A DNA stretch of 60,084 bases, filler included, from Dugesia japonica (GCA_001938525.1; 5 parts of 5 records of this genome joined end to end with filler, not necessarily neighbours in it); one strand, 5' to 3'. Counted from the whole stretch's first letter, positions 1 to 60,084 are shown. Translations and numbers: made by a program. Notes: generated by a model not told the origin, from the sequence alone.

Positions 1-50
<50 letters not shown>
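1..50. repeat. (TAA)n microsatellite
   Basis: Perfect ATA/TAA trinucleotide run at the window start. Confidence 0.98.
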
Positions 51-51
<1 letters not shown>

Positions 52-1099
52 GCATAACTGGACCATTAATAATAATTGATCCATTCATAATTTTGTATTC
101 TAATGTCAAAGCATTCTAATATTTCACATATCCATAATACATTTCCATAAAAATAAAAACCTAGATATTTAAATTTATATAAATTTATATTTTAAATGGA
201 ATTTAAAAAAAACAAAGTATATTATCACTTTCCTCCACTTTCTGTTTCATGGAGTTAATCGATTTGGTGAGTGACACAATTAATGACTATGAATCGGAAA
301 ATTAATTATTAAACAACCATTAGCCAAATAATTCACAGAATAGCATCAGGTGATAAATATGTTAGAAATTACTCAAACAAATGGTGCATGAGTGTATACC
401 ATATAGTAAACACGAAGAATGAACTAAAGTGAAATATATTTTTTTCAAAATAATTATTATTTTGTAAGAAAAAAAAACATGTTACATTGAACCAACAAAT
501 ACCATCATCATAAACCATGTTGCATTAATCCAAAAGAGAGAAATGCGTAGGTGGAAGATATCAACCTATCACGAGCAGGCAGATTGAAAGATTAATCAGT
601 CGGAAGAAGAGAACAGAAAATAGAAATATTCAACTATTCGAAAAGAAGAAAAACAAAAATCAAAGTAGGATATAAGCCGTTATGATTCAGTCACAAAGAA
701 TCATCATAACCATCGTAAATTTTTTGCTTAAATAAGCAAACAAAAATTCTCAAAAGTGAAGTATTACCAATAATATTAAAATTCAAGCCCAATGAATCAA
801 TAATGCACTGACCGATTTCAAACCTACAATTAATGCTTCCAATCCTGGAGAGTTCTGTCAGAACAAGAATTATGGTATTGGAACGTCTTAATCCCGGGAC
901 CCTGGTGATTTGGCATTTTGTCAAAACGACACCTCGATATTAAGACACTTTGAAAAAATTATATACTTTTTTCCTTTCATCGATAAAACCTGCTGTTGGT
1001 GATGGACCTGTACCAAAACATAACAAGTTGAAGTTATCCCAATATAGGGTTACAGGAAATACAACTATAATTTGATTTAAACAATTAAGTCAAAATATT

Positions 1100-1900
1100 A
1101 AAATTACTGGACAGCTTTTGCAGGAAAATGTTAAAGAAATGGCTGTTGAATTGGGTGTTAGTGAATTTCAAGCATGTAATAAATGGTTGCAAGAATTTGG
1201 TCGATTGTATTTAAAACAAATCAAGGGGAAGCTGATCCAATCAATATGGCAGAACTGAATACTTAGCAATATACCAAGTTACAAGTTGACATAAAGGAAT
1301 TTTCACCTAATGATGTTTTCAATGCAGATGAAACCGGCTTATTTTGGAGATTTTTTACCAAATAAAGCATCATTTAAGGACGAACGTTGTACAACTGGTA
1401 AGAAAAGCAAAGGGTGTATTACCATTTTAATTGGCTCCCGGAAGTGAAACAATACTTCTTTTAGTTATTGGAAAGCCTATGAAACTATGATGATTTAAAA
1501 ATTTTACATTTCCGGGCAGTATACAACAAATACTACAATTTGTATGAAAGCAAACATTTTTTATACGTTTCTTCAATTCATAGGAAACTTCGGCACACTA
1601 ATAGAAACATTTGATTATTTCTTGATAGTTGTTCTGCCCACATCAAATATTTTGTTATCAAACATATTCCTTAAATTTTTTAATCTAATAAAACAGCTGA
1701 AGCTCAGCAAATGGACCAGGGAATTATTTCAAATCCAAAAGTTCGCTATAGGCGATTTGATTGAGACAAGAGATCCATTGCATTTATAATGAAAATCCAT
1801 CCAATTTTAATTTCCTTGATATATTGCATCTTCTTAAAAGATCTTTGGTAGCAGTAACTTGGGAAACAATAACAAGATGCTTCGCAAAAAGAAAATCCAT
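1100..1900 (+). pseudogene. Tigger/pogo (CENP-B HTH + DDE_1) transposase remnant
   Basis: Hand translation gives TGQLLQEN..EFQACNKWLQEF (HTH end), NADETGLFWR at 1321 and QQMDQGII at ~1705. Multiple frameshifts and stops. Confidence 0.85.
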
Positions 1901-2059
1901 AATTTCAACATGGATTACTTGAGAAATCCACCATTTTTAATGAATAACTTTCATTTCACTGGGAAGCATTTAGAGTCAAATATCCTATAAGCGAAGAAAT
2001 CTCCGTAATAACCTATATTGAATCTAATAAAAAACTAATTACTGGTGGTATTATGTGAA

Positions 2060-2760
2060 AAAGGGGTTTAGAAAACTAAAAATATATTATGTTTCTAAAA
2101 TCATGTTTAAAAAACATTATGGTTTTAGATGGAGTTGCATATCAAAAACATGACTAATTATAAAAATTATAAATCGATAAGAAAACATTTTTTTTAACAA
2201 TACGACATTTTTGAAGTGGATTTAATGGTAAAATACGTTGTTGTGTACGAACAATTATATTAACCTGCCATTAGATGTTGAAAAAAATTTTAGAAAAATT
2301 AGTTAGTATTATACCGTAATCATATTTTTCATCAAATAAACTGGGCAGTCTTGAGTACATTATTCAAGTTAATGAAACGATTCCGAATTTTAAAATGAAA
2401 TGTTATCATGGACTTCTGAGAAATTCGACAGATTCATTGTTATTTTTGATTTTGTTGGTAATAATGTATTTACAAATTTTTTTTTACAAAAGAGCTTTAG
2501 CAATTGTACCAATTGTTTTCTTTAGAAGGTTAGTAATGAGATAATTTAGACTGGTAAACATCGCAATATAGCAACTTATTGGCTTTAGTTTATAAATGAC
2601 TCAGGGTCATATTTATGAATTTATTAATAATATAAGTGACATAAATACACAAGTCGTATTATAGGGTTTCCATAATGAAATGAAACTTTAAATAAAAAAG
2701 CAAAATATTTGTCAGCAGATCTACATGTTTTTTTTTGAAAAATTGTTTTATTTAAAGCAA
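2060..2760 (+). pseudogene. Merlin (IS1595-like) transposase remnant
   Basis: KLGSLEYIIQVNETIPNFKMKCYHG (~2338-2412) resembles Merlin GGxGxIVQIDETxxxxKxKxHRG. YEFINNISDINTQVV..FHNEMKL (~2614-2690) resembles the NTQxxES motif. Confidence 0.7.
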
Positions 2761-3525
2761 TCGAATATATTTTTTTGAAGCTATCTTGAGTTTATTACAA
2801 TTTGATTTTAAATTGACTTTTTAACTTGATTTAAATAGCTCCTTAATTGATTCAAAATATTCATGTTAATTTACTTTTGATTAAAGAGATTTATAAGTAC
2901 CGACAATCCTGGTATTCGGACTAATCTCAGAACCGGGATTACGATGCCAGAAAAGTACGAGATTCTCGGGAATGGAAGCACTATTTACAATTAGACTTAA
3001 GAAGCTACAAAGTTGATGATAAAGTTTAAATGAAGTAGCTTAAAGATTTAATAGTCAATACTACTGCTATTTAAGAATTTCATATGCCTGATTTTTGAAT
3101 GTTGAGTGTAATAAAGTCGGAAAATTATTATTAAGGAAAATTGTCCAAATAAATGACATGTCCCATCAACGAAGTTACATTTTGTTGGGCTGGAACAGCC
3201 AAAAGAAAGTTAAATTTAAATCATAATTAAAGAAGTTGGTTATAACAGAAAACGGAAGAGTTAAAGTTAAGAAGGAATACAATAAATAATAAATACTAAA
3301 AAGTTGTTAAGATGAGAAAATGAATTAATATTATAAAATAAAATAGAATTCAAACNNNNNNNNNNNNNNNNNNNNNNNNNNNNNNNNNNNNNNNNNNNNN
3401 NNNNNNNNNNNNNNAAAAATTATTAACAAGGTTGACATTATCATGTAGAAAAATAAAGAATAATGAAACTTGTTATGGTGGATATAATTATTTATAAAAC
3501 AAATATTAATACAAGTAGTTTATAT

Positions 3526-3847
3526 CAGTTGTCGCCAACCTTTTGGACTTTATGCACCACTAAAATAATAATATTTAATCCGACGGACCAATGATATAAT
3601 AATATTTGTTAATAATTTCTCAGTAATTATTTAATAGTCTTTAATTTAAAGCACCCGAAATTCTGGAATCTCTTCAGAAATATCCAGTGAAAAGTACAGC
3701 CGAGGGCCAGCAACTGATGTTACATCTTTAACATATTTTTTTTGTAGCGAATATAACGGTATTTTTAAAAATAATCGACTGGGTTTAAAGAATTAAACAT
3801 GCCATTTTTAACCAAAGTTTTTGCGGATCACTGGTTGGAGACCACTG
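3526..3847. mobile_element. hAT/Charlie-type MITE
   Basis: TIRs CAGTTGTCGCCAACC / GGTTGGAGACCACTG (13/15). Flanks gtttatat / gtctatga, a decayed 8-bp TSD of Charlie-like target type. Confidence 0.8.
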
Positions 3848-4819
3848 GTCTATGATATGTAATTTGAAAAAAAATTAGCAAATAATGTACAGAATTATAT
3901 TATAATAGTATAACAAACAAGACATATTAAAATAATTATGGTTAGGAAATTATAGAAGCAGTATAATCGTATTATTATTATAATAAGATAATTAGTTGTC
4001 ATTATCATTATTAACAGAATGAATAAATAATATGATTAAGTATAGTGATACCAAATAATATTAATTCTTATTTATATTTATGTGTAATGTTATTATTATA
4101 AGTCATTGGAGTCAGAATTTGGAAAGAAATATCAAGAAAAGAAAAAAATCATGTTAACAAGAGCGGTTAGCATACGAAAATATTATTTTCAATAAATAAT
4201 ATTTTTCGCTAATAAAACTTTTTTGGCGACATAAGTCACCCACCAGTTTATTCAATCAGTCGAAAAACAAAATAGTTCAAGTAATATGTCGAATTTGATG
4301 ATGACCTCGTCATCTTTCAAAAAAAAGGAATAGAAAATAGTATACCAATACGGCGAAGGATCAACAAAAGCATAAAATTATATAGAAAACATGATCAGAT
4401 GTTGAACNCAGAATGCATTCAACCAGAATTGACGAGTAGAATTATGATATAAAAGCACAGAAAAGATTGTACAAAATTAATCATTATTTTTTTCAATTAA
4501 AAGGAGAGCAGAACTCTCGTAATAATCATCAATCCTCAGTGAAGGAAACTATTCTCGGCTTAATTAATATTGAAGGGATTAACTTTAAAAACGGATAATC
4601 AACACAGAATTAACACAGGTGAGTTCTCAGACGAAATTTATCAATAGAAATCTTACCATGATCAATAATTATTATTTGTATTTAATCCAAGTAAAATTAA
4701 CTGACCTCTTGCGAGACATCTATATGAAATTTCTTTGTGATGAATATGAAAACAATCTGAAATGAAGTGTTTAAACAGAGAGATTATGAAGAGGAAAATG
4801 GTCTGAAATGAAAAATAAT

Positions 4820-5080
4820 CTGGCGGAAAATATTAAAATGCTGAATAAACTAAAAATGTTAAAATGTTGAACAGTCAGAAGATATTAATATGCTCAATAA
4901 ACCGAAAAGGTTACATTGCTGAATAAACAGAAAATGCTAAAATGCTGAATAAGAAAGAAACGAAAAATTCTGAATAAGCAAAAAACGAAGATGCTGAATG
5001 AACGGGAAATATTAAAACGCTGCAGAAAATGTTAAAATGCTGAGTAAATATAAAATGTCAAAATTTTGAAGAAAAACAGA
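4820..5080. repeat. degenerate ~27-bp minisatellite (core AAAATGCTGAATAA)
   Basis: About nine imperfect units of gaaaatgttaaaatgctgaataaac. Confidence 0.7.
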
Positions 5081-5121
5081 AGAGGGCGGATCCAGGCTAC
5101 AAATAAAATTATGCTAATTAA

Positions 5122-6066
5122 CCCTTCTGTAGGCACGAAAAAGCTTAGGTAACAGGGTACCTGTGTATTTTATAAACATAAGTATTTCATATTATAAGTC
5201 ATTTTATATATAAAAAGAAAAAATTTATATGAGCACAACTTTATCTAACGGTAAATTATATTTTATTATTCTCAATAATTATTTAAACTTGATGTAATGA
5301 TTGATTGATTCTAATTTAATTTAAAACTTCATAGAATACATTGTGCATATAATTTTTTAGAAATTTTNATTGTGATAAAATATTTTCTGATTAGACATTT
5401 CGGTAAGTAAATAGTAAAATTTTATTTTGCTAATTAAACACTTATAAACAAATAATCATGCACTAAATTTAATTACTAGTGTCTTAATAATTATTTCTGA
5501 AAATGCGTTATGTAAATATTAATGTTTTTAGTGAAAATGAGAAGTGGAAAAATAAGTTTTAACCAAGTGACTTATGAAAGACAACAACAAAATTTGAAAG
5601 AGCTTTATTATTGTAGTAATTCAAGTGAACATGAAAATGTTGATTATGAAGAATATTTACCTCGAATAACATCCAATGAAATCAACAAGGCTTATATTAA
5701 CGGAAATTAAAGGTAGCGAACTTCAAGAAATTTATTCATCTTCATTTGGCTTCTCTGATGATTATATTATGGTGTATTCACATGTAACGAAAAAAAGATA
5801 AATCAATTTTATTACTGTCTACTGCACATTGCAATAAAGTTGTGCCATCGGATTCCAAAAGAAAATCGAATGTAGTTGAGTACTATTACAGTACAAAAGG
5901 TGGGGTTGACACTTTGAATCAAATGCTCAGTAGCTACCCCACTAAACGTCGAACAATAAGGTGGCCAGTTGCATTTTCTTTTCATTTATATTTATATAAA
6001 AGCCACTGTGGCAATCAAAAAATATATATAATCACAAAAATTTTAATAAATCTCTACACTGATTGA
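5122..6066 (+). mobile_element. piggyBac remnant (left end + C-terminal transposase fragment)
   Basis: TTAA|CCCT at 5118-5125. LLSTAH...KSNVVEYYYSTKGGVDTLNQM...TKRRTIRWPVAF matches the piggyBac YNxTKGGVD..RRWP block. Confidence 0.85.
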
Positions 6067-8874
6067 TTCAACAAATCTTAGAAAGAGTAATAACTATTAA
6101 ATTATTTTCCAGAAAAACAATACTGTGGAAGAGAGGAAATGAAAAATAAAAGAAAACAAAATAAAATTATAAATATAAATTTAATTAAACCTCAAACGCT
6201 CAAAATAAATCAAAACATATCAAATAGTAAAATTTAAATGATTATAATACACCACAGCCTCGAGTTACGCCGTAAATAGGTTCCAAAAAAAACGACGCAA
6301 CTCATAACGACGCAACTCAGAATATAATAGAGTATAAATAATAAAATCGAGAAACGAAACAGACGATTATGATAGAGTAAATGTCACGAAATGAATGTTA
6401 CTATTAACGCTCTGAGGGGAGGTCTTAACAAAGGATTAAAGTTACTTGTGTGTGGTGATGAGAGATAAATGTGAATATGGTAGAGATATATTGTGGCAAA
6501 GTAAACGAGAACGAGCATAATATGACGAGGTATAGCTGATTTGCGAGTAACTAGTTTCAGTAAAATGGGAAATAAACATAATCGATAAGTGGTGGTTGAT
6601 TCTTATTGACATATTTCTTTATATTTACGATAAATAATAGACAATGATGTAAAATTTCTATGAAAATATCACCTCGATTTTATAAACCGTCTTTAAGTTG
6701 TTATTTTATTTGATGTTCAATTTAATAATTCTAATGGTGAATTATCGATATTAGCAGTCACTTAATTTATAATTTTTGCTTAATTAACTTATATTATTAT
6801 TTCATTTAGTTTCACGTATGATAAGATACTTTGAATTTTACATAAATTTTTATAATTTTAATGTTTTATTGATTATTTATTCATCACATTTAAACATTAT
6901 GTTGATTGATAATCTTCATTTGGATTTATTATTTTTACTTTCTAATCTGTCGTATTATTTATAAGTGTTATGTTATTTATTCATATTTATTTTAATTTTA
7001 TTAATGAAAATGTAAATTTTAAAGTATCTACATGCATGAGTGTATTTAGAAAAATATTAGAAAAAATCGATTCTTAGCAAACGTGGAAAATTAGAAAAGT
7101 TTATTCAAACCTATTCTTGCNAACTAAAGTTGGGAAGTTAATATTGACACAATAAAAGTTCAAATTAAATCAAGAAAGTAACAGAATGAAAATTAACCAG
7201 AATTGTATGTCTCAAAAGAATTTATAATTTCAAAATACTTAAGAAAATTTATTCAAAGTTATCTTACAAATTAAAGTAACTATTTATTAAAAAAGGTTGC
7301 TAAAATTTTGTTACCAGTTTATTTTTAAATTGCTATTCATATTCATATACATCAATAAATCTTGAATCAGGCATTGTACTATAGTCATATATATAATTAT
7401 AAACCTAGACCTTCAGAACATTTTCTTTTTAATTGGAGACTCCGTTGAGTTCTACAGTATTTTCTTATATATTAAATACATATAACTAAAATAATTATAA
7501 ATAAAGCAAATAATTGTAGACTATTCATAAGGAATAGGAATCAACATACGATTATCCATAATAGTAACAATTAAGATTAAGTAATCAACCTCTACGCTAT
7601 CCCAATGACATAATAATAAGTTTTATATTATGGATATTATTACGAAATTTATTTACTTTATTTATTTATTACGTAATTTTATTAATAAACATGATTTCGT
7701 ATTTCATTTATAGCTTTAGTATCTTAGAATTGATCAATTATTCTTCACGATGAAAAGGGGTATCCCGACCATCATCAACGTCGAACACCTAGTCGAACTG
7801 ATATTTTGGAAAATAAAGCTCTTCCTAACAAATTTCATCCAAGTGATCATTTACCATTATATTATGAGCTTTCTTTTTTATAAAATGGCAATTTAATAAA
7901 ATTTGATGTTTAAATATTTTAGAAATATTGAATTTATTCTTACTTTTTGCATTGTATTCCTTTTTGATATATTTTTTATCGTAAATATTAATTAAATAAA
8001 TGTTTTTTAAATTTTAATTATTTATCAGTTTCTTATATATTTTTAATATCGTGTTGTACACGAGGTGAAATCATTTATTATAGAAATACAATAGAGCAAT
8101 GTTTCTCAAAGTTGGCTACTCGAGAAAATATCAATAACGATTCTTCAATAGATTGATGCATAAATTCGTGAGGTTATTTTAACACACAAAACATTTTAAT
8201 TTTTATGTAAATATTATACAAAGTTAATCAGTTATATATGCTCCTCGATTGCGCATTAGTTCTTCTACCTATCGACAAGATTATCTATTTCCATGCTTTA
8301 AAAAATTTTGAACCAAAGAATTCATCAAGTTAATTTCGGATATCTGTGTCGCTTTTGAGGGTAATCTCTGAAAGAGAATACTGAAAGTTCCGGAAGAGAT
8401 GGGGATCCGATGTAGCAAGATCGAGATAGTAGGATGTGAGAGAAAATCCAGTGTGCAACCTAGCGTTGGGTTATAAATTAATTTACACATATTTGCATTC
8501 CTATTATACTTCTTTTTTCAGAGATTTCCACCTTTCAGTTATTATTCTTCTATCGAATTCTTTCTTGTTATTTATTTCTTGGTTAATTATATATTTTGTT
8601 TGGTCATAATTTTTATTTTGTCGTTAATTTATTTTTTATTAGTTTATTGGTGTTTTCCTTTTAATTGTAATAGTATTTAAATCAATATCTGATTATTGTT
8701 CTTACATTATGAAGAAAAATTAAAATTTTTAAAAATCAATTTTCTGGTTTTAAAGTTATACCTGATTTTTCAGAGTTTCTAATTTTATCTATATCGATGA
8801 AAATTAGATATACCTTAAAATAGTGATTATTTGAAAAGAATTTTTATTTATTAAATTATTTTGTTTACTCCACA

Positions 8875-10011
8875 ATGTCTTTACATTTTCTAAGTAGTAA
8901 TAAAGGTCGAGATCTATTAGTATTAGATGGATATACTTATCGTTTTGAAAAAAGTATAAAGGAAAAAAAGCATTAGAAATGCACAGAATATGCCAAATTA
9001 AAATGTCATGCTCGATGTCATACGAAAAATGAAGATGTCTTGAAAGTTTCTACACATAATCACGTTCAAGATCCTTCAAAGGTTTTAGCCAGAGAAACAA
9101 TGGATAAATTAAAATTACGTGATAAATCTAAACAGGAATTTACTCATCAGATCGCAGCTGCCACATTACGAGATGTTTGTCCGAATGTATCTGCTCAACT
9201 CCCACCAATAAGATNCATAAAACCAAAAATTTGAAGAATTCGATGTAAAACTAGATAGTCTTTAACAAGTTCATTATATCTAGAGGTTCTGTAAATCCCA
9301 GAAAGATGTAAGAAGACATTCAGTGGAAAAGATTTTCTTATGTATGGCATTGGTAAAGGAAATCAACGATGTTTAATATTTACAACATCACAAAATTTAT
9401 TATTGATGTCAGAATGCCAAAACTGGTATGTTGATGGAACTTTCAAGGTCATACCACCTCTATTCAATCAAGTTTATACAATTGATGCTGTGAAGTACTG
9501 TAATATAGTTTCAACTGTCTTTGCTTTGATGTAAGATAGAACCACAGCGAGCTTCATCCGAATTTTAACTGAATTGAATAAACTCAAGCCTCATATGAAA
9601 TCGCTAACGATAATGACAGACTTTTAACATGGAGCACCATTAGTTTTCAAGAAGGTGTTTTCAGATGTAGAACAACTTGGATGTTTGTTCCAAATGAATC
9701 AAGGTCTTGGGCGAAGAATCCAACAAATTAGTGAGCTTCAACAACAATACAAATCTGATCCAGAATTCGCTTTGCATTTGAAACATTTAGTTTCACTTGC
9801 ATTTGTACCAAAAATCGATGTAGTCAAATCATTCGAACATTCACCGAATTCTTTATTCTTCATCGAAAATGAATCAAGTCTTCGACAAATTATCAATTAC
9901 TTGAAGATAATTGGGCTGGTAAACAAACGAGGAGAAATGGACGGAGCCAACCATTATTTGATATATCATTCTGGAATTGTTATGACGGAGTTATCAATGA
10001 TTTATTTTTAA
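8875..10011 (+). pseudogene. MULE (Mutator-like) transposase with N-terminal FLYWCH zinc finger, disrupted
   Basis: ATG at 8875: MSLHFLSSNKGRDLLVLDGYTY..*KC....KCHARCHT...HNH (FLYWCH). Then WYVDGTFKVIPPLFNQVYTI, GCLFQMNQ and LVSLAFVP. Stops and frameshifts throughout. Confidence 0.9.
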
Positions 10012-11234
10012 ATGTCTTTTTCCTCTACTACCGTGTTGAAATAAAAGCATCCAATGATAAATCGATTATGATAAACTTAGGTTATTGAAAGATAATTGCG
10101 AAAATTATAAGTTGATAATAAATAAACTTTATTAATATACAATCGTTTTTGACAATAACCATAAAGCAAACCTGACATCTTTCATTTTTTTAGTGTCGAA
10201 TGCAAGAAAACTAACCGCAGAAAAGACCGTGACCAATATACGCAAGAAGTGGAACTCGATGCTCAAAAAATTCCCGAACGAGATAGCGGAGCTTCAACGG
10301 AAGAACACTCTGCTCCGAGAGAAGAAAAACCAGTTAAAGAAACGAGATCTTGTCCTCTAGCAAACATGTCGCATGATGGTCGACATTAATAAGGCATATG
10401 TTGATCGAGAAGGTGTACTAATCGCAACGGTAAGGACGCTAACACAGACATCGCGGATGGAGAAGGAGATAATGAAGTAGATGATAAAGGAAGTTATCGA
10501 TCTGGATGAATAGCGAACTGTGTATGTAAATAAAATTTTATCACAAAAGTTTTTGAGTTCTTGTAATAATGGGGATTTATAAAGGTTATGAAATTAAACA
10601 GTAACTGCAGCCAAAAAAATCAAGATTGAAATCAAAGAAATACCGCGAAGTCCCGCATCGACTCCAAGTAGATCAAACAATACACGAGGCATTTTCAAAT
10701 TTCTGCCGGCTTCGGGGTATCTACCCCTAGAAGATATTAATCCAAAGGAGAACAATATAAAGAAGAATAGTTTAGAAGAAAGAAAGTGTCTATCGGAGAG
10801 AATTAATAACATCAAAAGCATCAAAGCCCAACATATGTATAGACACAGTAAGCTTTAAAAAAGTACTGTGCATTTCCCTTCTCACACAAAACATTGCGTA
10901 TAGGTTAGAAAAAAGAAATAAAACCATCAATTAAAAAAAATTTTCAAGAATTTTCATACAGCCTTAACGTGAAGAAATGAAATTGATTTTTGTATAGCTT
11001 TTATTTTGTGTAACATTATTTTTTTTGGCTTTTAAAAAAGTCGGTTGTTTAATAAATTGCTTTAAAATATTCGTAAATTTAATTAATTATTGTATAATCA
11101 ACAATCAATAATTGTTACTATTTGATATCACTAGTAATACAATTTGTGGTTGCATTTATTTGAAGTGGTAAATTAAAATTAATTAGATTTTCTTTCATAA
11201 TTAAATCTCTGGTTTTTTAACCTTTTCAAAAAAC

Positions 11235-12100
11235 TTCGAGGTATGGTAGTTTTTTAAGAAAGACAAAAAGAAATCGATGAAGCCACATGTGGTACGTGCA
11301 ACACGAACATAGGATGGATAAGTTAAACCACTGCTATGATTAACCATTTGAAGCTACGACACGACATATCTAAATGGGCATCAAGTGAAAATGATATAGA
11401 AAATAATATTCATAAGAAAAAACAAAAAACTTAAGCAAGTACTTTTTTGGCAATTTGTAAAAGAATCTTTAAATGAATTATTGTCAAAAGTCCCAGCTTT
11501 TGATGGAATGACGATCACAGCAATAAGTGAATCTCAAACTATAGCTGCTTACGTGCAACAAAAAGTTTATAAAATGCCAAAAAGTCCGACAACTATTTTA
11601 AAATGCATCAATAGCGTTTATTAAGAAAAATCTATTGAACTGCGGGACAAATTAGAAAAATTAAAAACAGCAAATCGTAAATTTCCTATTACAGTTGATT
11701 GGAGAGATTGGACTATTTTACGTTATGAAAACATAACAGCTCATGTGCTTGAAATTGAATACTGTGTTCTGGGTTTGACAGAAATAATTAAGCAGGGAAA
11801 TGCAAAAACAATTAAGCATATGATTGAAGTTAAGTTGACAGACTTTGGGACTTTCATAAAAAATGATGTTACTGCAACAACTAACTATTCAGCAGCCGTA
11901 ATGAAAAAATATGGCAATATATTAGGTGTTTTAAATCAACTTTGCCATAATCACGCAATCAATTTATCCGTGATGGATTGCTTTTATAAACCGAAAAATT
12001 CTATTCCCAATTAAGTGTTTGACGATACCGCAAATTTGTTGATGGTGATATGGAAGAAGAAGATTGTGGAAATTAGTGGACATTTAAAACCAAAAAATTA
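11235..12100 (+). pseudogene. hAT transposase remnant with BED zinc finger
   Basis: EVW*FF..ATCGTCN..TTAMINHLKLRH (BED finger), and NQLCHNHAINLSVMD (CxxH motif) in ORF 11745-12014. Confidence 0.85.
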
Positions 12101-12322
12101 TGGCAAAGCAAACTATTCCGAATTAGAAGTAAAGTAATCTCCCTTATAAACTTTCAACAAAATTACTTTTGATTTCGCGTGCATCAAGTGTCACTGGTAA
12201 TCCTCAAAATAACATGATTTCACATAAAATGAAAATCCACGGAAGGATTCAAAATTTACTTATGACATAATATCAGTTTATTATAATTTGTAAATCTTTT
12301 TTGTTTGGTAATTAGTTTAAAT

Positions 12323-12657
12323 CATGGGTGGGCAACCCAAATGATCTTAAGGGCCACTTTGTAAATGCATCATAACTCTGCGGACCGCATATAAAATTAT
12401 ATCCATATATTAGATTTAGAGTCTAAATCTATAAACATTTTTTTGGAGTGAAAAATTGTATCATAATGAGTTATTATTATTGTGTTTACTATTTTTAGTT
12501 TACTAATTTTATGTTTACTATTTCTTACATTTAAACAGATAATATAATAATAATGATATCAAACTCACATTGTAACACTAGAAATGAAATATAAAAATAT
12601 ATAATATTGAAAATATTTATCGAAAAGATGTTCAAGGCCTCGTGTTGGCCACCCATG
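12323..12657. mobile_element. hAT MITE
   Basis: TIRs CATGGGTGGGCAAC / GTTGGCCACCCATG; 8-bp TSD gtttaaat / atttaaat (7/8). Confidence 0.9.
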
Positions 12658-12849
12658 ATTTAAATTATAACAGGGATGGCATTTATTCTTGGCACACCAA
12701 AAAATCTAGAATATCATTAAAAATAAATAATAAATGAATAAAATAATTTAGAGAATATTCTTTCTGTTTGTAATAAATTATTTACTAATATATGTTTTAA
12801 TTGAAATAAAAATAATTAATGGTCGCTCGATTAAAATGATAACAAATAA

Positions 12850-13195
12850 AAATGCAGAAATTGTAATATGTACGAAGCTTTGTAAATACATGGACCGTTG
12901 ATTACGACTTTGTTTAACATGGAGATAAGAGTTGTTGTTGTCGTCTATGATCTGATATTATTGGCGAACGTCATCTATCAAGCGACATTTTGAAATTCGC
13001 TATAAAGAAATTAAAATATCGAAGAAAGAACAAAAACAGTTCTATTTGCACAGAATCCAAAAATTACTTGAAAGATGGAGGAAATTTGTTACTAGTGATG
13101 GCAGTTTTTTTGAATAAAGTACTTTTGATGTTTCTTTTGAATTTATCTTGTTTTCCTTGATTACAAATCCACATGATTAACCGATACATCTAGTA
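12850..13195 (+). mobile_element. mariner remnant (C-terminus and probable right TIR)
   Basis: KLLERWRKFVTSDGSFFE* at ~13060-13118 matches the mariner C-terminal KLPERWxKxVxxxGxYFE* motif. It is followed by a TA-terminated end (gatacatctagta). Confidence 0.7.
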
Positions 13196-13494
13196 TTTAT
13201 TACAAGAAAATTATAAAATGCACGTTGAATAAAAACACGAGAACAGGAAAAAATTGCATTGATATTTTTTTAAAATTTTAGTACATTGATAAAATCCTGT
13301 TTGTCATCCCTGAATTATACTAATCCGCATTATAAAATCTTTTGTAACGATTTTAGGAAAGTATTTCAATTTTAAACAGTATATAGGTATAAAAATTATA
13401 TTAACAAGAAACTTTTAATTCAATAGATTAATAAAAAAATGTATTATAAATCTTTCACAGCAATAATATTTTGGCAATTAATAAAATATCTTAC

Positions 13495-13739
13495 GGTTTA
13501 AAACTGCTACTCCAACTCGTGTTTTATGTGTACCAAGATGCTCTAAAGAACACCACTGTCTCAATATTGGATGATAAACTTCCATATTAACTTGATTGCC
13601 GTTTTGAAATGATCCACCAATTACAAAAATAAAACCATAAAGAGAATTTTGCAAATACCTTGGTCTAAAATTATGTGGTTCCAAATTTCGCATTTGTTGT
13701 GGTAAAATAAGAAAATCTTTAGTTGCATCCAAAACATTA
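13495..13739 (-). CDS. klhl18: internal exon of a Kelch-like (BTB-BACK-Kelch) gene, most similar to KLHL18
   Basis: ttttcag| acceptor and |gtaaga donor. Encodes LDATKDFLILPQ..FRPR..GFIFVIGG..EVYHPILRQW....TRVGVAVLN, i.e. the BACK-Kelch linker, Kelch repeat 1 and the start of repeat 2. The orthology call is by eye. Confidence 0.8.
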
Positions 13740-13970
13740 CTGAAAACAAACTATGAAATAATTGAATGAAAAACATCAAAATTAAATTAAACCCAATGGT
13801 TATTTAAAAATTTATATAGAAAACAAAATTTCAATACAATGTAATATTAATCCTTCACAGTAGCGTAGCCAGGAATATAAGAAGTATTAAATAATGAAGT
13901 CATTAGCTGATTCTTTAAAGTACGGAGACAACGTATAGGACATCAGAATAAAATAAATAATAATATAACA

Positions 13971-14070
13971 NNNNNNNNNNNNNNNNNNNNNNNNNNNNNN
14001 NNNNNNNNNNNNNNTTAATTAATTAANNNNNNNNNNNNNNNNNNNNNNNNNNNNNNNNNNNNNNNNNNNN
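13971..14070. other. artificial scaffold spacer (N44-TTAATTAATTAA-N44)
   Basis: Exactly 100 bp with a six-frame-stop linker; four identical copies in the window. Confidence 0.95.
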
Positions 14071-14199
14071 AATTACATCACTAATCGGCGGGGGGGGGTT
14101 CACTGAATGTGTGCAGAGGTTTACTCCCACTATCCATCTACTATGATATCTATTGATATTATTCAAAGTTTGATTAGCGTTTGGATGACCTAATCGACC

Positions 14200-14736
14200 G
14201 TGAAAATATTTTAAAATATCATTGATTTTTTTGTCGTGATCTTTTGGGTATCTTTTAATTCATTAATTTGTCAATAACCTGCATCATTTGAATAGCTTTT
14301 GTTAGACTTTGACATTTCGTCCAGTTTTTGGTTCAATATCTTTTATTTCACATTGTTTGCACTGGAATTCTCTAAAAAAGTGGTTGAATTTATTTGATAT
14401 AATTCAAATAACTTTGTCTTCAGCCGTTCAAAATTTGATTTATTAGATTTAAACTCTGGAATTGATCGGACTTCAAAAAATGCTTCTTCTTTTAAACTTT
14501 TCAATAATTTCTCTGAGCGTTGTGTTGGATCCACGATTTTTTATTCTTCGGTAAATTTTTCGAATTCGGTAAATGTAAATGTTTTCGAAAACATCTTTTT
14601 TTCATTTAACCGGTCGATAAGGTCCTCCAGTAATGATCGTGATGCCATGTTATTGTAATTAAATAAGGAAACTTGATTTTACTAAAATTTATTTAAAATC
14701 TACACAAATTAATTAATATTATTAAAACACATATCA
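14200..14736 (-). mobile_element. Gypsy 5' end: short LTR (14648-14736), PBS-like TGGCATCACG, gag-like fragment
   Basis: The LTR ends ...AACA and is followed immediately by TGG. ORF 14534-14343 follows. The LTR is ~94% identical to 15793-15879 in inverted orientation. Confidence 0.75.
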
Positions 14737-14739
14737 CAA

Positions 14740-15879
14740 AAGTATTTGAATTAGTAATATTGACTCAAAGGACTGTTTAATTAAATGTAAGAATCGACTA
14801 GAAAAAAGTGAACAAATTGTATGTGTTGATCTGGAACACCAAAAATGGTGAAATAAAATTGCGATATAGTGGGACCACTACCAAATTGCGAGAAATATTC
14901 ATATATTTTAGGAATCATNGATGTATTTTCTAGATAAAAAGCGTTAATACAATTGAAGGATATTTCTGCAAAGACAGTTACCGTTAAATGATATTTGAAC
15001 GATGGATAGCGTACTTTGGTATTCCGATGATAATTCATTCTGATTACGGAACACAATTTAAATCAGAAATAATGAAGAAATTGTGTAATAAATTACAAAT
15101 AAAGCAAGCATTTTCAGTACCATATTATCATCAGGGTAATGGGCTTATAGAACGTGTATTTAGCACAGCCGAAAAACAAATTATATGCATCTTGTAAGTC
15201 ACATAATCAATCGTGGGTTAAAGCTATTCCTTTTGTTGAACTAAGTTTGAGATCATCAAATAACAAAAATGGGAGGTCTCACCTTATGCAATTCTATTTG
15301 GAATAATGATGGATTTGAAACCAGATATTTTGACTGCAAATATAGAAATTGACAAGATGAATTTTCAGAACAACTTTAAAAAACAAAGGAAGAGAATTAC
15401 AGAAAAGAAAAAATAGATTACAAAAACATAAAGCAGAAAATAATAATACTACGTTAAAGATTGGAGATTAGGTAATGGTAAAAACAGAAAATAGAGGGTT
15501 TCTTTAAAATATATATACAGGAACGTGGATGGTAAGGAAGTTTCTCAGTAATTATCATTTAGAATTAGATGATGGAATGAAAGTAATTCGAAGAAATCTT
15601 CACCAAGTAAAACGATTCCACGGAGAATTCAGATATAAAAAAATGGTTGAAGAATCAATCATTAGTGCCACACAACAGTGATATAAAACGTGTTCTTATA
15701 GACAACTCAAAAACCATTCAAAAGCGATATCCAACGAGAGAGAGGAAGTGAAATCCAAAATATATGATCAACTCTTAAAAGAAAGGGAATTCTGATGTGT
15801 TTTAATAGTATTAATTAATTTGTGTAGATTTTGAATAAATTTTAGTAAACTCAAGTTTCCTTATTTAATTACAATAAAA
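14740..15879 (+). mobile_element. Gypsy 3' end: integrase remnant, PPT and short 3' LTR (15793-15879)
   Basis: DIVGPLP..YILGIxDVFSR, ERWIAYFGIPMIIHSDYGTQF, PYYHQGNGLIER. A purine tract AAAAGAAAGGGAA precedes the TG-starting LTR. Confidence 0.88.
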
Positions 15880-15946
15880 ACTTTATTCTTATTNNNNNNN
15901 NNNNNNNNNNNNNNNNNNNNNNNNNNNNNNNNNNNNNNNNNNNNNN

Positions 15947-16010
<64 letters not shown>
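15947..16010. repeat. (TTA)n microsatellite
   Basis: Perfect trinucleotide run beside an N gap. Confidence 0.97.
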
Positions 16011-16011
<1 letters not shown>

Positions 16012-16669
16012 TTTATCACTTTTATTATTTTAGAGCTATTTTGTATTTGGCTACTATTTATTCTATAACCACACTGAAAGAAATACTATGGTTATTAGTT
16101 AAATTCAAAACCTCACAACTCTCCATCAGATTTTATTTATTATCACGAGTATTTTGATTAAAGAAAAAAAGATGAAGAATAATCCATAGTATTCAAACAA
16201 ATAATCTCAATTTCAATTTTTAATTAAATATTTAAAAAATATCGATTTTAATTTTACAAAAATAATTTTACTTTACATATATTTTTATTTATTTTTTCAA
16301 CAGAATTTCTTCAAAATAATTTGTATACTTTTATAATTTCGCCTAATATAATATATAGAAATTATTTAAATAATTTGCATTTAAAAATGTTTTATATTTT
16401 AAAAATCTGTTTTTACTTTTTTAGAATAATATTTGAATGTTTCAAAAAATAAATTTTAGTATAATTTAATATAATATATACCAAATTAAAAAATTTCCCA
16501 GATATTTTAAAATCTATGAATAACTCTTACAATGATAATTGATTTATTAGAAATGAAAAATTTTTGAAGCATTGATTCAATGGAAAAATTTCATATGGTT
16601 AAAAATAATGTTTGAGGCTCATCATTTGTAAAATTGTAAAGATTATGATTTGGAAATTCACTCCAAAGG

Positions 16670-17070
16670 TATAAAAATGCGTAAGTTCCCGCGAGAAAAA
16701 CAAACATTTTATTACTAATGCTTTATTATTTTTATTATATGCTTTCATATGGAAATGCTTAATGCACAATGCTTTAACTTTCTGATGGTCTTTTATTTGA
16801 AAAATGAAAAATAATTCACTCGTAAAAAAAGATAAAATATAATAATGCGTGTAAAAATAATAAAAAATTAATTGTTTACATTAAATTATGAAATTTACAC
16901 GATTAAAAATAAAAAATTAATTTGATGTCAACTGAAGTATGAAAAGTCACTTTTAAAGTGACAAAGTTAATTGTTTACATTAAGCTGTGAAAATTGGCGG
17001 CAAGAGTGAAAATGTTTACAAAGACTGTTGTTTATACAGTGAAGTGTGAACAGTAATTACGTCACTTCTT
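16670..17070. repeat. interspersed repeat with reiterated TGTTTACA / GTGAAAA motifs (related to 34430-34800, inverted)
   Basis: The reverse complement aligns by eye with 34430-34800 at both ends (gaagtgacgtaattactgttcacacttc vs gaagtggtgcaatcaccgttcacgcttc). Confidence 0.6.
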
Positions 17071-17574
17071 GGTCATGTACATGCGTATCAATCTACTTTA
17101 GTTTAAAAAAAACATTTAAAAATTTTATTCAAAACACTTACAAAACAATTACAAATCTCTTTTGCTGACACCCAAGGAACCTCAGTTTTGGAACCACTAA
17201 CGGAGTCGGTTATTATTGATTTTTAGAAAAAATTCTTTTGTTCTGGTTAATAATTATTTACAATTAACCTTTTATCGTATTTGTAGTTGAATTTTACATA
17301 TTCCTGTGGTTTACTTTCGGTTCTAAATCGTTTTCATTAATTTAGTTTATAATTGTATACTAAAAATATTTATTTCATATATTAAGATTGATTAACAATT
17401 GAATATAAACACTAAAATATTATTATTCGTATTGCAAAATATCATTTGTAGAATTTTTAGTTTGCAAAATTTTAATAATCAAATTCTCAAATGAAGTATT
17501 ACTTAATTTTATTTAGTTAGTGATTATTTATTATGATTATATATCATTTATTATACAAGTATTGATAAATTACA

Positions 17575-18462
17575 GATTATTATCAACATGCTATTTGATT
17601 GGTGAACTCAATGATCATTTTAGAAATGATGCCACACTATCTGTGTATATTGAGTTCATTCCAGCATCAAATCAAATAATTTTAGATACTATCGATACAA
17701 AAAATAATACTTTACAAATCAAAACTGGAAATAATTTTATCTTTAATAAACAAATTGAATGCTATTTTAATGGATGGATTTTCTATCAAACTGCAAAGAC
17801 TTGTTAAAATTAATAAGCATATAATATTAAATTAATTAGTTTCTTATAGATACTATGGATGGTAAAAATATCTGCAAGATTTTTCTTTATTTACATTTTG
17901 ATAATAATAAATTATGGTATTCAAGCAAACATCTTTCAAATGTATTTCAAAAAAACAAAACCAAATCTGGTAATTTTATTAATATAAATTATTGATCAAT
18001 AATTAATATTAAGAATTTATTGATCAATTCAATATTGATTGGCAATATGAAATGCAAACAAGTAAAACAATATTTGTAATTGGAAATTCTATCAAAAATT
18101 CTAAATCAATTAAAAATGTCAATCAATTATCGAGAAATAAATTTTCCTGCTGTCTGAATGAGTTTAAAATGAATGAGAAACATGTGAAATTCAAACAATA
18201 TGGAAATAATTTTTCACCATCTTGTTGGCATGATTTACCAGAGATTGTTTGTGGTAATCTCAATTCTAGTCGAAAAATAATTTCATTCTATTTTCTTGAT
18301 TGCACATTGTCATCAATTAGTACAAATATGTTTTGTTATCAAGGTAATTGTTTTTTAACTATGGAAATCTTTGAAGTTATAATTTCGATATAAATAGAAA
18401 TTTTGTTAAACCTAATTATATCACTGTTTTGATGTAAACCATTCCTAGATTATTGATATTAA

Positions 18463-18523
<61 letters not shown>

Positions 18524-21500
18524 NNNNNNNNNNNNNNNNNNNNNNNNNNNNNNNNNNNNNNNNNNNNNNNNNNNNNNNNNNNNNNNNNNNNNNNNNNNNN
18601 NNNNNNNNNNNNNNNNNNNNNNNNNNNNNNNNNNNNNNNNNNNNNNNNNNNNNNNNNNNNNNNNNNNNNNNNNNNNNNNNNNNNNNNNNNNNNNNNNNNN
18701 NNNNNNNNNNNNNNNNNNNNNNNNNNNNNNNNNNNNNNNNNNNNNNNNNNNNNNNNNNNNNNNNNNNNNNNNNNTCATCGGATCATCAACATCAAAATTC
18801 AACTACATAAAATTTATTTCAAATAAAAACTATATCCAACCCTATTTGTGTTTTTAAACAAATTATAATCCCATGTTTTAATTGGTGATCGTTTCTCAAA
18901 ATTATTTAAAATATATTTAAAGTCATTCAATTTTTAAAACAAATGTTCACTTTATATGAAGTTTAGAAAACTTGAACAATTGCGCAATGGTCAGGGAAAC
19001 ACAGAGATGGTTAGATTTACAGAGTTCTTNNNNNNNNNNNNNNNNNNNNNNNNNNNNNNNNNNNNNNNNNNNNNNNNNNNNNNNNNNNNNNNNNNNNNNN
19101 NNNNNNNNNNNNNNNNNNNNAAGCTTTAGCGTGTTCGGTGCAGTGTTGTCACAAAAAGACGAATATGTAAAAGAAAGGGTGGTTGCGTACGGTTCACACG
19201 CGATGTCTAATCATAAGAAGGGTTATTGTAAAGCCAGAAAAGAAATGCTAGCAGTTTATTATTTCTCCTTACATCTTAAACATTATCTCTATGAAAAACG
19301 TTTCATACTGAGGATATATAAGCCCAATCTCTAATAATTATAATTACACGGTATTAAAAATTAGTAAATAATAATTATTCAACCATGGAAAAGAAGGTCA
19401 ATTTGATCAATTATCTTTGATCTTCCTTTTAAAAAACACGCTGGCTGGAATAATAATACAAGAGTACGATTTTTNNNNNNNNNNNNNNNNNNNNNNNNNN
19501 NNNNNNNNNNNNNTGTCCTTCGATATCATTTGGTTGTAAGTATAAATAAGTTTTATCTACAATGTTTTGAACCATTTTCGTCTCTATAGTTTTCAAAAAG
19601 TTTGTAATGGGCACCTTCTTGACCACTAATTTTGGAATTTATACAAATGTATGTATGTATATTTGAATCTAAATTGTCTTGATTCTNAATTTTCATCCAA
19701 TCTAAACATTGATACGTTATTCTCCACATCATTTTCAAAATTTGATTCAATAACTGCATCTTCATCAGAAAAATTTTTTGAAATCATCCATAATGAAAGC
19801 TTAATGACACAAAATATAAAATTCTGTCACAATATACTGTAATTATTCTTCAGTATTCAACTAATGACAACGAACAAAGTTCAGCATGGTCTCTATATAA
19901 AATTTGAAGCTCCAAAACATTTCATAGTTTATAAAAAAATATTTAAGAAATTTTAATTCGCGAACAACACTTTTTTAACTTTTTTGAATATTTTCAACTT
20001 CAGCAAATGCCTGTCAATAATAATATTCAACAATTTTCTGTATTTTTCTTGTTATTTCCAAGTTTCATTGTTCTAGAAATTTCTTGAAAAATAAAATAAT
20101 TTCCTGATTATACTTGGAGTAGGTGTGTTATTATGTGATATATTGTTTATAAAAACAGTTTCCATTTTTGTACATCTTTTATAAGGTGTCCTTTATTCGT
20201 TTGATTTTTTATTATTTCTAACACTTCTAGATATTTTACAAATTATAGTTGTTATTCTTGAAAATTACAAGTTTTATCAAAGAAATTTATGCAATAAAAT
20301 TAACTTATTATAAATCCTTATAAATTTATTATTATTGGGATAAATTTTTATTATTCCAAAAGTGAAAGTGGATCAAAGTCCNNNNNNNNNNNNNNNNAAC
20401 CCAATAATTGTCGGATTCGATACGGTATTGTTTTAGTATTTAATAATAAATATATTTAATAATATTTAATATTTAATCTTTTATAATATTTTCATAATAT
20501 TTAATGTTAATAATACGTCATAAATATTTAATAATAAACACATGACAGGTGACTGAAACAACATACCTTTAATTTGGTATTACAATTTCTTATTCAATTT
20601 TCAGCATAAATTTATAGTATATTAATATACATAATATCCGTTGTTTGTTTGTCTGTAGGGAAGTAGCACTTCAGTTAAACAAAATATTAAAAAAAACAAT
20701 GAATACACTTTATAGAAAATTAAAGACAAAATTATTAATTGAAAATAATCGAAATTATTTGTCTAAAAATAACAGAAACTATAATATTGATAATAAATCT
20801 AATCACAAATTGAAAAATTTATACATATTTTACCTGGAAGTCAAGATAATAAACAAATTATTAAAGTAAAATATGACTCCAAAAATTTAAATAGAACATT
20901 AATTACAATTTATTAATTGCAAATATTATTTTTTACTGTAAGAAATTAGAGTTGGGNNNNNNNNNNNNNNNNNNNNNNNNNNNNNNNNNNNNNNNNNNNN
21001 NNNNNNTTATAGAAAATTAAAGACAAAATTATTAATTGAAAATAATCGAAATTATTTGTCTAAAAATAACAGAAACTATAATATTGATAATAAATCTAAT
21101 CACAAATTGAAAAATTTATACATATTTTACCTGGAAGTCAAGATAATAAACAAATTATTAAAGNNNNNNNNNNNNNNNNNNNNNNNNNNNNNNNNNNNNN
21201 NNNNNNNNNNNNNNNNNNNNNNNNNNNNNNNNNNNNNNNNNNNNNNNNNNNNNNNNNAAATTAATCTTCAAATTTAGTAAATTTCGAAATTATATGGAAT
21301 TTAATATTAATCTATTACAAATATGTAATATTATGAATGTTTGAAACAGTTGACGAACATATCTATTTAATTGATTTCCTACGCCTCTATGCAAATTTGT
21401 CAGAAAAGTCGAGTTATAAAGGTTAATATATAAGTATTTTTTCAAACAATTATAAAATTTTTAAACTAACAAAATTTCTCTTACAAACCGTAATTTGAGA

Positions 21501-22946
21501 ATTTTGTAATTATTTGTATTTAGTTAATATTTCATTTACATATAAACTAACATAAAAATCAAAAGAATNNNNNNNNNNNNNNNNNNNNNTTTTCTAATTT
21601 GATTTCAACCGAATGTTCATGAATTTACGTGATTGAATATGTAAACCATTTGATCTCATTTCTGAAATTATCGTTTTGGCATACAAATTAATGATAAATA
21701 AACTGTCATAAATATCGAAAGAGTATACATGACATTCATAAATATAAACCATTCTTTTAGGTACTACAATATTACATTTAGATTAGGTTAAGTAAAGTGT
21801 AAACACGTAATTTGATTGCTAAATGTCTCATTCTAAAATAAAATTTACACTTGGGCAATTATTTTTGCCTGAAGACACGCGTACTATTGAATACCGATCC
21901 GCCTTACATAATGTATGTTATCCACCCTCTTCCATTTCATGTATTTTGTTATAGTATCATTATTTATTTTATAGATTTCATTATAAAGCCTGAACAAATT
22001 CACCCGTATAAAGTTGTTACCAATAAGATTTATGAGAAAACTATAAAATTAATATGGAAACCAGCATTATCAACAAATCAGTGTTTATTAGAAATTATAA
22101 CAAAGTATGAAGTTATGTGTTTATTTAATAATATTTATGGAAGTTTTAGAGATAATTCTATAATTTTGTTCCACAAAAACAAATTGAATGAAATAATGAT
22201 GGTAATTAAACATTCACAATCTGNAATNGATGAAAATAAAATATTATGTAAAATATATACNAATTTGAATCATATTTTAATGTTAAAATTTCATTTTCAA
22301 AAGATAGAAATTCAGGTTATTTATTTGTTTGGTAAATAAATGCATAAATAAATTAATAACATTCTTATTAATTGGTTTATCCAAATATTTGTAAATAATT
22401 ATCATTTATAATTGTAAATTAAAATTAATTTAATAAATAATTAATTAGATTTATTTGGATTAATTACATTTTTTATTAACTAACTTAATTATTAATTTAC
22501 ATGAATTGTTATTTTCTTTTTTATACATATTTTACGGTTTGTATTTACATTAATATATGCATTTAAATTTATTTGATATGTTCAATATTCTACTACTCCA
22601 TAATTATAAATAATCTCTAATTACGCCGACTTTTCCAATATTTTTATATTGTAAATATTTATTAAAGTCTCATAATTTTAGATATCAAATGGTATTGAAA
22701 ATAAAGTAATCCATTCATCATTTGAATTTATTCCTCAATATATATTTGTTGGTATTGGTTCACAACTTAATAATTGCACCAGTTTAGATGNNNNNNNNNN
22801 NNNNNNNNNNNNNNNNNNNNNNNNNNNNNNNNNNNNNNNNNNNNNNNNNNNNNNNNNNNNNNNNNNNNNNNNTGTATTTACAACTTTTCAATTTTATTAA
22901 TTTAAAATATCTCAACCAAACAACAATTCAAAAATCGTTTTATGAA
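17575..22946 (+). CDS. multi-exon gene for a divergent, probably extracellular protein with an FN3-like domain (partial, gapped)
   Basis: AG/GT-bounded blocks at ~17575-17801, ~17850-17969, ~18013-18343, ~21974-22315 and ~22682-22946. The 21974 block reads IIKPEQI..KIYEKTIKLIWKPA....IITKYEVMC, an FN3 W..P....Y pattern. Linkage and phases are not fully resolved. Confidence 0.5.
18464..18523. repeat. (TTA)n microsatellite
   Basis: Perfect run leading into an N gap. Confidence 0.97.
18960..19334 (+). mobile_element. Gypsy pol fragment (RNase H)
   Basis: GAVLSQKDE..ERVVAYGSHAMS....YC..RKEMLAVYYF..HLKHYLY..RFILR. Confidence 0.88.
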
Positions 22947-24249
22947 GTAAGTATTTATTTTAACAAAAAAATGTTACAATTCTTTCTATAATAAAAATTA
23001 ATTGAAAATTTGTTCTAATCGATGTTGGTACTCTTTAATTTATTAAAATATTTATTTAAATTGAAGAGAATAAAGGTTAGAGGTGTACGCATCATGATGT
23101 ATGCATCATTGGAACATAACAGTATTTTGAGTACTTAGAAAATCATTGCTTTGAAAGAAAGCTATCAGAAGCACATGCATTTTATATAATTAATATTAGA
23201 CTAAATTATTAATTAATAAATTTAAAATAGTAAAAATCTTTTTAATTTTTTAAATTAGCATTTTTGGTGATATTTTTAAAACCTTATTCGGGAGGATTAA
23301 AACAAATTAACAAATATTTGTTTTTATAAATATGAAAAATTTTAACGATAATTAAAAATTAATTTTATAGTTTCAATGATGTTTGTTAGGTGAGTCTGAG
23401 ATGGTAACCATATAATTTTAGAGTTTTTTTATTTATTAAAAAATTAAAGAAAAACATTTATGTGGATTTTTTTCAAATAGATTAAATAAGCTTAACAATT
23501 TAAAATTCAACTTTAATTTGAAGAGCTTTTTAAATAAAAAATTTAAAAATTATATTCGATATTATATTTAATTTTTATCTCGTTTATTATAAAATTTTTA
23601 AATATTTTAAAATTAATTCTTATTTTAATACTTATTTACTCTCAATTTAATAATTTTATTCTCTTATATAAAATTTCACCATAGCATTTATGTTAAAATT
23701 TAATAAAATAAGTACGTATTCTAAAATGAAATATTATTTAAAAATTATTTCATTACTCTCAATTTATTAATTTTATTGTTTCTGCGTTCTTAATCTTAAA
23801 ACTTTATTCGGGAATTTTTTTTCATTTATTTTAAAATTTATAAAATTCAACTTTTTAAAAATTAACTTGATTCTTATTTTCAAAATCAAAGCTGAAATAT
23901 CAAAAAATTTGTCTATGCCATTAATATTTTCTTAACATGTTAGTTGTCATATTGTACCATACAGGAGCACCACAGTCCCTCTAGACAATGAAAACAAATT
24001 TGAAAAGTAGTTCAGTGTGTAACAATAAAATTGAACGAAAAAATATTTAACACACGAAAATGGTTCAGTATTGACCAATTAGATTGTAGGATAATATAAA
24101 ATAATAATAAATAATAAAAATTAAATAACTAAAGATAAACATTAAAAAATAAAAAATAAATTAAAAATAACTTTAACAAATATTTCAAATTTTATTGTTC
24201 AACAATTAGAAACATTTTTTACCAAAATTGTACAGCAGAAAAGTTTTAT

Positions 24250-25753
24250 TTAAGTAGGTATGTTAGGTAAATCTTCAATTGGTAATTCATTTTCCAAATC
24301 AAAACTAAGATTTTGGGACATCATTTATTTTACTATTACAACTCTGCTATTTATAAATAATTATCATTGAAAAGAACTGATTGAAACTTAGTGCTGAATC
24401 AACTCAATTTCTATTGGCTAAAAATATTAAATAATAGTTATCTTCTCATATCCCCATTCTTAAGAAACTTCTAAGTTTTTCCACATTTCTTTCTAATCGC
24501 TGTCCATTATCTCCTTGTACCGCATACCGTCTTTCGTGAATGCTCTCAATTATACGATAAGGTCCTTTAAATCTGTCTTCACTTTTATTTCTTGTTTCTA
24601 TCTTAATGAGTACAAAATCGCCTACTTTGAATTCTTTATTTGTATTCTCATCTCAAGTATTTTTTTAGTTTTACCGGAAACGTCTTACTCATACCATTTT
24701 TCTCTACTAATCTTCTTTCCAAATACGATTTTAGCTGAGCTCACTCCAGTCGTCTTCTGATTTGTTGCACTCATTGCTAATTCTATTTCCGGTAAAAGAT
24801 CTGCACAATCTGTTGTTTTTCTTTCCTGAAGTGTTGCATTAATCAAATCTTAAATTGTTCTGAACTGTCTTTCAATTTGTCGTTTGCATTATGATGATAT
24901 GGACTCGAAAAGCAAAGTATAGTATCTAACTTCAGTTCAAATCTCTCATAACTTTGAATTCAAAAGCTTTTCCACAATCAAGTCTTATTTCTCTTGGACA
25001 TTCAAATCTCAATATCCACTTTTCAAAAATAGCTTTTCGTATTGTTTCCTCGTTTTGTTTAGGCAATGGTATAAGAACTAGATATTTACTGTACTGGTCG
25101 ATTATTCCAAGAATGTATGTTTTTCGTCCACTTGATTCCCGCATTGACCCACATTTATATGTGAATATGACTTCAAATAAATTTGTAGCTTCTAATCTCT
25201 TTGTCTTCTCTTTAGTTGCTGTCATCACTACTTTGATCTTCTGACAAATTTCACAACTACGAACTATTTTCTGTATTTGGCTCCACAAATTCTTTGCAAT
25301 GTATTTGCTTCTCATGTATTCCAACACCTTTTAAATTCCTGTATGACATAATAATTTATGTATTTCTTCGATTGTCTTGTGTATTTTGTCCTCCGAAATT
25401 TTTATTTTCTTCATTAAATCTGTGTCCTCAGAAATGTTTAATTGCTCTTTTTTTTCTTTTTCAAGCATGTTTAGTATTCCCGTTTTAATTTTCTCTTTAT
25501 TGGCACCTTCATGTGACATTTGGCATTGTACACATATCTCACATCTTGGTCTAGATAACATATCTGTATTACCATGTTGAATTCCTTTTCTATATTACAA
25601 AACCATGTCTAGACTACTCAGATGATTAATCCATGTATGGAATTGCGATGTAATTGGTTTCTTCGTCGTCATCATGAAGGTTAGAGCTTTATGATCTATT
25701 CTAAGAGTAAATCTTCTACCGTACAAGTAATGTTTGAAATGCATACAGAAATA
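24250..25753 (-). mobile_element. Gypsy 3' portion: RNase H end, integrase, PPT and probable 3' LTR
   Basis: HFKHYLYGRRFTLRIDHKAL, HHCC finger (LCHTG..CEICQK), YILGIIDQYSK, PREIRLDCGKAFE. PPT AAGAATGGGGA at ~24451-24461. Confidence 0.9.
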
Positions 25754-25853
25754 NNNNNNNNNNNNNNNNNNNNNNNNNNNNNNNNNNNNNNNNNNNNTTA
25801 ATTAATTAANNNNNNNNNNNNNNNNNNNNNNNNNNNNNNNNNNNNNNNNNNNN
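25754..25853. other. artificial scaffold spacer (N44-TTAATTAATTAA-N44)
   Basis: Same 100-bp linker. Confidence 0.95.
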
Positions 25854-25855
25854 AC

Positions 25856-28439
25856 TAGGGTTTCTGAAACGAATAATTCGGATTCGGATTCAACCGAATC
25901 TTTGCTAAAATACCGATATTCGGATTCTTTTGAATATTTGCTAAAATATTCGATTTGTTATGTTGAAAATAATCGGATGAATTTTTACAAAAAAATTCGA
26001 GTCTCATCTCTAAATACGATTTTTATATAAAAATGCGAATTTCTTCTCTAAATAAGATTTTTTATAAAAAATTTCGAGTCTTTTCGTTATGACAAATTTA
26101 TTTTATTTTAGTTGTCATTTGTCATATTTGTTTTCAATTAAAATATTAGTGATTTTTAAATTTTTCATTTAATAAATATATTAAAATTTTTGGATTTTGT
26201 TTAACGTAATATAATATTTCAAATTTTTGGAATTTGATTTTTAAAATTGTGTTGGTTTTCAAATCCTTGGTGAGATAAATAAGAATTCTGTTTTATTTTT
26301 AGAAAAGCACTAATAAAAATTTTAGAACTTATATATGCTGTTGAAAATCAAAAATATGGGATTATTATACTCTGCAAGACTCCAGCAAAGGAAAAGCTAT
26401 TTGCAATAAATGTAAAGCAGTCTTATCAAATATTGATGGATGTACCTCAGCAATGACAAAACACTTAAATGTGAAACATGAAATTAATATTCAAAAAAAT
26501 CGTCTAGAAATGTCAGAAGATNNNNNNNNNNNNNNNNNNNNNNNNNNNNNNNNNNNNNNNNNNNNNNNNNNAACATGAAATTAATATTCAAAAAAATCGT
26601 CTAGAAATGTCAGAAGATGAACCTAGCAAGAAAACAAATAAAACAGTTTTATATTATACTATCGTTGTTAAAAGAAGCTTGGATGAAATTGTATCTAAGT
26701 TAGCAACAGTCCATGGCATATCAATTACGGCCATTACCAGATCTGAATTTATTCGCGAATCAATTGTGAAATGAAGTTATGTTTTGCCAAAAAAATGAGT
26801 CTGATGTGATGAAACTTATTTACAAAGATTTCGAAAAGAAAAAACAAATAATGATAAATGAACTTCAAGATAAATTAAAAAAAAATAAAAGATTCAGTAT
26901 AACTTTAGACGAATGTACTAGTGTTGCTATGAAAGGGTTTGTAAACATTAACTTACATGATAATGAATTTAAAACTTTTAATCTTGGCTTAATTAGAATA
27001 TATGACTCATGTTCTGCTTCCGCTTTAATTGAATTGGTAACAAACCATATAAATACTTTCAATATTAATTTTGAAAAAGATGCAGTTTCATCTACTAACG
27101 ATGGTGCCAAAATGATGATTAAATATGTACGAGAATGTCCTGCGATATGTCAGTTGTGTCTTAATCATGGCCTGCACCTAGTTATTTGTGACACACTTTA
27201 AAAAATTCAAATTGTTTTAGCAACCATTAATAACGAAATATTAATGGATGATAATGATATAGATTCAGATACCGAAAATTTTGAAAATGACAACGATATA
27301 ATATTTTCAAATGAAAGTGAATCAATTGAATTAGAACTAAAGTCATTTGATATTCATGAAAATGTTACAAACGTTAGAAAAATTATAAAATTTTTCAAAA
27401 AGTCTACAATTAAAAACGGAATTTTGCAAGAAAAAATTAAAGCCGACTTAGTGAATGAATTGCAGTTAATTTTAGATATCAAAACAATGGAATTCTATGC
27501 AAAATATGATAGAAATTTTTTTGAGAGTTAAATCATAGAAGTTCTTCACGAGCTAAATTCCGAGGATTTGCTGATAAATGTAAATTTTACATTGCTTAAT
27601 GAACTTAATATAGCTTTAAAACCAATAAAACTAGCAGTCGAGGCATGAAGTCGTAAGGATGCAACTCTGATTTCTGCTGATCTTGATTTAAATTTTATGC
27701 AGGAAAAACTTAAAGAATCCAATACCAAAATAAGCAGAAATTTACTNNNNNNNNNNNNNNNNNNNNNNNNNNNNNNNNNNNNNNNNNNNNNNNNNNACTA
27801 ATATATCAAAACGAATTGAAGAGCGTATATATTCAGATTTAATAAAACTTTTAAAACGCTTGAAAGACATAAATAATGTACCTTCTAAAGAACAGTTGAG
27901 TTTGGTCACAAATTTAATAAAAAGGTTGTTTTCTATGGATGTCGACGAAGATAACATTACGGTAGTTGAAAATGATTAATTGTAATTCAATCAGAAAAAT
28001 CAATGGAAAAAGAACTCGAAGACATTTTGAAAAATTCAATGATTGAGCCTGATCTAAAAAATCATTTCAACGAGTTGAAGCAGGAGTTTACATTATTCAG
28101 AAGCACTGGAAAAAGAACACCAAATTTGCACAATCTTTATGATGCACTTTTAACGATTAAACCGACTTCAACTGATGCAGAACGAGTCTTTTCTTTATCC
28201 GCTAATTTTTGTAAAAAAAATACGTTCACGATTGGCAGACAAGTCTATGAACGCATTGTTATATTTAAAATGTTTTTATATGAATTATAATAAATAAAGT
28301 ATGTTGAAATTACTAAAAATATTTAATTTTATATATTTAAATGATAAAATTTTTTTTTCATTATTCGGGTTCGACGAATATTTGAATTGTTTATTCGGAT
28401 TCGACGAATCTTAAAAAACCCGAATTTTCAGAAACCCTA
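25856..28439 (+). mobile_element. full-length hAT element with disrupted BED-finger transposase
   Basis: Perfect 14-bp TIR TAGGGTTTCTGAAA / TTTCAGAAACCCTA with ATTCGG/CGAAT subterminal repeats. SKIWDYY..AICNKC..TSAMTKHLNVKH, FSITLDE, DGAK, QLCLNHGLHL and KPTSTDAERVFS motifs. In-frame stops present. Confidence 0.95.
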
Positions 28440-29549
28440 GTTCCACGAATAATCTTAAAAGTTAAAGTTAAAAATTCGTGATCATAAACAGTTAAATATG
28501 GTTAGCCATATTTCTGATAATAATTAAGAGAAATAATTTCATCACTAAATGTAGAATTAGTTTCGCACATGTTTGATGTTATTTAAATTAAAACTATTAA
28601 CAAAAAAATGTTTTTCAGATCATTTAATTAATGTCTAGATTTTAGATAAAAATCATAACAAAAATCTACATACTTTTGTTAATGTGACTAGGCTAGGAAA
28701 TTTAATAAATAGTCTCGGAATTGATTTTTGACTTGCACGGTAGAATGAGAAACTTGTGAAAATCTCCAAAATAATAATCTCATGCTTCTTGCTATTACCT
28801 GTAATTATTCTAACCGTCAACTGTCAATTGATTCATAGATACTTAATAGGAAATGTCTGGCGAGTTATAAGAAATTTAAACTTTTAATGCTCGCCGAAAA
28901 GATTTAACGAACGACTGTCAACTTTGATTAATGATTATGGGCGATCTGCTTGATCAGCGACATCTCGATTGTCAAATTCTGTCACAAGTAGGTTACGTTT
29001 AAAATTGGGAATTTTCAATTTAAATTTGGAATAAAGGTTTTTTCGAGAAATCAATTTGGATGATTAACGATTTGATTGTCTGAGTTGCAATACTTTGAAT
29101 TCTGTGTCGGAATTATCAATTTTCTCGTGGAAATTTTCAAAATTAGTACTTTGGCTGTTGAGTTGTTTATCTTGGAATTTTTAAAATGAGTTTAAAGTTA
29201 ATTTTAATATTTTTCACTTTCAACGAGTTTCTCTTTAATCGATCCTAAAGTTTTTTTGAATGACTGACTAACCCTTTCGTTACCATGGTATGTGTTTTGA
29301 GCCTAAATCATCTACGAATGCAACTATTTTTAATATTTGTAATCTAATAAAATAGATATAGATAATAAAAATACCCATGATACATCGCAGTTCTTTATTT
29401 TAGTAATTTTTTAGTTATTAGAATGTCTAGATCTCATTACTATCGTCGTTTTTGTAACTTTAAAAGCCATCGAAATCTTCATCTTCCTAATCAGATTCAA
29501 GTAGTTGAGCCATTTCCAACGGTAATAACTTGTATTAACTTTGTTCGCT

Positions 29550-30605
29550 CAGATTTCTGTCTTCATCATTGTAATTTTCTGTCATTATTTTCCACTAAAA
29601 AATCCAAAAGACCCGCTTTCTGAATGACCCGTTACTTTATCCTATGCAGATTAATCCACCGAATAACGCTGATGAAAGGAGCTCAGCGCATTCTTCCAGT
29701 TGCTGTGAAGATCCTTAGATACCCTTTTAATGATTTGTTAACAGAAATATATAATGGTTGTAGAAACTTTGTCATGTCACTGGGGATTTTTATCAGAATC
29801 GTATTAACTCTTTTGACGCTGTCTTAAATTTCATCCGTAATCTGTGCGTGCATGCTATCCATCACAAATATTGCTTTGGATTGCCGGAAAAATCCATCAG
29901 GTCGATGAACATAGCATGAAGTTATCCACTTTTTCATTATGTTAGTGTCCAACCATCCTTTGGCATTATTTTCAACAACAATACCTGGTGGAGTTTTTCG
30001 CTTAAATAACATTATAGGTGGCAGCTTTTTCCAGAAGCACAGCAAGCAAGAACTGAGAAATGACTTTGTTCGTGACACATTGTTCGAATAGTAACAGACG
30101 ATACACTTTTTGTTTTTATGGTCCAATTCATAGGAATGTCAAAATTCAATGGAACTTCGTCCATATTAACAAAATGATAAAGATCTGTTTTCACTTTGAG
30201 GTTGAGAAACAAATTGTTGAAACTTCTCGAATTTCTCTTTAAAGTCGATTGGTATCTGCTTACTAATTGTCGTTCTTGTACGATTGCTGAAATGTTTTCG
30301 CTTCATGAACTGGAAGCATCAGGATGGCCCGCCTTTAAATTCAGGGATTTTCATCTCTTCGGCAATTTCTTCGGCAAAGATTTTCATTCAGATCGTTGCG
30401 CAAGCACCCACTCTTCTAGATTCTCTTCTAAGGAAGCCCAGCAGCCAAAGTACCTCAATTTGCTTTCTTTGTCTTTTTAGTTTCCCTAAGCATATTTTCT
30501 GTAACGCCAAATTTACGTTCGGCTGCACAACTGTTATTTCCTTCGGCATATTCTATTAGTCAATTTAAACGCTATTGCATAACTTTTTCTTGTTGTTGGT
30601 GCCAT
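29550..30605 (-). pseudogene. pogo (POGK-like: Brinker DBD, CENP-B HTH, DDE_1) transposase remnant
   Basis: ATG at 30605: MAPTTRKSY..FKL..IEYAE..CAAERKFGV. Then NMDEVPLNFDIP, KLPP..LFKRKT, KGW, VMDSM and FLQPL. Frameshifted. Confidence 0.9.
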
Positions 30606-32029
30606 TTGTATTATATAATATTAAAAAATAGGCTTTAAAAGGCAAAATTTAAATCAATACAAATAATTTACAACATTAATGAATATTGTAAAAACAATTA
30701 GCATAAAAACAATTATGCTTCAAATTGTATTTTTAAAAAGTACAACGTATGTACATACATATATACTCATGTATGTATGTATCATAATTATGATATGCTA
30801 TTTATAATATATAATAAAACATCAATAATATTTATCGACAGAATTATGGAATTAAAAATTTGGATTTTTTAAAAATAATTCTTGGCAACCGCGAAAATTT
30901 GAAAAAAGGAGGATAAGTACAGATTAAATTTCAAATTGAAAAATTAAATATTATTCTGAAAACTGTCAAAATAACTCTTGAAAATAAAATCAGAAATTTA
31001 AAGAAACTAAATAAAATAACAATTATCCACCGCTACAGGAATTGTCTTCTTCAGAAAAGGAAATATATGAATTTAAATCCAACAACCGGATATAATAAAG
31101 AATATAATTATAATCTCGAAAAGAAAATCCACGAAATTGTATTTGAATAATCTAATACAAGAATGGATCCAAGAAAATAACTTTAGTCGTTCATTTATAG
31201 TTAATAAATTTTTAAACAATTTTTGTTAATTTTGTTATTACTTTCTTTTTGCTGCGTCAAAATATTTTTTACTGTAACTATATTACATAACATTCACCCC
31301 AATTATCCCTACAAGGACATTTTTTCTATTAGAAATAAAATTACCTAGATTAAAATAATATAGAGAATAAGTTAGAAAATACGGTGGATATTTTTTTAAA
31401 TATTAGATATTAAAGAACCAGGACTTAATTTTATATTGATTTACAATGGAGTAGAGCAGTGGTGAGTCCAAGCGGGTTGTCAGGTGTGCCCTATGGATTA
31501 CAGTAAAAAGTTCATCAAACTGTATAGCAAATGGATCCAGATTATAGTCCAATTTTAGAAAATAAATAAATTAGAAAAATACCCCTAAAAGGGATTTTTT
31601 AAAAGCTGAGAAAAATCAAAGAAATATATGTAAAAACGAAATATGATTTGATTATATTTTTTGAGGTTATAAATAGTTTTTTTCAGAAAGGATAGTATCC
31701 ATTTACAAAGTTTTTAGGAAAATCATAAATATATTTTTTTAAAAACAAAAAATGTTATACAAAATTACATTATTTTTTGTTAAATACAACAAGTATTGAT
31801 TCGTTTTATATTTTAATAGTAATAAGATATTTTTATTGATTTTCTTAAACTTCAATTTATAAAAATATTTAAAGTGAATTGGAGATTAAATGTGATACAG
31901 AAAATAAAATGAAGATACAAATAACAATGCATCTGGTCTTGAATAATATTTTAAGACAAGTAAAGTTTCTGACGAACAAAAAAATAAATGAATTTCAAAT
32001 ATGAAGAATCATTCAAAAAAGAGCGCAAA

Positions 32030-32880
32030 GGCACGATCTAAGCAAAAATACGATGAAAATTACTTAAACTTTGTCTTTTATTGGACTAAAAATGTTGAGA
32101 ATCATTAACCAATATGCGTCCTTTGTGATATAATAATGTCAAATGATTCAATGCTTCCTAGAAAACTCGTTAAACATTTGAAAAATAAGCCCTCCCATTT
32201 ACAAACCTTGAAATTATTTTATGAGAATGTACGAACAGCAAAGAAAAGCGGGTGAATCTTTTAAGAATTAACTAACGTTTTCTGATAAAGCTCAAATAGC
32301 TTCTTACCTAGTCTCAGAGCTGATCGCAAAAAATATGAAAGCTCATACTTTTGGCGAGTCACTTATTTTGACTGCATGCCAAAAGATTGTCGGTACGATG
32401 TTAGGAACTGAAACAGACAAAAGAATAAGCATGATTCCCTTTCCAAATGATACTGTTAGCAGGCGTATCATTTAGATGTCTTCTGATATTGAAAAAAATG
32501 TATGTAGTAATAAACTCCAGTGTTCTGATTTTGCAATGCAAGTTGACGAGTCAAACGACATTACCAACAAAGCTCAACTAATAAAATTCATTCGTTTCGT
32601 TAACGAAAATCAAATAACGAATCAGTTTCTCTTTTACAAGGAATTAACTCTGACTACAAATGGTGAAGAAGTTTTTAATATCCTGAATANNNNNNNNNNN
32701 NNNNNNNNNNNNNNNNNNNNNNNNNNNNNNNNNNNNNNNNNNNNNNNNNNNNNNNNNNNNNNNNNNNNNNNNNNNNNNNNNNNNTCTTTTATAAAGGAAC
32801 AAAATAAGAACATTATTGTAACTCATTGTTTCCTTCATATAGAGCCCATGATTTCAAAAAGATTAGGAAAAATTTAAAAG
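32030..32880 (+). pseudogene. hAT Charlie/Buster-type transposase remnant
   Basis: KYDENYL..PICVLC..MSNDSMLPRKL..HL, HTFGESLI, NDTVSRRI, FAMQVDESNDITNKAQL, VTHCFLH. Confidence 0.9.
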
Positions 32881-33529
32881 AGGTTGTCAAAATATATAAC
32901 GCAGCACAATATATAACATGAATATCAATTAATTCAAAATTTCGAAAAAATAATTGTTTCTGCTGTTAACAACTTTTAATTGAACTCTTTTCATTTTTAA
33001 TTTTAAGCTTGCCCGATTTTAATATCAGCCCTTATTAATGGACAATTCCCAAAAAAAAATTTAGATTGGTAACATAACAGAAAACTCGGTGAATGGATGT
33101 TATTTCGCTCAACTTTTACACATTTAATTCTTAAGTATACAACAAATATCTGAAACAGAAGTTGGAAAATATGCATTTGAAAATACTCTGTTCAACAATG
33201 GCAAGTTGCATGAAAACCTCAAAATTGAATTTCACTTATGAATAAAATGTCAACTGAAGAGTATTTTCGAAATGTCACATTGTTTTAAATGTGATAGCTT
33301 TCTGAAAATTAATGGTCATAAACTTCTTTAATTATAATCTATTTAAGTATGTCTGCATACGATTGAGCATCTGCTCTCAGAAAAAATAATCAATAAAATT
33401 ATTTATTTTAAAACATATTTTATTTTTTACTTTAACTATATCAATCAAATATTTTTTTACCTGAATGGTTACAAGAAACAAGTTGACAATAATGACGATA
33501 CTGAAGCTGATAAAAGTAATAACAAATAC

Positions 33530-33760
33530 AAAAGAAACGAGAAGGTACAACTTCGAAAGGCGATATTACTCATCATATTTATTGTTTGAATTCGAAAATG
33601 TTATTATAGATGGCTCAGAAAAACGTGTTTGTTTTGTTCAAAAGTTTTAGGCTCAGATAGTATGAGACCAGTCGAATGAAAACGATACCCAGTAATTTTA
33701 CATGAACACGCCGAAAAGCCTATTGAATTTTTCAAAGAAAAATGGACGAAATGATTATTT
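33530..33760 (+). pseudogene. second Charlie/Buster-type N-terminal fragment
   Basis: RRYYSSYLLF....C...SDSMRP..MKR...KPIEFFK pattern across frameshifts. Confidence 0.6.
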
Positions 33761-34429
33761 AGAAACAATCGATCAATAAAAAATTTTCAATTTTTTTTAA
33801 AAAATTTGTTATTTATAAAGATATCAATGCTATAAAAGTATTTTTTATAAAATAATTACATGATAATAGAATAAAATAAATCAATTATAACAATGAGTGA
33901 ATCACCAGAACGAGAAAGATCTTGCCTTTATCACTGAAATTAAAATGCATTTCGTAACTTGTGAATATAAGTTTGAATATTACATCTGTTTTGAGTGAGA
34001 TTATCTTGTAATTAAAATTTGACCTAAATATTGTCACACGATTCAAACATAAATGTTAACTTTGAATTTCAGAAATGCTTTCTCCAACGCAACCAATAAG
34101 TTTACCACACAAGTCAAATGCCACCCATGAATGAGATCAGGATTGGGACGAAGAGTGCTCAAGCATATCAGTAAAAATGTGTATTGAATTTCAAAGCAAA
34201 AATTCCAATTTATTAAATAACTGACTCCAAATCTCGAGTTCGTTCAATTGACTAAATATCAACTATATATTAGGTTTTATTGATCAATACGACAATTACA
34301 TATACAATTGATAGCAATTCAATAACACTGATTAAGTTACTTGTAAATACCCGATTGATAATTTATTTAACAAACATCGTAGGAAGTGATAAAATTAAAT
34401 TGTGATCAATGAATCCATTTACTTAAATT

Positions 34430-34800
34430 GGCGGAAGTGGTGCAATCACCGTTCACGCTTCTTTACGTAAACAATAAGTGTGAATTTTCACACTTTTGAG
34501 GTCAACTTTCACACCTCATAATATAAACAATAGGTGTGAAATTTCACACCTTTAAATAAACAATTTATTGCTTTTTTAAAAATTTCACAACTTATTATTT
34601 TTTTATGAAGTGTGAATTTTCACAATTCAAGTATATCATTATTATTACTATTTATTATATCATTTAATTTTTGGTTCTTTTTTAATGCATAAAATTTCAC
34701 AACTTCGGCTTGAACTTTCACATCCAAGTCTTAATAATGTAAATGTTTTTTTATGGCGTGAACTTTCACACTGATATAAACTGTGAAATTTCATACCCTA
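34430..34800. repeat. interspersed repeat with GTGAAATTTCAC palindromes and TAAACAA motifs
   Basis: Repeated gtgtgaa(a/t)tttcacac palindromes; inverted relative of 16670-17070. Confidence 0.65.
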
Positions 34801-35222
34801 ATCTTTACCAAGTTTTCATGAAAAATGAGGAGCCTCAGATATTATTTTGAACAATTTCATAATTTAATNNNNNNNNNNNNNNNNNNNNNNNNNNNNNNNN
34901 NNNNNNNNNNNNNNNNNNNNNNNNNNNNNNNNNNNNNNNNNNNNNNNNNNNNNNNNNNNNCCCAAGACGAAGAAATGATGAAGAAAGGAGGCCGAAAGGA
35001 AAGTCAATCAAGAACAACGTAGTTACGATGGAACTGTTATAATAATTACATCAAAGCCGCAAGAAAAGTAATTAAGAAACAGTATGGCTAAATTATAAGG
35101 AATATAATTAATAAAAGATCAGAATACAAAGAAGATGGTTATGAAAATCTTGGGTCAATAAATCTGACCTACATCAATTACAATAATCAAAAGAAATTAT
35201 GAAATTAATAATAAAAGGCAAG

Positions 35223-35322
35223 NNNNNNNNNNNNNNNNNNNNNNNNNNNNNNNNNNNNNNNNNNNNTTAATTAATTAANNNNNNNNNNNNNNNNNNNNNN
35301 NNNNNNNNNNNNNNNNNNNNNN
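35223..35322. other. artificial scaffold spacer (N44-TTAATTAATTAA-N44)
   Basis: Same 100-bp linker. Confidence 0.95.
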
Positions 35323-36060
35323 ATATTTAATTAATCATTTCCTGAATGTAATACTACATCACTCCCCCGTCAGATGGAGGAGCATTTAAGATAAAGGCTG
35401 GACGAATTTTGTCTATAGAAATTCGCTCTGCTTGTCCTCGTCGCATTACTTCAATAACTTTTCCATCTTCATTTCTCCAAGTTACCAGATATGGACCTTC
35501 GTATACTGGCTGTAGTGGTCTTCTTAATTCGCGTTTGATCCATACAAATTTACATTTATCAGTTCTTTGTGGTATGACGTTTTCGTGACTTCATGTGATC
35601 TAAGACAGCTGTTTCGAAATTCTGTTGGAACTATTGTTTGTCCATCAAAGCATGATGGTAGAACAATATCACCTGGTAAACGGATATTAGTCCCAAAAAT
35701 TGTTTGGCATGGTGATAACTCNGAATCTTCCCCCACCGCGTTACGTATTCCTAACATTGTTAATGGAAGATTTTCTAACCAACTACATTCCGCTTTAGTT
35801 CCTTGAGTCCGTAGAGAATTCTTTAGAGACCTGTATTTTGAATCCAATCTTCTGCAGTATCTGAAGAACAATAAAAAATTTAGGCTTTGGAATAAGCATT
35901 TCTTGAGAAGCTTGTGGAAGATTTTTAAAAATCTTTTGTTGCTCTGCTTTTCTTTGCATAATAATGACACTAACTTATGCGTGGTCGCCAGTTAGATTTT
36001 GTAATTCAGAAGTAAACATTTTCAAAGTTTATTAAAATTAAATAAATCAATAATATTTTA
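35323..36060 (-). mobile_element. internally deleted or chimeric Gypsy remnant (PBS, integrase C-terminus, PPT)
   Basis: PBS-like TGGCGACCACGC at ~35991-35980. WLENLPLTMLGIRNAV..LSP..IFGTNIRLPG, PLQPVYEGPY (GPY module), ISIDKIRPA. PPT GGGGGAG at ~35362-35368. Confidence 0.8.
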
Positions 36061-36653
36061 ACAAATATTTTTAAATATATCTAACACTCACAATCGTCAG
36101 TTTTAGTCGAATTTAGATGATTTTGTTTAAATTTGCGGTAATTCGGGGAAAACTTCATTTTGTTTAAATGTTAAAATTTTTAAAACAAATTTTTATGGGA
36201 ATCCGGTTTAACTGCCCAAATTTTTAAAATTTTTGAATAAATTCTTTATCGATATTTTTACATCAATCGATGCAGAATTTAATAGGAATTATTTTCAAAA
36301 ATAAAGATTTTTCGAAAAAAAATTTGTTTTTCTCGTAACATGAAATCATAACGTATATTAGATGGAGAATGTTTTGCTGATCATTATGGTTATAACCTAA
36401 ACTTGCGAAATTTTATCCTGGATGAAATAAAAGAAGTTTTGTATAGAAAAATAGCAAATTTTCAATTTTGGCAATCAATATAACACGAATGGCTTCAAAT
36501 TGGGTATCATTGAACTCAGAATTAATAACTGACTGAACAAAGTTAAATTGCCATCTCAGGACAAATGTTTTTTAACGAAGATTGTTAGTCGTCCTACAAA
36601 ATAATTTGGGAGTATCTTTTGAGGAATCACTGATTTTTGAAACAAGAAAAAGT

Positions 36654-36690
36654 CAATTCCTGACGAAGACAAGGTCGAAATATCGAATTG
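36654..36690 (+). ncRNA. minimal type I hammerhead ribozyme (Penelope-associated type)
   Basis: CAAUUC-CUGACGA-A-GAC(AAG)GUC-GAAA-UA-UC-GAAUUG. Perfect 6-bp stem I, intact core, 3-bp stem II, and palindromic AUAU in place of stem III. Confidence 0.75.
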
Positions 36691-36929
36691 TTATCCAATA
36701 TCAATAATTAAAACCTAAATTTTGATCTATGCTTTTATATTAAATGAAGAAAAAGTAACTCAAATTTGAACATCATCCAGTCTATTAGATAAAGAATTTA
36801 TTGTCGGGTAGGCAATTGAAAACTAGCAATTCATTGTTTAAAAGATTAGTATGGTAAAATGTATATTTTTAAAAAACTTTTATTTTTGTAGCCGAAATAT
36901 AATATTCACATAAAATATGTTGAAATTAA

Positions 36930-39013
36930 TTCGATATTGAAATACTTTTTTCCATCAACGGATGGAGCTACAGATAAATGTGAAAAGTGTAGTGTGGTTT
37001 TAAAAACTGCCGGAGGATCTATCAAAGGACTGCATACACATCTGTTTTCAATACACATAATGAAAATTCATGGGCCATCTTCTGTCAGTTCTACCGATAA
37101 AACCACTAAATCACCTGTTCGACCGTTGAAAAGAAAATTAATATCCGACTATTATTTAACCAAAGAAGATCAATCACTTGACGCTGTGCTTGCACTGATG
37201 ACATTCAAAATGGTTTACCGTTCAATATATTTACTACATCGATTGATTTGAGAGCAGCTCTTAAGGCAAAGAATACCAGTGTCTTTCTTCTTCTGTAACT
37301 ACGATAAGGAATCGTGTTGTCGAATACAGTAAGAAAATTCGAAATAAGATTATTGGAGAAATTGATGAAAGTAAAAAAATGGAAAACGTTTTAGTTTGAC
37401 GAGTGGACATCGGTTACCAATAAACAATACATCAACATTAACGTCCACAGTGAAACTGGAAAATTTTGGAATATTGGTTTATCTCGGGTGCATGGATCAA
37501 TGCCAGNNGATGCTTATGTTCAATTATTGGAGAAACGTCTGGAAGATCATCATAAATCATTAAATAATGATACAGTTTCTATAGTAACAGACGGGTCAAG
37601 CGTTATGGTTCGATTTGGGAAACTTGTAACGCCTGAACATCAATTATGCATTGCTCATGGAATTCACCTAGCCATTTCTGAAGTCCTTTACAATAAAATT
37701 CCAGCTGAATCTTTGGAATCCTGCTATGAAGAAAATCCTGCATATCAATTTACTGATGAATACAAAGATGAAGAAGGATTTACAATAGTTCATTCTGTAT
37801 CTAAACATATAGATTTATCTGAAAATCATTGCATCCACGAAATAGTAAATAGAGTCAGAAAAATTGATATTTACATTTAAAAGATCACCCACGAAAAATG
37901 ATTCTATATATAAAAATACACAAAAAACGAGCATGGAAAAGAACTTTCACTTATATTGGAGCAGTCTGTATAATATGCTGGAACGATTTTTATTTTTAAA
38001 ACCATGTATACAAAAAACTTTATTAGATATAAAAAATTTTTTAGTGACATTTAATGAAAATGACTGAGTGAAAATTGAAGAAATTATACAAGTATTAAAA
38101 CCCCTAAAATTAGCGGTCGAAGCACTTTGCCGACGTAACACCAACTTGTGCTCAGCCGACGCAATTTTAAAATTCAGTTTTAGACAATTGACCCAGCTTA
38201 AGTCTCCATTGAGCAATGATTTATTAATGTCTCTACATAAACACATGTAGAAAACCGAAGCCGAAGAGATTTTATTTAATCCTTCATCATTGAATGACAA
38301 CAAAACAACTCGTAAAATTATGAAAGAAACTATTCAAAAACTTATTGAAAGATTTAATGACGTCATTGAAACGTCATCAATCGAAGTTACTTCAACGCAG
38401 TCATCCCACCAATTTGAACAAGAAACAATGAAAAAACAGTTACAAGATGAAATCGTAAAAAGCTTGATGACATGCGAACCAAAAATTCAAAATTTCACTA
38501 GGCTCATGTCAATTATAAAAAGAGAAATGGTGCTATTTGAAAGTGGAGGCTCGCGTGGTAATCACCTAGAACTGGCACACACATATCTAATAACAAAACC
38601 CCCAACAAGTGTACAAGTTGAACGTGTTTTTTGGCAGTAGGCTGCCTAGGTAAAAAAATTAGATCCCGGTTAAACGATAAAACACTTGATGCTTTATTGT
38701 TACTTCGTGCATATTATTCAATATAGGGTTGTATGTTGTTATCAAATAAAGAAATAAAATTGTTTTACTTTTTTATTTATATTATATTATTTTCCAATTT
38801 AACCTCAAGTCCAAAATTATACGTACATTATATATTTTACATAAGCAAATGTCAAAATAAATTGTATTATTCGTTTTAAACTATTTTTATCGATAAAATA
38901 ACATAGCTAATGTTAAATAAATAAGAAAAATATCCCTAATCCGATTCCGGGACCAACTAATTCAAATCCCTAAATCCTGGGATCAAAATTTTGGCCCGGG
39001 ATCAAAAACCTTA
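36930..39013 (+). mobile_element. hAT element remnant (BED finger to dimerisation domain) with right end
   Basis: KYFF..KCEKC..GGSIKGLHTHL..H, DEWTS, TDGSSVM, HQLCIAHGIHLA, PPTSVQVERVF. CCGGGA-type repeats at 38930-39013 end in CCTTA. Confidence 0.9.
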
Positions 39014-42000
39014 CCCACCACTGATTAGTCGTTAAATTTTAATGATTTAAATTTAAATTTTAATGTGATGACAAATTTATATGTTGACTTTGAATTTTAA
39101 TGTTCTTTGGTGCGAGTTTTTAATATTAAGTACTTATTTTTCGATTTATTTCCTCAGAGATAAACATTCGGAGATTTTAAACCATGTTATTCTTACTCAG
39201 CGTAAAGTTTTCTATCAAATAGATATTTTGATGGTAAAAATCGAATGAATGTTGAAATAAATTTAAGATGATTAATTTAGTAATTACAATTAATTGATTA
39301 CAATTTAAATATTACGAATTTAAATTAATCAATTTTAAATTAATTTTTCAATGATCATTAATAATATGATCAAAAATCGTCAAACTTTACATACGCCAAG
39401 GAATAATGATCAGAAAAAATTCTCTATCTAATAGACATGATGATTTCATGTTGAGAAAGAAATTTTCGAAAAAGTTTTTTTTGAAAAAAAATTCCCATCG
39501 AATTTTACATCGATTGATTTAAAAATCTCGTAGATTTTTTCAAAAAATTTAAATATTTAAACATAATGGAGTTTTCCTAAATTTTCTCAAATTTTAACTT
39601 CAAAATTTAAACAAAATCATCAAAATTCTAACAAAACTGACCATTGTGAGCCAAGATTTGGCGGAAATCAACCAATATGAGGAAATTTTCAACGAAAATT
39701 TAACCAATTTAACCATAATTGCCCAAAACCTACCAAATATCGACAATCCTGAGGAAGTTCCTTAATAAAAGTAACCAGGTTCGCCATCACCGAGTTATTT
39801 TTATTACCAAAATTAAAAAAAACGATATTAAATAACAGAAAAATGGATTTTAAGCGAGGTAAAATGCAAAAAAAACAGTTATTAAACGAATCATTTCATT
39901 AGTTCTCTTCCAGAAACTTATCGCGAAACTTATTCGTGAAGGTATTCATTTTTTAAAACCACTGTTATCTTCTGCTCTACCAGCCAGAAGCGAAAGCCGC
40001 TATCATTTTCAAAATTTCTTTCTTAACTTTCTCTAGTATCCAGTATTTTATTGCAAGTTTTTCAAGGAAAATTAAACTGAAAATTGTGAGTTTGGTGATC
40101 GCTTATATACTTATTTTTCTGGTTAGTTTTAGCAACCATCCCTCAAAATCATGCCAATTTTTAGTCTTTTTGATTGATCAAAATTGATTCGCCTATCAGT
40201 CTATTATTCTTAGAATTTTTTCAGATTTTTCTTAAACTTTTTTGTTACTATTTTGAGTGACATACTCTAATTGGACCCTTATAAAAGAATCAATAACTTT
40301 CTTCATAATGCTTGTCTCACTTTTTAACTTCGATTTTCTAATTTTCCTGCATATTTTACATCAAACTGTTCTTACATAATCAATTTTCGTTCATGGTAAC
40401 CTTACGTTTTCTGTCATTTAATTTTTTAATCATAAATTGCAAAGTAAATCAATAAAATTATTCTGTAATTAATTAATTAATTTTACTATTTTGTTCTTTC
40501 ATTTTATTTTTGGTTAATAATTTCAGTGACAATTGTCATTGTACCAATTTGCTGTCATTAACTAATTTTTTAATTAATTTTCATTTATTCTTTCGATTTA
40601 TCTGCGATTATTTTTATTAACTGATTAAGTAATTACTTTTCTTTGTTATATTTTTATTGGTATTTGTTTGTCGTCGTCCTTGTTATTCTTGTTTTGCTGC
40701 TATTTATACGTGCTGGTGTAATTCTTCTCCTAATATTCAGAACTAGTTTTCACTTCCTTTCCCGATATCAAGTGTTTCACCCCAACACATGTACTAAAAC
40801 CTTTTTTGTGATAAACCAAAATGTTATGCTTCTAAAATTTGGTGATAGTTGCTGGTAGAAAGAGATCATAATATTACAGGAAAGAGCACTGCAAAGACAT
40901 TGGTTCAGCCAAAAACGAGAGATCACCATGATATAAACTACCAGGGTGATGTCAGAAATTATCCAAGGTGATACAGAGCAACCAACATAAAAACCTCGTG
41001 AAATGTATATTCAAGAGAAACTGAAATAAATCCAGAAAATGAAACAACGAATCATTGAAAATGATGTTTTTAATTAAACAAGCACTTTTGAACAAATGAA
41101 TTGTTTTGTTATAAGCCGAACCAATAAAAGGCTGCTGATATTTATAAGTAGGCCTACCGCAAGGACACATGAAATCCAAGAAAAGAAGGAAATCAATGCG
41201 AAAGTAAAGATTTATCAAATAGAAAATCAAGAAACAACGAGATAACGTATAAAAACGAAATATCAAAAAGCTTCTGAACTCAACATCTCCAATAATTTTA
41301 AATAAATCTCCAACTCACATTTGAGGAATAACACGATCTTAAGTAGTTTGTATTACAAAATCAGTCGTTCTTGCTATAAAGCTTCGAAGCTCAAAACTGG
41401 CATAGATAAATCCAGAAATCAGAGATAAAGACGCATTTGTAATTGGAAACTACTAATCAATGAACTCAGTTATTATGCTTACAAATGACTGATTGAAAAT
41501 GAGTGTCGAGAGAAGAGAAAAATTATAGAGATAATTATACATCGGAAATAAATGTTTCTTTTGCAAAAGACTGTTATTTTATGAAGAGTACTAATTAAAT
41601 TAAATAACAATGTATTAAATACCTAACATGATATATAATTTTAGATGAATTCCATCACCGGAGAACCAGTATCACTGATAATCTTCTTAGACCAGAAAAG
41701 GTCGGTGGAGTGGACTGCGTTGAAGTCAGAAGTTAAGCGACTGAAAGCAGAGAAAGAGGACGTTGAAAATAAGTACATGGTTATAAAAGATGCTAAACAA
41801 GAGCATATTGGTCATTATTAGACAATCTTATGTAAACAATGTGATGCCTTTATTAATGAATATGCGTCAAATGAAATTACTATTCCCGGCCAACTGCTTA
41901 TTAAAATAAAAATTTATTCGTTCCAGCTGTTTTCTTGAGCCAAGAGAGATGTGAGTATCTATTGAATCAAGACGAATTATCCTAATAACTGGCTTAAAAA

Positions 42001-42780
42001 GAAAAGCAGCGATGTTTATTGGAAATACTCGCAGCTCCTAGGATGTGAAAATCAGAATGGATAGAAAAATGAATAAAAAATAACGTTTAACAAAAATAAA
42101 AACATTTTATTTAAATTTTTTTGAAAACTAATATCTCATAATTAATGAAATTATTAAAATACAAAATATATTTTAATTTTAAGAATTTTTTCTTATAAAA
42201 TTATATTTTCAATTTGAATGAATAAAATATTTTCACGACTTCAGAGTCAATTCGGATATTCCATATACAATTAGCGTAATTTCATTAAAATTTATTGTTT
42301 CACTTGAAGTTACCGATTTGTTATTAATTATTTTCTAGTTTTTTCAATCTTTCGAAAATTTGAAATTAATTTTGATATTCGCATTTTGTAAAATATTTGA
42401 ATAAAGTAAAACAAAAATAAAAATAATTTAACAATTTCATTTTAATAATAAAATTTGTCAAAAATTATATTTGAAAAATAAATATAAAAATTTTCAACCA
42501 ATAAAAGTTTATAAAAATGAATTTTATTTATTTTAAGAAATTATTATTTATTTTGTGATAAATTAATGATGATGATAATAAATTTCTTTATCAAAAATGA
42601 CCAACATCAATACTCCAAAATCGTAATTGATCATCAAAAATAAAATTGATAGATTATTCCAAGATAAATCAATAAATTATAATGAAATATTCTCAATCTA
42701 CAACTTGTTCTATGCACAGAATCAATCAAATAATTCCAATCAATATTTGCAACAGAAATTATTATGTTTTGCATTATTCA

Positions 42781-45136
42781 TTATAATTTCTGTACACAAA
42801 TTTCACAATATTTACTAGATTCATAATTGTATTTATATCCACATTTGTAACACCATTTTGTGTATTTATTTTCACCACGACAAGAAGAATTCTGACAATA
42901 ATAATAACGTGAAATATCATTTATATGGGAACATCTAACACAAATCCATATTTGATCAGTCCCATCACCTTTACACCGCAACATTGGTTTACCAATATTG
43001 ATTTTATCAGCATATCGATCGAGTCCACAATGTTTGCAATATTTCTCATTTCCCACATTTCTATTCTTACAAAATCGATACCAACAAGTCCAAGTTTCAT
43101 CTCGAGCATTCAAACAATCCCCACAAAGATCATCACAAATGATCTCACTATGTTTGCATTTGGAACAATATTTTATTGTTTTATTAACATTTACCTCTCC
43201 ACAAGCAGCACAATAATCATTCCATATTTGATTGCGCATTGTGCAGTGCTTGCAACTCCACATCTCAATTCTTGGTGATTGGCATTGTTTGCAGGAGAGA
43301 GATTCTCGATCATTCCCACATTGACATTTGCTACATTTCCATTTATTATTATCTTCATCACGTTCTATCACCACATTATCACTTTGTATCACCACATTAT
43401 CACTTGGTATCACCACATTATCACTTGGTATCACCACATTATCGCTTTGTATCATCACGTAATCATCAATCATTTTATCTTTACCATTATCACTTTCACC
43501 TTTAACATTACATTTTGATCGATAACATTTATCACAAATTGATTTATTCAAATCATAATTGATATGATCACATGCACAACAAATCCACACTTGTTCTATC
43601 TTACCAAATTTACTCATCTCAACAGTTGCTCCTCTCTGTCGATTAACTGATTTATCGAGTCCACAATATGTACAATACAACTCATTTCCACCATTTCTCT
43701 TCTTACATCCTCCATACCAACAAATCCAACTCTCAGTTCTCCCATCTTTCTCGAAATTTTTCTTATTATCTTTTTTAATACTTCCATCTTTACCATCAAA
43801 TTTGAATTCATAACATTTACCACAAAGTGATCTATACAACTCATAATTGATAATATTACATGCATAACAAATCCACACTTGTTCTATCTTACCATATCTC
43901 ATTATATCAACAGCTGCTCCTCTCTCTCGATTTGCTGATTTATCGAGTCCACAATATGTACAATACAACTCATTTCCACCATTTCTCTTCTTACATTCTC
44001 CAAACCAGCAAATCCAATCATTATTATCTGCTCTATTTTCACGTAATTCCTCGCATATTTTACATTTCTCAGAAGATATTTCATTAGCAAATGTACATTT
44101 TCTACAATTCCATTCTGCGCGTGCCTCCATGCAAACAGTGCAATTCACATATTCATCTTCATTAACAACTCCACAGTGCTTGCATTTCCATTTGATCCCG
44201 TCCAAATTAACTTCATCATGTTTACCAGCAAGCTGACTACCAGATTCTTTATCGTGTTTGTTATCATCACTATTTATCACTTCTTTATTTGCAACAGAAT
44301 CTGTGTCGCGATTTGTATTAGTTTTGTGTTTGTTATCATCTCTATTTATCCCTTCTTTATTTGCAACAGAATCTGTGTTGCGATTTGTATTAGTTTTGTG
44401 TTTGTTATCATCTCTATTTATCCCTTCTTTATTTGCAACAGAATCTGTGTTTCGATTTGTATTAGTTTTGTGTTTGTTATCATCTCTATTTATCACTTCT
44501 TTATTTGTAACAGAATCTGTGTCGCGATTTTTAGTAATTTTTATCTCCTCAATTTTGCTTTTCTCGTATTTATCAATCTCTTTCTCATAAATTGTTAGTA
44601 AAGATTCCTTGCAATTTGAACATTCCAAATCAGTTGGCAATATATCTGTTTCACAAATTTGACATTTTAAATTTCCTGAGCGTTCCTTATCAACAGTCTT
44701 AAAATTAGTATCAAAGTCAATTCAAAATAAAATTAATCAATTACGGTTTTATAGATTTTTATAATTTCCAAATTTCTAGCAATAAGAAAATAGAAAACAT
44801 ATTGATACAATTTATCAATAACTTCCGATTTATCACGTTTATCAACACAGAATGATTCACCAATAGGTGGGTCCTCATTATGTGAATTTGGTAAACTCGA
44901 CTGAAATAGAAAATTATTCTTGTTATAAACAATTTAATTCACAAAATTATTAACTTCTTGTTCCCCTACGTGATCATGATCGTCACTAGGTGTCTCACTG
45001 TGTAAATTATCCGAATCCAACTTATATAATAAATAATTTAGTAATACAGCACTTAATTTACTTCATTAATAGCTTTTGATTTCTTACAACATGAATTATT
45101 AGAAGATTCTTTTTCACACGAATTCTCTAAATCTGA
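42781..45136 (-). CDS. multi-RanBP2/NZF-type zinc finger protein (~13 C4 fingers); 5' end uncertain
   Basis: The terminal exon 44697-42781 carries repeated W-x-C-x2/4-C-x3-N-x6/7-C-x2-C motifs. Phase-0 upstream exons 44900-44745, 45020-44955 and 45136-45062 have canonical AG/GT and ~40-55-nt introns. A further exon is likely at ~45270-45203. Confidence 0.9.
43360..43460. repeat. 21-bp coding tandem repeat (SDNVVIP/Q) x~5
   Basis: tatcaccacattatcactt units inside the zinc finger exon. Confidence 0.92.
44250..44530. repeat. 66-bp coding tandem repeat x4 (NRNTDSVANKEGINRDDNKHKT)
   Basis: Four near-identical 22-aa units in the ORF. Confidence 0.95.
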
Positions 45137-46638
45137 CTGAATAGAAAATAATTGTATTTTACAAACCTAATTTAACAAATACAAAATAATCGATATTTTA
45201 ACCAATAAAATAGAATTCTGCAGGTGATCTTCAATTGTGGTAATATTACAAAATTTACATCTTATATCTATTCTGAATCAATATTTGAACATTTTGTTCA
45301 TTTAATTAATTCTTTTCTTTTAATATATAAAAGTTGACAAAAAAATTCTCAATCAACACTTCGCCGTGATATCATATTTTATCAATAACTAAAGCATGCA
45401 AAGAAGGCAATATAAAAGCAAACGCTAAGAGCATGATTTAATGTATTTGTTAATTTACTATTTATTTATTTATTTTCATACCGCATTATCAATTTTTTAA
45501 TCGAAATATTTTTAATTTTTGTTATTTTTAGTTGATAATTTCTCACGACTCTTTTAATCCTGTGTAAAACCAAAGCAAATTGATGAAAAGTAATCAGTTA
45601 AATGGAGAGAAGGAAATCAGGAACCTAAAGTCTAAAAGGCAGGTTTATTATTGATTTAATTAAATCAAAACTTTGATGTGAAAGTAAAGGGTATGTGTGT
45701 GACACCAAGTCATTGATGTAATTTTGAAACAATGAATAAAAGATTCTGTTTATATAGGTTTTTAATGATGTGTGTGTATAATTAAATGTTGTTGATACAG
45801 TAAAACAATTCATTCCAGAACATTCTTATTGAAATTAAAATAATTAATTTATTTAAAATTAAATTAATTTGGTTTATAATTAATATTTATTTTTCTTTTA
45901 TATCTTTTTATCTATAAAACTTGACGATTTCTAACTACGTTTTTCCTACTCATCGTAAATTCTCTATCTAATTGATACCTTGATGTTCGAATTTGAGTTA
46001 ACCTTTAAGTGAAAGTAAAACTAAATGAATAAATAAAAACGGACGAGTAATTGGCTAAAAGAAAATTGTAGTAAATGGGCGAATAAAAGTCAAAATATCA
46101 TTATTATACAAAGCAAGATATTAAAATCAAATTGATCAAATGAAGTTGAATATCCACAAGAAAGTTAAAGTGAAAAGAATGCACTAAACCTGAAATTAGT
46201 CGTAAAAAAATTAAAGATATGAAATGAAGTAGTGAATCAAAGTAGAAGATCAAACCGAAAAGATAAAATTGAATTATTGAAATGAAATGGAGATTGTAAT
46301 ACTAGATAAAAAGCCAAACTGTGACATAATTATAGCCGAAATCAGATTATAATGATAAAACGAACTGGATATTAATGATACATTTAGAAGAAGATGAATA
46401 CAGTGATGTCTTTCTTAGCCTTCTTCTTTCTTATCTTTCTACATGAATTTTGATATTTCATAGTAATTTTAAATTCAAATTAGATGTTTTTTTATATTTT
46501 GGAATACTTTTTGAAAAAATTTTATATTAGTAATATCAAATTATTGCATAATTTAATAATCATTTGGATTAAATGTATTCTTTTACAAATTTTATAATAG
46601 TTAACAATCTTGTATTTATTATGATTCGGGTTACATAT

Positions 46639-48861
46639 AGTTACAATATACTTGTCCTCTATCATATTTCAATAACAACTAAGATTAGAATATTTATTAA
46701 ATATAAATTATAACGTTAATTCATATTATTCAAACAGCATTATTACGAATTTCCATAACTCTCCCTTCCTCCAAAACGTTGTCCATCTTTTTAGCCATTC
46801 TATTCTTTTGGTTTTCAAACCATTTGGAAAACTTGATTTCTACTTGATGTGCTGCTACATATCTCACTATCCGGTATGGCCTTTCATACACCAAACCGTT
46901 TTTCTTTTGTTTGTGTAGTTCTACTCGGAATAATACCCATTCTCTCTCTTTAAAGCATCTTTGTCCTCACTTATCTTTCTCGTAATTTTTCATTTTCTGC
47001 GCCACCCTCTCCAAATTTTATCGCACTATATCTTCTTTAACTGTCCTTCCTTTTGAGAGCGTTTCCTCTTTGGTATGAGGATTTATCTTTTTACCAAATA
47101 CGATTTCGAAAGGAGAGAATTTTGTAGACTCTTCTATTGTAACATTAATACTAAATTCTACTCACGGTAATAATGTCTACTAATCTTTCTCATTACATTT
47201 CCATTTTATTGATATTGTAATCATATCCTTCACTGTTCGGATCATCCGTTCTACCAAACCATTCGACTGGTGTTGATACGGGGAACTAAACTCCTTTACA
47301 ATTCCAAATTTTCCTAGTTTCTTTGCCATCACTTGACTTTCAAACACTTCACCTCTGTCAGTCAGAATGGATTTTGGCTTACCAAAACGGCATATTCATT
47401 TGTTCAAAATTATCATAAAAATCGTCTCTTCATTCATTTTTGAAACTGCAGATAAGCTGACTAGTTTGCTAAAACGATCAATTATTACCACCATATATTT
47501 CTTATCAGACTTGCTCTGTTCCATATGAGCTATGTCCTCTACGATTTGTTCTAAAAAAAATATTTCTTCTCCACGGTATAAGTGTTTCTTTTGTACGACT
47601 TTGTACTACTTTCCTTTTGGCACACATCTTGCATTCATTAATACTTGTATTAATTGTCTTGCGCACCCCTGGCCAGAAATAACCATCTTGTACGTATGAA
47701 AATAACATTTTTCTTCCCAGATGACATAAATCTTCATGAATTTCCTTTATCACTTTATCCACTATGCTTGTTGGAACTACCAACAAAAAATTTATTTTCT
47801 CTTTCCACTACTAACAAATCATTCACTATTTTCAATTTGTGCTTCAGTTTATTCCAGTAACTTCCTTGTTCACTATTTTTAGTCTCTAAACCTTCTAGCA
47901 ACATTGCTACACAGCGTTGTATTTCTGAATCTTCTGTCTTAGCCTGTCGAATCATTGTAATAATATCTGTCTCATGATGAGTTAAATTGTTGTTTCACTC
48001 TGCTTTTTCTCTTTTTGCGTCTGTGTGTTTTATGCTACATTGTGAACATACACTATCCATTGGCCTCGACAACCCCTCCGCACTGTTGTGTTCTTCTGAA
48101 TTGACCTTCCTTTGTACTAAACTAATGACATCCCTTGACTGTTCTGATAACTCTACTTGATAATAAGCTTGGCACCGGATCAATCGATGAAAAGAATTTC
48201 CAGCCAGATAAACAATCTAATAACAACTGAATTTCTGGCATTGGAAAAGAGACTTTTCACTCCAAAATTCTGGGTGGATCTGTCTATGATGACTTTAATT
48301 TTCTTGTTCCATTGTAGACTAAATTCTACTATACCCAACGGTTTTTCTCCGTCCTTATTAAATGCTCCATTTAATCCGATATTGTACATCGACAACAACG
48401 GTTTCTAAAATCAGCTCTGAAAACGATTTTTTTATCATGTGTCTGTAAGCCATCTTTTGACTTCCTCCGTTGTGATCTCAATCTTTTTAAAATCTATCCA
48501 AAGAATTCCTGCTTCATCTGACAATAGCAAATGAAAGATATCCAACAAATTAAAATCGTTAACGATAGTTTACTCCTCGATATACTTAAATCATTTGAAG
48601 CTTCTTCTGCAACTGTTCCGTTATATTTTCTGACATTAAAATTTATTAATTCTTGCGCTTTTTTTGGTAACGCATTTAAAATTGCTTTCTGTTGATGCTT
48701 TTACCTTGTAACAGCATTCACAGTTTTGGCGTGGTTGCCAGTTACAATAATCTTATCCTCTATCATATTTCAATAATAACTAAGATTAGAATATTTATTA
48801 AATATAAATTATAATGTTAATTCATATTATTCAAACAACGTTATTTCGAATTTACAAAACT
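46639..48861 (-). mobile_element. internally deleted Gypsy element with two ~120-bp LTRs
   Basis: Direct repeats 46639-46760 and 48740-48861 (minus-strand termini AGTT...TAACT). PBS TGGCAACCACGCC and PPT GGAGGAAGGGAG. Integrase motifs IHEDLCHLG..YFWPG..CKMC, ILTDRGEVFES and PYQHQSNGLVER. Confidence 0.92.
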
Positions 48862-48899
48862 CATTTAATAATAAATTTTATAATTAAAGTAATCTTAAT

Positions 48900-49310
48900 T
48901 TCATGAATTTACTAAACAATATTTCCTGAAGAAGACTATACCGAAATATTGAAAATAGAAGAACAGCAACTTTGATATTTGTTTGTTAAAAAAATTTTTT
49001 AAATAAAATTTGGTTAAAACGAATTTATTTATTGGTTAAAAAAATAATTTTTAAGTTTTAAAAAAATTTTAAAAATAGATTAACCGAGAAATGTTCATTA
49101 AATCTTATAACACAATTGAAAATCAATGAAAATTGATTTTACTCAGATTTATTTAAAATCTGTCTTTATGTCCAAATTTGTAATAAGAATTTATTGAACA
49201 ATTGTTCCTGAAGAATTGCTATGCTGAAATATTGCAAATATAAAAACGATAACTTAGATCTTTGCTTGTTTAAAATTTTTTTTGTTGTTATAAACGAATT
49301 TATTAATCTT
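48900..49310 (+). repeat. two ~125-bp direct repeats 282 bp apart, each with a degenerate hammerhead-like core
   Basis: CCTGAAGAAGACTATACCGAAATATTG (48925) and CCTGAAGAATTGCTATGCTGAAATATTG (49207), with matching flanks. Confidence 0.6.
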
Positions 49311-49369
49311 AATTATATCATGATTTTTTAAATTTATTATAAAGTTGAATATGAGATTGTGCTCTTTAA

Positions 49370-49615
49370 CCCTTTGTCGTCTGATGATACAAGAAAGTAT
49401 CATCATATAAAATTACGTTTTAAACTATAGCAGAATTATATTTATCTACATTCGTCTGTAAGAACCTCTAAGTGATAAGCGAGGATCGCATATAAAACAT
49501 TATTTTATTAAAAAAAATTGAAAACATTCACAGCCTTAAATAAACACTAAAATTAAAATAGTTTTTTTAAAAAGTCGGGAATTTTCAATTTTTACTGATG
49601 TCAGGCAACAAAGGG
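49370..49615. mobile_element. piggyBac-type MITE
   Basis: TTAA on both sides; TIR CCCTTTGTCGTCTGA / TCAGGCAACAAAGGG (13/15). Confidence 0.9.
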
Positions 49616-49636
49616 TTAATCAATAAATAGAATATT

Positions 49637-49736
49637 NNNNNNNNNNNNNNNNNNNNNNNNNNNNNNNNNNNNNNNNNNNNTTAATTAATTAANNNNNNNN
49701 NNNNNNNNNNNNNNNNNNNNNNNNNNNNNNNNNNNN
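49637..49736. other. artificial scaffold spacer (N44-TTAATTAATTAA-N44)
   Basis: Same 100-bp linker. Confidence 0.95.
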
Positions 49737-49850
49737 TATATTAATTATATTACAAATAATTATATTATATTAATTATATTATAAATAATTATATTATATT
49801 AATTATATTATAAATAATTATATTATATTAATTATATTATAAATAATTAA
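49737..49850. repeat. 29-bp AT-rich tandem repeat
   Basis: tatattaattatattataaataattatat x~4. Confidence 0.85.
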
Positions 49851-49934
49851 ATTTATTTTAATTATATAAAAATGATATTTTTAAATAAACTTTATAAAAT
49901 AAGTCTAAATTAATCAAATTAATTATAATTATAA

Positions 49935-50194
49935 TTATAATAAATATAAAAAGAAAATAATAATGATCGTACTGGAATTACAATATTCTGTACCCATGCC
50001 GTAATTGGAAAATGCTGTAGAACGATTAGGGTTGAGATATGTCCACATCTCGGGATGATAATCGAGGGATTGATAAGCGGTCTGATTGCGATTATTTATC
50101 ATGAATCCACCAGCCAAAGATTTGAAGGGATCATTCGACCCAATATCTGAGTTGTTAGTGAAAAGATCTGTGTTGGTAAACTGAGAGGATATAT
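49935..50194 (-). CDS. Dmrt gene 3' exon
   Basis: cattcag| acceptor in phase 1 matches the previous donor. Encodes ISSQFTNTDLF..AGGFMINNRNQTAYQSLDYHPEMWTY. Ends at stop 49935 or at a possible donor at 49972. Confidence 0.65.

Positions 50195-60084: not shown

Follow-up and report, generated by a model that had tools for sequence, protein, structure and literature searches.

The window analyzed here, a 60,084-nucleotide stretch of DNA from Dugesia japonica (filler included), carries on its minus strand a multi-exon, protein-coding host gene, which is visible at positions 42781-45136 and has its 5' end beyond. Its core is a frame that stays open on translation from 44721 to 42784 (646 codons) and closes with a stop codon at 42781-42783. 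The G+C content of the region is 21-35%, the ORF lying within AT-rich DNA of ∼30% G+C, and at such a composition an estimated ∼8% of random triplets are stops; a frame of this length is therefore not attributable to chance. The ORF product contains 57 Cys and 15 Trp, and its first Met occurs only at residue 197, such that upstream exons are required. The predicted coding exons are as follows.

45062-45136, minus strand: coding exon of 75 nt in phase 0, whose product is acidic and rich in Ser; acceptor ttctattcag, donor gtaaat, with the frame open through the splice chain.
44943-45020, minus strand: coding exon of 78 nt, phase 0, preceded by a 41-nt GT-AG intron and followed by one of 42 nt, the frame being kept.
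44745-44900, minus strand: coding exon of 156 nt, encoding the family's conserved N-terminal 'LYxYV...' region; homologous to the relative P0001 and to metagenome contig L002.
42781-44697, minus strand: large terminal coding exon with all 13 fingers; a 47-nt intron with the acceptor ttttaag precedes 44697.

All three predicted GT-AG introns (41, 42, and 47 nt) are in phase 0, the reading frame is unbroken throughout, and position 45136 is the acceptor of the upstream exon. No in-frame ATG is present in the three upstream exons, which places the true 5' end farther upstream than 45136; a scan of 45137-46638 found no in-frame ATG with a plausible donor. The exon-3 peptide aligns to residues 22-67 of P0001 with a score of 54 (shuffles, 23.9 ± 4.2), as well as to the exon that precedes the first finger in L002, the contig that encodes the relative P0007, with a score of 61 (shuffles, 20.6 ± 4.3). 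Moreover, seven residues past the aligned block, L002 contains a 45-nt GTAAGT...TAG intron at the identical position and phase. Because this intron is conserved between proteins that are ∼30% identical, the locus is hard to reconcile with chance or with a dead ORF. The original prediction had extended a protein built almost entirely of zinc fingers over the whole of 42781-45136; the gene does span this interval, but the fingers occur only within 42781-44697, and the remainder (44698-45136) consists of the three short exons and three introns, with no fingers.

A regular-expression count identified 13 in-register C4 fingers in the ORF, which are arranged, together with low-complexity repeats, in the following order.

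44611-44670, minus strand: finger 1, an N-terminal CxxC-x10-CxxC ribbon with neither Trp nor Asn; kept in all four full-length relatives, with C20, C23, C34, and C37 invariant (alignment A2).
44254-44541, minus strand: four tandem 72-bp (24-residue) low-complexity repeats (TRF period 72, 4.0 copies, 94% match; family D1).
44131-44190, minus strand: finger 2, WKCxHC..V-V-N..CxVC, an exact match to the RanBP2 pattern.
44053-44112, minus strand: finger 3, NZF-type, WNCRKCTFAN (ORF residues 204-223); T-F follows the second Cys, and the last CxxC contains Ile.
43813-44016, minus strand: twin-finger unit A, in which a linker of ∼20 residues joins a C-x4-C 'WxCW' finger to a second finger (alignment A1, AlphaFold2).
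43525-43728, minus strand: twin-finger unit B, a tandem duplicate of unit A (repeat D2, blastn self-match, codon comparison).
43357-43465, minus strand: five tandem 21-bp (7-residue, SDNVVIx) repeats (TRF period 21, 5.2 copies).
43201-43341, minus strand: fingers 8 and 9, adjacent C-x2-C fingers at ORF residues 461 and 488, both exact matches to the RanBP2 pattern.
42799-43173, minus strand: C-terminal block, comprising a Trp-less ribbon (finger 10), twin unit C (42880-43092), and a terminal ribbon (finger 13) (alignment A3 with P0001, P0003, P0006, and P0007).

Seven of the 13 fingers match W-x-C-x(2,4)-C-x3-N-x6-C-x2-C exactly, which we take to be the PROSITE PS01358 pattern. Three more, each the second finger of the repeated unit, depart from it by a single additional residue or by a last knuckle of the C-x4-C type (10 fingers match with one residue of slack), and the remaining three are simple CxxC...CxxC ribbons that lack the Trp/Asn frame (ORF residues 18-37, 517-536, and 622-641). 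When the residues of the protein were shuffled 2000 times, the strict pattern appeared on average 0.0005 times, as compared with the seven occurrences observed, and generic C4 patterns occurred 1.5 times, as compared with 20. These counts bear out the original prediction of about 13 RanBP2/NZF C4 fingers, including a single finger with the TF signature WNCRKCTFAN and three C-x4-C fingers with a 'WxCW' motif, which we find at ORF residues 236-257, 332-353, and 544-565. Its further claim that the protein has no catalytic domain agrees with our Pfam scan, in which no domain besides the fingers was detected. Against the short, divergent PF00641 domain (Zn_ribbon_RanBP), the protein scores 16.6 bits, with a gathering cutoff of 27, and its best Pfam stretch comprises ORF residues 484-508; the pattern, the predicted fold, and homology together argue for its membership in the RanBP2 class. 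Indeed, 7-10 of the 13 fingers have the Trp/four-Cys/Asn scaffold of RanBP2-type fingers (PF00641), and the modeled fingers lie within ∼1 Å of solved ones. The protein differs from this type in its three fingers without Trp and Asn and in the second finger of the unit, which has one residue more between Asn and the third Cys.

To place this array among known proteins, we searched 1.84 billion protein representatives exhaustively with HMMER. This returned 42 matches at E ≤ 1e-3, of which only the following five have the layout of the D. japonica protein.

P0001 (UniParc UPI0006083CBA): 672 aa, E 2e-69, 36% identity; UniParc only.
P0002 (UPI00060CA33A): 665 aa, E 2e-29; UniParc only.
P0003: 485 aa, E 1e-19; one ENA assembly.
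P0006: 229 aa, E 8e-8; same ENA assembly as P0003.
P0007: 275 aa, E 1e-7; JGI metagenome.

These five relatives are 28-36% identical to the D. japonica protein, and all of them are singleton clusters; the remaining matches are generic RanBP2-finger proteins, e.g., Nup153-like proteins of Chenopodium. No protein at least 50% identical to ours was found among the 1.84 billion representatives. A word-index protein search came back blank or with the query only, and the same search misses P0001 when started from an alignment containing P0001, which makes its blanks uninformative. The ESM Atlas returned nothing specific for the D. japonica protein (0.75 to an unrelated bacterial cluster) and generic RanBP2 clusters only for P0003, and a search for literature on such a finger family in flatworms found nothing relevant. 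With five relatives at most 36% identical among 1.84 billion representatives, the architecture is indeed as unfamiliar and lineage-restricted as had been claimed.

The D. japonica protein is collinear with P0001 over residues 82-671 (alignment A2, tblastn), and the four long proteins share one order of elements, namely an N-terminal ribbon, a low-complexity spacer, a WKCxHC...CxVC finger, an NZF-like finger, twin units, and the C-terminal block, with the WKCxHC...CxVC finger absent from P0001 in A2. The number of twin units among the relatives varies from 1 to 5, and their low-complexity repeats differ from those of the D. japonica protein. As aligned, the family has a fixed frame: the ribbon at the N terminus and one conserved single finger open it, and the C-terminal block closes the protein, with a variable count of twin units in between. 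Two of the relatives come closer to the Pfam domain than our protein does, P0003 scoring 30.3 against PF00641 (above the cutoff of 27) and P0002 25.4. The collinear frame, the twin units, and the shared C-terminal block are all found in the D. japonica protein, and we consider it very probable that its gene is real and belongs to a new, very small, uncharacterized family.

Arrays of RanBP2/NZF fingers are also borne by calpain-15/SOL, Nup153, TRABID/ZRANB1, and HOIP, and such proteins appear among the weak matches; a fragment of one of these genes, with its catalytic part off the piece, would have a similar appearance. The ends of the proteins speak against this. The D. japonica protein stops just after its last finger, as do P0001, P0003, and P0006, and since the relatives in alignment A3 (P0001, P0003, P0006, and P0007) end at the same last ribbon, there is no missing C-terminal catalytic domain, which excludes calpain-15/SOL. 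Further, the full-length relatives (485-672 residues) contain no Peptidase_C2, OTU, RBR, or Nup153 domain in Pfam, the new family itself heads the match list of the exhaustive search, and the unseen part of our protein is a short N-terminus. Such a fragment is the least credible of all the explanations considered here, and we give it hardly any weight.

At the core of the family is the twin-finger unit of ∼70 residues, in which a C-x4-C finger, a β-hairpin linker, and a second finger follow one another (alignment A1 and AlphaFold2 model). Alignment A1 comprises 14 copies of the unit (three from the D. japonica protein, four each from P0001 and P0002, and one each from P0003, P0006, and P0007), which are mostly paralogous and form a shallow sample, and it has 11 invariant positions, namely W5, C7, C12, N16, C23, C26, C54, C57, N61, C69, and C72. 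In profile comparisons, the first half of the unit best matched finger 1 of ZNF265/ZRANB2 (E 0.004), and the second half matched fingers of Npl4, Nup153, RanBP2, RBM10, and HOIP (E 0.004-0.06). An AlphaFold2 model of 77 residues had a mean pLDDT of 92.5 and a pTM of 0.77, with the linker modeled as a β hairpin; the model of the C-terminal block was of low confidence (pLDDT 61.6) and was set aside. In the unit model, the fingers adopt a zinc-ribbon fold of ∼30 residues and superpose on those of (i) FUS (1.3 Å over 33 residues), (ii) ZRANB2 F2 (1.0 Å over 27), (iii) TRABID NZF1 (0.6 Å over 28), and (iv) RBM5 (1.2 Å over 30). Foldseek and exhaustive VIA-align searches matched single fingers only (FUS, ZRANB2, RBM5, TRABID, Nup153, RanBP2, Npl4, and TAB2), with the best superpositions at 0.6-1.4 Å and Z ≤ 3.1, and neither search found a solved structure that covers both fingers. 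The modeled unit therefore looks like two RanBP2 fingers fused compactly together, without a solved counterpart.

The likeness of the first finger to those of ZRANB2 and FUS/EWS/TAF15 raises the question of RNA. Its C-x4-C first knuckle is shared with these proteins, and they are its closest match in both profile and fold, the first finger of the model being the one that superposes on FUS and ZRANB2 F2. The protein could be a multivalent binder of single-stranded RNA, with each C-x4-C finger reading a short GGU-like motif and the array providing avidity, and at the stacking position 17, Tyr is frequent in the relatives. In RNA-binding RanBP2 fingers, however, the bases are contacted by D4, N14, an aromatic residue at position 17, and N24, and fingers without the base-contacting residues failed to bind RNA (PMC6384913). 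The three C-x4-C fingers of the D. japonica protein instead contain K14, G17, N19, E20, and T24, with D4 present in only one of the three, and the base-contacting set is missing. An Arg pair at positions 19-20 is reported to contact RNA as well in the ZRANB2 structure. The D. japonica fingers also differ from the ZRANB2/FET type in having a Trp after the first Cys ('WxCW') and a hairpin that joins them to a second finger. We therefore regard RNA binding of the ZRANB2/FET kind as unlikely.

Units A and B recur with a period of 288 bp and are ∼86% identical at the nucleotide level (repeat search and blastn self-match). Judged by this periodicity and identity, unit B is a recent tandem duplicate of unit A, and the twin unit multiplies by tandem duplication. 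Codon comparison of the two copies gave 3.0 nonsynonymous and 2.0 synonymous changes in the first finger (dN/dS 0.33) and ∼20.5 nonsynonymous and ∼0.5 synonymous changes in the linker and second finger, and the density of nonsynonymous changes differs between these two parts (Fisher p = 0.003). Moreover, the 18 residue differences between A and B all lie outside the 12 scaffold residues (p = 0.017). As counted here, uniform neutral decay could not have produced this pattern. Outside the first finger, dN exceeds dS at a borderline level (Fisher p 0.01-0.07), the comparison involving a single pair of paralogues in which synonymous sites are very scarce, and NG86 may overstate dN/dS in AT-rich DNA; the excess is suggestive of diversifying selection on the second finger. 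Together with the variable repeat numbers and the recent tandem duplications, it makes the family look fast-evolving, a possibility that the original prediction had raised.

The finger gene lies in a neighborhood rich in transposon remains, including Gypsy and hAT. Later searches of this DNA covered the intervals 35323-42090 and 42130/42200-49636. Upstream of it and on the same strand is a degraded LTR retroelement with an Integrase_H2C2 domain (E 3.8e-14) and an rve_3 fragment. Direct repeats of 123 nt that are 92% identical mark the two limits of this element, at 46639-46761 and 48740-48862; it ends 1.5 kb upstream of the gene and excludes it. A repeat search and a blastn self-comparison found no direct or inverted repeats bracketing the finger gene, and a transposon-borne origin was rejected on both grounds. 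Across eight studies of this organism, 20 sequencing runs, whose RNA nature is presumed, contain 53-66% of the sampled words of 42600-45400, a share close to the exonic share of this interval. Several of the runs comprise only 9-67 million letters, which is too few to assemble a single-copy animal locus from DNA, and they are therefore probably RNA. From this word content of small runs, the finger gene is likely to be transcribed.

These observations also bear on whether the ORF could be untranscribed, transposon-borne, or decaying, its presence in the small runs then reflecting a high genomic copy number. The abundance of transposon remains nearby, the lack of a start codon in 45137-46638, and the presumed RNA nature of all of the runs that hold the locus would fit such a dead ORF. 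It is nevertheless difficult to see how one would keep a 646-codon frame intact in AT-rich DNA, together with short, frame-preserving introns, one of which is conserved in position with a distant homolog, and with constraint so uneven that the scaffold residues are untouched. In addition, no terminal repeats surround the gene, and its relatives are rare singletons rather than a high-copy family. We consider a dead ORF highly improbable and favor a living gene of the new family. Thus, the gene lies outside the neighboring retroelement and is not calpain-15/SOL, Nup153, or TRABID, these being the origins that the original prediction had set against its own reading.

Which partners the fingers might bind was examined from their residues. 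Fingers of the ubiquitin-binding NZF subclass bind the Ile44 patch of ubiquitin. In sequence, an NZF finger is defined by Trp, four Cys, and Asn, by a T-F/Y pair that follows the second Cys, and by a hydrophobic residue within its second CxxC (PMC11372445). Finger 3 alone has all of these features (T-F and C-K-I-C), and the other 12 fingers fail the definition. The best PDB sequence matches of finger 3 are the NZF1 of HOIP/RNF31 (E 0.0013) and the NZF of TAB2/3; the solved sequences nearest to fingers 8 and 9 are Npl4 and the RanBP2 ZnF. The protein resembles the NZF proteins (Npl4, TAB2/3, HOIP, TRABID, and CAPN15) in this one finger, and CAPN15, TRABID, and HOIP likewise contain NZF among non-TF RanBP2 fingers. 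It differs from them in that only one of its 13 fingers qualifies, in that the motif is lost in the relatives, and in that it has no enzyme or adaptor domain. At the equivalent position of finger 3, the relatives have S-L, S-F, T-L, or D-L in place of T-F. P0001, P0002, P0003, P0006, and P0007 share the layout, the twin units, and the C-terminal end of the D. japonica protein, and the P0007 contig shares its intron position, but none of them has a T-F finger. Ubiquitin binding by finger 3 is therefore plausible from its residues for the D. japonica copy, and it would not be a conserved activity of the family.

Finger 2 invites a comparison with Ran-binding fingers. It is the most alike single finger between the D. 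japonica protein, P0003, and P0007 (alignment A2), and it corresponds to the P0003 stretch that carries the above-threshold Pfam match. Finger 2 and its counterparts have V-V or V-L at the positions of the T-F of NZF fingers, where the fingers of Nup153 have the L-V or L-L used for Ran, and among solved fingers, those of Nup153 and RanBP2 are some of the closest in sequence and fold. The array might be linked to Ran or nuclear transport, as in Nup153 or RanBP2, with finger 2 binding Ran-GDP. However, the E-values of these matches are marginal (0.005-0.7), Pfam shows no FG repeats, no Nup153 N-terminal domain, and no Ran-binding domains, and finger 2 is missing from P0001 in A2. Such a role appears very unlikely, clearly more so than the reading of RNA.

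The original prediction had interpreted the protein as a ubiquitin and/or RNA adaptor. This part of it finds no support in either residues or conservation, since only one of the 13 fingers has the TF motif, which is lost in the relatives, and the C-x4-C fingers lack the base-contacting residues; its views on finger type, the absence of catalysis, and lineage restriction hold. We propose instead that the protein would act as a non-enzymatic, multivalent, zinc-dependent binding scaffold, in which (i) the first finger and the linker of each twin unit would serve as a conserved structural platform, (ii) the second finger would present a rapidly diversifying contact surface, and (iii) the one full NZF finger of the D. 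japonica copy could tether the scaffold to ubiquitin or to ubiquitinated proteins. This mechanism, a multivalent zinc scaffold of twin units with variable binding faces and one ubiquitin-type anchor, is put forward from sequence features as a tentative possibility and is more doubtful than not. When it is blended with the much firmer assignment to a new family, the explanation as a whole (a new-family gene encoding a binding scaffold) is somewhat favored.

In a bolder version, the twin unit would represent a novel, compact domain that binds two zinc ions and is restricted to one invertebrate lineage, with a platform and a positively selected second finger. We regard this as speculative and rather improbable, if a little less so than RNA binding. 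Were it true, the family would consist of tandemly expanding, rapidly evolving recognition modules, similar to other fast-evolving zinc-finger arrays, with possible roles in reproduction, in defense, or in policing selfish RNA or protein targets.

Few known recognition domains are smaller than the RanBP2/NZF fingers, and how these fingers acquire specificity is an open question. The present family provides an example from nature, with two fingers apparently welded together, the unit repeated a variable number of times, and change concentrated on one of the two. If confirmed, this would represent a new structural arrangement within the RanBP2 finger class. What is new here is the unnamed, nearly unsampled family and its fused twin unit with uneven constraint; the fold class was already known. 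Lineage-specific zinc-finger proteins are common, and the finding has no bearing on a long-standing open problem. As a lineage-specific family, however small, it would be readily amenable to RNAi and to binding assays. Proteins built entirely of RanBP2 fingers also occur in other eukaryotes, P0013 being one example.

The most upstream coding exon identified in the finger gene, the minus-strand gene encoding 13 RanBP2-type zinc fingers, begins at an acceptor at position 45136. Ahead of it lies one segment that may be a further exon:

45203-45262, minus strand: candidate extra upstream exon ('...RCKFCNITTIEDHLQNSILL'), phase 0 at its end, with GTTAAA as the donor

The GTTAAA donor lies 66 nt ahead of the 45136 acceptor, and the segment, which has a stop just upstream and contains no in-frame ATG, is a possible further upstream exon of the finger gene.

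Among the contigs carrying family members, L002 (JGI 3300031718, positions 1-1579) is animal genomic DNA within a metagenome, and the member that it holds has at least two short introns. Two paralogues, P0003 and P0006, occur in one ENA assembly (ERZ27256860) on L001 and L003; these contigs are intron-free and look like transcripts.

Opposite the 72-bp repeat array of the finger gene, the plus strand carries long antisense ORFs of 110-140 residues (44176-44598). These consist of one hydrophobic unit repeated, and they look like by-products of the tandem repeats rather than genes.

Upstream of the finger gene lies a retroelement with a 123-nt direct repeat at either end (46639-46761 and 48740-48862; the two copies are 92% identical):

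46639-48862, minus strand: degraded LTR-type retroelement, with integrase domains and with direct repeats at both ends
47505-47783, minus strand: Integrase_H2C2 domain of this element (E 3.8e-14)
47180-47347, minus strand: rve_3 fragment of this element, broken by stops

Later searches of this record took in the sequence on either side of a 36-base stretch at 42094-42129. Elsewhere in the same record, three successive ORF fragments on the plus strand (36937-38640), interrupted by frame breaks and one N, gave no significant Pfam match. Judged by sequence motifs only, they look like the remains of a hAT-type transposase: the start is BED-like (C..C..H..H), a block reading 'CIAHGIHL' is present, and the motif 'VERVF' stands at the C-terminal end. 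Finally, a 148-residue ORF occupies 35524-35970 on the minus strand, with one X due to an N in the sequence; its middle ('...SPCQTIFG...RLPGD') appears, by its residues, to resemble the C-terminal region of integrases from retroelements.
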